NCBI GenBank assembly: GCA_965660855.1
Contig: CBFIBM010000002.1
Location: forward strand, 64,973 to 128,972
Source: an uncultured bacterium
GTDB lineage: Bacteria; Fidelibacterota; Marinisomatia; Marinisomatales; UBA1611
Direction of reading: 5' to 3'
DNA length: 64,000 nucleotides
In this document: piece by piece, positions 1 to 64,000 of the stretch
Layout: every line of letters starts with the position of its first letter
How positions within the stretch are numbered: position 1 is the stretch's first letter
Position numbers and translations under genes: made by a program
Notes under the pieces: generated by a model
What the model was told of the DNA's origin: nothing
The model's input: the letters and a program-made list of their open reading frames with translations, nothing else
Database searches by the model: none

Positions 1-2
1 TA

Positions 3-728
3 CTTCGCAAGAGATATATTGATTTAGAGACATCTAATAAGCTTGGAGTAGGTTATTTTAAATTAGTTGGATCTATGGGTATATTTAACATAAAACTTGA
101 TTTTTTCTCAAGTTTAGGCTCATTAACATTTTGGAATTTTAATAAAGTAAAATTTCAAGGTAATGCAAATTTTTCAAAAAAATCATTTTCTAATGAAAGA
201 GATATATTTAAGATGATACCTAGTTTTAAGGTTACTTCTCAAAACCGTTTTTTTGCTGGAAAAGTTTGGGGGCATGCACCTAATCGGGAACTTTTTAGCA
301 TTCAGGGTAACGAAGAATATGATCTTCTAAAAAAAAGATATTTAATTGATGGACTTTATGGTAATTCAAATTTAGCTGGGCATTATTACATCCCTGGAGG
401 AGGAAATCTCAGAGGTTTTATTTTAAGCAATCAACCTAAGGTCAATGGATTATTTTCAATGACAAATGAAATAATTTTTTCTAGTATTTTGTCAGGTGTA
501 AATCTCATTCCAAAATTGAAGATGTTTATTGATAGCGGTTTTTTCTGGGAAAAACAATCAACCAATAATCCTTTCTTCCTTGCGGATGCAGGTATGGGAT
601 TATCTTTTAATTACTCTTTCATGGGAAAGGATTTCTATGTGTTGGTTGATTTTCCTTTAATTATTTTTAATAAAACTGTGGAGATAAATAAGGGAAACTG
701 GATTTTCAGTGTTCAGAGAAGTTTCTAG
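3..728 (+). CDS. C-terminal part of an outer-membrane beta-barrel (Omp85/BamA-like) domain protein; 5' end outside the window
   Basis: Frame is open from position 3 to the ORF-track ATG at 75. Contains GGGNLRGF (like the Omp85 VRGF/Y loop motif), ADAGMG strand and C-terminal WIFSVQRSF ending in Phe. Confidence 0.6.
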   Translation, partial: LRKRYIDLETSNKLGVGYFKLVGSMGIFNIKLDFFSSLGSLTFWNFNKVKFQGNANFSKKSFSNERDIFKMIPSFKVTSQNRFFAGKVWGHAPNRELFSIQGNEEYDLLKKRYLIDGLYGNSNLAGHYYIPGGGNLRGFILSNQPKVNGLFSMTNEIIFSSILSGVNLIPKLKMFIDSGFFWEKQSTNNPFFLADAGMGLSFNYSFMGKDFYVLVDFPLIIFNKTVEINKGNWIFSVQRSF

Positions 729-833
729 AAAATAGATTGAATTAAATTAAAGAGTGTTTAAATTATAATAGTTTTATTTATTACACTTTTCTACAGTAGT
801 AAAATTTATAGAATATCCAATTGGAGAATTATC

Positions 834-3800
834 GTGAAAAATAAATCATTTGTTTTATCAATTTTCATTTATTTGCTTACTTTTATCTTTTCTCAAGATG
901 CAGAACTTTGTGAGCCAAGAGCTCTTTCTGTTTTTGGTGGTGATCAAGAAAATATCATTTCTTGGAGTGAACCAGGTGGCAACATTGCTTGTGGAGATTA
1001 TTTAATTGATCAATTACCCTATACTCACGTAGGTAACAATTCGGGACAAGGAGACGATTGGCCCTTACCTTATGATGGTGATGATATTGCTTACACATTA
1101 AATGTAGATGAGATTTCTTCTTATAATATAACTCTTTGTAGTTTTACAACAGACTTTGATTCTTATTTAGAAATTTTTACTAATGACGAAAGTTGCCTTA
1201 GCCCTGTTTCTACTGGTAATGGAAATGATGACGATTACAATAATTGTCCTGATTACACTGCTCCTTATCCTCCAAGTGGTTTATGGGCTGTAACATTGCA
1301 ACCTGGAACGTATTATATTGTTGTTGGTGGCTTTTCCGGTGATGTAGGGAATTATGAAATTTCTGTTAGTTTAGCTGGAGGAAGAAATAATAGTATTGTG
1401 GACAATTCAGTTAAAAAAGATTGGGAAAATCAATATGCGAAACTGGTTGAGTTAGGTGTTAATCAGGAAACTATTGATAACTATTCCGAGATTATTCTAA
1501 ACTCACAAAGATATAGTCGAACAGAAAACTCTAGAGAAATTCCAGAAGAGTGTGGATCTTTTACAACATATAATATTTATAATGCATCAAATGATGCATT
1601 GATAGCTTCTACAACAAATCTTTCATATACACATTCCTCGTTGATTAATGGAACAGAATATTGTTACTATGTAAAAACAGAATATGTTGAGGGAGTATCA
1701 ATCGCAACGGAGATAATTTGTGGTACCCCTGCTTCATGGACTCCTTCTCCTCCTACAAACGTCTATGCTGAAGTTTGGGATGAAGAGGTATCATTATATT
1801 GGACTTCTCCTGAGATAACAAATTTGAGTGTACCTTATACTGAAAATTTTGACGAGGGTGGTTTATTAGATTTATGGTTGGTGGACGGTGGCGATAATTG
1901 GATTTATAATAATGCTTCTGGTAACCCGGCTCCAGCGATGTATTTTAGTTGGACACCATCTGTTCAAAATTATGATCAGAGTCTTTATTCACCGTCGGTT
2001 CCCCTTGGATCATTAACAGAAGCAACTATATCATTTGATTGGGAATTTAGTAATTATAATCCATCTGGGAATGAGTATTTTTCAATAGAATACAAAACAG
2101 GCTCCGATGCAGATTGGACAGTTCTTGAAGAATTTTCGAATTCAGGAGAAGGTTTTAATTTTACAAATTATTCCTATGATTTAACTACTCTTTCAAATAA
2201 CCTTCAAGTTCGTTTTCGATGTTATGGAGCAGATTCCTTTGATTTAAATTGGTACATGATTGATAATTTTTCAGTTACCTCTGATCAAAGAACAAGTAGA
2301 AATGAATATGATTTTTTAGGTTACAATGTTTATGTTGATGGGGTTTTAAATAACGAAGCAATTTTTGATACTCTTGGCTATACAGTCTATGAATTAAATA
2401 ATGAAATTGAGTATACTTTTGGGGTGACATCTGTTTATGAAGGTGCACCAGGAGAAAATAACTATGAGAGTGATCCAGTGAATGTAATGGGGCAACCTAT
2501 TTATGTTTATGGTGATGTTTCAGGTACTGTAATTGACCCCAATGGCGACGTTCTTGATAGTGTAGTAGTTTCATCTAATGGTATCAGTGACACAACTGAT
2601 ATTAACGGTAATTTTTATTTATGGAACTTAGATGTTGGCCTTAATTCTGTCCAAGTAAGAAGGTCTGGTTTTTCCACTACTACTGAAGATGTTGAGGTAC
2701 TAGCTCAAGCAGAACCAACAATACAAAACTTTACTCTCAGCCCAGATATGCCAAGCCCAGTTGCATTGAATTCCATACCGATGGATGAAGAAGTATTTCT
2801 AACCTGGCGTGAACCGGGTGGAGTAAGTTTGTATGATGTTGCATACTACGATGATTCTTTTGAAGGACAAATTGGTTGTGGAGGAACTTGTGGATTTGGT
2901 GTTCGATTTACACCTGCTAATTATCCTGCAACATTAACTGGATTAGTCCTTAGCTTTCAGGGCGGTGGAACTGCTGCGGGTGCATCTGTAGACATCTATT
3001 TAGATCCTAATGGTTTAGCTGGTGGTCCTGTAGGGGATCCAATTAACTTAGTTGTTTCATCAGATTTTAGTGCACCAGAGGCTCTTGTACAATTCCAAGT
3101 TGATGCTTCGGAAGCTGCCATTGAAGTTCTTAGTGGGGATATCTATGTAGTCGTAAACGAGAATAATTCAGGTTTTATGGGTATTTCTAACGATCTTGAG
3201 CCCCAAACTCCAGATTACTATAGTAGGAATTGGGTTACTCTAGGAGATGGTACTTGGTCTACTATTAATGATGTGGTTGCTGGTGATCCAACACTCACAG
3301 GTAATTTTGGGATTTTAGCACAATTTTTAGGTGCTCCAGGGATGTCATTTGCTCATTCTGCAATAAATAATCCAATTGCAATGGGTAATAATCAAGTTGG
3401 AATTATTTCTAATTACAATAATTTTAATAGTGAAGTTAGTAGGAATGATGTTTCAGAGATTATTCCAGCCTTAGACTCTCCTTACGAGCCTTTAAACCCT
3501 TCAATCTTCAATCTTAATAGAGATGATTTAATCGAATATCGTGTTTATGAAGTTGATCCTCAAGGAAATGAGACTTTTGTATTAGCTACTTCTGATACTT
3601 TTGCAACAGTTTCAGTAAGTCCAAATTATCAAGAATATTGTTTTAATATTTCTGCATTTTGGGGTACTGATAATTACGGTGATTTAGAGTCCAATCATTC
3701 AAATACATCATGTGCTGTTCCGTATAAATATGGTGATGCTGATTTTGATAGTGATACTGATATCACAGATGTTCTAGCAGTTGTTGATTTTATTCTTGAA

Positions 3801-4607
3801 GAAGATATTCCTTCTGAAGATGAGTTTAGGAACGTAGATGTAAATATGGATGATGAAATTGATATAGCAGATGTTATTATGATTGTTGATATTATCTTTG
3901 GATCGAATGCAAGAATGGTCAATACATCATATTCAACCGCTTATGTAGATTTAGTAACCAATTTATCTTCAGGAAGTCTATCGCTTGAGGTTGAAAATGC
4001 TGGAATAGTAAGAGGGATTGAATTTGAAATTAAATACGATGGTCAACTAGTTGATTTAATTACTCCTTCATTGAATAATTTTATGGAAGATGTCTTTATT
4101 TCTTCAAATTCAATACAAAATGGAAATATTAAAATAGTGGCTGCAAATTTAAATGGTGGCGAAATAGCTAGTAAGGATAATTCGTATATAACCATTCCAT
4201 TTAATTTTAAAGGAAATAAATATGATGCATCTCTAGTTGAAATTGAAGATGTTAAGTTGATTGGGATAGATGGTAGTAAAATTGATATTATTGTTAGAAC
4301 AAATAACTCTAAGATAAACTTTTTACCTACTGCTTATGCTCTTAAACAAAATTATCCAAATCCTTTTAACCCTACCACAGAAATTAGGTTTGATGTACCA
4401 GAAGCTGGATATGTTACATTAGCAGTTCATAATATGTTAGGTCAAAAAGTAAAAGTTTTAAAATCCGAAGAGCTTCAAGCTGGTTATCATATTGTCAATT
4501 GGGATGGTACTAATGATTTAGGAAGTTTAATGTCATCTGGAATGTACTTTTATTCTATTCAAGCTGCTGAATTCCAAGCAACTAAGAAAATGTTATTTCT
4601 AAAATAG
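834..4607 (+). CDS. Large secreted multidomain protein: FN3-like repeats, adhesin/MAM-like insert, carboxypeptidase-regulatory-like domain, dockerin, cohesin-like domain, T9SS type A sorting domain (FlgD-Ig)
   Basis: GTG start after GGAG; hydrophobic signal peptide; GDVSGTVID..NG..L (CarboxypepD_reg-like); duplicated Ca-binding GDADFDSDTDITD / DVNMDDEIDIAD; C-terminal LKQNYPNPFNPTTEIRF...WDGTN...SSGMYFY...TKKMLFLK. Confidence 0.85.
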   Translation: MKNKSFVLSIFIYLLTFIFSQDAELCEPRALSVFGGDQENIISWSEPGGNIACGDYLIDQLPYTHVGNNSGQGDDWPLPYDGDDIAYTLNVDEISSYNITLCSFTTDFDSYLEIFTNDESCLSPVSTGNGNDDDYNNCPDYTAPYPPSGLWAVTLQPGTYYIVVGGFSGDVGNYEISVSLAGGRNNSIVDNSVKKDWENQYAKLVELGVNQETIDNYSEIILNSQRYSRTENSREIPEECGSFTTYNIYNASNDALIASTTNLSYTHSSLINGTEYCYYVKTEYVEGVSIATEIICGTPASWTPSPPTNVYAEVWDEEVSLYWTSPEITNLSVPYTENFDEGGLLDLWLVDGGDNWIYNNASGNPAPAMYFSWTPSVQNYDQSLYSPSVPLGSLTEATISFDWEFSNYNPSGNEYFSIEYKTGSDADWTVLEEFSNSGEGFNFTNYSYDLTTLSNNLQVRFRCYGADSFDLNWYMIDNFSVTSDQRTSRNEYDFLGYNVYVDGVLNNEAIFDTLGYTVYELNNEIEYTFGVTSVYEGAPGENNYESDPVNVMGQPIYVYGDVSGTVIDPNGDVLDSVVVSSNGISDTTDINGNFYLWNLDVGLNSVQVRRSGFSTTTEDVEVLAQAEPTIQNFTLSPDMPSPVALNSIPMDEEVFLTWREPGGVSLYDVAYYDDSFEGQIGCGGTCGFGVRFTPANYPATLTGLVLSFQGGGTAAGASVDIYLDPNGLAGGPVGDPINLVVSSDFSAPEALVQFQVDASEAAIEVLSGDIYVVVNENNSGFMGISNDLEPQTPDYYSRNWVTLGDGTWSTINDVVAGDPTLTGNFGILAQFLGAPGMSFAHSAINNPIAMGNNQVGIISNYNNFNSEVSRNDVSEIIPALDSPYEPLNPSIFNLNRDDLIEYRVYEVDPQGNETFVLATSDTFATVSVSPNYQEYCFNISAFWGTDNYGDLESNHSNTSCAVPYKYGDADFDSDTDITDVLAVVDFILEEDIPSEDEFRNVDVNMDDEIDIADVIMIVDIIFGSNARMVNTSYSTAYVDLVTNLSSGSLSLEVENAGIVRGIEFEIKYDGQLVDLITPSLNNFMEDVFISSNSIQNGNIKIVAANLNGGEIASKDNSYITIPFNFKGNKYDASLVEIEDVKLIGIDGSKIDIIVRTNNSKINFLPTAYALKQNYPNPFNPTTEIRFDVPEAGYVTLAVHNMLGQKVKVLKSEELQAGYHIVNWDGTNDLGSLMSSGMYFYSIQAAEFQATKKMLFLK

Positions 4608-4624
4608 ATTTAGTTAAGTTGTTT

Positions 4625-4661
4625 AAAAAAAGCCTCGTTTTGATTTCGAGGCTTTTTTTTT
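4625..4661 (+). terminator. Intrinsic terminator, possibly bidirectional
   Basis: A7-GCCTCG / CGAGGC-T9 hairpin just after the 4607 stop. Confidence 0.85.
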
Positions 4662-4710
4662 GGAACTTCTGAAGCAAAATAGTCTTTAATTAAAAAATGG
4701 AATTTTTATA

Positions 4711-6090
4711 ATGAAGTTTGTTTATTTATTTATTTTATCAATCCAATTAATCAATGCTCAAAATTCAGTAGTAAGACAATTTAGCAAAGCTTTTGCAGAT
4801 GTTGCTGAAAAAGCTAAACCTGCAGTGGTCACAATAATTACTGATAAAACTGTTTCTCTCAGTCAATATGAAGATTTTGGTTTTTTCTTTTACCAACCAG
4901 GCCAACCTAGACAAAGAGAATTTAAGACAAATGCGATTGGATCTGGTGTTATAATTGATTCAAAAGAAGGATATATATTAACAAACAATCACGTTGTTGA
5001 AGAAATGGATGGGATAAAGGTTAAATTGATTGATAAAAGAGAATATGAAGCCACTATAATTGGGACAGATCCTAAAACAGACCTTGCTGTTTTAAAGATT
5101 GAAGCAGAAAATCTTGTGGATATTACTTTAGCTAATTCTAATCAGGCCAGGGTTGGTGAGTGGGTGATGGCTGTGGGTAGCCCTTTTTCGGAGAACTTAA
5201 GTCATACAGTTACAACAGGCATTATTTCGGCTCTTGGTAGAAGTAATATTATGAATTCCCAAAGCTATGAAGATTTTATCCAAACAGATGCAGCGATAAA
5301 CCCAGGGAATAGTGGTGGAGCTCTTCTAAGTATGGATGGAAAATTATTAGGAATAAATACCGCTATTGCAACTGGTGGATATGAAAAATCAAATAGAGGT
5401 GTAGGTTTCGCAATTCCGTCGAATATGGTGAAACGGATTATGTCTGATCTAATTGATAAAGGTTTTGTTACAAGAGCATGGCTTGGAGTTTTTATTCAAG
5501 AACTTGATAGCGAAACAGCTAAAGGTCTGAATATAAAAACAAGAAATGGTGCTCTAATCACTGATGTAGTAGATGGAGGTCCTGCTGAAGAAGGTGGAAT
5601 CCAAGAGGGAGATGTAATAATTGCGTTTAATGATCAGTTGATATCTAACCCTTCTAATCTTAAAAATGTTGTTTCTTTAACTCCACCTAGCTCTAAAAAT
5701 CGTGTAAAAGTTATAAGAAACGGATCTAAAAAAACTGTTGAAGTGGTATTGGCGGAACTTCCCGAAGAAGTACAAAATTTTCCCAGTAAACGAAACCGAG
5801 TAAGATCTAATGAATTCGGTTTGCAATTAAAAGAGGTTAATAATAGGCTTAAAGAAAAATATAATATTGAAGAATCAGATGTTTTAGTCGTTACAAAAGT
5901 GGATGAAGAGGGCGAAGCTTTCTCAAAAGGCATCAGGGAAGGTGATGTCATTAAACGAGTTGGTACAGAACAAGTTAAAACTGTGAAACAATTTAAAAGA
6001 CTTATTGATAATTCAAGAGATAGAGGTTCATTGTTATTACTTGTAAAAAAACCTAATGGTGGTTCTAAATTTTATACTCTCAGGTATTAA
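4711..6090 (+). CDS. degP: Do/DegP (HtrA) family serine endoprotease with two PDZ domains
   Basis: TNNHVV, DLAVL, QTDAAINPGNSGG catalytic triad motifs; two C-terminal PDZ-like domains. Confidence 0.92.
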   Translation: MKFVYLFILSIQLINAQNSVVRQFSKAFADVAEKAKPAVVTIITDKTVSLSQYEDFGFFFYQPGQPRQREFKTNAIGSGVIIDSKEGYILTNNHVVEEMDGIKVKLIDKREYEATIIGTDPKTDLAVLKIEAENLVDITLANSNQARVGEWVMAVGSPFSENLSHTVTTGIISALGRSNIMNSQSYEDFIQTDAAINPGNSGGALLSMDGKLLGINTAIATGGYEKSNRGVGFAIPSNMVKRIMSDLIDKGFVTRAWLGVFIQELDSETAKGLNIKTRNGALITDVVDGGPAEEGGIQEGDVIIAFNDQLISNPSNLKNVVSLTPPSSKNRVKVIRNGSKKTVEVVLAELPEEVQNFPSKRNRVRSNEFGLQLKEVNNRLKEKYNIEESDVLVVTKVDEEGEAFSKGIREGDVIKRVGTEQVKTVKQFKRLIDNSRDRGSLLLLVKKPNGGSKFYTLRY

Positions 6091-6181
6091 ACCTATATTT
6101 ATTATTTATTAAAAGACATCTACCAATAGAAATTAAAAAAAGATAATTTCAAGCAATTAATTATTGAGTTGAAATTAAAAA

Positions 6182-9100
6182 ATGAGTATAAAGAAAGTTG
6201 ATAATAAAGTTGACTTCATTTCCGAAGAACATAAAGTTTTAAAATTTTGGAAAGAAAATAATACTTTTGATAAAAGAAGAAAGCTAAATATTGGTAAACC
6301 AAAATGGAGTTTTATTGATGGGCCAATTACAGCCAATAATCCAATGGGTGTGCATCATGCTTGGGGTAGATCATTAAAAGATATATATAATCGATACAAA
6401 GCAATGAAGGGTTTTGATCTTCGTTACCAAAATGGTTTTGACTGCCAGGGCCTCTGGGTTGAAATAGAGGTTGAAAAAGAACTCGGTTTTAAATCAAAAA
6501 AAGATGTTGAAGATTTTGGCATAGAAAAATTTGTAAATCTGTGTAAGGAGAGGGTAAAAAAATATTCTAAAATTCAGACAGAGCAATCAAAAAGGCTTGG
6601 GTATTGGATGGATTGGGACAACTCTTACTACACCATGTCTGATGAAAATAACTACACGATTTGGTCATTCTTAAAAAAACTTTGGAAAAAAGGGAAAATT
6701 TATAAAGGTACTGATGTAGTTCCTTGGAGTGGGAGATCTGGAACATCCTACTCGCAAATGGAAATCATTGAAGGACGTAAATTAGTAGCTCATACATCAG
6801 TTTTTGTGCGGTTTCCAATAAAGGGCAAAAAGAAAGAATATTTATTAATATGGACTACTACACCATGGACTTTATCTTCCAATGTAGTCGCAGGTGTAAA
6901 TATTAATCTTGATTACATTAAGATTAAAACACATGATGGATCTATTTACTATTTTGCAGAAGAAAATTTAGAATTTAAAAGACTAGAAAAACAATTTCAG
7001 GATAAAAAGCAGTGGGTCGAAGGAGTTCCAAAATTAAAAACTCTCCACCAAATTTTTAATGAAAGAGGTGGTTATGAAAAATGTGGAACCCTCAAAGGTT
7101 CTGAAATGGTTGGTTGGCAATATACAGCCCCTTATGATGATTTTGATGCTCAAAAAGAGTTAGGTGGATATCCTATTTGTAATGATGATTTAAAAAAAGA
7201 AGGTCTTTCTGCCTCCACATCTCATAGAGTAATAAATCCGGGTAAAGATAGTATAGGCGGTGATATAGTAGTTGCTGGCGAAGGAACGGGTATTGTCCAT
7301 ATGGCTCCAGGTTGTGGAGATATAGATCATAAAATTGGTAAAAAATTAAATCTATTAAATATTGCTCCTCTTGATGATGAATCCAGATTCTTAAATAAGT
7401 TCGGCTGGTTATCTGGAAAAATCGCTACTAGTAAAGAAACCACAAAAGAAATTATTAATGATTTAAAAGAGAGAGATTTTCTGGTATATGCTGAAGAATA
7501 TCCACATGTGTATCCTCATTGCTGGAGATCTGGTGATGAATTAGTATTCCGTTTAGTTGATGAGTGGTATATAAATATGGACTGGAGAGGAAAAATTAAG
7601 TCAATTGTTGATGATATTAATTGGATACCCGAATGGGGAAATGAGAGAGAGCATGAATGGTTAGATAACATGGGTGATTGGATGATCTCAAAGAAAAGAT
7701 TTTGGGGATTAGCTCTTCCAATTTGGGTTTTTGAAGATGGATCCTTCTATGTTGTAGGTTCTAAGGATGAACTTAAAAGTTTATGCGTAGATGGCTGGGA
7801 TGATTTTCAGGGTAATTCTCCACATAGACCATGGATTGATAAAATTAAGATTAGACATCCAAAAACTGGATTGATCGGACAAAGAATCAAAGATGTAGGA
7901 AATCCATGGCTTGATGCAGGGATAGTACCTTTTTCAACGTTGAAATATAGTACAGATAAAAACTATTGGGCAGATTGGTTCCCAGGTGATTTTGTTACAG
8001 AATGTTTTCCTGGACAATTTAGGAATTGGTTTTATTCTTTATTAGCAATGTCCGCAGAGCTTGAGGGGAAAGCACCCTTTAAAACACTGCTTGGGCATGC
8101 TTTGGTTAAGGATGAAACTGGTCGAGATATGCACAAGAGCTGGGGGAATGCAATTTGGTTTGATGATGCAGCTGAAAAAATGGGTGTTGATGTTATGCGT
8201 TGGATGTATTCAATCCAAAATGTTGAACAAAATCTACTTTTTGGATATACCATTGCAGATGAAGTAAGAAAAAAAATGATTACACTATGGAACGTTTATT
8301 CATTTTATGCAACATATGCATCTGTTGATGGTTTTTCTCCAGAGGAAAATATTCTTAAAATAGATTCATTATCTTTACTTGATCGCTGGATTATATCAAA
8401 AACTCATTTATTACTAGAAAATTCTCAAGAATCATTTGATGAATATAGAGTTGATCGTTTTATGAAAGCCTTTGAAATATACCTTGAAGAGTTATCAAAT
8501 TGGTATATTAGAAGAAGTAGAAGGCGGTTCTGGAAATCAGAGGATGATGAGGACAAGAAAAATGCATATATAACTCTATACCACGTTTTGTCAGTTAGTA
8601 TTAAATGTGTTGCACCGATTTTACCGTTTATAACTGAAACTATTTATCAAAATCTGATTAAAAATTCAGAAAATTCTGTACCTGAAAGTATTCATTTATG
8701 TGACTTCCCTCAACCAAATAGTAGCTATATTGATCATCAGCTCATGAAAAATGTTGATTCATTAAAAAAATGTGTTGAGTTAGGAAGATCTGCTAGAAGT
8801 CAAAATAATATAAAAATAAGACAACCATTAGGAAAGGTGCTTTTTGCGATTGAAGATAATGATATTGCGGAATTTTTTAACCAAAATAAAGAAATCATTC
8901 TTGATGAATTGAACGTCAAATCGATTAACAGAATTACTGAAAAAGATGACCTAATTAAATACAAAGTTAAACCAAATTTGAGAACTTTAGGCCAGAGGTA
9001 TGGGAAAGGTCTATCAGAAATAAAAATAATATTAAATGAAACAGATCCAAGTTTATTAGTTTCTTCTTTACATAATAATAATGAGATTGATTTAGGGAAA

Positions 9101-9478
9101 GGTAAATATATTTTGACGAGACAAGATATATTTATTGAAACAGAAGCTAATTCAGGATTTGCTGCTGCAAGTGATAGTGGTATTACAGTAGGTCTTCAAA
9201 TTGAGTTAACAGAGGATTTAATTCTTGAGGGCAAGGTAAGAGATATTGTTCGTAAAGTACAATCCATGAGGAAAAATGCAGGATTTGCGGTAGAGGATAG
9301 AATAAAAGTTAGTTGGGATTTTGATGGCCAAATGTTAGATGCTGTAACTAAATTCAAAGACTATTTTTTAACTGAAACACTTACTAGAGTAGTGTCGAAA
9401 AATCTGTCTGATGCTAACTACAGTGAAGAGTATGAAGTAGATAATAATATATACTTATTGAAAATTAAAAAGGTATAA
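6182..9478 (+). CDS. ileS: Isoleucine--tRNA ligase, type 2
   Basis: DGPITAN, GFDCQGL, WTTTPWTL editing motif, GTGIVHMAP, YPHCWR, long type-2 C-terminus; adjacent to lspA. Confidence 0.95.
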   Translation: MSIKKVDNKVDFISEEHKVLKFWKENNTFDKRRKLNIGKPKWSFIDGPITANNPMGVHHAWGRSLKDIYNRYKAMKGFDLRYQNGFDCQGLWVEIEVEKELGFKSKKDVEDFGIEKFVNLCKERVKKYSKIQTEQSKRLGYWMDWDNSYYTMSDENNYTIWSFLKKLWKKGKIYKGTDVVPWSGRSGTSYSQMEIIEGRKLVAHTSVFVRFPIKGKKKEYLLIWTTTPWTLSSNVVAGVNINLDYIKIKTHDGSIYYFAEENLEFKRLEKQFQDKKQWVEGVPKLKTLHQIFNERGGYEKCGTLKGSEMVGWQYTAPYDDFDAQKELGGYPICNDDLKKEGLSASTSHRVINPGKDSIGGDIVVAGEGTGIVHMAPGCGDIDHKIGKKLNLLNIAPLDDESRFLNKFGWLSGKIATSKETTKEIINDLKERDFLVYAEEYPHVYPHCWRSGDELVFRLVDEWYINMDWRGKIKSIVDDINWIPEWGNEREHEWLDNMGDWMISKKRFWGLALPIWVFEDGSFYVVGSKDELKSLCVDGWDDFQGNSPHRPWIDKIKIRHPKTGLIGQRIKDVGNPWLDAGIVPFSTLKYSTDKNYWADWFPGDFVTECFPGQFRNWFYSLLAMSAELEGKAPFKTLLGHALVKDETGRDMHKSWGNAIWFDDAAEKMGVDVMRWMYSIQNVEQNLLFGYTIADEVRKKMITLWNVYSFYATYASVDGFSPEENILKIDSLSLLDRWIISKTHLLLENSQESFDEYRVDRFMKAFEIYLEELSNWYIRRSRRRFWKSEDDEDKKNAYITLYHVLSVSIKCVAPILPFITETIYQNLIKNSENSVPESIHLCDFPQPNSSYIDHQLMKNVDSLKKCVELGRSARSQNNIKIRQPLGKVLFAIEDNDIAEFFNQNKEIILDELNVKSINRITEKDDLIKYKVKPNLRTLGQRYGKGLSEIKIILNETDPSLLVSSLHNNNEIDLGKGKYILTRQDIFIETEANSGFAAASDSGITVGLQIELTEDLILEGKVRDIVRKVQSMRKNAGFAVEDRIKVSWDFDGQMLDAVTKFKDYFLTETLTRVVSKNLSDANYSEEYEVDNNIYLLKIKKV

Positions 9479-9491
9479 GGAGAATCTTAAA

Positions 9492-9884
9492 ATGGCTTCA
9501 AAAAAATACTCAAAAACTAAATTAGAATTTTTTAGAAAAAGTATTGAAAAAAAAATTAATAATGTTGCTAATGAATTAGACGATATAAAAGATACATTAG
9601 ATACCAATACCAGAGGGACTGCAAGTCTTTCTCAGGACTCTGTTTATAGCGTTCATATGGCAGATGCTGGCACTGATTCTTTTGAAAGAGAAAAAGGTTT
9701 TCACTTTATGAATAGAGAAACTGATTATCATAAATTACTAGTCAAAGCATTACAAAGAATAGAAGATGGTACTTTTGGTGTTTGTAAGATTTGTAATGAA
9801 CTGATTGTTGAAGAAAGAATGTTAGAAGTTCCAAATGCTACAAAATGTGTTAAGTGTAAGGAAAATGAAAAGCTAAATATTTAA
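9492..9884 (+). CDS. dksA: TraR/DksA family C4 zinc-finger transcription factor
   Basis: Coiled coil with HMADAGTD tip, ALQRIEDGTFGVCKIC...VPNATKCVKC; AAGGAG RBS. Confidence 0.85.
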   Translation: MASKKYSKTKLEFFRKSIEKKINNVANELDDIKDTLDTNTRGTASLSQDSVYSVHMADAGTDSFEREKGFHFMNRETDYHKLLVKALQRIEDGTFGVCKICNELIVEERMLEVPNATKCVKCKENEKLNI

Positions 9885-9885
9885 T

Positions 9886-10362
9886 ATGTATTTGGCTATT
9901 CTCATCACTTTTATAGTTGCCATAGATCAATGGTCAAAGTGGTTAATAAGATCTAAGTTCTCTCTTTATCAATCTAAGCCAATAATTCAGGATTTTTTCC
10001 ATTTTACATATGTTACAAATGAAGGAATGGCGTTTGGACTTGAATTACCTGGTGGTAAATTAATTTTATTAATTTTAACTGTAATATTAACAATTTTTCT
10101 TGCTTTTTACCTCTACAGTGAGAAAGATGGACATCCACTTTCAAAATATGGTTTAGCATTAATTTTAAGCGGTGCTATAGGTAATTTAATTGATAGAGCT
10201 TTTTTTGGAAAAGTGGTGGATTTTTTGGATTTTATGATTGGTGATTTTCATTGGTATGTATTCAATGTTGCGGATTCTTCAGTAACAATTGGAATGGTTC
10301 TTTATATTATTTATTCAATTATGGAAGAAAAATTAAACTCAATAAAACAAACCCCAATCTGA
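9886..10362 (+). CDS. lspA: Lipoprotein signal peptidase II
   Basis: DQWSK, NEGMAFG, GAIGNLIDR, VVDF, FNVAD motifs. Confidence 0.95.
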   Translation: MYLAILITFIVAIDQWSKWLIRSKFSLYQSKPIIQDFFHFTYVTNEGMAFGLELPGGKLILLILTVILTIFLAFYLYSEKDGHPLSKYGLALILSGAIGNLIDRAFFGKVVDFLDFMIGDFHWYVFNVADSSVTIGMVLYIIYSIMEEKLNSIKQTPI

Positions 10363-11330
10363 TTCTATTTACTATTCTCCATAAAGAAGATGTTGGTAAA
10401 AGACTAGATAGATATTTAGTTCAAAAAATAAAAAATGAATCAAGATCAAAAATTCAAAATTGGATACGATCAAAATTAGTTCTCGTAAATAAACTACACA
10501 AAAAAACAGGTTATTTATTAGAACTCGAAGATGAAATTCGGCTCAAAATACCAGATTCCCCTCCAATCAATAGTGAAAAACCAGAGCCGATAGAACTAAA
10601 TATTGTTTATGAAGATGATGAAATAGCCGTAATAGATAAACCTTCAGGTTTAGTTGTTCATTCTGGTATTTCTAATACATCTGGAACTCTTGTAAATGGT
10701 CTCCTTTTTCATTTTAAATCATTATCAGCAGGAAATCAATCTTTTAGACCTGGTATAATTCATAGATTAGACAAAGAAACATCAGGTGTTATCGTTATTG
10801 CAAAAACAGATTTTGCTCATTCAAAAATAAGCAAACAGTTTCAAAATAGAGAGGTTGAAAAGAAGTATATTGCTTTAACATGGGGACAATGGGAAAAAAA
10901 ACATGGTTTTATAGATTTTTCAATTGGACGTAATCGTAAAGAGCCAACATCTTTTATTATCGATGAAAAAGGAAAAGCATCTTTAACAAAATATTCTGTG
11001 GAAAAACAATTTCGACATTTAGCACTAGTATCCTTTTTTCCAAAAACAGGAAGGACGCATCAAATAAGAGTTCACTCTTCTTCTTTGGGGCATCCTATTT
11101 TTGGGGACGGTAAGTATGGTGGAGGCGTATCAAAAGCAAAAGGATATTTACCTGAGTTCACAAATTTTTATAAAAAGAATATTAAAGAATTAGATCGACA
11201 CGTTTTACATGCGAAAGAAATTAAATTTAAACACCCTAAAAATAATAAAATTATGAATTTTAAGGCGCAATTACCTAAAGAGATATTAAATTTGATTAAT
11301 TCATTAGAAACACTTTATGAAAAAAAATAA
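10359..11330 (+). CDS. rluD: RluA/RluD family pseudouridine synthase with S4 domain (start uncertain; ORF track begins at 10251 inside lspA)
   Basis: RLDRYL...SRSKIQ S4 domain, DKPSGLVVH, HRLDKETSG (catalytic Asp), TGRTHQIRVH, GDGKYG. Confidence 0.9.
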   Translation: MILFTILHKEDVGKRLDRYLVQKIKNESRSKIQNWIRSKLVLVNKLHKKTGYLLELEDEIRLKIPDSPPINSEKPEPIELNIVYEDDEIAVIDKPSGLVVHSGISNTSGTLVNGLLFHFKSLSAGNQSFRPGIIHRLDKETSGVIVIAKTDFAHSKISKQFQNREVEKKYIALTWGQWEKKHGFIDFSIGRNRKEPTSFIIDEKGKASLTKYSVEKQFRHLALVSFFPKTGRTHQIRVHSSSLGHPIFGDGKYGGGVSKAKGYLPEFTNFYKKNIKELDRHVLHAKEIKFKHPKNNKIMNFKAQLPKEILNLINSLETLYEKK

Positions 11331-12327
11331 CAATTCAACCTTTCATGAATTTCTAGTATTCATTAAAAAAGAGCGAGGATATAGTCTCAACACTATTGAT
11401 GCATACAAAACAGATATCAAAAAGTTCAATTGTTTCCTTTTACAATATTTTGATTCATCAAATATTGATTATAAAAAAGTAGACAAATGGGCTTTGAGGA
11501 ATTTTTTTGGAAAAGAAGAAGAAGAAGGTATCAGTAGTAAGTCACGTAGGCGGAGATTATCTAGTATAAGGACTTTCTTTAAGTTTTTAAATAGAGAGAA
11601 TAAAATTACTAAAAATCCAGCGTTAGATATTTCATTACCAGCAATTAATAAAAATATTCCCTTTATAATACCAAAAGAGAGTCCAAACCCAAATGATAAA
11701 ACAGGAAAAACAAAAATAGATAATATCCAAGCACTCGTTAATCAACCTAATATAGATTATCAAAAAAGTAAAATAGAAAAAAAGGAGAGAAAAGGTGCAT
11801 ACCTTAGAATGCTTAGAAATACTGCTATATTAGAACTGTTTTATGCAACAGGTATTCGTTTAAGTGAGCTAGTGAACTTAAATATCAACTCGTTTAATGT
11901 AAATGAAATGTTACTTAAGGTGAGAGGAAAGGGAGATAAAGAAAGATTAATTCCATTTGGTAGAAAAGCAATGAACTCTATTTCTCATTATTTAGATGAA
12001 AGATCTTTGAATTGGGATTCAAATGGTGAAAGGCCTATTTTTTGTGGTTGGGGTGAAAAAAGAATTTCTCAAAGGTTAGTTCAATTAATCTTAAAAGATT
12101 ATCTTTCCACAATTCTAAGGTCAATTGATATTAGAAATCCCAAAGGAACTAGTCCTCACACTATTAGACATACATTTGCAACACATTTATTAGAGGCTGA
12201 TGTAGATATTAGAATCATACAAGAACTTTTAGGGCATAGTAGTATAAGTTCAACACAAATATATACCAAAGTTGATACTAAAAAATTAATTGAAATTTAT
12301 AAAGAATCACACCCTCATGGTTCCTAA
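11317..12327 (+). CDS. xerC: XerC/XerD family tyrosine recombinase
   Basis: SLNTIDAYKTD N-domain; TGIRLSEL, GKGDKER, HTIRHTFATH, LGH, TQIY catalytic set R-K-H-R-H-Y. Confidence 0.85.
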   Translation: MKKNNNSTFHEFLVFIKKERGYSLNTIDAYKTDIKKFNCFLLQYFDSSNIDYKKVDKWALRNFFGKEEEEGISSKSRRRRLSSIRTFFKFLNRENKITKNPALDISLPAINKNIPFIIPKESPNPNDKTGKTKIDNIQALVNQPNIDYQKSKIEKKERKGAYLRMLRNTAILELFYATGIRLSELVNLNINSFNVNEMLLKVRGKGDKERLIPFGRKAMNSISHYLDERSLNWDSNGERPIFCGWGEKRISQRLVQLILKDYLSTILRSIDIRNPKGTSPHTIRHTFATHLLEADVDIRIIQELLGHSSISSTQIYTKVDTKKLIEIYKESHPHGS

Positions 12328-12342
12328 AAGGAGTAGTTTTTT

Positions 12343-13965
12343 ATGATAAATAATGAAAATATAAATTTAAAAGTCTTAGGATTAAAAAATCAAAAAAAGA
12401 TATGCAGAAATTTACCAGTTGAATTATTAATTGATGATATCATTAATAATAATGAAGGTATTGTAGGACCAAAAGGATCAGTGTTGGTAGATACGGGGAT
12501 ATATACTGGGAGATCTCCTAAGGATAAATATTTTGTTGAAGAATCATCTTCAAAAGATAAAATATGGTGGGGAGAGGTTAATAAAAAAATATCAAACGAT
12601 ACTTTTGATATCCTTTATAAAAAAGTAGTACAACATTATAATGAAGAGGGCTCATCGAATACGTATATATTTGATGGATTTGCCGGTGCTGATAAAGAAC
12701 ATACTTTGAATGTTAGGTTTATTGCAAAAAAAGCGTGGCAATCACATTTTGTGCATAACATGTTTATTAGGCCAAACAACAATGATTTAGATGATTTTCA
12801 GCCTGGATTTACTATCATTAATGCATCAGAGGTATACAATGAAGATTTTAAAAAATTAGGTATGCACTCTGAAACTTTTATAGTATTTCATTTAGAAAAG
12901 AGAATCGCTATAATTGGAGGAACTGAATATGGAGGAGAAATGAAGAAAGGTATTTTTTCAGTTTTACATTATCTCCTTCCACAGAAGAATATCCTCTCAA
13001 TGCATTGTTCAGCAAATGTTGATCATAACTATGAGAATACTGCAATATTTTTTGGACTTTCTGGAACAGGAAAAACTACTCTAAGTACTGATCCTAATCG
13101 TCCTTTAATAGGTGATGATGAGCATGGATGGTCAGATAATGGAGTTTTTAATTTTGAAGGTGGTTGCTATGCTAAACTTATTAACTTAGATCCAAATGAA
13201 GAGCCTGATATTTTTGGGGCAATAAGGCAAGGAGCATTGGTAGAAAATGTAGTTTATAATGAAAAAAAACAAGAAATTGATTTTTCAGATGGGTCAAAAA
13301 CACAGAATACAAGAGTTTCATACCCAATTAGTCATATCGAAAATTCTGTTTCAAATAAAGGGAAAGAGAGTATTGCAGGCCATCCGGAAAAAATAATTTT
13401 TCTCACTTGTGATGCCTATGGAGTTTTACCACCAACAGCAAAACTAAATCCAAACCAAGCAATGTATCATTTCATCAGCGGTTATACTGCAAAAATTGCA
13501 GGAACTGAATTGGGCGTCAATAAACCTTTGGCAACATTTTCTCCTTGTTTTGGAGGACCTTTTCTAACCCTTCATCCCTTAAAATATGCGGAGTTATTAA
13601 AAAATAAAATTGAACAATTTAATACTAAGATTTATATGGTAAATACTGGTTGGGTTGGAAGTGATGCAAGCTCTGGTTCAAAACGTTTTAGTCTACCAAA
13701 AACTCGTTTAATTATAAATTCCATTTTAAGTGGTGATATTGAATCTTCAGATTTTACTATAGATCATTATTTTGGCTTTAAAATACCAAAAAAGATAGAT
13801 GGGATAGAAAGTAGTTTATTAAACCCTATAGCTGCTTGGAGAGATTTTAAAAGCTATAAAACTGCGGCAGAAAAATTAGTGCTAAAGTTTCAAGAAAATT
13901 ACGAAAAATATGATTTAGGTGATAAAATGGTAGCTTTGGGAGGTCCTAGAATTCCAAAAGAATAA
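12343..13965 (+). CDS. pckA: Phosphoenolpyruvate carboxykinase (ATP)
   Basis: TGRSPKDK, YGGEMKK, GLSGTGKTTLS, IGDDEHGW, NFEGGCYAK. Confidence 0.97.
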   Translation: MINNENINLKVLGLKNQKKICRNLPVELLIDDIINNNEGIVGPKGSVLVDTGIYTGRSPKDKYFVEESSSKDKIWWGEVNKKISNDTFDILYKKVVQHYNEEGSSNTYIFDGFAGADKEHTLNVRFIAKKAWQSHFVHNMFIRPNNNDLDDFQPGFTIINASEVYNEDFKKLGMHSETFIVFHLEKRIAIIGGTEYGGEMKKGIFSVLHYLLPQKNILSMHCSANVDHNYENTAIFFGLSGTGKTTLSTDPNRPLIGDDEHGWSDNGVFNFEGGCYAKLINLDPNEEPDIFGAIRQGALVENVVYNEKKQEIDFSDGSKTQNTRVSYPISHIENSVSNKGKESIAGHPEKIIFLTCDAYGVLPPTAKLNPNQAMYHFISGYTAKIAGTELGVNKPLATFSPCFGGPFLTLHPLKYAELLKNKIEQFNTKIYMVNTGWVGSDASSGSKRFSLPKTRLIINSILSGDIESSDFTIDHYFGFKIPKKIDGIESSLLNPIAAWRDFKSYKTAAEKLVLKFQENYEKYDLGDKMVALGGPRIPKE

Positions 13966-14010
13966 TAAAATTTATAATTTTTTTTTGTTTTTTATTTTCT
14001 TAATTTATGT

Positions 14011-14058
14011 AGTCGGTTTTGAACCATATTGCTCGACTTTAAAATAGCTAAAAAGGTT
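14011..14058 (+). ncRNA. SAM-II (SAM_alpha) riboswitch aptamer
   Basis: P1 AGUCG(14011-15)/CGACU(14034-38); UUUG; pseudoknot AACC(14022-25)/GGUU(14055-58) and UAUU(14027-30)/AAUA(14043-46); conserved UUGC and GCUAAA; directly upstream of metH. Confidence 0.85.
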
Positions 14059-14065
14059 TTATAAT

Positions 14066-14092
14066 AAGCCGGTTTAGTGCCGGTTTTTTTTT
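14066..14092 (+). terminator. Terminator hairpin forming the riboswitch expression platform
   Basis: GCCGG-TTTAGTG-CCGGT followed by a T-run ending immediately before the metH ATG. Confidence 0.7.
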
Positions 14093-17000
14093 ATGCAAAA
14101 ATTAGAACAATTATTAAAAGAAAATATTTTAGTTATGGATGGTGCGATGGGTACCATGATCCAAGAATATAAATTAGAAGAACTTGATTTTAGAGGTGAA
14201 CAGTTTCTTAATCATCATTCTGATTTAAAAGGTAACAATGATATTCTATCCATCACGCGCCCGGATATTATTGAAAAGATACATGATAGTTATCTTAAAT
14301 CAGGTGCAGATATAATTGAGACTAATTCTTTTAATTCAACTAGTATATCACAAGCAGACTATGGTTTAGAGAATATAGTTTATGAATTGAATAAATGTTC
14401 TGCAAAACTAGCAGTATCTGCATGTAAAAAATACAATGTCAAAAATAACAATAAGCCTCGTTTTGTTTGTGGTTCTATTGGACCAACAAATAAAACTGCA
14501 TCTATGAGTCCAGATGTGTCTAGTCCTGGTTTTAGAAATATTGATTTTGATGAGCTAAAAGACTCTTACTCTGAACAGATTAGAGGCTTAATTGATGGTG
14601 GTGTAGATTTACTACTCATAGAAACTGTATTTGACACACTTAATTGTAAAGCAGCAATTTTTGCAGTAGATACAGTTTTTGAAGAAAAGGAAGTTAACAT
14701 ACCATTAATGATTTCTGGTACAATAACTGATGCCAGTGGACGGCTCCTATCTGGTCAAACGGTTGAAGCTTTCTGGCATTCAATAAGACATGCTAATTTA
14801 ATTGCTGTGGGCCTCAACTGTGCATTAGGTGCAGAGCAAATGAGGCCTTATATTCATGAATTTTCTAAAATAGCAGATACAAATATATTAGTGTACCCTA
14901 ATGCAGGTTTACCTAATGAGTTTGGAGGCTATGATGAAAGTCCAAAAGATATGGCAGTCTATCTTGAAGAATTTGCATCATCAGGATTAGTTAACATAAT
15001 TGGCGGATGCTGTGGAACAAGCCCAGGGCATATTTTTGAATTTTCTAATTCAATAAAAAATTTAAAACCACGTCAAATTCCATCTTTTGAGCCTTTGACA
15101 AAGTTAAGTGGTTTAGAATCAGTTACAATTCGTTCTGAATCTAATTTCATTAATATTGGGGAAAGAACAAACGTAACAGGATCAATAAAATTCAAAAGAT
15201 TAATTAAAGAAGATAAATATGATGAAGCATTATCTGTGGCACTTGATCAAGTTAAAAATGGTGCACAAATAATAGATGTTAATATGGATGAAGGTCTTAT
15301 TGATGGTGAAAAAGCTATGGTTAAATTTTTACGATTAATTGCAGCTGAGCCTGATATCTCTAAAGTGCCGATCATGATAGACTCTTCTAAATGGTCAGTA
15401 ATTGAAGAGGGCTTGAAGAATATCCAAGGGAAGGGTATTGTTAATTCAATCTCATTAAAAGAAGGTGAAGAAGAATTTATAAGGCAAGCTAGACTTGTGA
15501 GGAAATATGGAGCTTCTGTTATTGTAATGGCTTTTGATGAAAAAGGACAAGCAGATAGTTACAAAAGGAAGATAGAAATTTGTAAACGAGCATATAATAT
15601 TTTAACAGGTATAGTTAAAATTGATCCAGAAGATATTATTTTTGATCCTAATATTTTTGCAATAGCGACTGGAATAGAGGAACATAATCAATACGGCAAA
15701 GCATTTATTGAAGCTTCAAGATTTATAAAAAAGAAAATGCCTTATTCACATGTAAGCGGTGGGGTTAGTAACCTTTCCTTTTCTTTTCGTGGTAATAATG
15801 GAGTAAGGGAGGCAATGCATTCATGCTTTCTTTATCATGCAACCCAAAATGGAATGGATATGGGTATTGTAAATCCAGGCCAACTTACATTATATGATGA
15901 CATAGATGAAAAATTGAAGGAAGCAATAGAGGATGTTTTATTTAATCGCAATCAAAATGCTACTGAAAATTTAGTTGTTATAGCTGAGAATTATAGAGGT
16001 GTGAAAAAGAATAAAATAGTAGAAAACAAATGGCGTTCTCTTCCAATTTTTGAACGCCTTGCGTACTCGTTAGTGGAGGGAATAGATCAGTTTATAATTG
16101 AAGATACTGAATTAGCTAGGAAAAATTTAAAAAAACCAATTGATGTAATTGAAGGTCCATTAATGGATGGTATGAATAAGGTAGGTGATTTATTTGGGTC
16201 TGGAAAGATGTTTTTACCACAGGTTGTAAAGTCAGCAAGAGTGATGAAAAAATCAGTTGGTTATCTAGTTCCTTTCATTGAAAAAGAGAAAAAGCATAAT
16301 AATATTAAGCAAGCAACCAATGGAACAATAGTGTTAGCAACTGTGAAAGGGGATGTTCATGATATTGGCAAAAATATTGTTGGAGTTGTTTTAGGTTGTA
16401 ATGGATATAATATTATTGATTTAGGTGTAATGGTAGCTACAGACAAAATTATCAATGCAGCAATCGAATCAAAAGCAGATATTTTAGGACTTTCTGGCCT
16501 AATCACACCTAGCCTTGAGGAGATGGTATATGTTGCATCGGAAATGAAAAGAAGAAATCTCAATATTCCATTATTGATTGGTGGAGCAACTACAAGTAAA
16601 AAACATACTGCTGTAAAGATTGATGAAAAATATCCCAGGAATGTATTTCATGTTTTAGATGCAAGTAGATGTGTAGGTGTTGTATCCAAGTTGCTGAAAC
16701 CAAAGGAAAAAAGAATTTTCATAAGTGAAATGAGAGATGAATATGAGACATTAAGAGATAACTTTTATGAAAGTCAGAAGTCTTTTAAGTTTTTAACTTT
16801 GAATGAAGCTAGGTTAAATAAACCAAGCTTAAGTTATAATCCATATCTACCTAAAAATTTTGGTATAAAGTGTTTTGAATCAATTCCTTTGAAAAAACTG
16901 GTAAATTATATTGATTGGGCACCATTCTTTCATGCTTGGGAACTGCATGGTAGTTTTCCCAAAATTCTCGATGATGAGAAGATAGGATCTGAAGCAAAAA

Positions 17001-17656
17001 AACTTTTCGATGATGGTAAGAAAATGTTAAATATGATTGTTGAAAAAAATCTATTAGTTGCAAAAGGTATTTATGGTCTTTTTTCTGCTAAATCAAACTT
17101 TGAAGAAGTAATAATTAAAGAAAAAAATATTAAATTTAAATTTCCACGACAACTTATAGATAAAGGGAAAAATCCTAATTTTTGTTTAGCAGATTATATC
17201 TCATCAGAAAATGAAGATTGTATTGGACTTTTCGCCGTAACTGCTGGACATGGTTTAAAGAAAATTGTTGATGTGTATGAAAAAGATTTAGATGATTATA
17301 ATGCTATAATGGCTAAAGTTCTTGCAGACAGGCTTGCTGAAGCTGCAGCTGAGTGGATGCATGAATATGTAAGAAAAATAGGTTGGGGTTATGATAAGAA
17401 TGAATCGGTAAATTTTGAAGAAATGTTAAAAGAAAAATATATTGGAATTAGACCTGCTCCTGGATATCCTGCATGCCCTTCTCATGAAGAAAAAGATAAA
17501 ATATGGAGTCTTTTAAATATAGAAAAAAGAATAGGGATTTCTTTAACTGAATCTCGTGCAATGCTGCCCACTGCATCAGTTTCGGGATGGTATTTTTCGC
17601 ATCCTGAGTCTCGATATTTTAGTGTTTTAAAAAATGAGTTGAAAAATGAGAATTAA
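14093..17656 (+). CDS. metH: Cobalamin-dependent methionine synthase
   Basis: [15 protein letters not shown] Zn ligands, pterin-binding [11 protein letters not shown]12 motif [16 protein letters not shown] activation domain. Confidence 0.97.
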
Positions 17657-18593
17657 AGATAAAATAAAAAAACCACAAAGGCCAGTGGTCGCCTACGAAA
17701 TTTTGCCGCCAAGGGAAAAGGATGGTACTCTTAACTCTTACGCTGAGACTATTAGTTCCCTTTTATCTCAAACCCATATAGATGCAATAAATATCCCGGA
17801 AGTACATGATGAGGCAGGAAGAGGAGATCGGCCTGTAGCAAATCATGAAAGAGGTGAACCTCGTAAATTTGGTTCACTTCTTCAAGATATTGTAGGAATT
17901 GAATCTATAGTCAATAGGGTTGTTGTTCATGAAAAATTTGAAGTTCAAAAAAACTGGATCAAAGAAACAAATAAAAAATATGAAATTGAAAACTTAATAA
18001 TAGTAGGTGGTGAATCCAGTTCAATTTCTTATCCAGGACCATCAGTTAATCAAGCATTGAAATATATTAAAGAGTCTTATAACCAACTTAGTGGAAATAT
18101 CCTTTCCGGTTGTATCGCAATTCCTAGCAGGAAAAATGAATCTCAAAACTTATTAAAAAAAAGCCATAATGGTGCAGAATTTTTCACGACTCAGGTACTT
18201 TATGATTCAAATAATATAATAAAAATGATTAATAATTATCAAAATTTATGTAATGTAGATAAAACCTTTCCAAGAAGAATATTATTAAGCTTTGCTCCTG
18301 TATCATCTCAAAAAAACATTAATTTTTTAAAATGGCTTGGAGTTGAAATTCCTATCGAAACAGAAAGGTATCTACAAGCTAGACCTGGTTCGATGTCAGA
18401 AAGATCTTTAGATGTTGCAATCGAGGTTCTGAACGAGGTACTTGATTATATCATAGAAAAAAAGTTAAAAGTTCCCATTGGCTTAAATATAGAGCATATC
18501 ATGTCTTATAATTTTCAATATTCAGTTGAAATGCTTCAAGAATTAGCAAGAATTTATCGTGAATTTTGTATTAAGACTAAACAATATAATTAA
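17646..18593 (+). CDS. Methylenetetrahydrofolate reductase, atypical (mycobacterial-type-like)
   Basis: [25 protein letters not shown]-barrel motifs; overlaps metH end; lies between metH and metK. Confidence 0.75.
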
Positions 18594-18640
18594 TTAATAT
18601 TGCCACCGAATATGGTAAAAAAAAAGGGTAGAGGCTAAAA

Positions 18641-19816
18641 ATGAGTAAACTTTTATTTACATCTGAGTCCGTAACTGAAGGTCATCCTGATAAAGCATGC
18701 GATGCATTCTCAGATGCTATTTTGGATAGTATTCTTGAACAAGATACAGAAGCACATGTTGCATGTGAATCTCTAGCAACAAAAGGTCTTGTTGTTGTTT
18801 CAGGAGAGATTAGAACATCAGCAAATATTAATGTTGAAAGTATAATCAAAGATACAATTAGGTATATCGGCTACCACAAAGGAAATAGTGGTGTTGATCC
18901 AATTAAAGTTGAAATTTTAAATCATCTTCACGAGCAAAGTCATGAAATTGCACAAGGGGTTGATTCCGAAAGTATCTCTGATCAAGGTGCAGGAGACCAA
19001 GGTCTTATGTTTGGATATGCATGTAAAGAAACTCCAGAATTAATGCCTCTTCCTATTCAAATTTCTCATAGACTTACAGAAAAATTATCCGTTTTAAGAA
19101 AAGATGGTTCTTTACCATGGTTAAGGCCTGATGGTAAATCACAGGTTTCAGTTTTTTATGAAAATGGTATTCCTAAATCTATAGATAAAACTGTAATTGC
19201 AACCCAGCATGATGATATGCTAGATAAATATGGTTCAGAAGAAAAAGAATTGGAATTCGTGAAAAGTGAAATTGAAAACAAAGTAATTATACCAGTTTTA
19301 GAGTCATATGGATATGATTATAAAAATGAATTTATTGTTAATGGAACTGGTCGTTTTGTTTATGGTGGTCCAGAAGCTGATACTGGTTTAACTGGAAGAA
19401 AAATCATTGTTGATACTTATGGTGGCTATGCCCCTCACGGTGGGGGAGCATTTTCAGGTAAAGATTCATCTAAAGTAGATCGCAGTGCAACTTATATGGC
19501 AAGATATATTGCAAAGAATATTGTTGCATCTGAATTAGCTGAAAAATGTGAGGTCCAACTTTCATACGGTATAGGTGTAGCAGAACCTACATCTTTTTAC
19601 GTAAAAACATTCAATACCGGGAAAGTAGATGATGAATCTCTTACAAAAATTGCAAGAGAAATTTTTCCAATAAGACCTGGTGAAATAGTTAAACACCTAG
19701 ACCTAAAAAAACCACGTTATAGAAATACTGCGGCTTATGGCCATTTTGGAAGAGAACTAGAAGAGTTTACATGGGAAAAAATCGATATGGTTAATTCTCT
19801 ACAATCAAAAATATAG
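18641..19816 (+). CDS. metK: S-adenosylmethionine synthetase
   Basis: [28 protein letters not shown]. Confidence 0.98.
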
Positions 19817-19823
19817 GAAAAAA

Positions 19824-21266
19824 ATGAGTAATACAATTATTAAAGAAATAGTAGAAAATCTACCTTATAAAGTTAGAGATATTTCCCTTGCATCTGATGG
19901 TCGTAAATCATTAAATATTTCAGAAAAAGAGATGCCTGGATTAATGGCAACAAGGGAAAAATATGGTCAAGAAAAACCTTTAGCAGGTAAAAAAATTACC
20001 GGTTCACTTCACATGACTGTGGAGACAGCAATTTTAATTGAAACATTAGTTGAATTAGGAGCAGATGTGCGTTGGGCAAGTTGTAATATCTTTTCAACTC
20101 AAGATGAGGCTGCAGCCGTTATAGCTGAAGCAGGAATACCTGTTTTTGCTTGGAAAGGTGAGACTCTTGAAGAATACTGGTGGTGTACAATGCAAGCACT
20201 TACATTTCCCGATGGTTCAGGACCAGATTTAATAGTAGATGATGGTGGAGATGCCACACTACTTATTCATAAAGGTTATGAATTAGAAAAATATTTTGCT
20301 AAGAACGGAACAACGCCTGAAATCAAAACAAATGTAGAAGAAGAAATCATTGTAGAAAAGTTAATTAGAGAGGTACTTGAAAAAGATCCGAACCATTGGT
20401 TTAAAGTTCAAAAAAATATAATAGGAGTATCTGAAGAGACAACAACGGGCGTACATAGACTTGTTCAGATGGAGAAGGAAGGCAAATTACTTTTCCCTGC
20501 TTACAATGTAAATGATTCCGTTACAAAATCTAAATTTGATAATGTATATGGCTGTAGAGAATCACTTGCAGACGGTTTAAAAAGGTCTCTAGATGTAATG
20601 CTTGCTGGAAAAACTATTGTTGTTTGTGGATATGGAGATGTAGGTAGAGGATGTGCCCAATCTATGAAAGGGTATGGAGCAAGAGTAATTGTTACTGAAA
20701 TTGATCCAATTTGTGCACTACAGGCTGCAATGGAAGGGTTTGAAGTAAATACTCTTGAAAATTCAATCAAAGAAGCACATATATTTGTTACTACTACTGG
20801 AAATAAAGATGTTATAACAACGGCTCATATGCATAAAATGAATGACCAATCTATAGTATGTAATATCGGACATTTTGATAATGAAATCCAAGTTTATGCC
20901 TTAAACAGTGATCAGAGTGTAAAAAAAGAGGAAGTAAAGCCACAAGTTGATCAATACACTTTTCCTAATGGAAATAAAATATTCATTTTAGCAGAAGGTA
21001 GGTTAGTTAACTTAGGTTGTGCTACCGGTCATTCAAGTTTTGTAATGTCTAATTCCTTTACAAATCAAGTTCTTGCTCAATTGGCTTTGGCTGCAGATGC
21101 TCCTGAGGTTGGTGTTTACATGCTTCCAAAAGAATTAGATGAAGAGGTCGCTAGATTACATTTAGATCATCTTGGAGTAGTTCTTACTGAATTATCTGAT
21201 GAACAAGCTGACTATATTGGGGTTCCCAAAGAGGGTCCTTATAAACCAGATCACTACAGATATTAA
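19824..21266 (+). CDS. ahcY: Adenosylhomocysteinase
   Basis: [40 protein letters not shown]-terminal PDHYRY. Confidence 0.98.
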
Positions 21267-21291
21267 TATAAGATTAATAAAAACAATAATT

Positions 21292-21320
21292 AACCCCAGT
21301 TAATTAGCTGGGGTTTTTTG
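21292..21320 (+). terminator. Intrinsic terminator ending the methyl-cycle cluster
   Basis: AACCCCAGT / GCTGGGGTT hairpin followed by T-run. Confidence 0.85.
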
Positions 21321-21385
21321 TTTTTGTATCTATCATAATAATTCTACAAATTCTATAGCGGAAGTCCAATAAATTTTGGCATAAC

Positions 21386-24300
21386 ATGAAGGTAAAACCG
21401 AGACATATTTTATTACGCATTAAAAAGGGTATTTTATATCCATCACTTGTAGCTACACTACTAAGTACAGTAGCGTGTGATTTTGATATTCCAAATAAAT
21501 TTGAAATGCCTACCTGGTATTTGGAATTAAAGATTCCTCTTCTACAAACAAAACTTCCCATGACAGACCTTGTCGATTCATTAACAATTTTCCCTAAGGA
21601 TAGTCTAGGATTTCAAATTATTCAATCTGGATCGATGCCAGCAACAGAGCTTCCAACTTTGCCTTCAATTCCAGTAGGGCTTGACCAAGCAATTTCATCA
21701 GGTGAAATTCCAGGAGTTTCGCTTAATATACCCATTCCACTTCCTGACCCAGTTGAAACAAAAATACCAGTTGTTAATACAGAAATACAATATTTAGATA
21801 CAACAGATATAAAAGATCCTTTAACTGGTATTATCCTTGCTGATTATACGCCTTTTAATTTTCCTAACTTGGATACAGTAGTGATGGATTCTCAGACATA
21901 TAATGCATTAATTGTAGCTCCTTTTAATATAATTGTTGAAGGAATATTTACTGATTTAGCTACACAAATTGAAATTGGTTTATCAAATATCGAGCCTCCC
22001 TCAGACCCACCAATTATAGCAAGTATTGATACTTTAATCATCGCTACCGATGAAGAAAATAGTATTTACAGAACATTATTTAAAAATAATTACATTCCAA
22101 CAAATGTTGAGGGAATTTTTTCGCATTTGGTTACAGGAAATTTTCAGCCATTGCAAGATACTCTAGCTAATCATAATAAAGTACCATCACTAAGTAATGG
22201 TGAAACATACGCGGATACAACATCTTTATCTGGAAAAGGATTAACTAATTTTCTTAAAATAGCAAGTAGCCTCTCACTTCAAAAAGCAACTACAGAATAT
22301 ATTACAATTCCACCTTTACTAGAACCTGATTTGATGTGGGTCGATTTTCATTTTTTATTTAGTATACCTGGGATAGGAGCTATAGATATAACAACAAATA
22401 ATTATTCAATGTCAGATGGAATCGAAATGCCAGATATGAGATTGCCTGAGATGGATATGTCAGAATCAGGTATTACAAAAATGGAAATTTATAGAAATAT
22501 AATTAAATCAGCTGAGCTTGGAGCCTTAGATTTTGAAAATAAATTAATAATTCAAAATTTAGCTAGTACTTTTCCTTTTGATTTAGAATTTTTATTAGAT
22601 TTTCAAAACTTTTTCCCACCAAGTGGAAATGAGTTAGTTCGAATTGATACTATTTTAAGAGCTGGCGTAGAAATTAATAAAATATTTAACTTAGCCGGAG
22701 ATACTTTACAAAGTATTGTTCCGGATAATAATAATGATTCTTGGCCAGATAGTGCATTTACAAGTTTTGATCTAATTTTAGATATTACGGTACCTACTCA
22801 AAAAGCTAGAATTCCTCTTGATGGTACTCCCCTTGGTGAGTTTACTATGAACATGAACCTACAGCAATTGTCTTTCTCTGAAATTGGTGCCAATATGTAT
22901 ATGGAAATGCCTGCAGATGAAACTTCCCAAGAATTTCCTCCAGGATTTACAGGTGCAATACCTACAGAAGCAGAGTTTAATTTAATATTTAAAAATCAGA
23001 TTCAGCTTCCAATTCAGATGTCTATGCAATTTAAAGGTTATAACTCTTTAGGTGAGTTAACATATGTACCTGTCAATATTGATACAATGGGTCTTCCATT
23101 AACAAGTAGTGATTTGGATACGGCGGTTACAGTAATTTCATTAAATAAATTAGGGACGACAATTTCTATTTTTAATGAAATTGATTTATTTAATTCATAT
23201 TTATTAGATCCTTTGGAAGTATCTCCTTCATTTACAAAAACAGAAGTTCCATGCGATACTTGTTCATCTATAATTGATTTATTAGCATCTAACCCTGTAC
23301 AATTGGTAATAGTTCCAGAAGTTAAAATTGATGGACGAGGATCTATTACTGCAAATAAAGCAATAGCTGGTGGATTTGAAGTAAAAATACCATTTATTCT
23401 ACAAATAGAGCCAATGGCCTTTTTAGGAGGAACTGCTACGGAGATTAAGCCATTTGATCATCAAACTAGATATAAAATAAGAAATAGCCTTTTAGAGACT
23501 AGTCTAGTATCAACAATCACCAATGCAATGCCATTTGGTGCTGAGGTGTCTGTATTGATGAGTAATTTAGAATTTTTTCCTACAGATACATCTAGAGAAC
23601 AGTTAAACTTTTTTCGAGATACTTTAATAAGTCAAGGTAAATTATCTATGGGAGATAGTTTATATATTGTTAGAGAGTGCAATGAAATATCTCCTGATAG
23701 CAGTGCAGTTTATGTCTTTAATGTAATGACAGATTTTTCTGATTGTATAAATGGCTTACCATATATTGTAAAATCTAATGGTGTATCAAGAGATACAATA
23801 TTTTCTTACGTAGATACATTATTTAAATTTACTCTTCCAGATCCAGAATCCTATTATGGTGCAAATGATACTACTGGATATCCCCAAGGTATGGTAGCTA
23901 TCCCTGGAACTGGGGTTTATCCAAGCACTATTGACACCTCTCAGATTTTTCTGTTAACTGACTTTGGTTCTCATTACACTATGCCAAGATTTTATTTACC
24001 CGGAACTGGAAATAAATCTGTTTTTCTATCCAAAGATGATTACTTGGATATAAGCTCATTTATAACATTTACATTAAGTAGCTCTGGCGCTTTTGGGTCT
24101 GCAGCTAATGAATTACTAATAATTTCACCAAATGGAACAGAAACTTTTTATGATGATGAAGAATTGAATATAAAGTGGGTAGCATTAGGGGAAAGCGAAG
24201 AAAAAGTTGATTTATTTTATTCAACTTCAACTGATTCCAGTACTTATAAAAAAAGCTTGGATTCATGTAAGCAAACTACTGATTGGATTTTAATAGAAAA

Positions 24301-24511
24301 TGGGTTGACCAGTGTAGCAGATACAAATTCATATTCTTGGTCACTATCTAATCTCTCCTTTCAGGACTCGTTAAAAATTAGACTTAAAGTAGTGTACTCT
24401 AATGGTGAAGCTTGTGATATCAACGGTTATTTTGTGAATATAAAGAAAAGGTCTCTTTCTAGGGGATTTGCAATATCTAGAAAGTATAAAGTCAGTAGTA
24501 GTTTCAAATGA
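21386..24511 (+). CDS. Large hypothetical predicted lipoprotein (1041 aa, beta-rich)
   Basis: Basic N-terminus, hydrophobic stretch, lipobox-like LSTVAC followed by acidic residue; C-terminal ISPNG.E...IKW Ig-like module; no enzyme motif recognised. Confidence 0.65.
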   Translation: MKVKPRHILLRIKKGILYPSLVATLLSTVACDFDIPNKFEMPTWYLELKIPLLQTKLPMTDLVDSLTIFPKDSLGFQIIQSGSMPATELPTLPSIPVGLDQAISSGEIPGVSLNIPIPLPDPVETKIPVVNTEIQYLDTTDIKDPLTGIILADYTPFNFPNLDTVVMDSQTYNALIVAPFNIIVEGIFTDLATQIEIGLSNIEPPSDPPIIASIDTLIIATDEENSIYRTLFKNNYIPTNVEGIFSHLVTGNFQPLQDTLANHNKVPSLSNGETYADTTSLSGKGLTNFLKIASSLSLQKATTEYITIPPLLEPDLMWVDFHFLFSIPGIGAIDITTNNYSMSDGIEMPDMRLPEMDMSESGITKMEIYRNIIKSAELGALDFENKLIIQNLASTFPFDLEFLLDFQNFFPPSGNELVRIDTILRAGVEINKIFNLAGDTLQSIVPDNNNDSWPDSAFTSFDLILDITVPTQKARIPLDGTPLGEFTMNMNLQQLSFSEIGANMYMEMPADETSQEFPPGFTGAIPTEAEFNLIFKNQIQLPIQMSMQFKGYNSLGELTYVPVNIDTMGLPLTSSDLDTAVTVISLNKLGTTISIFNEIDLFNSYLLDPLEVSPSFTKTEVPCDTCSSIIDLLASNPVQLVIVPEVKIDGRGSITANKAIAGGFEVKIPFILQIEPMAFLGGTATEIKPFDHQTRYKIRNSLLETSLVSTITNAMPFGAEVSVLMSNLEFFPTDTSREQLNFFRDTLISQGKLSMGDSLYIVRECNEISPDSSAVYVFNVMTDFSDCINGLPYIVKSNGVSRDTIFSYVDTLFKFTLPDPESYYGANDTTGYPQGMVAIPGTGVYPSTIDTSQIFLLTDFGSHYTMPRFYLPGTGNKSVFLSKDDYLDISSFITFTLSSSGAFGSAANELLIISPNGTETFYDDEELNIKWVALGESEEKVDLFYSTSTDSSTYKKSLDSCKQTTDWILIENGLTSVADTNSYSWSLSNLSFQDSLKIRLKVVYSNGEACDINGYFVNIKKRSLSRGFAISRKYKVSSSFK

Positions 24512-25851
24512 AATATTTTCTAATTATTATTTTTATTATAACAAACTTGAATATTAAATCTCAAACAAAAAGGGATCCTCGTGTAGTTGGAATGGCTGGT
24601 GCATACACAACCATAGCAAATGGAATTTTTTCAATTGGTTACAATCCCGGTTTAATTGGTCTTCAACAACATGATCCAATGATGATACAAGGATTTCAGT
24701 TGGATTTTGGTATTCTTGGAAACTTTTTCTCAATAGAAAATATAGCTCAATACAGTGGAGATACACTTAATACAAGAGAGAAAAATAAATTGTTCAAAGA
24801 ATTAAAAGATGAAGATGGATTATCTTTTTTTATGGATACACATATGCCAATACCATTGTTGAATATCTCAAAAGGAAACATGGCTTTTACTGCAAATAAT
24901 ATTATTTTACAAAATTATAGACTTCCATTAGGCCTACTTGAATTTATATTTTACGGTAACGGACAAAAAGATAATTTAGACCTTGAATTTAATTATGAAA
25001 TAGTGGGACTTAATGAATTTGGATTTTCTTTTGGAATTCCCTTCAAAAGTATGTCTTGGGGAGTTACGGCCAAGTATATGCAAGGTCTCTTTTATTTAGG
25101 AGTTGATGAGGATTCGTCATCCTCAACTCTTATTACAGATGATTTAGGAATTTATGGTTCAGGAAATTATATAATAAGGCAGGGTGTTGGTGGATCAGGG
25201 TTTGGATTTGATTTAGGAGTAGTTTCTAGGCCGTATAAAGGATGGCAATTTGGAGCTTCAGTAATAAATTTGACAGGAAGTATCAGATGGAAGCAGGGAG
25301 GTGGTGAATCGACGAAAAGTCTCAATCCATTAACCTCTTCTTTTTATCCCTTTCAATGGGGCGATAGTACTCTTAACTCAAATGAATCTATTTTATATAC
25401 ATTTCAGATTGATACAATAAGAGCAGATAAACTAAGTGAGGGTGAATTATTTACCAATGAAACATCTTTTTTTGTTCCAAAGAATACCACTGAATTTGTT
25501 ACAAGAGTTCCGGCTATTTTTAGGTTAGGTGCAAGTCGTAAAATGGATAGTTTTTTAATAGCTTCTGATTTAGTAGCGGGTTTTGAAAATTCATATTATG
25601 CAAGAAAACAATGGAAGTGGTCAATTGCAACTGAATGGTCAAAAATTGAGACCGTTCCAATGCGTATTGGATTTGGATGGGGAGGTGGAGATTTTAAAGA
25701 ATTAGGAATGGGATTTGGACTTAAAAAAGGTCCTATTATGTTTGATTTAGGGTTTTCTTTTCGAAATGGAATGTGGTTACATACAATGAAAGGATTTAAC
25801 TTTTCATTTGGATTTACTTATGTTGGTAAAGAGAAAAAGAAGAGTGGATAA
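24508..25851 (+). CDS. Outer-membrane beta-barrel protein, FadL/PorV/DUF5723-like
   Basis: Signal peptide; N-terminal DPRVVGMAGAY...NPG motif; amphipathic strands (GFGFDLG, MRIGFGWG, FDLGFSF); ATGA overlap with upstream gene. Confidence 0.7.
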   Translation: MKYFLIIIFIITNLNIKSQTKRDPRVVGMAGAYTTIANGIFSIGYNPGLIGLQQHDPMMIQGFQLDFGILGNFFSIENIAQYSGDTLNTREKNKLFKELKDEDGLSFFMDTHMPIPLLNISKGNMAFTANNIILQNYRLPLGLLEFIFYGNGQKDNLDLEFNYEIVGLNEFGFSFGIPFKSMSWGVTAKYMQGLFYLGVDEDSSSSTLITDDLGIYGSGNYIIRQGVGGSGFGFDLGVVSRPYKGWQFGASVINLTGSIRWKQGGGESTKSLNPLTSSFYPFQWGDSTLNSNESILYTFQIDTIRADKLSEGELFTNETSFFVPKNTTEFVTRVPAIFRLGASRKMDSFLIASDLVAGFENSYYARKQWKWSIATEWSKIETVPMRIGFGWGGGDFKELGMGFGLKKGPIMFDLGFSFRNGMWLHTMKGFNFSFGFTYVGKEKKKSG

Positions 25852-25880
25852 ATCCCACAAACGAAAGGAATTATATAATC

Positions 25881-26984
25881 CTAAGTTTTTGCACGCCATA
25901 ATAAGAATAGACCACATAAAAAAAATACAATATTTCCAATCCATGCGGATAATAAAGGTCCAATTATTCCTTTAAAACCCAGAGATTGACCAAATTTTAT
26001 GAATGCGTAGTATCCAAAAATAACAAAAACACTAGCGCCTGCTCCAAAAGACAGACTATTTTCTTCTTTATATAAAACTAATGGAATTCCAAACAAAACA
26101 ACAATTAAATTTGTAAATGCAAAGGATATTTTCATGTAGCGAGTTACTTCCCACTTGATTGTATCTACTCCATTACTTTTGAGTTCATTAATTCTGCTGG
26201 TTAACTTAAAAAAATCAAGTTCGTCAGGTTTTCTTGCCTGTTTTTGAATTTCTTGAGGTGTAAACCCAAGGTCAATTAAAGTATCTGACTTACTTATTAT
26301 AGTTGAGTCCTCAATTCCATTTAAATTAAAAATTCTTAATGAATAATCAGCCATTATCCATTTATTTGATTCATTATCCCATTCAATTTTTTTCGCGTCT
26401 ATTCTTTCTTTCATTGCTCCTTCTTTTAATTCAATTATGGTTAAATCATTACCAAATTGTTTCTTAATGGAATAATATGAAAGAGAAATGTGATTGGTGG
26501 ATTCTTTTTGGAGAAAAATATTTTTAAGTGAATTTTTCAGTTTATGCCTAGATTTTCTCTTTACATAATCTCTATCAATTTCAAACCTCTTTTCATTTCC
26601 ATATGAAACTAAGAGGTTATCAAGAGAGAATGAAATTGCAGAGATGATAAATCCTAGAATTAAAAGAGTAGATGTTATCCTGTATAAACTAATCCCGGAT
26701 GCTTTGATAGCTGTCCATTCATTTTTCTTAACCATCGTACCAATACTAAAAATCGTTGATAGTAAAACAGACATTGGCAAGCCAATACTTATAAAGTATG
26801 GTATTGTGTATATGTAATATTTAAAAACAATATAAAAAGAAACCTTATTATCCATAAAACGGTCTAAATTTTCAATAAGATCAACAATTAAAAATATTGA
26901 AACAAATCCAAAGACTGATAGTCCGAGAATTACTAAAAATTGATGAATGATATATTGGTCTAACTTTTTTAACATTAAATTCAT
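25881..26984 (-). CDS. lptG: LptF/LptG family LPS export permease
   Basis: LDQYI, LPMSVLLS, NEWTAIKASGIS, periplasmic beta-jellyroll region, AWIGN. Confidence 0.88.
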   Translation of the reverse strand: MNLMLKKLDQYIIHQFLVILGLSVFGFVSIFLIVDLIENLDRFMDNKVSFYIVFKYYIYTIPYFISIGLPMSVLLSTIFSIGTMVKKNEWTAIKASGISLYRITSTLLILGFIISAISFSLDNLLVSYGNEKRFEIDRDYVKRKSRHKLKNSLKNIFLQKESTNHISLSYYSIKKQFGNDLTIIELKEGAMKERIDAKKIEWDNESNKWIMADYSLRIFNLNGIEDSTIISKSDTLIDLGFTPQEIQKQARKPDELDFFKLTSRINELKSNGVDTIKWEVTRYMKISFAFTNLIVVLFGIPLVLYKEENSLSFGAGASVFVIFGYYAFIKFGQSLGFKGIIGPLLSAWIGNIVFFLCGLFLLWRAKT

Positions 26985-27026
26985 AGTGAATTTGATAATA
27001 ATGAATGAAAAATAAAAAGGTTCAGA

Positions 27027-28388
27027 ATGGTTTTTTATAATATCTTAAATAATTCAATTTCGCAGCTTTCAAGTATGCTTTGGAGCATGCCATTAGTTAT
27101 ACTTCTTCTTGGAGGCGGTATTTTTTTCTCTTTTTATAGTCGTTTCACTCCATTACTTTACTTTAAACATGCTTTATTAGTTTTAATGGGTAATTATGAT
27201 TCCGATGATGATCCAGGTCAAATAACTCATTTTCAGGCATTATCAAGTGCACTCGCTGGTACTGTAGGGATGGGTAATATTGCGGGAGTAGCTGTAGCAA
27301 TAAACACGGGTGGTCCAGGGGCAGTTTTTTGGATGTGGATTACTGCTGTAATAGGAATGAGTACAAAATTTTTTACTTGTACTCTTGCATTGATGTATAG
27401 AGGCTACGATGATCAAGGTGAGATACAAGGCGGTGTCATGTATTATATCCAGGAAGGTTTGGGCCAAAAATATAAATTTTTAGCTAAAATGTTTAGTGCT
27501 TCAGGCTTATTTGGATGTATTTGTTTTTTTCAAGCAAACCAGTTAGCACAAATTGTAAAAGATTTTTTTTATACTCCTTTAGATTTATTTCAAGAGAACC
27601 CATTTACTGGAAATTTAATTACCGGTCTAATTATTGCAGTTATAGTTGGAAGTGTAATTTTTGGAGGAATTCAGAGGATTGCAAAGGTTGCTAGTCGGCT
27701 AGTACCGACAATGGTAGCGCTATATTTTTTAGCTGCTATGATTATTCTAAGTAAAAATTTTATAGAAATACCTAAAATATTAAGTTTAATCATTTCTGAC
27801 GCATTCTCAGGTAAAGCGGTTGCAGGCGGTGCAGTAGGAAGTGTAATTATAATTGGGGTAAAAAGAGGTTTGTTTTCAAATGAGGCAGGTACTGGTACCG
27901 AAACAATGGCTCATGGTGCTGCTAAAACAAAAGAACCTGTAAGAGAAGGTTTAGTAGCAATGTTAGGACCATTTATTGATACTATAATTGTATGTTCGAT
28001 TACAGCTTTTATAATATTAATCAGTGGTGTATACGTAGAAAATTTAAATGGGGTAAGTATGACAGCTGCTGCATTTAAAATGGAATTAGGTATTCCAGGA
28101 CAGGTATTTCTTTCTATAGCAGTTCTCACATTTGCATTTTCAACTATGTTTGGTTATTCATATTATGGACAAAAATGTGTTTCATATCTTTTTGGAACAA
28201 AATGGAAAAAACCATATAATTGGTTCTATGTATTAATGCTTATAATCGCATCTATTTCATCCATAGATATAGCAGTAAATTTTGTAGATAGTGCATATGC
28301 ATTAATGGTGATACCCACAATGTTTAGTTCATTGGCTCTTGCTCCCAAAGTTATGAAAGAAGCAAAGAGATATTTTTCAACTATTTAA
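27027..28388 (+). CDS. Alanine/glycine:cation symporter (AGCS, AlsT-like)
   Basis: FQALSSALAGTVGMGNIAGVA, GGPGAVFWMW, RGLFSNEAG. Confidence 0.92.
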   Translation: MVFYNILNNSISQLSSMLWSMPLVILLLGGGIFFSFYSRFTPLLYFKHALLVLMGNYDSDDDPGQITHFQALSSALAGTVGMGNIAGVAVAINTGGPGAVFWMWITAVIGMSTKFFTCTLALMYRGYDDQGEIQGGVMYYIQEGLGQKYKFLAKMFSASGLFGCICFFQANQLAQIVKDFFYTPLDLFQENPFTGNLITGLIIAVIVGSVIFGGIQRIAKVASRLVPTMVALYFLAAMIILSKNFIEIPKILSLIISDAFSGKAVAGGAVGSVIIIGVKRGLFSNEAGTGTETMAHGAAKTKEPVREGLVAMLGPFIDTIIVCSITAFIILISGVYVENLNGVSMTAAAFKMELGIPGQVFLSIAVLTFAFSTMFGYSYYGQKCVSYLFGTKWKKPYNWFYVLMLIIASISSIDIAVNFVDSAYALMVIPTMFSSLALAPKVMKEAKRYFSTI

Positions 28389-29264
28389 ATTTCCATGTAA
28401 CAGGCACCAACCTTTCATTTCGTCAATTAATTTTAAATCAATCCATTCTTTATACTTCTCAATAATTGTATCTACTTGATTAATTAATATTCCGGATAAT
28501 AATATTTCTCTTTTAGTTAAAATTTTAAAATCTTTTGACAAACTAATTAGAATGGATGCAAGAATATTTGATATAACAATATCATATTTATTTTGAAGAT
28601 TAAAATCTTTGGGTAACCAATATTTAATATCAACTTCATTTAAAAAATTGTTATAATTAGCATTTTTAATTGCATTCGAGTCAATCTCTACACCAGTTAC
28701 CTGACAATTAAAGATCTTATTTGAAGCTATGGATAGAATACCAGATCCAGAACCATAGTCAAGTAACCTAGTATTTCTTTTTAATTTTTTTTCAATCCAT
28801 TTAAGACAAAGTTTTGTTGTCGGGTGCGAACCAGTACCAAATCCACCACCAGGTTCAATTTTTATGGTATTTCCCTGAAAATTTTTATCTTTAACCCATG
28901 AGGGAATAATTCTTAATGAATTAGATATTCTAATTTCTTTAAACATTGATTGAGTATATGTTACCCAGTCCTGATCTTCGAATATTTCTTCGCGGTAGAA
29001 AGGTTCTTGCATTAATCCAAGGATTGATTTTACTTCAGAAATTAATTTATTTGTTGAAACCTTACCATCTACAAGCAAAATAATTTTGTGAGTTTCATTA
29101 CTTATTTTAGATGGACTTTTGGGATCATCGAACCAATCAGATTCATTTAAAATTCTTTTATCTTGAATTGTTACAGAAGTAACATTCAAATATGAGAGTG
29201 TTTGAAAAGCCTCTTTAAGATCATAGTTATCTAAAATAAGACTTATATTTTTCCAGTGGCTCAT
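28377..29264 (-). CDS. prmA: Ribosomal protein L11 methyltransferase
   Basis: DQDW, PGGGFGTGSHPTT, LDYGSGSGIL, SNIL, LSGI. Confidence 0.93.
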   Translation of the reverse strand: MSHWKNISLILDNYDLKEAFQTLSYLNVTSVTIQDKRILNESDWFDDPKSPSKISNETHKIILLVDGKVSTNKLISEVKSILGLMQEPFYREEIFEDQDWVTYTQSMFKEIRISNSLRIIPSWVKDKNFQGNTIKIEPGGGFGTGSHPTTKLCLKWIEKKLKRNTRLLDYGSGSGILSIASNKIFNCQVTGVEIDSNAIKNANYNNFLNEVDIKYWLPKDFNLQNKYDIVISNILASILISLSKDFKILTKREILLSGILINQVDTIIEKYKEWIDLKLIDEMKGWCLLHGNLNS

Positions 29265-29284
29265 AGATTAGTAATTTACGACCT

Positions 29285-30181
29285 ATGATAAATCGTAGCG
29301 AATTAAAAACTGAGCAACAGAATAATAATTCTAAAAATATTGATTCAATGTCAATATCAAATATTCTTCAAACAATAAATGGAGAGGACCATAAAATTGC
29401 TTCAATTATAGAGGAGTCAATACCGAAGATAGAGAAAATAGTACATCACACACTTAAATCAGTAAAATCTGGTGGTCGAGTTTTCTATATTGGTGCTGGA
29501 ACTAGTGGAAGGCTAGGAGTCCTAGATGCTTCTGAATTACGACCAACTTTCTCTTTAGAGAAGAATATATTTATTGCTTTAATTGCAGGTGGAGATAAAG
29601 CACTCAGAAATTCAGTCGAAGGAGCTGAGGATGATAAGCAATCAATTATTAAGGAACTAAAGTCATATAACATAACAAAAAACGATACAATTATAGGAAT
29701 ATCATGTAGTGGGGCAGCAGATTATGTTGTAACTGGTTTATCTTATGCGAGGAAATCAAAGGCAAAAACTGTTTATATAGTAACCAATCCCAAGCCTCTT
29801 TATATGGTAAATGTAGATATTTTATTGACACTAGATACGGGACCTGAAATACTTGCAGGTTCTACTAGAATGAAGGCGGGCACTGCTACGAAAATGGTTT
29901 TGAATATGATTTCAACCTCTACCATGATTAGATTAGGAAAAGTTTATGGAAATTTGATGGTAGATTTAATGGCTGTGAATAAAAAATTACTCGATAGGGG
30001 TTTACGAATAATTTCACAAGTTAGAGGACTTAATTATGAAGAATCTGAAGTATTGTTAAAAAATGCAAATTATTCTGTAAAATGTGCAATTGTTATGAGC
30101 TTTTTAAATTGCTCTCTAAAAGAAGCTAAAAAAGAACTTGAATCCTCAAATGGTTTTTTATCTAAGGTATTAAATGGATAA
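29285..30181 (+). CDS. murQ: N-acetylmuramic acid 6-phosphate etherase
   Basis: GAGTSGRLGVLDASE, EGAED, GPEILAGSTRMKAGTA, GKVYGNLMVD. Confidence 0.95.
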   Translation: MINRSELKTEQQNNNSKNIDSMSISNILQTINGEDHKIASIIEESIPKIEKIVHHTLKSVKSGGRVFYIGAGTSGRLGVLDASELRPTFSLEKNIFIALIAGGDKALRNSVEGAEDDKQSIIKELKSYNITKNDTIIGISCSGAADYVVTGLSYARKSKAKTVYIVTNPKPLYMVNVDILLTLDTGPEILAGSTRMKAGTATKMVLNMISTSTMIRLGKVYGNLMVDLMAVNKKLLDRGLRIISQVRGLNYEESEVLLKNANYSVKCAIVMSFLNCSLKEAKKELESSNGFLSKVLNG

Positions 30182-31208
30182 GAAAAGATTATATAACAAA
30201 ATAAATAAATCAGTTTTAATAGAATCCTTAAAAAATGAAAAATTTAAAAGAATAACTGCTTCTTTTTATAAGTATATCATAATTAATGAACCTCAAAAAT
30301 TCCGTGATTTTTTATACATTTCATTTCATAAACATAAAATTTTTGGAAGAATTTACATTGCAGTCGAAGGTATAAATGCTCAGGTGAGTGTTCCTGAAAA
30401 AAAGTGGATTTTATTTTTAAATATAATAAATCAGATAAAAGAACTTAGAGATATACACATAAAAAAAGCATTACAAGAAGGAAATTCATTTTATAAACTA
30501 ACAATTAAAGTTAGGGAAGAACTTGTTGCATATAACTTATTAGAAAATGAATATGATATTGATAAAGTAGGTAGACATTTAGATAGTGAGGAATACAATT
30601 CTGCGCTAGATAATCCAAATACTACGATAGTTGATATGCGAAATTATTATGAAAGCGAAGTAGGCCAATTTAAAAATGCCATAATCCCAGATGCAGAGAC
30701 CTCTAAGGAACTACTTCCTAAAGTAAAAAAACTTCTAAAAGGTAAAGAGAGGGATAAAATTTTACTTTATTGCACCGGAGGAATTAGGTGTGAAAAAGCT
30801 AGTTCATACTTAATTAAAAATGGATTTAAAGATATAAACCAATTGCAAGGTGGGATTATCCAATATGCACATGATATGAAGGAAAAAAATATAAAGTCTA
30901 AATTCATTGGGAAAAACTTTGTTTTTGATAATCGTCTTGGCGAAAGAGTCACGGATGACGTGATATCAAAATGTCATATATGTCAAGAATCTTGTGATAA
31001 TCATACAGACTGCAAAAATGATGCTTGTCATATTTTATTTATTCAATGTGAAAAGTGTAATAAAAAATTCAGGGGTTGTTGTTCGGATGAATGTAAAAAC
31101 TTTACATTGCTACCTAATGAAGATCAGAAAAAAAGAAGAAAAAATGCAAGAAAAATAATTTCAAAAACATTTTTTGATTCAAGGATTAAACCAAAGCTGA
31201 GATCATAA
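30174..31208 (+). CDS. trhO: Rhodanese-domain tRNA uridine(34) hydroxylase (TrhO/YceA)
   Basis: EGINAQ, DMRNYYE..G.F, YCTGGIRCEK, GKNFVFD.R, Cys-rich C-terminus. Confidence 0.92.
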   Translation: MDKKRLYNKINKSVLIESLKNEKFKRITASFYKYIIINEPQKFRDFLYISFHKHKIFGRIYIAVEGINAQVSVPEKKWILFLNIINQIKELRDIHIKKALQEGNSFYKLTIKVREELVAYNLLENEYDIDKVGRHLDSEEYNSALDNPNTTIVDMRNYYESEVGQFKNAIIPDAETSKELLPKVKKLLKGKERDKILLYCTGGIRCEKASSYLIKNGFKDINQLQGGIIQYAHDMKEKNIKSKFIGKNFVFDNRLGERVTDDVISKCHICQESCDNHTDCKNDACHILFIQCEKCNKKFRGCCSDECKNFTLLPNEDQKKRRKNARKIISKTFFDSRIKPKLRS

Positions 31209-31209
31209 A

Positions 31210-31848
31210 TTGAGAACTCCAATTTTATACTCATTTAGGCGATGCCCTTATGCAATGAGAGCAAGGATGTCTCTTTCTTATAGTTATATAAAATATGAAC
31301 ATCGAGAAATTTTATTAAAGGCACGACCCCAAGCTCTTTATGATATTTCACCGAAGGGAACAGTTCCTGTTTTAATATTAGATGGAAACAATGTTATTGA
31401 TGAGAGTATTGATATTATGAAATGGGCTTTGAAAAATTCTGATAAAGATAGTTGGTATAAAAATAATATTGAAAAACAAGATAAGCTCATATTTAATAAT
31501 GATAATAGTTTTAAAAAAAAGTTAGATAATTATAAGTACCATATTCGTTTTCCTGAGCTGACATTTGAAGAACATAGAAAAAATATTACTAAAGATTTAA
31601 TAGTATATAATAAAATTTTAGAAAAAAATACATATTTGATAAAAAATAATATTACACTCACTGATATTGCTATTTTTCCATTCATTAGGCAATGTGCACA
31701 TGTAGACATTAATTGGTTCAAAGAGCAATTTCCATTTCTTCATAATTGGTTACAAAGTTTTATTGATTCAAATTTATATCAATCAATAATGTATAAATAT
31801 CCAATTTGGGAAGAAGGGGGAAAAAAAATAATTATAAATGACGGTTAA
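31210..31848 (+). CDS. Glutathione S-transferase family protein
   Basis: LYSFRRCPYAMRAR, SPKGTVPVL, DIAIFPFIRQ; TTG start. Confidence 0.9.
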   Translation: MRTPILYSFRRCPYAMRARMSLSYSYIKYEHREILLKARPQALYDISPKGTVPVLILDGNNVIDESIDIMKWALKNSDKDSWYKNNIEKQDKLIFNNDNSFKKKLDNYKYHIRFPELTFEEHRKNITKDLIVYNKILEKNTYLIKNNITLTDIAIFPFIRQCAHVDINWFKEQFPFLHNWLQSFIDSNLYQSIMYKYPIWEEGGKKIIINDG

Positions 31849-33890
31849 TGATTAATATTTTATTTATCATAATAATTTCAAGCTTATTATCCGGAGAAAG
31901 TGTTCTTCCTCATAAAGACCTTTTTATCAATGATTCTCTTTTTTCTGCAAAAATTAAAAGAGATAATTGGGGAGTACCACATATTTACGGGAAGACTGAT
32001 TCAGATGTTTCTTTTGGTCTTGCATATGCACATTCCGAAGATAACTTTGAAACTATACAATATATTATTTACGCTTCAAGAGGAGAATTAGCTTCCGTAC
32101 ACGGTCAAGATGCAGCCGTGAATGATTATTACGTTCAGTTAATGAATTTTTGGGGTTTAATAGAAAAAAAATATGAATCAGATGTAACGTATGAGGTAAA
32201 ATTATTATGCGAAGGGTATGCTGCAGGAATAAATAAATATTTAGCGGATAATCCGGAGCTGCAAGATAAAACGTTTGGTTTTGTAACACCAGAGGATATA
32301 ATAGCAGGCTTTTCTCATAGAATGCCATTAATGTTTGGTTTAGATGGAGTTTTAAAAAAATTATCGAAAAAAAATCCACCCGAAATATTAGGAGAAAATG
32401 AAGATCTCCAAAGTGGAATATTTGATATGGTTGCCAGTAATGTTATGGCGATTGCTCCTCAAAGATCTCTTGATGGTTATACTCGTTTATGGCTGAATAC
32501 TCATCAACCTTGGGATGGTCCTGTTGCATGGTATGAAGCCTATTTAAAAAGTGAAGAGGGCTGGGATTTTTACGGTGCTTTATTTCCTGGGTCACCAGTA
32601 CCTTTAATTGGTCATAATAAAGATTTGGGGTGGAGTCATACAGTTAATTCGCCTGATTTGATTGATGTATATAAACTCACAGTAAATAAACAAAATAAAA
32701 ATCAATATTGGTTCGAAGGATATTGGAAAGATTTTGAAATAAGGGAAGTTGATATAAAAGTTAAAATTATAGGTCCATTTTCATGGACCTTTAAAAGAAT
32801 TATAAAAAAATCTATCCACGGACCAGTAATTGAATTTGATCATGGCAGTTATGGTTTAAGAATTTCATCGATAAAAAACCTTAGGTTTCTTGAACAATGG
32901 TATTCTATGGGGAAATCAAGAAATCTTGAAGAGTTTAAAGAATCCATGAAAATACATGCTATTCCGATGTTCAATACAGGTTATGCTGATAAGACAGGAA
33001 ACATTTATTATGTTTATAATGCAAAAATTCCAAAACGAAATAATAAATATGATTGGAATAAAATTTTACCTGGTGAAAGTAAGCAAGCACTCTGGTATGA
33101 TTATATTCCCTACAATAAGTTACCATATGTCGAAAACCCTATAGAAGGTTTTTTCCAAAATTGTAATAGCACACCATATCTTGCAACTGGGAATAGAGTT
33201 GATTCATCGAAACCCTTGCCAGATTGGACAGGGATTGAAAAGCACCAAAATAATAGATCTCTCAGGGCATTAGAGACTTTTGGAATAGATCCATCTATAA
33301 GCAGAGATGAATTTTTCAATTATAAATATGATGTTGAATATTCAAGAGAATCAATAGTTGCTGAGGTTAGAAAGCGATATCTTGATGACATGCTCGCTGA
33401 AAATATAACGGGTGAATTAAAGAAAGGACTAGATATTATAAGAAAATGGAATTTGAAAGCAGACTCATTAAATACTGAGGCTGCATTATCAATTTTGACT
33501 TTACCAAATGCATTTAGATTTGAAGATCTAAAATATAACAAGGATTCAATAACTGTAGCTCTATCTGAAAATATAAAATTTTTTAAAAAAAAATATGGAA
33601 GTTTAAATGTTCCACTAGGACATGTTTTTAGATTAATTAGAGGAGATATAAACCTTCCGCTTGAAGGTGGTCCAGGGTTATTAAGAGCAATATACATTAA
33701 GAAAATAAAAAATACTTACCAAGGAGTAGCAGGTGATTGTTATATTCAAGCAGTAGAGTGGGATCCCTCAGGAAATGTTTCTTCATGGAGTGTTCATCAA
33801 TATGGATCTGCTACAAAAGATAAAAATTCAATTCATTATAATGATCAGTCTTTTCTTTTTTCAAAACATCAAATGAAACAAATCAGATAA
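31848..33890 (+). CDS. Penicillin acylase family (S45 Ntn-hydrolase), secreted
   Basis: RDNWGVPHIYG, GLAYAHSED, beta-chain start SNVMAIAP, NTHQPW, QNCN. Confidence 0.9.
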   Translation: MINILFIIIISSLLSGESVLPHKDLFINDSLFSAKIKRDNWGVPHIYGKTDSDVSFGLAYAHSEDNFETIQYIIYASRGELASVHGQDAAVNDYYVQLMNFWGLIEKKYESDVTYEVKLLCEGYAAGINKYLADNPELQDKTFGFVTPEDIIAGFSHRMPLMFGLDGVLKKLSKKNPPEILGENEDLQSGIFDMVASNVMAIAPQRSLDGYTRLWLNTHQPWDGPVAWYEAYLKSEEGWDFYGALFPGSPVPLIGHNKDLGWSHTVNSPDLIDVYKLTVNKQNKNQYWFEGYWKDFEIREVDIKVKIIGPFSWTFKRIIKKSIHGPVIEFDHGSYGLRISSIKNLRFLEQWYSMGKSRNLEEFKESMKIHAIPMFNTGYADKTGNIYYVYNAKIPKRNNKYDWNKILPGESKQALWYDYIPYNKLPYVENPIEGFFQNCNSTPYLATGNRVDSSKPLPDWTGIEKHQNNRSLRALETFGIDPSISRDEFFNYKYDVEYSRESIVAEVRKRYLDDMLAENITGELKKGLDIIRKWNLKADSLNTEAALSILTLPNAFRFEDLKYNKDSITVALSENIKFFKKKYGSLNVPLGHVFRLIRGDINLPLEGGPGLLRAIYIKKIKNTYQGVAGDCYIQAVEWDPSGNVSSWSVHQYGSATKDKNSIHYNDQSFLFSKHQMKQIR

Positions 33891-34366
33891 TGAAAAAAAT
33901 CTATATAATAGCTATAAGTTTATTTTTTTTATCATGTAATGATGTTGAATTAATACCAGCTTCATCTTTAACTGTAATTGAAAAAATAAATAGTTATAGA
34001 GGAGAAAAAGCAGTTATCTTGAATGTATGGGCGCTTTGGTGTGCTCCATGCGTAGAAGAATTTCCAATGTTGGTAGAATTTCAAAAAAACAATGAAAATT
34101 TAGAGGTTGTATTTGTAAACGTTGATTTTCAAGATGAATTTGAAAATGTTAAATCTTTTTTAGTTAAACAGGGTTTAAAATCCCAATCATTTATAAAAAA
34201 TGAGAAAGACGATATTTTTATAAATGGTATCAATGGACAATGGAGTGGAAGCCTACCTTATATTATTGTCTTTTCAAAAAGTAAAGGTGTTGTTGTAGAT
34301 TCTTGGGAAGGAAAAGAACCAAAATCAAGGTTTCAATTAGCGATAGATATTGCATTAAGCTCGTAA
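33890..34366 (+). CDS. TlpA-like thiol-disulfide oxidoreductase lipoprotein
   Basis: Lipobox FLSC; LNVWALWCAPC. Confidence 0.85.
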   Translation: MKKIYIIAISLFFLSCNDVELIPASSLTVIEKINSYRGEKAVILNVWALWCAPCVEEFPMLVEFQKNNENLEVVFVNVDFQDEFENVKSFLVKQGLKSQSFIKNEKDDIFINGINGQWSGSLPYIIVFSKSKGVVVDSWEGKEPKSRFQLAIDIALSS

Positions 34367-34376
34367 AGGAGAAGCG

Positions 34377-34961
34377 ATGTATAACATATTTAAATATCTA
34401 ACTTTTTTTTCATTAGTTTTTTGTTCAGAACTAGAAATTGGTTCTGTAATGCCAAAAAGTAAAGTAGGCCTAAAAACTATTGATGGTGATATTATTAATT
34501 TATTATCTGTAAAAGGTGAAAGTGGAACATTAGTTATTTTTTCATGCAATACATGCCCTTGGGTAATAAAGTGGGAGGATAGATATGTAGATATAGCTGA
34601 AAAATATACTTCTAAAGGAATTAATATGATTGCGATAAATTCAAATGTTGCAAAATTTAATGGTGATGATAGTCTAATTAAAATGAAAGAACATGCAAAT
34701 AAAATGAAATATAATTTTATATATGCGCAAGACCCAGATGCAGAAATTGCAAATGCTTTTGGTGCAACTAAAACACCACATGTTTTTTTATTTAATCAGG
34801 ATAATGTTCTTGTATATAGAGGTGCAATTGATGATAACGCTAGAGATGCGAAAAAAGTAGATGAAGCATATCTTGCTAATGCTATAGATGCATTATTAGA
34901 AAATCGAAAAATAGAAAAAAAATCAACCAAAGCACTTGGATGCTCAATTAAATTCAATTAA
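34377..34961 (+). CDS. Thioredoxin/AhpC-TSA family redoxin, exported
   Basis: FSCNTCPWV, ATKTPHVF, YRGAID, GCSIK. Confidence 0.85.
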   Translation: MYNIFKYLTFFSLVFCSELEIGSVMPKSKVGLKTIDGDIINLLSVKGESGTLVIFSCNTCPWVIKWEDRYVDIAEKYTSKGINMIAINSNVAKFNGDDSLIKMKEHANKMKYNFIYAQDPDAEIANAFGATKTPHVFLFNQDNVLVYRGAIDDNARDAKKVDEAYLANAIDALLENRKIEKKSTKALGCSIKFN

Positions 34962-34966
34962 TCAAT

Positions 34967-36205
34967 ATGGAAAATATATATTTTAAAATCATTGTAGGCG
35001 CATTACTGTTTGAGTTTATTTTGTCTACTATAAGTTCTTTATTAAATATGAATAGTATGTCAGAGGATATTCCTGAGGGATTTGAAAATCATTATGATAA
35101 AAAAAAGTATTCAAAATCACAAGCCTATTTAAAAGATAAAACCCGATTTGGGTTGTTCTCTTCCACATTTAGTTTGGTTATAATATTAATTGTAATTAAA
35201 ACCTCATTATTTGGTTCATTAGATCTTTATGTAAGAGAATATGCAACGAATCAAATCATTGCAGGATTAATATTTTTTGCCATATTATTTTTAATTAATG
35301 ATATAATAAATTTACCTTTTTCATTATACAATATTTTTGTAATTGAAGAAAGATATGGATTTAATAAAACTACCATAAATACATTTATAATTGATAAGCT
35401 TAAAGGATATGGTTTAACTGTTGTACTTGGAAGTATGGTAATGATACCCGTTTTGTATTTTTTTGATACTTATGGTTCAAATGCTTGGTGGATAGCATGG
35501 GCATTGATTACTGCTTTTATGATTGCAATACAACCATTATTTGTTCATGTTATTGCTCCAATGTTCAATACGTTTACACCATTGGAGAAGGGTGAGCTCA
35601 GAACATCCATTGAAGAGTTCTCCAAAAAAGTAAATTTTCCAATTGGCCGAATAGATGTAATGGATGGAAGTCGAAGATCAGCTCACTCTAATGCCTATTT
35701 TAGTGGTTTTGGAAAGTCCAGAAGAATTGCATTATTTGATACACTCTTAGAAAAGCATAGTACTGACGAAATTGTATCTGTTGTTGCGCATGAAGTTGGA
35801 CATTACAAGAAAAAACATGTAATAACAGGAACTGCTTTAGGAATACTAGAAACTGGATTAATGCTCTATATTTTTAACTTTTTTATTTCAGATATTGAAC
35901 TTTTTAAAGTATTTGGAGTTTTTGAAACCTCTACATATTGTGGATTAATATTTTTTGGTATGCTTTACTCACCTGTTAGTTTAATTACTTCAATATTTAC
36001 TACCGCAATGAGCAGGAAAAATGAATTTGAAGCAGATGCATATGCATTGGAAATGACTCAAAAAGAAAAGCCACTGATCTCTATGCTGAAAGGTTTAGCT
36101 GCAAGTAATTTATCACATCTAACTCCACATCCATTGATGGTGTTTCTCTCTTATAGTCATCCTCCAGTAACAGATCGTATAAGAGCTGTAGAATTAGCAT
36201 CATAA
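34967..36205 (+). CDS. M48 family (Ste24-like) membrane metallopeptidase
   Basis: IEERYGFNKT, DGSRRSAHSNAYF, HEVGH, EFEAD, SHPP. Confidence 0.93.
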   Translation: MENIYFKIIVGALLFEFILSTISSLLNMNSMSEDIPEGFENHYDKKKYSKSQAYLKDKTRFGLFSSTFSLVIILIVIKTSLFGSLDLYVREYATNQIIAGLIFFAILFLINDIINLPFSLYNIFVIEERYGFNKTTINTFIIDKLKGYGLTVVLGSMVMIPVLYFFDTYGSNAWWIAWALITAFMIAIQPLFVHVIAPMFNTFTPLEKGELRTSIEEFSKKVNFPIGRIDVMDGSRRSAHSNAYFSGFGKSRRIALFDTLLEKHSTDEIVSVVAHEVGHYKKKHVITGTALGILETGLMLYIFNFFISDIELFKVFGVFETSTYCGLIFFGMLYSPVSLITSIFTTAMSRKNEFEADAYALEMTQKEKPLISMLKGLAASNLSHLTPHPLMVFLSYSHPPVTDRIRAVELAS

Positions 36206-36265
36206 TTTCATTTAATCCTTTATTATCTACTTTGATGAAAATAAATTTATCTAATATATTTTAAT

Positions 36266-36400
36266 ATGGAAAATCCATCAATAGTCCTTTGGATACCAAT
36301 AATTATTGTTTCACTTTTAAGTATTTTAAAAATGCTAAATAAGGGAGGCCAAAATGGTAAACCATGGATAAGAATAGAAAAGGTAGAAGAGAATGAATAA
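36266..36400 (+). CDS. Putative 44-aa single-TM membrane peptide (not in ORF track)
   Basis: ATG..TAA giving MENPSIVLWIPIIIVSLLSILKMLNKGGQNGKPWIRIEKVEENE; fills the gap and overlaps the next start by 8 nt. Confidence 0.45.
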   Translation: MENPSIVLWIPIIIVSLLSILKMLNKGGQNGKPWIRIEKVEENE

Positions 36401-37133
36401 TCACTTAGCTTTACGATCAGGTAATCCTGCATTACAGTCAACAACATTTAATAAACAATTTATTAAAGATTCAAATGGTACTATGACATTAAATGGAACT
36501 GTTAACAAAACAGGAATTTCATTACTAATAGTCCTATTTAGTGCTTCTTATACTTGGGTGACCCCAGTGATGCATTCTCTAGCATTACCAGCTACATTTT
36601 TAGGTTTTATTTTTGCTATGGTAAATATTTTCAAACCACAAATGGGGCATATTTTTGTACCGGCTTATGCAGTTGCTCAAGGGGTTTTTTTGGGAACTAT
36701 TTCCATGATATTTAATGGTATGTATCCTGGTATAGTTGTTCAAGCTGTTTTTCTTACATTTGGAACCCTTGGAGCCTTATTATTAGCCTACAAATCTGGA
36801 TTAATTAGAGCAACAGAGAATTTCAAATTAGGAGTCTTTGCAGCCACTGGTGGTATCGCATTTTTATATTTAATTAATTTTGTAATGGGCTTTTTTAGCT
36901 CTGGAATAGGAATTATTTCCAGTAGTAATACCATGGGTATTTTATTTAGTGGTTTTGTTGTTGTAATAGCTGCTCTCAATTTAGTTTTAGACTTTGATTT
37001 TATTGAAGAAGGAACTGAGAAAGGCGCACCCAAGTATATGGAGTGGTATGGAGCATTTGGTCTTTTAGTCACATTAATTTGGTTATATTTAGAGATACTG
37101 AGATTGCTTGCTAAGCTAAATAGCCGCCGTTAA
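36393..37133 (+). CDS. Bax inhibitor-1/YccA family membrane protein
   Basis: RSGNPAL, MTLNGTVNKT, YPGIVVQAV, LDFDFIE.G...APKYMEWY, WLYLEILRLL. Confidence 0.9.
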   Translation: MNNHLALRSGNPALQSTTFNKQFIKDSNGTMTLNGTVNKTGISLLIVLFSASYTWVTPVMHSLALPATFLGFIFAMVNIFKPQMGHIFVPAYAVAQGVFLGTISMIFNGMYPGIVVQAVFLTFGTLGALLLAYKSGLIRATENFKLGVFAATGGIAFLYLINFVMGFFSSGIGIISSSNTMGILFSGFVVVIAALNLVLDFDFIEEGTEKGAPKYMEWYGAFGLLVTLIWLYLEILRLLAKLNSRR

Positions 37134-37176
37134 AAAGTAGATATTATACTATACAAGGTTTATCTTAATTTACAAT

Positions 37177-38430
37177 ATGGATAAACCACTAATTACAAAT
37201 GATGCAGTTGTTTTGGGTGTCCTATTGGGGATATTAGCATTTGTTTTTACAACTTCTAAAAGTCATAGACCTTTCTGGAAAAGTTTTTACAGCATTTTTC
37301 CTGCTCTTCTTTTGTGCTATTTTTTACCTTCTATTCTAAATACTCTTGGCATTATTAGTGGGGACAATTCAAAACTTTATTTTGTTGCATCTAGATATCT
37401 TTTGCCTTCAAGCCTGGTCCTATTAACAATCAGTATAAATATTCCAGAGATAAAAAAGTTAGGTTCAAAAGCAATCATTATGTTCTTAGCAGGAAGTATT
37501 GGAATTATCATTGGAGGGCCCATTAGTATCTTTTTAATATCAATATTTTTTCCAGAAACAATTGGTGGAAATGGTCCTGATGCTATTTGGAGAGGAATGT
37601 CAACAATAGCAGGAAGTTGGATAGGGGGTGGAGCCAATCAGGCAGCAATGAAAGAGATATTTAACGTTGGTGATTCAATATTTTCTTCTATGATTGCTGT
37701 AGATGTAATTGTGGCAAATATTTGGATGGCATTCTTGCTATATGGTTCTGGGAATAGTAAAAAAATTGATAATTGGTTACAAGCTGATGTATCTGCGATA
37801 AAAAATGTAAAAGAAAAAATAGAAAATTATCAATCTCAGATTACTAAAATACCAGACTTTACAGATATTATTCAATTATTAGCTGCTTGTTTTGGAATAA
37901 CTGCAATAGCACATCTAGGTTCAGACATAATTACACCTTATATAAAATTAAATGCACCCGGTCTTTCGAAATTTAGTTTAACCTCTGGATTTTTTTGGAT
38001 CATAGTTATATCTACCTCAATAGCATTATTACTTTCTTTTACAAAATTAAAAAATTTAGAAGGTGTTGGAGCATCGAGAATTGGTAGTGTTTTTCTATAT
38101 ATCTTGATTGCAACAATAGGTATGAAAATGGATATAATGGCAATTTTTTATAAACCTAGCTTGTTTTTGATAGGATTAATTTGGATGCTTGTTCATGTAG
38201 TCATACTAATAAGTATTGGAAAATGGATTAAAGCTCCTTTCTTTTTTTTAGCAGTTGGTAGTCAAGCAAATGTAGGTGGTGCAGCTTCCGCGCCAATCGT
38301 AGCCTCGGCCTTTCATCCTTCATTAGCTCCAGTTGGTGTATTGTTGGCAGTATTAGGTTATGCTTTAGGAACATATGGAGCTTGGATTTGCGGTGTTTTA
38401 TTAAATTACACCTCAAATAGTATTATGTAA
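37177..38430 (+). CDS. DUF819 family multi-pass membrane protein (putative transporter)
   Basis: GSWIGGGANQAAM, GSQANVGGAASAP, GYALGTY. Confidence 0.85.
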   Translation: MDKPLITNDAVVLGVLLGILAFVFTTSKSHRPFWKSFYSIFPALLLCYFLPSILNTLGIISGDNSKLYFVASRYLLPSSLVLLTISINIPEIKKLGSKAIIMFLAGSIGIIIGGPISIFLISIFFPETIGGNGPDAIWRGMSTIAGSWIGGGANQAAMKEIFNVGDSIFSSMIAVDVIVANIWMAFLLYGSGNSKKIDNWLQADVSAIKNVKEKIENYQSQITKIPDFTDIIQLLAACFGITAIAHLGSDIITPYIKLNAPGLSKFSLTSGFFWIIVISTSIALLLSFTKLKNLEGVGASRIGSVFLYILIATIGMKMDIMAIFYKPSLFLIGLIWMLVHVVILISIGKWIKAPFFFLAVGSQANVGGAASAPIVASAFHPSLAPVGVLLAVLGYALGTYGAWICGVLLNYTSNSIM

Positions 38431-38457
38431 ATAATTACAGAAGTATATTTAGTTTAT

Positions 38458-39669
38458 ATGAGATATTTATTTATTTTTATTTTTTCATCATTTTCAATTT
38501 GTTTTCCCCAATTTGAAAAAAATTTACAATTAGAATTGATTCTTGCTCAAGATGGTGATACAGTACTGATAGAACCTGGTTTTTTCCCAATGCTTGGAAC
38601 TATATCAATAGAGAATAAAAAGAATCTTACAGTTAAGGGCTCAGGAATTAGTAAATCTATTATTTCATTCAATACACAGATAAGTGGAACAGAAGGGATA
38701 AAAATAAAAAACTGTCAGAATATAATTTTTCAAGATTTTTCTATTCAAGGGTATAAACAAGATGCTATTTTATTCGAAAAAGTAAATGGGATAGAGTTAA
38801 GAAACTTAAAAATAATGTTAAATCAAGAAAAAGTAGAGAAGAACGATCAAAATAGTCTATTTCTAAAAAATTGCACAAATTTTATCATACAAGATTGTTT
38901 ATTTAAATCTGCAATTAACTGTGGCTTATCTATATCTGAATCCATAAATGGAGTAGTGAAGTTTAGTGAGTTTATGAAAAATTCAATAGGAATTAAGATT
39001 ATTAACTCTTCTTCAATAGATATTCATAGTAATAATATTTTTGATAATGCTGGAGGTATTGCATTAATGAGCCTACCTGATTTGTCACTTCCTGATGCAA
39101 AAAAAATAAGATTATTTGATAATATCATTAAAGATAATAATTATAAAAATAAATCAAAAATAGAGAATTCAAGCTATTTAGTTCCAAGCGGATCTGGAAT
39201 TTTTCTTTTGGCAGCTGAAAATTTAGAGATTTTTAATAATAGTATTATTGATAATAAAACTTTTGGTATTTCTATTTTAAGTTACTTGATTACTGGATTA
39301 TCAACAAAAGATTCACAATACTCTCCATATTCTTCTTCTATATTTATTCATGATAATATTTTAAGAAAAAGAAATAAGATTCCAGAATTGAAAAATCTTA
39401 TAGGTAGAATATTATTTTATAAGTTCTTTAGAAACACACCTAACATTATTTATGATGGGAATATTAATCCTGTATTCTTAGGAAAATATGATATTCAACC
39501 TGATTTTAGGAGAATATGTATAGTCGATAATAAGGGAGCAAGCTATATAAACTTAAATGTTAAAAGAAATTTTAAAACTTGGTATAAACCATATATAGTT
39601 CAATATGAAACAGATATTAATGAGTGTTTTTGTGTACAAAAACCATTACCTCAAATTAATATCAAATAG
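38458..39669 (+). CDS. Exported right-handed parallel beta-helix repeat protein
   Basis: Signal peptide; AQDGDTVLIEPG; repeated N/G/I beta-helix rungs; VPSGSGIF..A...EIFNN. Confidence 0.75.
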   Translation: MRYLFIFIFSSFSICFPQFEKNLQLELILAQDGDTVLIEPGFFPMLGTISIENKKNLTVKGSGISKSIISFNTQISGTEGIKIKNCQNIIFQDFSIQGYKQDAILFEKVNGIELRNLKIMLNQEKVEKNDQNSLFLKNCTNFIIQDCLFKSAINCGLSISESINGVVKFSEFMKNSIGIKIINSSSIDIHSNNIFDNAGGIALMSLPDLSLPDAKKIRLFDNIIKDNNYKNKSKIENSSYLVPSGSGIFLLAAENLEIFNNSIIDNKTFGISILSYLITGLSTKDSQYSPYSSSIFIHDNILRKRNKIPELKNLIGRILFYKFFRNTPNIIYDGNINPVFLGKYDIQPDFRRICIVDNKGASYINLNVKRNFKTWYKPYIVQYETDINECFCVQKPLPQINIK

Positions 39670-39707
39670 GTTTTTAATATTAAAAAAATAAAAACGGAGA
39701 AAAACAA

Positions 39708-41336
39708 ATGCGTTTAAAGATATTCATTATAATATCTATTATAATTTTCTCTTGTGATACGGAGAAAAATAAATTAAACAGAGATGCAATTGGAATAGAG
39801 AATCTTATTGGTTTAAATTTTAGTCAAAGTGAACGTGATTCTTTGCTCCCAGATTTAATTTTATTAAAAAATAAATACGACTCGATACGATCTTTAAATT
39901 TGTCTAACTCTATTCCGCTGCCTCTCCATTTTAACCCACTTGTAAAGGGTCATCTTTTACCAAATGAAACGAGTAATTACAAATTTGAAGAATTAAAAAT
40001 AAATAAACCTGATAATATTGAGGAATGTGCATTTTACACTATTGATCAATTATCCCATTTAATAAGAACAAAGAAAATTAAATCTGAGGATTTAACGAAA
40101 ATGTATATAAAAAGACTAAGAAAATTTGGTCCTGAATTAGAGTGTGTTATCACAATTACAGAAAAAATGGCATTGGAGCAAGCTAAAAAAGCAGATCTTG
40201 AAATTCAAAATGGTTTATATCGTGGTCCTCTACATGGAATACCTTATGGTGTTAAGGACCTATTATCAGTTAAGAGTTATAAAACTACATGGGGAGCAAA
40301 TACACACAAAGAACAAATTATCAATGAAACAGCCACTGTAGTAAAAAAATTAGAAGAAAGTGGTGCGGTTTTAATCGCGAAGTTAACACTAGGGGCTCTA
40401 GCATGGGGAGATGTGTGGTTTAATGGTAAAACTAGAAATCCATGGGACCCCAGTCAAGGCTCTAGTGGAAGCTCTGCGGGTCCGGGATCTGCCACAGCAG
40501 CTGGTTTAGTTGCATTTTCAATTGGATCAGAAACATGGGGATCAATCATATCTCCCTCTTCAATTAATGGCGTTACTGGTCTTAGGCCTACTTATGGTAC
40601 AGTTAGCAAAGCTGGAGCGATGGCTCTGAGCTGGTCAATGGATAAAATAGGTCCAATGTGTAGATCAGTAGATGATTGTGCTCTAGTTTATAGTGTTATT
40701 AAAGGTTCAGATAATATAGATTTTTCTGTAGTTGATGTGCCATTTCAAATACCAAAAAAAGAAGAATTAAAAGAATTAAAAATTGGATATATTGCTAGTG
40801 CCTTTGAAAGTGAAGAAACTTCTGTAAATGATAAATCTGTTTTAGCTAAGTTGAAGGATTTAGGCTTTCAACTAATTCCAATAGAGTTACCAGAATTTCC
40901 TACGAATGCATTATCTTTTTTATTAAATGTTGAAGCAGCAGCAGCTTTTGATGAATTAACTAGGAATAATAAAGATGATGAGTTAGTTCGTCAAGAAAAA
41001 ATGTCATGGCCAAATATTTTTAGACAAGCAAGATATATTCCTGCTGTTGAGTATATTCAAGCAAATAGAGCAAGAGTATTATTAAATGATAAAATGAGAA
41101 ACTTGTTTCAAAAAATAGACTTATATATTTCTCCTTCTTTTTGGGGTGATAATCTATTAAGAACTAATTTAACAGGTCATCCATGCATTGTACTTCCAAA
41201 TGGATTTGATAAATCAGGTTTACCAACGAGTATAAGTTTTATTGGTGATCTGTATAAAGATGGAACTTTAGTATCAATTGCAAAAGCCTATCAAGAAGAG
41301 ACTACTTGGCATAAAAAATATCCACCAAGATTCTAA
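39708..41336 (+). CDS. Amidase signature family enzyme, predicted lipoprotein
   Basis: Lipobox IFSC; GPLHGIPYGVKD, GSSGSSAG, IGSETWGSI (Ser-cisSer-Lys triad). Confidence 0.9.
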   Translation: MRLKIFIIISIIIFSCDTEKNKLNRDAIGIENLIGLNFSQSERDSLLPDLILLKNKYDSIRSLNLSNSIPLPLHFNPLVKGHLLPNETSNYKFEELKINKPDNIEECAFYTIDQLSHLIRTKKIKSEDLTKMYIKRLRKFGPELECVITITEKMALEQAKKADLEIQNGLYRGPLHGIPYGVKDLLSVKSYKTTWGANTHKEQIINETATVVKKLEESGAVLIAKLTLGALAWGDVWFNGKTRNPWDPSQGSSGSSAGPGSATAAGLVAFSIGSETWGSIISPSSINGVTGLRPTYGTVSKAGAMALSWSMDKIGPMCRSVDDCALVYSVIKGSDNIDFSVVDVPFQIPKKEELKELKIGYIASAFESEETSVNDKSVLAKLKDLGFQLIPIELPEFPTNALSFLLNVEAAAAFDELTRNNKDDELVRQEKMSWPNIFRQARYIPAVEYIQANRARVLLNDKMRNLFQKIDLYISPSFWGDNLLRTNLTGHPCIVLPNGFDKSGLPTSISFIGDLYKDGTLVSIAKAYQEETTWHKKYPPRF

Positions 41337-41357
41337 CCTAAATAAAGAATATTATTT

Positions 41358-41960
41358 TTGATAAGACAAGCAATAAATCATTTAAAAATTCAGGATCCAG
41401 AAATAAAACATTTATTGGATGCTTTCATTATTGAAGACTTACAGCCAGTTAAAAATTATTTTAAATCCCTTACTAGAATTATTATTTTTCAGCAATTAAG
41501 TGGTAAAGCAGCTCAAACTATTTTAAATAGGTTCTTATTACTTTTTCCTGATAAAAATTATCCTTTACCTGAAGATGTTTTACTGGTAAGTGATAAAGAT
41601 CTTCGTGGTGTAGGGCTTTCTAGCTCTAAAACAAATTACTTAAAAAATATTTCTAAAGCTTTTATCAATGAAACATTTGATCATAAGAATATTAATGAAT
41701 GCAATGATAAAGAAATAATTGAACAATTGGTTAAGATTAAAGGCGTAGGTCCATGGACGGCACAAATGTTTTTAATTTTCACCTTGAATAGATTAGATGT
41801 TTTTCCCATTGGAGATTTGGGAGTTCAGAAGGGGTTTCAGAAATACTTTGAATTAGAAAAAATACCAACCTCTTATGATATGTTGTCCAGATCAGAAATA
41901 TGGAAACCTTATAGAACCATTATGACCCTATATTTTTGGAAGCTTGCTGATAATTTATAA
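41358..41960 (+). CDS. alkA: DNA-3-methyladenine glycosylase II (AlkA-like, HhH-GPD)
   Basis: IIFQQLSGKAA, IKGVGPWTAQMFL, FPIGDLGV, WKPYR. Confidence 0.88.
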   Translation: MIRQAINHLKIQDPEIKHLLDAFIIEDLQPVKNYFKSLTRIIIFQQLSGKAAQTILNRFLLLFPDKNYPLPEDVLLVSDKDLRGVGLSSSKTNYLKNISKAFINETFDHKNINECNDKEIIEQLVKIKGVGPWTAQMFLIFTLNRLDVFPIGDLGVQKGFQKYFELEKIPTSYDMLSRSEIWKPYRTIMTLYFWKLADNL

Positions 41961-42345
41961 ATGTGGCAATCTAATTATTAAATATAATATTAAAATAATT
42001 AGTGTTTATTTTATGAGTATTTTTTATATCTTAATTGGAATAAGTCATTTTTTTATTTCTGAGTGGTATATGCAAATTATTCCGCCTATTTTTCCTTTTA
42101 AATTAGAGTTAGTATATATAAGTGGATTCTTTGAAATTTTATTTGGTTTTTTATTAATATTTAAACGTGTTCGATTTATTATATCTTGGTTAATAATTTT
42201 ATTACTTATTGCAGTTTATCCATCAAATATATACTTAGCAATAAGTAACGGACAGGCTTTAAATATTTCACCTTTTATTGCTTGGTTAAGACTCCCTCTT
42301 CAATTTGTATTTATTTTTGTAGCATACTGGCACTCAAAAGATTAA
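41944..42345 (+). CDS. DoxX-like small membrane protein (true start probably downstream)
   Basis: GISHF, IIPP, SGFFEI, AVYPSNIY, RLPLQ. Confidence 0.75.
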   Translation: MLIIYKCGNLIIKYNIKIISVYFMSIFYILIGISHFFISEWYMQIIPPIFPFKLELVYISGFFEILFGFLLIFKRVRFIISWLIILLLIAVYPSNIYLAISNGQALNISPFIAWLRLPLQFVFIFVAYWHSKD

Positions 42346-42392
42346 AGTTTGATTAACTATATTTATTAGAAATGGAAATAAAAAAATAACAT

Positions 42393-43619
42393 ATGAAAAA
42401 AGATTTTGAAATTATAATTATTGGAGCGGGATTATCTGGTCTTACTTGTGCATATGAATGTAAAAAAAGAAATAAAGATTTTATTTTAGTTGAAAAATCT
42501 GATAGAGTTGGTGGTAAGATAGGATCAATTAAAGAAAATGGTTACATATTTGATTTAGGGTTTCAAGTATATAATACAAATTATATAGAGGCGAATGGTT
42601 ATTTAAATATGGAAGAGTTGAAACTTAATTTTTTTAAACCGGGTGCATTAATTTATGATAAAAACTCATTTAAAATTTTTTCGGATCCAATTAGAGATCC
42701 AATCACTGTATTTCATACTTTATTTTCTGGATTATCTACATTTAAAGATAAACTTAAAATATTAAACTTAAAATATTCATTAAAAGATTACTCTATTGAT
42801 AATGATAATACAGAAGAAAGTACAACATTAAAATTTCTTGAAGAGTATGGATTTTCAGAAAAAATAATTAATTGTTTTTTCAAGCCTTTTTTTTCAGGTA
42901 TATTTTTGGAAAATAAACTAGAAACATCTTCAAAATTTTTTAAATATGTTTTTTCAAACTTTAATAGAGGTTATGCAACCTTACCAAAAAATGGTATGCA
43001 AGAAATTCCTAACCAGCTTTATAATAAACTAGATAAAGGGTCTATACTTTTTAATAAAAAAGTTTTAAAAATTAATAATAAAGGTGAAATAACTCTAAAT
43101 GATCAACAAATACTAAAAGCTAAACATATAGTTTTAACTGGAAACCTTGATAAATTCACAGAAGAGAAAATCTCTTTTAAATCAAATTCTGTGAAAACCA
43201 TATACTTTAGTACTTCAATAAAAATTAAAAATTCAAGTTATATTAACCTATTTCCTCATGATGATTTAATAAATAACATTGCTGTGCTTACTTCAATTTC
43301 GGAAGCCTATTCAAATAATGAAGATTCACTATTATCAATTTCAATTATTAATACTGACATTGGAAAAGATGATTTGATACCAATAATAAAATTAAAATTG
43401 TCAAATTTTTACAGAGCAGAAATTTCCGATTTTACCTATTTAAAATTTTTTGATTTAAAAAAAGCTACGATAACTCAAAACGTGGGGCATTTTGAAAAAA
43501 GAATAAAGTGCAATAATAAAATAATTTTTGCTGGTGAATATACTACGAATGGTAGTATCGAGGGTGCTATTCAATCTGGGAAACAAGCTTTTGAGAAGAT
43601 TGTTTCAATGGAAAACTAA
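42393..43619 (+). CDS. FAD-dependent oxidoreductase (amine oxidase/protoporphyrinogen oxidase-like)
   Basis: IIGAGLSGL, EKSDRVGG, DLGFQV, SIEGAIQSG. Confidence 0.8.
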   Translation: MKKDFEIIIIGAGLSGLTCAYECKKRNKDFILVEKSDRVGGKIGSIKENGYIFDLGFQVYNTNYIEANGYLNMEELKLNFFKPGALIYDKNSFKIFSDPIRDPITVFHTLFSGLSTFKDKLKILNLKYSLKDYSIDNDNTEESTTLKFLEEYGFSEKIINCFFKPFFSGIFLENKLETSSKFFKYVFSNFNRGYATLPKNGMQEIPNQLYNKLDKGSILFNKKVLKINNKGEITLNDQQILKAKHIVLTGNLDKFTEEKISFKSNSVKTIYFSTSIKIKNSSYINLFPHDDLINNIAVLTSISEAYSNNEDSLLSISIINTDIGKDDLIPIIKLKLSNFYRAEISDFTYLKFFDLKKATITQNVGHFEKRIKCNNKIIFAGEYTTNGSIEGAIQSGKQAFEKIVSMEN

Positions 43620-43621
43620 AA

Positions 43622-44536
43622 ATGATCTTTGATTTTATTATAATTGGAGCTGGACTTTCTGGATCTTATGCTGCCTCAAAATTAATTGAAAATAGTAAAA
43701 CTGTTTTAGTATTAGAAAAAAGCCGTGGTATCGGTGGAAGGTTTTCAACAAAACCAATTTCAAATGATATTGTTGATTATGGATGTCAATATATGAACCC
43801 TAAAACTAAATTAGTTAATAATATTTTAAAAAACCTTGAAAAAAATAAAGTACTAAACCAAGTAGAGATAGAAGAAGGGAAGAAAGTGTACGTTTCTCCT
43901 TATGGTATGAATAAAGTACCTCAATATTTTGCTATGAATATCCCTGTGCTAACAAATACAAAGGTTATTAAGATAAAAAAGGTTCACTCCCACTGGTTGA
44001 TTAAAACGGATTTAATGGAATTTAAATCTAAATTTTTAATTTCATCTATTCCAATTCCTCAAAATATACAACTTTTTAAAAAAAGTAATCTTGAATTAAA
44101 TCTTTCAGATTTACCACAAATTAATTATAGGTCCTTTTTTACGATAACATGTGTAAGTGAATCTATAAATAGAACAATATTAAGTAAACCTAATAAAGAG
44201 TTTTCTTGGATATGTAATAATACTTTAAAAGGTCTTCGAAATGAAAAAAATATATACACGTTAAATACATCTACCTTGTTAACCAACCAATTAATAAATC
44301 AAAAAAAAGATAAGATAAAAATTCTACTTAAAAAGAAACTGGAATTATTTGGAATAGAAAATTTTCAAAACCTATCAATACATTTTTGGAAGTATGCTTT
44401 TTCTGATTCAGGGTCTGGAATTGATAGTTATTTGAATAATGATCTTAATTTAGGTCTTTGTGGAGATGGTTTTGGTCAAGGGAAAGTAGATGGTGCAATC
44501 ACATCCGCAGATATTTTGGTAAAAAATGTAATATAA
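43622..44536 (+). CDS. Renalase-like NAD(P)/FAD-dependent oxidoreductase
   Basis: IIGAGLSG, EKSRGIGGRFST, DYGCQY, HFWKYA, CGDG...V.GA..S. Confidence 0.8.
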   Translation: MIFDFIIIGAGLSGSYAASKLIENSKTVLVLEKSRGIGGRFSTKPISNDIVDYGCQYMNPKTKLVNNILKNLEKNKVLNQVEIEEGKKVYVSPYGMNKVPQYFAMNIPVLTNTKVIKIKKVHSHWLIKTDLMEFKSKFLISSIPIPQNIQLFKKSNLELNLSDLPQINYRSFFTITCVSESINRTILSKPNKEFSWICNNTLKGLRNEKNIYTLNTSTLLTNQLINQKKDKIKILLKKKLELFGIENFQNLSIHFWKYAFSDSGSGIDSYLNNDLNLGLCGDGFGQGKVDGAITSADILVKNVI

Positions 44537-44542
44537 AAATTT

Positions 44543-45451
44543 TTAAAAACGAAAAAGTGCACATTGAATAAATAAGTCTTTGAATGCTTTAACTGTATGT
44601 TTAATTGGTTTAGAATAGCCACCGCCCATAAAGATAACAATAGGATTTCCCTTTCTCTTTGCAAACTCAAGAACCATTTCATTTCTATTTTTTAAACCAT
44701 TGTGATCCAGTAAAAGATGACCTAGATTATCAGAATCTAAAGAATCAACACCAGCTTGGAAAAAAATTATATCACTTTTAATTTTTTCTAAACTTCGAAG
44801 ATTCTTTTTCAGTATATCTAAATATTCATCATTTTTAGTTCCTTTTCTTAGATTAATATCAAGATTACTTTTTTCTTTTTTAAGAGGATAGTTTTTTTCA
44901 CAATGCATAGAAAAAGTAAAAAGGTTATCATACCCTTTAAGAATTGAGGCAGTACCATCGCCTTGGTGAACATCTAGATCAACTATTATTATATTTTTCA
45001 GACTAAAGTCTCGGATTGCGATTTTGGAACAAACAGCTATATCATTAAAAACACAATAACCCGCCCCGTACTGAAAAAACGCATGATGAGTTCCACCAGC
45101 CATATTTGCTGAAATAGAAGAATTTATTGAAGATTTGAGTGCTCCAATACTACCACCCATTATTTTTAATGTTCTTTCAAAAATTTTATTATTCCAAGGA
45201 AGTAACCCAATTTTTCTTTTTTCTTTTATATCCAGTTTATCCTCAAAAAATTTTTTCACATAATCTGAGTCATGTGCTAAAAGGATATCAGTTATCTTTG
45301 CTTTTTCTGGTAGTATAAAGTCTATATATTTATTGTAATTAGAGTTTACTATTTCATTATAAATAAGTTGGTATCTTTCTTTTGGGAATCTCGATCTGTC
45401 ATCAATTCCATTAGTATATATTGGGTCGTAGTAAATATCCATAAAAAACAT
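44543..45451 (-). CDS. Zn-dependent histone deacetylase family protein
   Basis: GGTHHA, GYCVFND, DLDVHQGDGT, AGVD, GGGY. Confidence 0.92.
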   Translation of the reverse strand: MFFMDIYYDPIYTNGIDDRSRFPKERYQLIYNEIVNSNYNKYIDFILPEKAKITDILLAHDSDYVKKFFEDKLDIKEKRKIGLLPWNNKIFERTLKIMGGSIGALKSSINSSISANMAGGTHHAFFQYGAGYCVFNDIAVCSKIAIRDFSLKNIIIVDLDVHQGDGTASILKGYDNLFTFSMHCEKNYPLKKEKSNLDINLRKGTKNDEYLDILKKNLRSLEKIKSDIIFFQAGVDSLDSDNLGHLLLDHNGLKNRNEMVLEFAKRKGNPIVIFMGGGYSKPIKHTVKAFKDLFIQCALFRF

Positions 45452-45540
45452 TAATATTTTATAAATTAAAACTAGTATTTATTAGTTATAAATTATTTTG
45501 ATTTATTTTAAAAACTTAAATAAAAAAAAAGGAAATTATC

Positions 45541-47280
45541 ATGGACAGAAAGCTTGCTACAATTTTTGCTTCTGATGTTGTTGGCTTTAGTAAGATGATG
45601 GGCTTAGATGAAGTTAAGACATTACAAATTCTAAAGGAAAGGCGCTCTGTCATTGATGCTATTATAGATGAACATCAAGGAATTATTTTTGGTAGTGCAG
45701 GTGATAGTGTTATAGCTGAATTTTCTAGTCCCATCAAAGCAGCAGAGGCTGCAATCACAACTCAATTAAAGATGCGCACAATGAACCAAAATAAACTGGA
45801 ATCTGATCAAATGACTTTTCGGGTTGGCATCAATATCGGTGATGTAATGGTGACGGATAATAACTTATTCGGAGATGCTGTTAATATTGCTGCACGATTA
45901 GAGGCAGCTGCAAAACCATCAGGGATTTGCATATCTCAAACTGTTTTTGACATGATTAATCGAAAAATAATGGTCTCATTTGAAGATGCAGGTCAGTTGG
46001 ATTTGAAAAACATTGACTTTCCTATAAAAGCATTTCATGTTCTTGAAAATAAAGGTACGCCAAGATTTACTCAGGATTCAGATGAAGTAAAAATTAAAAT
46101 TAAAGAAGCAGAGCCAGGGTCTGTAGCGATACTTTTGTTTAAAAATCTAAGTAATGATGATGAACAAGAATATTTTTGTGAGGGTTTTTCAGAAGACCTC
46201 CTTTCTATGCTTTCGAGGTATAATAAATTAGTAGTTATCTCTAGTCATGCTAGTTTTGCATATAAAGAAAAGAAAAAAACATTTAAAGAGATAGGAGAAG
46301 ATCTAGGTGTTAAGTATTTGATACATGGTAGTGTCAGAAAATTAGGTAAAAGGATGCGAATAAATGCAAATTTAGTATCAACAAAAAATGAAGTGTCCAT
46401 TTGGTCAGATAATTTTGATCTATCAGTTGATGAAGTTTTTGATGTACAGGACAAAATTGCTGAAGAAATGGTAGCAACAATTGTTGGTAGAGTAGAAGCA
46501 GATTCATTGAATATCCTTAATATAAAACGACCTGAAAATATGGATGCATATGATTTAGTCTTAAAAGGTCTTGACTATGCAAGAAAAGGAAATATTATTA
46601 AAGAAAATACTGAAAACGCTGTAAAATTATTTGAACAAGCTATTGAGGTGGAACCATCTTATGCGAGAGCACATGCTTGGAGAGCATGTTCATTAGGAAA
46701 CCTTGCTGACTGGGAAGATTCTCCTGATCCCAGTATATTTGAAAAAGTAATAAAATCAGCAAATTTAGCATTGGAACTAGACCCAAATGAGCCAGAGGTA
46801 CATAGAGTTATGGGTGCAATAAAATTATGGTTTGAAAGAGATTATGACCTTGGTAAATATCACTTCGAAAGAGCAAGGGAGCTTTGTCCTAGCGATGTAT
46901 ATATAATTTCAAGGTATGCTACTATGTTAATATATTTTGGTGAATTTAGTGAAGCCTTATCAGAAATAAAAAGAGCTATGAGGTTGGATCCATTTTCTCA
47001 TGATTTATTATTTGGAGTTGAAGGACTATGTTATTTTTGGTTAGAAAATTATAGCAAATCTATTGAAAGCTTTAAAAAACTAAAAGTAATTAGAGTACAA
47101 AATTTTTATTTAGCTTTATCATTTTTCAAAAATGGAGATAAGAGATTAGCAAAAGAAAAACTTAATGAAGCTTTAACTGTAACTGGTAAAGATATTAATT
47201 CATTTATCAGTTCTGAGCCGTATAAAGATCAAACCTTTTTGGATAAATTAAAATCTGATTTACAAGAACTTTCTAAATAA
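45541..47280 (+). CDS. Class III adenylate/guanylate cyclase domain + TolB-like domain + TPR repeats
   Basis: SDVVGFS, AGDS, FRVGINIGD, GDAVNIAARLE; SVAILLFKNLS...GSVR; TPR motifs. Confidence 0.88.
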   Translation: MDRKLATIFASDVVGFSKMMGLDEVKTLQILKERRSVIDAIIDEHQGIIFGSAGDSVIAEFSSPIKAAEAAITTQLKMRTMNQNKLESDQMTFRVGINIGDVMVTDNNLFGDAVNIAARLEAAAKPSGICISQTVFDMINRKIMVSFEDAGQLDLKNIDFPIKAFHVLENKGTPRFTQDSDEVKIKIKEAEPGSVAILLFKNLSNDDEQEYFCEGFSEDLLSMLSRYNKLVVISSHASFAYKEKKKTFKEIGEDLGVKYLIHGSVRKLGKRMRINANLVSTKNEVSIWSDNFDLSVDEVFDVQDKIAEEMVATIVGRVEADSLNILNIKRPENMDAYDLVLKGLDYARKGNIIKENTENAVKLFEQAIEVEPSYARAHAWRACSLGNLADWEDSPDPSIFEKVIKSANLALELDPNEPEVHRVMGAIKLWFERDYDLGKYHFERARELCPSDVYIISRYATMLIYFGEFSEALSEIKRAMRLDPFSHDLLFGVEGLCYFWLENYSKSIESFKKLKVIRVQNFYLALSFFKNGDKRLAKEKLNEALTVTGKDINSFISSEPYKDQTFLDKLKSDLQELSK

Positions 47281-47345
47281 AAATTTAATATACAATTAAT
47301 GAAAAACGCTATTTTACCTATATTTTGATTTTATTAGATTTAATT

Positions 47346-49433
47346 ATGTTAAGAAAAAGAACTATTCTAGTCATTTTTTTATTTACTCCATTAATTGCAG
47401 GAATTAAAGTTCCTGTTTCTGAATTGGTACTTAAAGAACAATTTTGGTATTATGGTGATTCTAATATTCCTTTCTCTGGAACTGCTTTTATAGTTTCAGA
47501 GAAGACAGGAAATATAATCCAACAAGCTAATTATGTTGATGGTTTAGCTTGGGGTAAATATTACGAATGGTGGCCAAATGGTGAGCAAAAAGTTTATGGA
47601 ACTTACAGATATGATTTGATGTTCGGTCGTTGGAAATTCTTTTATGAAACTGGAAAAATTGCAAGTGCAGGTAGCTATAAAAATGGTATAGGACATAATC
47701 CCAGAAAATTATTAAAAAAAGTCCCTAAGGAGGGAATTAATGGTTTGTGGACTTATTGGAATAAAAATGGAAGGAAGGTAGAAGAAGGATATTATGATAA
47801 CAATGGCAATGAGAAAGGAAATTGGGCTTTTTGGGATTTGAATGGGAAAAAGCATTTGGGTAAAAAAATTAGTCATGAAACTTTTAAAAATAAAAATACT
47901 CTTAAACAATTGGATGGGATATATATTGTAGCAAACTCTTTTAACGATACCCTCATCAATCATACAGCAGCTCATGGATCAATAAAAAATGGTAGTTTAG
48001 ACGGATTATGGAAATTTTGGAATATAAATGGGCTTTTATCTCTAAAACAGTTTTATAAAAACGGATCTCCATATGGATGGTTTACATCTTACAATGAACA
48101 GAATGGGGGGAAAAGTGAAGAAGGATTAGTTCTAGGTTACGATTCCTATGGAAACCTAATTAAGGATGGTAAATGGATGATTTGGGATACAACGGGAATT
48201 CTAAAAGAGGAAGTTAATTATGAGAATGGTAAGCGTAACGGATTAACAACACTCTTTTCTCCCGATGGTAATCAAAATACAAAGATTACCTATAAAGAAT
48301 CCTTGCCGTGGAATGGGGAATGGTGCTTGTGGTATTTAGACGGAAATAAGAAAGAATCAGGTTACTATGAGAAAGGTAAAAAAAAGAGTCCTTGGATTTC
48401 ATGGTTTAAAAATGGACAGAAGAAATATGAAATAAATTATGAAAATAATAAAAAACATGGATCTTATACTGAGTGGAATATTGAAGGCAAATTGATAAAA
48501 GATATTAATTATGTTCAAGGAGTGCCTATCTCTGAATATTTAGTAGTATATCAAGGGAAAGGTTATACTGAAATTAATAAATATAAAGGGCAATTATCTG
48601 GATCTTACATTAGTTGGTATTCAAATGGAAAAAAAAAGGAAGAAGGATTTTATAAAGAAGGTAAAAAAAACGGTAACTGGGATGGGTGGTATTCTAATGG
48701 TGAAAAAAAATATAGTGCAAAGTTTATAAATGGCGGAGCAACAGGTATTTATACTGAATTAGATCAAAATGGAAGGGTTTTAAAAAGTGTTGAATATGAA
48801 AATGGTGGTATTATAAACGAATATCACGTCTTGAGAGATGAAAATGGAATTATTGAATTTCATAAAATAAAAGGTGTTCTTAACGGGCTTTGGACTCGTT
48901 GGTATATAAATGGACAAAAAGCAGAAGAAGGATTTTACGAAAATGGGAAAAAAAGTGGTAAATGGAATGGTTGGTTCTCTACTAAAAAAGTTAAATATAA
49001 TAGTGAGTATATGAATGGGAAGCGCTCAGGTATTCATCTCTCATGGGATGAAAATGGGAAAAAAACTCAAGAAATTATATATAATGATGGTAAAAAAATT
49101 AAAGAATTTTTAATAATTCATAATAATATTGGCTTCACGGAAGTAAATAAAAAAGATGGAAAACTTGATGGAAAATGGGTCAAATGGTTTTCAGAAACTG
49201 AAAAAGAAATAGAAGGCCAATATAATGATGGTAAAAAAATAGGCAGTTGGTCAATATACAGTAAAACTGGCACTGTTATAGAAGAATGGAATTATGATAG
49301 CCAAGGTAGAAATTTATATGAAATAAAATATTATGATAATGGTACGGTGAAAAAATATTGTGACTATTTTTCAAAAACAATTCAACACTACAATAGTGAT
49401 GGCTCAATTAGTGGTGAAAAAATTTCATTTTGA
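47346..49433 (+). CDS. Exported MORN_2 (YwqK-like) repeat protein (ORF track starts at 47325)
   Basis: Signal peptide MLRKRT...; many G.W..W..NG.K..EG.Y repeats. Confidence 0.85.
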   Translation: MLRKRTILVIFLFTPLIAGIKVPVSELVLKEQFWYYGDSNIPFSGTAFIVSEKTGNIIQQANYVDGLAWGKYYEWWPNGEQKVYGTYRYDLMFGRWKFFYETGKIASAGSYKNGIGHNPRKLLKKVPKEGINGLWTYWNKNGRKVEEGYYDNNGNEKGNWAFWDLNGKKHLGKKISHETFKNKNTLKQLDGIYIVANSFNDTLINHTAAHGSIKNGSLDGLWKFWNINGLLSLKQFYKNGSPYGWFTSYNEQNGGKSEEGLVLGYDSYGNLIKDGKWMIWDTTGILKEEVNYENGKRNGLTTLFSPDGNQNTKITYKESLPWNGEWCLWYLDGNKKESGYYEKGKKKSPWISWFKNGQKKYEINYENNKKHGSYTEWNIEGKLIKDINYVQGVPISEYLVVYQGKGYTEINKYKGQLSGSYISWYSNGKKKEEGFYKEGKKNGNWDGWYSNGEKKYSAKFINGGATGIYTELDQNGRVLKSVEYENGGIINEYHVLRDENGIIEFHKIKGVLNGLWTRWYINGQKAEEGFYENGKKSGKWNGWFSTKKVKYNSEYMNGKRSGIHLSWDENGKKTQEIIYNDGKKIKEFLIIHNNIGFTEVNKKDGKLDGKWVKWFSETEKEIEGQYNDGKKIGSWSIYSKTGTVIEEWNYDSQGRNLYEIKYYDNGTVKKYCDYFSKTIQHYNSDGSISGEKISF

Positions 49434-49467
49434 AGTCTGTTTAGTTATTTAAAGTATAAGATATATT

Positions 49468-49500
49468 AGACCCTTTTTTGAATAGAAGGGTCTTTTATTT
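49468..49500 (+). terminator. Probable intrinsic terminator
   Basis: AGACCCTT / AAGGGTCT hairpin followed by T-rich tract. Confidence 0.7.
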
Positions 49501-49559
49501 ATTTTTTTTTAGAATTGTATTATCTTATCTAAATTTTAAAAATTTTGGAGGTATTTAAA

Positions 49560-50522
49560 ATGAATTACAGACGTTTAGGGAAAACAGGATTGAAAGTAAG
49601 TGAACTATCTTACGGATCCTGGGTAACATTTTCTTTCCAAATCGGGCAAAAAAAAGTAACAGAAATGTTAAAACTAGCTTATGATAGCGGAATCAATTTT
49701 TTTGATAATGCTGAAGCATACGCTTCAGGAGAGTCAGAGAAATTAATGGGAAAGTCTATAAAGGATTTGGGATGGGGACGAGATACGTATATTGTATCAA
49801 GTAAAGTTTTTTGGGGTGGTAAGAAACCAACTCAAAATGGTCTAAGTCATAAACATATTATGGATGCTTGCCATGCAGCATTGAAGAGGCTTAAAGTAGA
49901 ATATTTAGATTTATTTTTCTGTCACAGGCCCGACCCAGATACTCCTATCGAGGAAACTGTTCGAGCTATGCATACTTTGATTTTACAAGGAAAGATTTGC
50001 TATTGGGGTACATCTGAATGGAGTTATGAGCAAATTGCAGAAGCCTATAAAGTAGCTAAAGAGCTAAATTTAACACCTCCATCTATGGAACAACCTGAAT
50101 ATAATATGTTTAATAGGGTTAAAATTGAAAAAGAATTTTTACCGTTGTTTAAAAAGTATCAACTAGGAACTACTATATGGAGTCCTTTATGTTCAGGTCT
50201 TTTAACTGGCAAGTACCTTGGTAAATCTCCAAAAAATACAAGAACTAGTTTAAAAAACTATAAGTTTATTAAAGATAATTTTGAATCTGATGAGTTTGCT
50301 AAAAAACATGATATAGTAAAACAATTAAAAGATTTATCTCAAGAAATAGATATACCGCTTGTAAACCTTTCTTTATGTTGGTGCTTAAAAAATAAAAATG
50401 TAAGTACTGTTATATTAGGTGCATCAAAAATAAGTCAATTAAAGCAGAATTTAAAAACCCTGGATTTTATAGATATAGTTGATAATTCGGTATTAAAAAG
50501 GATTGAAGAATTAATTTCATAA
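49560..50522 (+). CDS. Aldo/keto reductase (Kv-beta subunit-like)
   Basis: GGAGG RBS before ATG 49560 (MNYRRLG); GSWVTF, FFDNAEAY, HRPD, WSPL. Confidence 0.92.
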   Translation: MNYRRLGKTGLKVSELSYGSWVTFSFQIGQKKVTEMLKLAYDSGINFFDNAEAYASGESEKLMGKSIKDLGWGRDTYIVSSKVFWGGKKPTQNGLSHKHIMDACHAALKRLKVEYLDLFFCHRPDPDTPIEETVRAMHTLILQGKICYWGTSEWSYEQIAEAYKVAKELNLTPPSMEQPEYNMFNRVKIEKEFLPLFKKYQLGTTIWSPLCSGLLTGKYLGKSPKNTRTSLKNYKFIKDNFESDEFAKKHDIVKQLKDLSQEIDIPLVNLSLCWCLKNKNVSTVILGASKISQLKQNLKTLDFIDIVDNSVLKRIEELIS

Positions 50523-50536
50523 AGTGAGTTTTTATA

Positions 50537-51496
50537 TTGTACATAATTACTAAACCTGAAATAATTAAAATTTTAAATAAACATCAATTTGAAAATAGAA
50601 TAAAAAAAGGATTCATCTCCTATTCTAAAAAACAGGCAGTTATTCCACCAGTAGGGGAACTATTTTTTAAAGAGCCTCCTGGTGAAGTTCATATAAAATA
50701 TGGATATATAATAAATGAAAAATATTATGTTATTAAAATAGCTTCAGGTTTTCCTAGGAACGGTGAGATTGGATTAACTAACTCGCAGGGAATAATGTTA
50801 TTATTTAATCAAAAATCAGGGGAAATAGAATCAATTTTATTGGATGATGGATATTTAACTGATATAAGAACTGCAATTGCTGGAAAAATATGTGCAAAAC
50901 AATTTACAAATGATATCAAAACAATCGGAATAATCGGAAATGGTATTCAAGCAAGACTCCAATTAAAATATCTTTTAGACTATACACCATGTAGAGATGT
51001 AATGATCTGGGGTAGAAACCTTGGACATTTAAAACAATACAAAAAATCAATTGAGAAACTTGGATTTAATGCTAAAATTGCCTCTTCAATATCAAAATTA
51101 AGTGATATTTGTAATTTAATTATTTTGACAACATCAAGTAAGAAACCCCTTCTTTTCAAAGAACACTTAAAACCAGGAATGCATATAACTGCATTAGGTG
51201 CGGACACTAAATTGAAAAGAGAATTAGGTCCAGGAGTTCTTTCTTCAGCAGATTTAATTATTGCAGATAGTATTGAGCAATGTAAAATAAGAGGTGAAAT
51301 ATCTCATTCTCTAAACGAAGGTGAAATTTCTATAAATGATATAGTGGAACTAGGTAATATATTAGACAATACATCTATGGGAAGAAAGCATGAAAATGAC
51401 ATTACAATAGCAGATCTTACTGGAGTGGCCGTTCAAGATGTTAGTATAGCAAGTAAAATATTTGAATTATATTTAAAAAGTATTAATGAAATTTGA
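50537..51496 (+). CDS. Ornithine cyclodeaminase / mu-crystallin family protein
   Basis: LTDIRTA, IIGNGIQA, HITALGAD, DLTGVAVQD. Confidence 0.88.
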   Translation: MYIITKPEIIKILNKHQFENRIKKGFISYSKKQAVIPPVGELFFKEPPGEVHIKYGYIINEKYYVIKIASGFPRNGEIGLTNSQGIMLLFNQKSGEIESILLDDGYLTDIRTAIAGKICAKQFTNDIKTIGIIGNGIQARLQLKYLLDYTPCRDVMIWGRNLGHLKQYKKSIEKLGFNAKIASSISKLSDICNLIILTTSSKKPLLFKEHLKPGMHITALGADTKLKRELGPGVLSSADLIIADSIEQCKIRGEISHSLNEGEISINDIVELGNILDNTSMGRKHENDITIADLTGVAVQDVSIASKIFELYLKSINEI

Positions 51497-52595
51497 AATT
51501 TTTGATTTAGAAAGAAATCAATCTTTATATGAAAATAAAGTAGATTATAATTTATCTGAAAGTGGAGTTCATCCCTTAAAGATAGCCGAAATTTTAACAT
51601 CAGAAGAGCAAAAAGAACTATTAGAACTAGAACTATCCTATGGATATACAAACGGTACTGTGAAATTAAGAGATAAAATAGCAGCTATGCATGGCAAAAA
51701 TTTATCTAGGGAAAATATTCTAATTACTTCAGGGTCAGCTGAAGCTAATTTTTTATCAGTCCTTACGAAACTAGAACGAGGTGATGAAATAGTTTATATG
51801 ACTCCTAACTATTTACAAATTGCTCATTTATCTAGAAGTTTAGGAATTAGAATAAAAGAATTACCTTTACAGCAGAATCTTGGGTGGCAATGGGACATAG
51901 ATGAATTAAAAGCCTTAATTTCTACAAAAACTAAGATGCTTGTAGTCTGTAACCCCAATAACCCTACGGGGTCTATAATGTCTGATAGTGTTTATGATGA
52001 AATTGTTAATATTTCTAACGAAAATAATATGTGGATATTATCTGATGAGGTTTATAGAGGATCTGAATTAAATGGAATAGAATGCCGTTCATTTGCAGGA
52101 GTTACAAAAAAAACTATAGTTAATGGAGGACTAAGTAAAGCATATAGTCTACCTGGTTTGAGGTTGGGGTGGACGATTGGAGATGAGAAATATATTCAAA
52201 AAGCTTGGTCTTTACATGATTATACTGTGATAAGTATCCCAATTATGAGTGACTGGATTGCATCGATTATTCTTGATGATGATAGGAGGGGAAAAATTTT
52301 AAAAAGAACGAGAAATCATTTGATTAATAATTTTAAAATAATAGATAAATGGTCAAAAAACATTTCTGATTTGACAATAACAATGCCTGAAGCAGCAGCT
52401 ATAACTTTTGCAAAATTAAATAAAAATATTTTATCTGAGGACTTTGTTTTTTCGTTAAGAGATGAAAAAAGTGTCTTACTTACTGCTGGGAAATGGCATG
52501 GACTAGAAGGGTATGTAAGGATTGGATATGGAGCGCCAAAAACCTATATCAAAAGTGCTCTTGATAGAATATCTCAATACCTATTGAATAACTAA
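51486..52595 (+). CDS. PLP-dependent aminotransferase class I/II
   Basis: NLSESG, NPNNPTG, SDEVYRG, LSKAYSLPGLRLGW. Confidence 0.9.
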   Translation: MKFEIFDLERNQSLYENKVDYNLSESGVHPLKIAEILTSEEQKELLELELSYGYTNGTVKLRDKIAAMHGKNLSRENILITSGSAEANFLSVLTKLERGDEIVYMTPNYLQIAHLSRSLGIRIKELPLQQNLGWQWDIDELKALISTKTKMLVVCNPNNPTGSIMSDSVYDEIVNISNENNMWILSDEVYRGSELNGIECRSFAGVTKKTIVNGGLSKAYSLPGLRLGWTIGDEKYIQKAWSLHDYTVISIPIMSDWIASIILDDDRRGKILKRTRNHLINNFKIIDKWSKNISDLTITMPEAAAITFAKLNKNILSEDFVFSLRDEKSVLLTAGKWHGLEGYVRIGYGAPKTYIKSALDRISQYLLNN

Positions 52596-52676
52596 AAATA
52601 AAATAATTTATTTAATAAAACCTAGAATAGGTGTAGTATTTTTTAGACCATCTATTTCAATTATTATGGAATTTTT

Positions 52677-54047
52677 ATGCAAGAATTAAACTTAGATATT
52701 TTTAGAGAATATGATATAAGAGGAAATGTGGATGATGATTTTCCAGATCATATAGTAATTAAACTTGGGAGAGCTTTTGGCACTATTATCAAAAGAAAAG
52801 GGGGGCAAGAATTAGCAATTAGTGGAGATATTAGAAGTTCAACTCCCAATTTAATTAATTGTTTTAAGAAAGGCGTTTTGGATACGGGTATAGATATAAT
52901 TAACCTAGGGATTATACCCACTCCTGTAAATTATTTTTCTATGTTTGAACTAGATGTTTTTGCAGCTGTTCAAATCACTGGTAGTCATAATCCACCTGAG
53001 TATAATGGATTTAAATTTTCTTTAGATAAAAAACCATTTTTTGGGGATGAAATTCAAACCTTATATAATATTATAAAGAATAATGATTATGAAAAAGGAG
53101 AAGGCTCAGAGGCACGATATAAGATTTTGAAAAAGTATCAAGATATGATTGTTGAAAAAATAAATATTAGAAAACCGATGAAGCTTGTGATGGATTGTGG
53201 TAATGCAACTGCATCAATTAATTCTCCTGAAATTTTCAGAGCACTTGGCATAGAAGTAAAAGAATTATATTGTGAACCAGATTCCACCTTTCCTAATCAC
53301 CATCCTGATCCGACAGTTGAAAAAAATTTAAAAGATCTAATTATTGAGATTAAAAAAGACCATTATGATTTAGGTATCGCATTTGATGGAGATGGAGATC
53401 GAGTTGGTGTCGTAGATGAAAATGGGAAAATAATCTGGTCTGATCAATTACTTTCGTTATTTTTACCAGAAATTATAAAAAATGGAGAAGATATTCTTTT
53501 TGATGTTAAGTGCTCTAAATCACTTGAAGATATGGTCTTAAGATATGGTGGAAATCCAATAATGTGGAAAACTGGTCATTCTTTGATAAAAGAAAAGATG
53601 CTTGAGTTAGGCTGCAAGCTTGGTGGTGAAATGAGTGGACATATATTTTTTGCAGATGATTATTTTGGTTATGATGATGCAACTTATGTAGCTGCCAGAT
53701 TAGTACAATTACTTTCAAAAACAGATAAAAAACTTTCAGAGCTTATATCAGAAATTCCAGTCTATTATTCAACACCAGAATTAAGAATGGAGGCAGAAAA
53801 TGATCGAGAGAAATTTCGTATAACAGAAGAAGCTGTAAAATATTTTTCATCTAAATATGATTGCATTACAATTGACGGAGTTAGAATAAAATTTAAAGAT
53901 GGTTGGGGTTTAGTAAGAGCATCAAATACTCAGCCAGTTATTGTATGCAGATTTGAAGCAAATAGTACTGAAAAAAAAGATGAAATCCAGAACCTTATTC
54001 TAACTAAGCTTCAGGAATTTGGTCAGTTAAAATTAGAAGAATATTAA
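52677..54047 (+). CDS. algC: Phosphomannomutase/phosphoglucomutase
   Basis: FREYDIRG, TGSHNP, DGDGDR, GEMSGH, VRASNT. Confidence 0.93.
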   Translation: MQELNLDIFREYDIRGNVDDDFPDHIVIKLGRAFGTIIKRKGGQELAISGDIRSSTPNLINCFKKGVLDTGIDIINLGIIPTPVNYFSMFELDVFAAVQITGSHNPPEYNGFKFSLDKKPFFGDEIQTLYNIIKNNDYEKGEGSEARYKILKKYQDMIVEKINIRKPMKLVMDCGNATASINSPEIFRALGIEVKELYCEPDSTFPNHHPDPTVEKNLKDLIIEIKKDHYDLGIAFDGDGDRVGVVDENGKIIWSDQLLSLFLPEIIKNGEDILFDVKCSKSLEDMVLRYGGNPIMWKTGHSLIKEKMLELGCKLGGEMSGHIFFADDYFGYDDATYVAARLVQLLSKTDKKLSELISEIPVYYSTPELRMEAENDREKFRITEEAVKYFSSKYDCITIDGVRIKFKDGWGLVRASNTQPVIVCRFEANSTEKKDEIQNLILTKLQEFGQLKLEEY

Positions 54048-55000
54048 TGATAAAATTTGATGATTTAATTCAGTTTATTAGAAATGAAGTTAATAAAAGT
54101 ATAAAAAAAATACCGATTCCAGAAGAGCCAAAGTATTTATATAATCCTATTAGATACTCTTTAAAGGGGAATGGAAAAAGATTCAGGCCAATATTAGTAC
54201 ATTTAGTTGGACGTGCAAATAAAATAGATCCAAATATAATAATGAATTTTTCTATTTCGGTTGAATTGTTACATAACTTTACATTGATACATGATGACAT
54301 CATGGATAAAGATATAATTAGGCATGGGAAAAAAACAATTCATGAAAAGTGGGATGAATCATCTGCAATCTTAGCCGGTGATGGGATTTTTGCATTATCG
54401 CAAATAATTTTGAGTAGTATAAAAAATAGCGAGTTAAGTATATATTTTAATAAGGCAACTCTAGAAATCTGCGAAGGTCAAGCTTTAGATAAAGAATTTG
54501 AAAATAATAATGAAATAACTCATAATGAATATTTAAACATGATAGATAAAAAAACTGGCGCTTTACTTTCTCTTTCTTCTATACTATGTCCTATTTATTC
54601 TGGTTTAGATGATGATATAATTTCGTTATATAATCAATATGGTAGAAATCTGGGAAAAGGGTTTCAAATTCAGGATGATTTATTGGAAATTACTTCTGAT
54701 CAAAATCAAATGGGTAAAAGCCTTGGTAGTGATTTACTTGAGGGTAAGCAGACTATAATGGTAATTAAAGCAAGAGAGAAAGACCCAGAAGGATGGCGGC
54801 AATTAATAAAATCATCTAATCCATTAAATATTATTAATAATTCCCGTGAATTTTTTATTGATAATGGGATTATTGACTTCACTAAACTTATGGCAAAATC
54901 TTATTTTAATTCTGCACGGGAGAATTTGAACCAATTAGATAATATAGAAGTAGAAGAACTTATAAAATTTACAAACTTAATAGAAAAAAGGACTTTTTGA
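54047..55000 (+). CDS. Polyprenyl (short-chain, GGPP-synthase-like) diphosphate synthase
   Basis: GKRFRP, FTLIHDDIMD, GQALD, KT, FQIQDD, GSDL.EGK. Confidence 0.9.
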   Translation: MIKFDDLIQFIRNEVNKSIKKIPIPEEPKYLYNPIRYSLKGNGKRFRPILVHLVGRANKIDPNIIMNFSISVELLHNFTLIHDDIMDKDIIRHGKKTIHEKWDESSAILAGDGIFALSQIILSSIKNSELSIYFNKATLEICEGQALDKEFENNNEITHNEYLNMIDKKTGALLSLSSILCPIYSGLDDDIISLYNQYGRNLGKGFQIQDDLLEITSDQNQMGKSLGSDLLEGKQTIMVIKAREKDPEGWRQLIKSSNPLNIINNSREFFIDNGIIDFTKLMAKSYFNSARENLNQLDNIEVEELIKFTNLIEKRTF

Positions 55001-56040
55001 TGGAAAGAAAAATATTAGATCCACAAAATATGTACAAGGCAATATGGGAATTTCCAGAAAATATGAAGGAAGCTTATGAACTTGGAAATTCAATAGTGCT
55101 AAAAAATAAATTTAATAAAATTCAAAATATTGTGATTGCTGGTATGGGAGGTTCAGCAATAGGTGGTGATGTGATGTCAGCATTAGAATCAAAAAACATT
55201 GATTTACCAGTGGTTGTATGTCGTAGTTATTCTCTACCTAGCTGGGTAAATGAAAAAACCCTTGTTCTATGTTCTTCATACTCAGGAAATACAGAAGAGA
55301 CACTTCAAGCTTTAGATGATGCTGTCAAAAAAAATGCACAAATATGTGGTATTACAACTGGTGGTAAAATAGGTATAAAAATAAAAGAATTAGGTCATGA
55401 TTTAATATTGATCCCATCTGGGTTACAACCGCGTGCTGCATTAGCCTTCTCTTTTATTCCAATGATAAAATTATTAGAAAAAATTGGTGTAATAAATCCT
55501 GATATTGATAATTGGTTAAACCCTACAATCAATAGCTTGAAAGAAGTAAGACAATTATACTCAAAGGATAATAAAAAAAATCCAGTTTATGATTTATCTC
55601 AAAGAATTTATAAAAAAATACCAATTATATACGCAGATACATCATCTCTCGGTGTTGTTGCGACACGACTTAAAGGGCAAATTTGTGAAAATTCAAAAAT
55701 GTTGGCATATCATAATGAACTTCCGGAATTAAATCATAATGAGATTGTTGGGTGGGAAAATAATTCAAAAATATTTAAATATTTACATTTAATATGGCTT
55801 AAAGATATCTCTGATAATAGTAGAACTAAAATAAGGCAGAACATTACAAGTGATATTCTAAATGAAGAAAATATAAAACAAGATTCAATTCATGTTAAAG
55901 GGAAAACATTTCAGGAGCGTTTTTTACACATGGTCCATTATGGTGATTGGTTGAGCTTTTGGTGTGCAATAAATCATGAAACGGACCCAAGTCCAGTATT
56001 TAAAATATCAAGGTTAAAGGATGAACTATCAGAAAAATGA
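54997..56040 (+). CDS. Bifunctional phosphoglucose/phosphomannose isomerase (archaeal-type PGI/PMI)
   Basis: GMGGSAIGG, SYSGNTEET, QPRAA, ENSK, PELNHNE. Confidence 0.9.
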   Translation: MMERKILDPQNMYKAIWEFPENMKEAYELGNSIVLKNKFNKIQNIVIAGMGGSAIGGDVMSALESKNIDLPVVVCRSYSLPSWVNEKTLVLCSSYSGNTEETLQALDDAVKKNAQICGITTGGKIGIKIKELGHDLILIPSGLQPRAALAFSFIPMIKLLEKIGVINPDIDNWLNPTINSLKEVRQLYSKDNKKNPVYDLSQRIYKKIPIIYADTSSLGVVATRLKGQICENSKMLAYHNELPELNHNEIVGWENNSKIFKYLHLIWLKDISDNSRTKIRQNITSDILNEENIKQDSIHVKGKTFQERFLHMVHYGDWLSFWCAINHETDPSPVFKISRLKDELSEK

Positions 56041-56591
56041 TGATACCTGTTAATGTTACTAAAATTTCATATCATTCTAAGAGCAGGAGCTATGCTGTAA
56101 TTCTAAAAGAAATTGGAGGTAGTAGGTGCCTTCCCGTTATAATTGGATCATTCGAAGCTCAATCTATCGCTCTAGCTATAGAACTGGTTAAAACACCAAG
56201 GCCACTTACCCATGATTTAATATGTGACATCATATCAGCATTGGAAGTAACATTAAAATCAGTAAACATTAGCACTTTAAATGATGGTGTCTATTTCTCA
56301 GAAATAAAGTTTAATTCTGTTGATAAAAGAGAACAAACTCTTGATGCAAGACCTAGCGATGCTATCGCAGTAGCATTAAGAATGCAAATCCCAATATTTG
56401 TTTCTAAGAAAGTTTTTGAACAATCAAATATTGATGAGGACACTTTGATAAAACAAGAATATAATAAAAACAAAGAGAGTATTAAAATTTCTATTTTAGA
56501 GCTTCAAGAAAAGTTAGATACTGCTATTGAAAAAGAAGAGTATGAATTAGCTGCAACTCTTCGAGATAAAATAAATAAATTAGAAGATTAA
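56037..56591 (+). CDS. Bifunctional nuclease family (DUF151) protein with C-terminal UVR motif
   Basis: LPVIIGSFEAQSIA, RPLTHDL, DARPSDAIAVALR, AIEKEEYELAATLRD. Confidence 0.9.
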   Translation: MMIPVNVTKISYHSKSRSYAVILKEIGGSRCLPVIIGSFEAQSIALAIELVKTPRPLTHDLICDIISALEVTLKSVNISTLNDGVYFSEIKFNSVDKREQTLDARPSDAIAVALRMQIPIFVSKKVFEQSNIDEDTLIKQEYNKNKESIKISILELQEKLDTAIEKEEYELAATLRDKINKLED

Positions 56592-57304
56592 TATTCAGCT
56601 CCAAGTTTTTCCAAGGCTTGCTGCGCAGCAATTTGTTCAGCTGTTTTTTTATTTGTTCCTATTCCAGAAGGAAAAGTCTTTGATCCTATTTTTACAACAA
56701 TTTCAAAAGTTCTCTGATGTTCTGGTCCTGTAATTGATTTTACATTAAATACAGGACTATCAATCTCCTTGGAATGACAATATTCTATTAATTTACCTTT
56801 ATAGTTTGTTGATTTCCATGCTTCATTGCGATGTGCCCAAATTGTTTTTAATATTAAATTCCTACATGGTTCAATTCCACCATCAAGATAGATTGATCCA
56901 ATCAGAGCCTCTAATAAATTTGCTGATTGTTTTTCAGCAATCTTTTGAACACTTAAATCAACACTTTTTTCAATTTTAAGGTGTTTCATCAAATCAAGCA
57001 AATATCCAATAGAGGCCAAGAATGGTTTTTGAACTAAAGCAGCTCTTTTTTGAGTTAGAAGACCTTCATCTCCTAAAGGAAATTCGCGCATTAATTCTCT
57101 ACTAATAATAATGTCTAGTACTGAATCGCCTAGAAATTCAAGTCTTTCATAGTTACCACGTGGAGATGAATCGAGTGATTTATGAGTGAATGCTTGTTTT
57201 AGATACCTCTTATCTTCAAAAATATAATTAATCTTTTTCTCAAGATCAGAAACTGGATTTGACTTACTTTTAAGATATTTTCTAAGCTTGAAAAATATTT
57301 TCAA
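56588..57304 (-). CDS. rnc: Ribonuclease III
   Basis: NYERLEFLGDSVL, EALIG, dsRBD with GPEH and KKTAEQ. Confidence 0.96.
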   Translation of the reverse strand: MKIFFKLRKYLKSKSNPVSDLEKKINYIFEDKRYLKQAFTHKSLDSSPRGNYERLEFLGDSVLDIIISRELMREFPLGDEGLLTQKRAALVQKPFLASIGYLLDLMKHLKIEKSVDLSVQKIAEKQSANLLEALIGSIYLDGGIEPCRNLILKTIWAHRNEAWKSTNYKGKLIEYCHSKEIDSPVFNVKSITGPEHQRTFEIVVKIGSKTFPSGIGTNKKTAEQIAAQQALEKLGAEY

Positions 57305-58542
57305 GCATATTTCCTAATACAGATAACAGCGTTATGCCCTCCAAATCCAAATGTATTTGATAGAAGAGAAGTTACTTCTTTTTGTTGTGCTGAGTTGGGG
57401 ACGTAGTCTAAGGTACATTCAGGATCAGGAATATCATAGTTGATAGTAGGCGGTATTATTTGTTCCATAATTGTTTTTATTGAAGCAACTGCTTCAATAC
57501 CGCCAGCAGCACCTAAAAGGTGTCCAGTCATTGATTTTGTAGAACTGACTTTAATCTTCTTGCTGTGCTCTTTGAATAATGAGATTATAGCTGCGGATTC
57601 ATTTTTATCATTGAATGGTGTAGATGTACCATGTGCATTAATATAATCAATTTGATCAAGATTTAGATTTGAATCTAGAACTGCTCTCTCCATTGCTTTT
57701 AAGGCACCAATTCCACCAATCGAGGGCTGTGTTATATGAAATGCATCATCTGTTGCACCATAGCCAGCTAATTCAGCTAGTATATTTGCTCCACGGCTCA
57801 ATGCGTGAGACTCCCTTTCAATAACAATCATTCCTGAACCTTCACCGAGAACAAATCCATCTCTAGACATCTCAAAAGGTCTACTTGCCTGTTCAGGGTT
57901 ATCATTATTTTGAGATAGAGCTTTCATATTTGCAAAGCCAGCAATTGTCAAAGGAGTAACACTAGCTTCAGTACCACCAGTTATCATGACATCCGCATCT
58001 CCGGCGAGAATGAGTCTCATTGCCATTCCAATGGCATCTGTTGCCGAAGCACACGCTGAGGTTACAGTTTGGTTAGGTCCTCGAAAGCCCCACCTTATAG
58101 AAAGATGTCCACCAGCAATATTTGAAATCATTTTAGGAACAAATTGAGGTGATACTCTACGAGCTCCTTTATTTTCAATATTTGAATGCTGTTCTTCTAA
58201 AGTCTGTATTCCGCCAACACCTGTACCAATTGTTACCCCAACACGATCAAGGTTTAGTTTTTTTGAGTCTAGCCCAGCCATTGACACAGCTTCATTAGTT
58301 GCAACAATAGCATAAGTTGAAAATGGATCTAGTTTTCTTAATTCTTTTGAATCTAAAACATTTTCAGGGTTAAAATTTTTAAGTTCCCCTGCAATTTTAA
58401 CCCTATGATTAGAAGTATTAAAATATGTAATGGGTGCTATACCGCTATTCCCACTAACAATGTTATTCCAATATTCGGTTACATTATTTCCATTTGGAGC
58501 CAGAACGCCTAGGCCTGTAATTACTATCTTATCACGACTCAT
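57301..58542 (-). CDS. fabF: Beta-ketoacyl-ACP synthase II
   Basis: SACAS, INAHGTST, GHLLGAAG, FGFGGHN. Confidence 0.96.
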   Translation of the reverse strand: MSRDKIVITGLGVLAPNGNNVTEYWNNIVSGNSGIAPITYFNTSNHRVKIAGELKNFNPENVLDSKELRKLDPFSTYAIVATNEAVSMAGLDSKKLNLDRVGVTIGTGVGGIQTLEEQHSNIENKGARRVSPQFVPKMISNIAGGHLSIRWGFRGPNQTVTSACASATDAIGMAMRLILAGDADVMITGGTEASVTPLTIAGFANMKALSQNNDNPEQASRPFEMSRDGFVLGEGSGMIVIERESHALSRGANILAELAGYGATDDAFHITQPSIGGIGALKAMERAVLDSNLNLDQIDYINAHGTSTPFNDKNESAAIISLFKEHSKKIKVSSTKSMTGHLLGAAGGIEAVASIKTIMEQIIPPTINYDIPDPECTLDYVPNSAQQKEVTSLLSNTFGFGGHNAVICIRKYA

Positions 58543-58547
58543 TATGT

Positions 58548-58778
58548 TTATTTAGTTTTCTCTATATAATCAACAGCAGAACCAACTGTTGTAATGTTTT
58601 CAGCATCTTCATCTGGGATTTCTATACCAAATTCTTCTTCAAATTCCATGATAAGTTCAACTGTATCTAGCGAATCTGCACCTAAATCATTTACAAAATG
58701 TGCTTCTGATTTAATAGAATCTTCTTCAACACCTAGTTTATCAATTATTACCTCTTTAACTTTATCAAATGTAGACAT
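58548..58778 (-). CDS. acpP: Acyl carrier protein
   Basis: [12 protein letters not shown] phosphopantetheine site. Confidence 0.98.
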
Positions 58779-58790
58779 TTATTCTCCTTA

Positions 58791-59537
58791 TTAGTTAATT
58801 ACTCTACCACCATCAACGGTGATTGTTTGTCCAGTTATGTAGTTTGCTTCATCCGAAGCAAGAAAAAGAGCCGCATAAGCTATATCTTCTGGTTTGCCAG
58901 TTCTTGCTTGTGGAATTCTTTTGAGTAGTTCATTTTTAACATTTTCTGGTAAATCTTCAGTCATCTCAGTTTCTATCCAACCTGGAGCGATACAATTTAC
59001 TGTAATTCCTCTAGTTGCGACTTCTTTTGCAATTGACTTTGTCATTCCAATTAATCCTGCTTTTGAGGCTGAATAATTTGCTTGCCCTGGATTACCAGTA
59101 AGTCCAACAATTGATGTAATATTAATCACTCTACCAGATTTATTTTTCATCATTGGGCGTATAGCTGCTTTCATACCATGAAAAGCACCCTTTAAATTTG
59201 TATCTAATACCGTATCCCATTGATCTTCATTCATTCTCATAAGCAATGCATCTCTAGTAATTCCAGCATTATTTACTAAAATATCTAATCTTTTATTTTC
59301 AGAATAAATATTTGAGATTGCATCTGAAAAAGCTTTACCATCACTTACATCACAACTTATAGATGAAGCTGAAAGACCACTGTTTTTTAATTGATTTACT
59401 AAATTTTCTATTTTTTCTTTTGAGCGAGCAATACAAACTACATGAGCTCCAGCTTCAGATAATTTTTTTGCAATAACTTCCCCAATACCTTGAGAAGCAC
59501 CCGTCACAATTGCTATTTTCCCCGATAAATTAAACAT
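58791..59537 (-). CDS. fabG: 3-oxoacyl-ACP reductase
   Basis: TGASQGIG, NNAGITRD, YSASK. Confidence 0.96.
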   Translation of the reverse strand: MFNLSGKIAIVTGASQGIGEVIAKKLSEAGAHVVCIARSKEKIENLVNQLKNSGLSASSISCDVSDGKAFSDAISNIYSENKRLDILVNNAGITRDALLMRMNEDQWDTVLDTNLKGAFHGMKAAIRPMMKNKSGRVINITSIVGLTGNPGQANYSASKAGLIGMTKSIAKEVATRGITVNCIAPGWIETEMTEDLPENVKNELLKRIPQARTGKPEDIAYAALFLASDEANYITGQTITVDGGRVIN

Positions 59538-60453
59538 TTAAATTTTCCAATTCTTGTAGAGTTCCAATATTTACTGTGTTTAATTTACGATTAATTCTTT
59601 TATTTAACCCTTTTAAAACATTCCCAGGTCCAATTTCATAAAAATTATTTATTCCAATTTTTTCCATTGACATTATACTTTTTGACCACAGTACTGGATG
59701 CTCTAATTGTTCAATTAATGATTCCTTTATTTCTTTTGTTTTAGTAACGCGTTTTGAATTAAAATTTGCATACACGGGAAATAAGGCATCAGAAATGACG
59801 CTCCTTTCAATTGCTTCTTTTAATTTTTGTCTCGCAGGTTGCATCAATGGTGAATGAAATGCTCCACTTACATTTAATTCAACGCACAGACGTGCGCCTT
59901 TTATTTTTGCTGTTTCCATGATTGAAAATACAGCTTCTTTATTTCCAGAAATTACAATTTGTCCAGGAGAATTAAAGTTTGCAGGTGTGACAACCCCTTC
60001 ACCATCATAATTATCACATAGTTCAATTATAATCTCATCTTTGATTCCAACAATAGCTGCCATAGAGCCATTCTTATATTGACCCGCCTCAGCCATACTT
60101 TCAGATCTAATTTTGACTAGTTCTAAACCAGTCCTAAAGTCAAATGATCCTGCAATTGAGAGTGCGGAATATTCACCAAGACTATGACCTGCTAGAGCAT
60201 CGGGTATAAAACCTCGCTTTAAAAGTAACTTTCCAATAATCACAGAAACAATGAAGAGAGCAGGTTGTGTATATTGTGTTTTTTTAAGTACTTCTTCAGG
60301 ACCATTAAAAATGATATTTTTTATATCAAATTTCATTATTTCATTTGAAACTTCAAAAAGTTCAAACCCTAGTTCCGTCTCTTCAAATAGATCTTTCCCC
60401 ATCCCGACTTTTTGAGATGCTTGTCCTGGGAATAACCAAGCAGTTTTATTCAT
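59530..60453 (-). CDS. fabD: Malonyl-CoA:ACP transacylase (start likely MNKTAW at 60453)
   Basis: FPGQ, TQPA, GHSLGE, VSGAFHS; TGATG coupling with fabH stop. Confidence 0.95.
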   Translation of the reverse strand: MNKTAWLFPGQASQKVGMGKDLFEETELGFELFEVSNEIMKFDIKNIIFNGPEEVLKKTQYTQPALFIVSVIIGKLLLKRGFIPDALAGHSLGEYSALSIAGSFDFRTGLELVKIRSESMAEAGQYKNGSMAAIVGIKDEIIIELCDNYDGEGVVTPANFNSPGQIVISGNKEAVFSIMETAKIKGARLCVELNVSGAFHSPLMQPARQKLKEAIERSVISDALFPVYANFNSKRVTKTKEIKESLIEQLEHPVLWSKSIMSMEKIGINNFYEIGPGNVLKGLNKRINRKLNTVNIGTLQELENLNV

Positions 60454-61448
60454 CAATTTTCCCATTTAATTAAAATACTTCCCCATGTAAATCCTGCACC
60501 AAAAGAAGATAATAAAATATAATCACCATTTTTTATTTTTCCATCATCCACTGCCTCGCTTAATGCAATTGGAATAGTTCCAGCTGTAGTATTACCATAA
60601 TTATCAATATTTATTAAAACTTTTTCTTTACTTATTCCACATTTTTCTGCGGCAGCATCAATAATTCTCTTGTTAGCTTGATGTGGAATAAATAATGCTA
60701 TATCATCACCTGTTAAGTTATTATTATGTAAAATTTCTGCGGAAACATTAGCCATTCCTCTTACTGCATATTTAAAAACCGTTTTTCCATCTTGTTTAAT
60801 ATAGTGATCTCTATTTTTAACCGAGTCCATAGATGCAGGAATTTTACTACCTCCAGCAGGAATGATTAAATATTTACCACCAGCTCCATCCATTCTTAGT
60901 ATAGAATCAATAATTCCATTATTAGTAGTACTAGGTTGCAACAGTACACCGCCACCACCATCACCAAAAATCACACATGTATCTCGATCTTCATAATCCA
61001 AAATAGATGTCATTGTATCTACACCTATAACAATTATGTTTTTATATTTTCCAGATTGAATTAATGAGGCCCCAGTTTCTAAGCCAAAAATAAAACCAGA
61101 ACAGGCCGCACTTAGATCAAAACCCCATGCATTTCTTGCATTTATATTCTTTTGAACTATTGCAGCGGTTGATGGCGTTAAATGATCAGGAGTAACAGTT
61201 CCAACAATTATAGCATCAATTTCATCAGCTTTGATACCACTTTTGTTTAGGAGTTGGTTGGCTATTTTAGTGGACATATCAGAGCTTGCTTCATCTTTAC
61301 CAACAATATGTCTCGTACTTATTCCGGTACGAGTTTTTATCCAATTATCGGAAGTGTCAACTATTTTTTCAAGATCAAAATTTGTCATGATCTTTTCTGG
61401 TACACTTCTAGAAGTTGCAACAATTTTAGCTTTTATTGGAACGCTCAA
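60453..61448 (-). CDS. fabH: Beta-ketoacyl-ACP synthase III
   Basis: AACSGF, FGDG, PHQAN, YGNT, FGAGFTWG. Confidence 0.96.
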   Translation of the reverse strand: MSVPIKAKIVATSRSVPEKIMTNFDLEKIVDTSDNWIKTRTGISTRHIVGKDEASSDMSTKIANQLLNKSGIKADEIDAIIVGTVTPDHLTPSTAAIVQKNINARNAWGFDLSAACSGFIFGLETGASLIQSGKYKNIIVIGVDTMTSILDYEDRDTCVIFGDGGGGVLLQPSTTNNGIIDSILRMDGAGGKYLIIPAGGSKIPASMDSVKNRDHYIKQDGKTVFKYAVRGMANVSAEILHNNNLTGDDIALFIPHQANKRIIDAAAEKCGISKEKVLINIDNYGNTTAGTIPIALSEAVDDGKIKNGDYILLSSFGAGFTWGSILIKWEN

Positions 61449-61512
61449 CGGTTTGACGTACTTGTTTTATTGAATAAGTTTTATGATTTTTAATTAATGG
61501 ACAATGAGTCTG

Positions 61513-61689
61513 TTAAGAAACTGAAACTACTGGACGACCTTTATAATAGCCACAATTTGGACAAGCTCTATGAGGCATTTTAGTTTGACTACATTGCGGA
61601 CAATCCGTAGTCGCAACAGATGAAGATTTGTAATGAGTCCTTCTTTTTCTACTTCGAGCTTTAGATTGTCTTTTCTTTGGTAGTGCCAT
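61513..61689 (-). CDS. rpmF: 50S ribosomal protein L32 (zinc-ribbon form; missed by ORF track)
   Basis: Manual translation MALPKKRQSKARSRKRRTHYK...CPQC...PHRACPNCGYYKGR (58 aa); AAGGAG RBS. Confidence 0.97.
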   Translation of the reverse strand: MALPKKRQSKARSRKRRTHYKSSSVATTDCPQCSQTKMPHRACPNCGYYKGRPVVSVS

Positions 61690-61704
61690 TATTTCTCCTT
61701 AATA

Positions 61705-62214
61705 CTATTTTATATTTAATTTTTTTAAATCATCCCAGACATTTGGATTATGATTTATAGTGCAAGAACACTGTTTTTCATTTTTATTTTTACCACAAAT
61801 GATACAAATGCCCATACAATTCAAACTACATAGTGGTTTTATTGGTTGAGCAAGAGCAATTATATCAGCAAAAACTATACTTAGATCAATATGAGTTTCA
61901 TTTTCTTTTAATTGTATAAAATCAAATTTATAAGATTTTTTATCGATTTTTTTATCGGAAGATAAAATGGTAAGATTAAAAGGTAAATTATGATCTACAA
62001 TTTTATCATCAAGACACCTCACACACTCATATTTGATTTTCAAAAATAGGCTGCCATAAACATTGAAATCTTTACTAGTTTTTTTTCGCGATGAAATATT
62101 ACATTTTATCGTATTATTTAAAAAACAAATATTTCTTTCGGGTAATATTCTAGGATCGAAAAGAACTGTTCTATCAGTTAAACCTAATTTTAAATCTGTT
62201 CTAGATAATTCCAT
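61705..62214 (-). CDS. yceD: YceD/DUF177 family protein
   Basis: CVRCL, PLC...C.GIC..CG, WDDLKKL; directly upstream of rpmF. Confidence 0.88.
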   Translation of the reverse strand: MELSRTDLKLGLTDRTVLFDPRILPERNICFLNNTIKCNISSRKKTSKDFNVYGSLFLKIKYECVRCLDDKIVDHNLPFNLTILSSDKKIDKKSYKFDFIQLKENETHIDLSIVFADIIALAQPIKPLCSLNCMGICIICGKNKNEKQCSCTINHNPNVWDDLKKLNIK

Positions 62215-62318
62215 TTTAGACTACAAATTTAATTATATTGAGCAGGATATCCAATATTCAAGGAGCGGACAGATGAAAGTGATTTTTCTTGCTAATTAGT
62301 TATATTTCGTAAGAATAG

Positions 62319-63506
62319 TTATTCTTCATTTTCATTATTATCTAAGAATTTTTTCATAGCGTCTAAACTATCCTCAGTTTTTTCATCTTCTAATTCTTCT
62401 TGATCTTTTCTTTCTAGAATATTGTCATCATCGGATTTCATTTTAAAAATAATGAACATAATTGCTTGGCCAACGGAAAAAACAGTAATTAAGTACGAGA
62501 AAATTGAAAGGCCAATTAGAAAATAAAAAATAGCTAAGATAAGTCCAGAGAAAGAGGTAGAACTAATTTCTGGATTAATTAAATTTATATTTTCAAAAAT
62601 TGGGAATAATAGAAAGGAACTCAATTCTAAGGAAAAGTTGAAGTTAAATTGACTAATTAATTCTATTAATAAGGGCGGAGAGACAAAATTAATAGCATAA
62701 TTAGAACTATTTAAGAAAACATTACCTAGAGTGAGTTTATGACCAAAAATAAAAATAATAAAGCCAAGACTATTTAACCAGAACCAAGAAAAAACTGAAA
62801 AACTAAATAAAATAATTGGAAAAAGAATAGAATTGTAAATTAATAATCTCCATGGTTGCGACCATGTTATTGAGTATGCTTGGAAGACAACACCCATTGT
62901 ATCTTCTTCGTAAAGAGATACTATCGACGGAGAAAGGTTTATTGATGTGGATAATACAAATATTGAATAAATAGTAAAAAGTGATCCAAAAAAATATACA
63001 GGGAAAGGTAAGGAGATAAATAGATGACCAATATATGGAATAGAACCTAGAAGACCAAAAATCCATGCAAAAAAGATAAACAAAATTATTATAAACAATA
63101 TTACAATGGGAGGGAAAGTAATCGATTTCCAATTATGTTTCACATAATTCCATGAATCTGTAGTAGAATAAAATTCATTACCTTTTAGTTGCTTTAATGT
63201 GATTCTATTGACTGCTGCACTCGCAAGAAAATTTGATAAAAACCATAGAAATATACCTGAATAAAAAAAGATATAAGAAAGAAAAGATAGCTTATAACCT
63301 TGAATTGATGGGTATAATCCATGTAAAGTGAGTGCCTCATTAAAAGAGGTACCAGAAATTAATATTGAAGTGTATGTCAGTAACCAATATGAAGCATAGC
63401 CAAAAAGATTAGCTATTAGGAATACCCATATTTTTTTTCCACTTAATGCGATTCGAGGGGATTTGAATAGATCTTTGTAATTATATGATAGTTTATATGG
63501 TATCAT
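62319..63506 (-). CDS. Hypothetical multi-pass membrane protein
   Basis: 395-aa ORF with several hydrophobic segments and acidic C-tail; no family recognised. Confidence 0.65.
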   Translation of the reverse strand: MIPYKLSYNYKDLFKSPRIALSGKKIWVFLIANLFGYASYWLLTYTSILISGTSFNEALTLHGLYPSIQGYKLSFLSYIFFYSGIFLWFLSNFLASAAVNRITLKQLKGNEFYSTTDSWNYVKHNWKSITFPPIVILFIIILFIFFAWIFGLLGSIPYIGHLFISLPFPVYFFGSLFTIYSIFVLSTSINLSPSIVSLYEEDTMGVVFQAYSITWSQPWRLLIYNSILFPIILFSFSVFSWFWLNSLGFIIFIFGHKLTLGNVFLNSSNYAINFVSPPLLIELISQFNFNFSLELSSFLLFPIFENINLINPEISSTSFSGLILAIFYFLIGLSIFSYLITVFSVGQAIMFIIFKMKSDDDNILERKDQEELEDEKTEDSLDAMKKFLDNNENEE

Positions 63507-63528
63507 GAATTATATATTTTTCGACATA

Positions 63529-63999
63529 TTATTGTTCCTTCCTAACAAAATCCACCCATGCAGTCATACCTAGGTCTTTTGATAATGCGTTTGCTGCTAT
63601 TTTAGCAGAATTATGATTATCATAACTTCCTATTCTAACTCGATAAAATGTTTCATTCGATTTAAAAATTACCTTTTGAATGTAGGCATCATATCCTTTT
63701 TTTATGAGCTCTTGAGAAAACAACTGAGCGTCTTTTAGCATTTTTTTTGATGTAATTTGGATTGTATATCTATCGGTTCTTTCAGATATATTTGAATTCC
63801 TAGATGGAACTTTTCTTCTATTTAAAACCTTAGCCTTTTTGTTAGAAGAAGTTTTATTTTTTAAATTTCCTTTAGAATTACTTTTTTCAAGATTTTTATT
63901 AGAAGTTTTTTCGATTTCTATTTCCGGATCTTCTATCTCTGGATCTTCTATCTCTGGATCTTCTATCTCTGGATCTTCTATCTCTGGATCTTCTATCTC
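63529..63999 (-). CDS. SPOR-domain (peptidoglycan-binding) protein, 3' part; start outside the window
   Basis: Frame is open from 63999; YTIQITS...A..F..EL.KKGYDAYI...YRVRIGSY...A SPOR pattern preceded by a low-complexity linker. Confidence 0.85.
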   Translation of the reverse strand, partial: EIEDPEIEDPEIEDPEIEDPEIEDPEIEIEKTSNKNLEKSNSKGNLKNKTSSNKKAKVLNRRKVPSRNSNISERTDRYTIQITSKKMLKDAQLFSQELIKKGYDAYIQKVIFKSNETFYRVRIGSYDNHNSAKIAANALSKDLGMTAWVDFVRKEQ

Positions 64000-64000
64000 T
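63926..64000. repeat. Perfect 15-bp tandem repeat GGATCTTCTATCTCT, at least 5 copies, running off the window
   Basis: Five identical units at 63926-64000; encodes (EIEDP)n on the minus strand. Confidence 0.97.

Follow-up and report, generated by a model that had tools for sequence, protein, structure and literature searches.

A diverged SAM-II-class leader element, probably a transcriptional SAM riboswitch, upstream of metH in a Marinimicrobia genome

How is a methionine synthase gene controlled when its start codon directly adjoins the U-tract of a terminator-like hairpin and is preceded by no recognizable Shine-Dalgarno sequence? This question is raised by the leader of a metH operon in a Marinimicrobia (SAR406) genome, which was analysed here within a window of 64 kb (the whole stretch of DNA considered). 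A preliminary description had listed the motifs of a compact pseudoknot, a G+C-rich hairpin and a loop complementary to the pseudoknot, and direct reading of the sequence located every one of them. Taken together, the analyses make it probable that the leader is a diverged SAM-II-class SAM riboswitch which would operate as a transcriptional OFF switch of metH, an MTHFR-like gene and metK; that it binds SAM, that it terminates transcription and in which direction it switches are argued by analogy with the characterized members of the class.

Layout of the metH leader

The leader and the genes that follow it comprise the features given below, all on the forward (+) strand.

Upstream gene, stop at 13965: pckA
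14001..14006, +: possible -10 box TAATTT, a candidate lying 5 nt 5' of P1
14011..14015, +: 5' strand of P1, AGUCG, pairing with 14034-14038; predicted energy of the P1 hairpin, -4.7 kcal/mol
14016..14021, +: L1, GUUUUG, which the Rfam alignments match to the conserved AUUUG in SAM_alpha and SAM-V; contains UUUUG at 14017-14021 by direct reading; U-rich and presumed to supply the third strand in the P2 triple helix, a role taken from U8-U10 of the SAM-V structure (PMC6061858)
14022..14032, +: 5' strand of P2, namely AACC (P2a, 14022-14025) and then AUAUUGC (P2b, 14026-14032, including the A-U-U-G core)
14034..14038, +: 3' strand of P1, CGACU, from direct reading and conservation in 64 relatives
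14039..14046, +: L3 linker UUAAAAUA, 8 nt, shorter than that of the relatives (a 5-column gap in the alignment) and devoid of a P3 hairpin
14047..14059, +: switching strand GCUAAAAAGGUUU, 13 bases, serving as the 3' strand of P2 or alternatively as the 5' arm of the antiterminator
14047..14052, +: GCUAAA within this strand, with bulged U14049 as the predicted partner of the SAM adenine; the roles of U14049 and of the A residues after it are taken from U47 and A48-A50 of SAM-V (PMC6061858)
14055..14058, +: GGUU, pairing with AACC at 14022-14025 (P2a, 4 pairs)
14066..14078, +: putative 3' arm of the antiterminator, AAGCCGGUUUAGU, made up of the terminator 5' arm and the terminator loop; the partner of 14066-70 is 14055-59 and that of 14073-78 is 14047-52
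14066..14092, +: predicted intrinsic terminator, with a stem of 8 pairs (14066-14073/14079-14086, 4 of them G-C) and a 5-nt loop, UUAGU
14068..14084, +: terminator core, GCCGG (14068-14072) with CCGG(U) (14080-14084); the loop region contains UUUAGU (14073-14078)
14084..14092, +: U-tract of nine U, adjoined by the metH ATG at 14093
14093..17656, +: metH, cobalamin-dependent methionine synthase, 1187 aa, with the five Pfam domains of MetH
17646..18593, +: MTHFR-like gene, overlapping metH by 11 bases
18641..19816, +: metK, after a gap of 47 bases from the MTHFR-like gene

The N-terminus of MetH aligns with the MetH starts of relatives. The 11-base overlap and the 47-base gap suggest that metH, the MTHFR-like gene and metK probably share an operon. 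Genes of methionine and SAM metabolism lie 3' of the aptamer, and a metH-like open reading frame likewise follows the element in 62 of 64 relatives. The preliminary description had also stated that metH lacks a Shine-Dalgarno sequence and that the U-tract touches the AUG, and this was borne out, none of GGAG, GAGG and AGGA being found between the hairpin and the metH ATG.

Besides the candidate -10 box next to P1, a perfect TATAAT is present at 13973-13978, and the choice of promoter between the two boxes is not settled. A TAAnnT-like box lies 7-10 nt 5' of P1 in most relatives, as judged by eye, and the strict Bacteroidetes-type TAnnTTTG (-7 motif) was found 5' of P1 in 10 of 65 compared with 1.8% in shuffled sequences, being thus enriched, not general. 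A sigma-70 scan returned no two-hexamer promoter upstream of P1.

Identity and conservation of the aptamer

At gathering level, an Rfam scan of the 64-kb window returned no match among 4227 families. A permissive scan of positions 13900-14200 (301 bases) gave full-length matches to the two families that the preliminary description had predicted, each below its gathering score: SAM_alpha (RF00521) aligned to 14002-14072 with 22.2 bits (E 0.0048 in the 301-base search; gathering score 36 bits) and SAM-V (RF01826) to 14002-14061 with 25.3 bits (E 0.04; gathering score 41). The SAM-II long-loop model reached 13.3 bits against a gathering score of 44, and a search of the host genome with RF00521 under stricter filters yielded no match. 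The preliminary description had named the absence of a covariance-model match as a refutation; with matches that fall short of their gathering scores, the window's copy withstands this test only by half. The window's copy has the lowest score of the copies examined, and it is missed at default Rfam thresholds because it has diverged; its assignment to SAM-II is based on orthology and structural features, not on its own Rfam score.

The orthology is provided by the metH loci of related genomes. The closest 35 MetH loci (61-81% identical), of which 30 are titled Marinimicrobia, Neomarinimicrobiota or Fidelibacterota and five 'uncultured bacterium', all carry the same leader in front of metH, with the shared layout GUCGUGAUUUG..CC.UAUUGCCGCGAC...GYGCUAAAAAGG, a G+C-rich hairpin, a U-tract and metH (35/35). 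SAM_alpha matches were obtained in 18 of the 19 relatives scanned, at 36 bits or more in ten of them and at 44.3 bits at most; since relatives pass the SAM_alpha cut-off, the window's element can be regarded as a diverged and A+U-rich orthologue of leaders that Rfam's own criterion places in SAM-II. The departures of the window from its family are a P1 that is one pair shorter than the consensus, the absence of G/Y-rich bases before GCUAAA, and a U where at least 90% of the relatives have A in GAUUUG, the same U being present in two of them (L002 and L029). An even sample of the phylum (151 genomes) contained RF00521 matches at E <= 0.001 in 28 genomes and over the cut-off in 12. These matches concentrate in the window's own order, and several large families of the sample gave none (0/33 and 0/26). 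Two adjacent RF00521 matches lie on contig C132 of genome G116.

Within the host assembly (2,091,952 bases, 84% complete), a sequence profile built from the aptamer columns of 63 relatives, the window's row being excluded, found only the window's site (E 5.5e-6, 27.4 bits). No second copy was detected in this 84%-complete assembly; the next profile match, C5:55045-55084 (E 0.49 or 1.3), was considered as such and rejected, as it is without P1 and looks like a chance match.

The bases expected to contact the ligand are complete in the window (U14017-20, A14028-G14031, U14049 and A14050-52) and invariant in the alignment of relatives. In SAM-V, a bulged U pairs with the SAM adenine, a U:A.U triple surrounds the sulfonium and an A holds the amino-acid end, and the SAM-II core superimposes on that of SAM-V nearly identically (PMC6061858). 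The Rfam alignments pair UUGC with GC-U-AA and thereby leave U14049 bulged, so that the UAUU/AAUA register proposed in the preliminary description is probably not real.

The secondary structure was assessed on an alignment of 64 non-redundant elements. Taking the structure from the family consensus, 92.7% of cells in P1 and P2 were paired in these related sequences, compared with 32-54% in slid controls, and the covariation score of P1/P2 was 0.109 compared with 0.054 for shuffled alignments, none of 500 shuffles scoring as high, a statistic that is inflated by the relatedness of the sequences. Five P1/P2 pairs showed changes on both sides; for example, the outermost P2 pair is G-C in 18 elements, A-U in 16, G-U in six, U-A in two and unpaired in 21. 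The signal is contributed by the outer pairs of P1 and P2, most P2 pairs being invariant and therefore uninformative. Judged from pairing and covariation in these sequences, the aptamer is an H-type pseudoknot of P1 (14011-15/14034-38) and P2 (14022-32/14047-58) and, with the hairpin that follows, the leader is on comparative grounds a diverged SAM-II/SAM-V-class aptamer joined to a predicted intrinsic terminator 5' of metH.

A ligand other than SAM, such as SAH or a SAM-related compound, as occurs in some variant riboswitch classes, would be compatible with a copy that falls under the cut-offs of every SAM-II/V model and carries U for A at a nearly invariant position of L1. Against this, every position that contacts SAM in SAM-V is kept, the genes controlled make methionine and SAM, and the SAM_alpha cut-off is reached by close relatives that share the gene context; such a change of ligand is thus considered very improbable, and SAM is taken as the presumed ligand in what follows. 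A spermidine-type variant was also considered and set aside, as the report in question (PMC10853860) concerns SAM-I, not SAM-II.

Terminator, antiterminator and the proposed switch

A consensus scan of positions 13600-14400 detected a single terminator-like site, compared with 0.2 expected from shuffled sequences; the hairpin at 14066-86 folds at -10.2 kcal/mol. By per-sequence detection, a terminator follows the aptamer in 64 of 65 non-redundant relatives. The conservation of the terminators rests on this detection because a column-wise count of the stem is out of register: stems of unequal length are misaligned, and a slide of -1 scores as well as the structure itself. The hairpin and its U-tract are accordingly modelled as an intrinsic terminator that would release the transcript, and the order of a SAM-II-class aptamer and then a terminator, put forward in the preliminary description, reappears as a conserved leader in the relatives.

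That this hairpin is the only terminator-like site between the pckA stop (13965) and metH, and that the aptamer in front of it is the weakest-scoring of those examined, would also fit a decayed aptamer relic next to a constitutive terminator of pckA. A constitutive terminator that touches the metH AUG would, however, shut off metH, the MTHFR-like gene and metK. The window, moreover, has kept its complementarity to the terminator as well as the bases that contact SAM. The aptamer-terminator-metH arrangement is also kept as a unit among relatives while the upstream gene varies and is not always pckA. A relic is therefore held to be extremely improbable, and the terminator is more readily understood as part of a working switch.

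Metatranscriptome data for this region consist of assembled contigs of relatives that are 95-99% alike and cannot show RNA ends, strand or level; among them, one contig from an RNA library (run X16) spans 14027-14259, across the terminator, which fits either read-through or DNA in the library. Separately, a pile of 31-base metatranscriptome records on 13967-14008 corresponds to low-complexity A+T sequence.

The preliminary description had further suggested that GCUAAA of the aptamer pairs with the loop of the terminator. This pairing is conserved and covaries in the family, and it turned out to be only the outer helix of a longer antiterminator, the inner helix, GGUUU/AAGCC, having been missed. 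In the window, 14047-52/14073-78 and 14055-59/14066-70, separated by a 2x2 internal loop and closed by a 6-nt loop, form a hairpin of -10.0 kcal/mol that is the minimum-energy fold of segment 14044-14079. The inner helix (GGUUU 14055-59/AAGCC 14066-70) occupies the 5' arm of the terminator, whereas the outer helix, GCUAAA/UUUAGU, is worth about -0.8 kcal/mol by itself. For transcripts ending at 14078-14082, the minimum-energy structure consists of P1 and the antiterminator hairpin, with a total of -15.0 to -15.2 kcal/mol. When the whole leader is folded, a third structure is predicted at -16.6 kcal/mol, in which UUGAACC (L1/P2a-5') pairs with GGUUUAG of the terminator region.

Evidence for the antiterminator comes from the family. 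When the transcript was cut two bases into the 3' arm of the terminator, the minimum-energy structure paired the GCU of GCUAAA with the terminator loop in 52 of the 64 relatives, this loop pairing being absent from the minimum-energy structure in the other 12. Mean energies across the family were -9.8 kcal/mol for the antiterminator, -10.45 for the terminator and -5.8 with the loop shuffled, and in 37/64 relatives no more than 5% of 100 loop shuffles folded as well. Modelled as a duplex, the pairing of the switching strand with the terminator averaged -9.9 compared with -5.3 for shuffled sequences, no more than 5% of shuffles being as good in 41/64. The columns of the outer helix were paired in 79.8% of cases, compared with 26-41% in slid controls (64 relatives). 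Pair 46-97, just outside GCUAAA, occurs as U-A (22), C-G (11), U-G (10), A-U (3) and G-C (1) and is unpaired in 14 of the 61 sequences scorable; it thus takes all four Watson-Crick forms, and its covariation score was reached by none of 500 shuffles, a statistic again inflated by the relatedness of the sequences. The covariation in relatives that the preliminary description had proposed to look for was accordingly obtained at two levels, in P1/P2 and at pair 46-97, with the same reservation about the 64 related sequences.

The window's own row has A opposite G at pair 46-97 and is unpaired there; as a consequence of its departures from the family, its outer helix is limited to six pairs including a G-U. 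Taken alone, the antiterminator of the window is indistinguishable from loop shuffles (8 of 100 fold as well and 12% of 200 are as good as duplexes), and it is supported because the pairing is conserved family-wide, not by its own complementarity. A terminator/antiterminator platform that uses the 3' strand of the aptamer's P2 is therefore conserved in the family, the evidence being weak for the window alone. Switching by competition for the 3' strand of the aptamer, as the preliminary description had envisaged, finds support in this conserved alternative pairing, as far as sequences can indicate it.

From what is established for the class, ligand binding, termination and their kinetic order may be pictured as follows. 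With SAM bound, the strand GCUAAAAAGGUU would be locked in the P2 triple helix, hairpin 14066-14086 would form, and RNA polymerase would terminate within the nine U that immediately precede the metH AUG. When SAM is scarce, the freed strand would pair with the 5' arm and loop of the terminator as soon as these are transcribed (GGUUU/AAGCC and GCUAAA/UUUAGU), so that the antiterminator would form before the 3' arm of the terminator is made; since antiterminator and terminator are of similar stability, polymerase would then be expected to continue into metH, followed by the MTHFR-like gene and metK.

The position of the hairpin also invites a reading in which it acts mainly, or additionally, on translation, the terminator fold blocking the ribosome landing site on transcripts that escape termination, the antiterminator fold leaving the AUG preceded by about 14 unpaired bases (GCCGGUUUUUUUUU), and one pair of alternative hairpins thereby controlling both transcription and translation. 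The metH start codon lies 7 nt after the G+C-rich stem in the window and 5-9 nt past the end of the stem in 43 of the 62 relatives with a recognizable start. In these 43 the start is located within the U-tract or immediately behind it, and no untranslated spacer other than the U-tract separates the stem from the AUG. There is no Shine-Dalgarno-like core 5' of metH, and cores of this kind precede 9 of 46 crude open-reading-frame starts in the window (background 0.10). The two folds are in addition nearly isoenergetic (-10.0 and -10.2 kcal/mol in the window, -9.8 and -10.45 on average), which would allow switching after transcription. On the other side, 19/62 relatives keep the same switch with 16-51 nt between stem and start, so that the switch does not depend on a nearby AUG; every hairpin is followed by a canonical U-tract, for which control of translation would have no need; and the literature takes SAM-II platforms of such a shape as terminators (Corbino 2005, PMC1273637; Barrick and Breaker 2007; PMC6061858). 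Control exerted mainly or partly at translation is for these reasons regarded as unlikely. The nearness of the start to the stem and the scarcity of Shine-Dalgarno-like cores nevertheless lead to the speculation that the hairpin may also gate translation on read-through transcripts, and the resulting design, a SAM switch in which one hairpin acts at two levels and no ribosome-binding sequence is required, is put forward as a rather doubtful extension of the transcriptional switch preferred here.

Relation to known riboswitches and to other lineages

Compared with SAM-II (the metA motif, RF00521, PMC1273637; S. meliloti metZ, PMC9373788), the metH leader has the same H-type pseudoknot of P1 and P2, the same GAUUUG...UUGC...GCUAAA core, a 4-pair P2a without a Shine-Dalgarno sequence, and the same placement within a methionine/SAM gene leader, with a predicted intrinsic terminator between P2 and the open reading frame. 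It differs in its host, which belongs to Marinimicrobia rather than to Proteobacteria or Bacteroidetes, in the shorter P1 and L3 and the more A+U-rich sequence of the window's copy (22.2 compared with 36 bits), in the U-tract of the terminator abutting the start codon, and in the gene controlled, metH, where the cited literature names metA, metX, metY, metZ, metC and hom. SAM-V (RF01826; Candidatus Pelagibacter metY/bhmT; PMC6061858) shares the binding-site architecture and likewise belongs to a marine, A+U-rich genome, and UUUGAACCAUAUUG...GCUAAAAAGG of the window scores slightly higher against the SAM-V consensus (25.3 bits) than against that of SAM_alpha (22.2). SAM-V is, however, described as translational, with the Shine-Dalgarno sequence in a 2-pair P2a and with a P3 hairpin (PMC6061858), whereas the window has a 4-pair P2a and no P3. 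The translational mode of SAM-V was considered for the window and rejected, as AAAAAGG lies 37 nt upstream of the AUG, which is too far, with the terminator in between.

A further parallel is offered by the guanidine-IV (mepA) riboswitch, in which, as here, a sequence outside the terminator is reported to pair with the terminal loop of the terminator and to oppose termination (PMC10907184). The loop pairing of guanidine-IV is described in the same report as ligand-promoted (an ON switch) and as a pseudoknot with an intact hairpin, whereas in the window it would belong to the ligand-free state and form half of an alternative hairpin that also takes up the 5' arm of the terminator.

Terminators were noted in many SAM-II representatives by Corbino 2005 (PMC1273637), who also mention a few SAM-II elements outside alpha-proteobacteria, including the Bacteroides group; a terminated metZ SAM-II RNA of roughly 100 nt was described by Scheuer 2022 (PMC9373788). 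The statement in the preliminary description that SAM-II often acts on translation does not agree with Barrick and Breaker 2007 or with Huang and Lilley 2018 (PMC6061858), both of which present SAM-II as mostly transcriptional. Its suggestion that a transcriptional SAM-II switch in this lineage may be undocumented has to be divided: the novelty of a transcriptional SAM-II fails because the literature calls most SAM-II transcriptional and the same design occurs in other phyla; the part concerning the lineage may stand, as a literature search found, among the papers listed, nothing in print on SAM-II in Marinimicrobia. Riboswitch work that the search did return for the phylum includes a paper on TPP, cobalamin and Moco in Caldithrix.

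The known mechanisms of riboswitches are left unchanged by these results, which describe a switch of an ordinary kind from a lineage that has been little studied. What is gained is a regulatory annotation for an uncultured and abundant marine lineage, in which SAM would feed back on the metH, MTHFR-like and metK genes, and the indication that standard Rfam annotation misses SAM-II in those genomes that are richest in A+U (12/151 over the cut-off compared with 28/151 detectable). A comparative, covariation-backed wiring of SAM-II platforms is also provided, in which the 3' strand of P2 pairs with the 5' arm and loop of the terminator, a wiring that the cited parts of the literature assume and do not spell out.

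The same wiring can be traced in other lineages. A pattern scan returned 70 SAM-II-like loci, some of which are probably chance matches; SAM-II-like leaders were found in Spirochaetes, Ignavibacteria, Elusimicrobia and others, many with AGGAG and an ATG directly after the aptamer. A terminator was present at 25 of the 70 loci, and at 20 of these at least 5 bases of the P2 3' strand are predicted to pair with the 5' half or the loop of the terminator. The metH leaders of Gemmatimonadales contain the same complement, as in L056, where CGCUAAAACG faces CGUUUUAGC.

Leader sequence around the terminator and the metH start

In 43 of 62 relatives, the whole spacer before the metH start codon consists of the terminator U-tract (UUUUUUAUG, UUUUAUUAUG or UUUUGUUAUG). 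A Shine-Dalgarno sequence is absent from the U-tract spacer before metH, both in the window and in the relatives that have such a spacer. The 22-base stretch preceding P1 was compared across 65 non-redundant leaders of relatives: judged by eye, most have a TAAnnT-like box 7–10 nt 5' of P1, and the Bacteroidetes-type TAnnTTTG was present in 10 of the 65 elements vs 1.8% in shuffled sequences.

Features of the leader region (window positions)
13973–13978: perfect TATAAT
14001–14006: TAATTT
14013–14025 with 14072–14083: paired strands of the predicted MFE fold
14084–14095: U-tract and metH start region

Predicted folding of the full window leader gives an MFE of -16.6 kcal/mol for a third structure, in which the P1 5' strand and L1/P2a-5' (UUGAACC) pair with the terminator region (GGUUUAG, GCCGG). 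This fold may be a by-product of three-way complementarity in the leader.

A contig from a related strain, assembled from RNA-library run X16, spans 14027–14259 and differs from the window by AAT to TTC at 14063–14065, in the antiterminator hairpin loop, and by one more T in the U-tract (site noted 14083).

Genes upstream of pckA

10251–12327: RluA-type pseudouridine synthase ORF and XerC/XerD-like tyrosine recombinase ORF

The RluA-type ORF, which carries S4 and PseudoU_synth_2 domains, overlaps the start of the recombinase ORF by 14 bases, and pckA lies downstream of both. These are ordinary housekeeping genes.

SAM-II-like elements elsewhere

The Rfam search of the phylum sample returned three RF00521 (SAM-II) matches apiece in genomes G063 and G111, and two on the same strand of contig C132 of genome G116, 34 bases apart, which may represent a tandem SAM-II arrangement.

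16907–16982: first match, 32.2 bits
17016–17088: second match, 35.6 bits

Several SAM-II-like aptamers, from MAGs of Spirochaetes, Elusimicrobia, Ignavibacteria and others, have AAAAAGGAG at their end, with an ATG within ~10 nt downstream (loci L083, L087, L098, L152, L153, L156, L158, L162, L168, L171, L180, L188 and others). These loci are putative translational, SAM-V-like platforms, and their hosts lie beyond the lineages named in the cited SAM-II/SAM-V papers.
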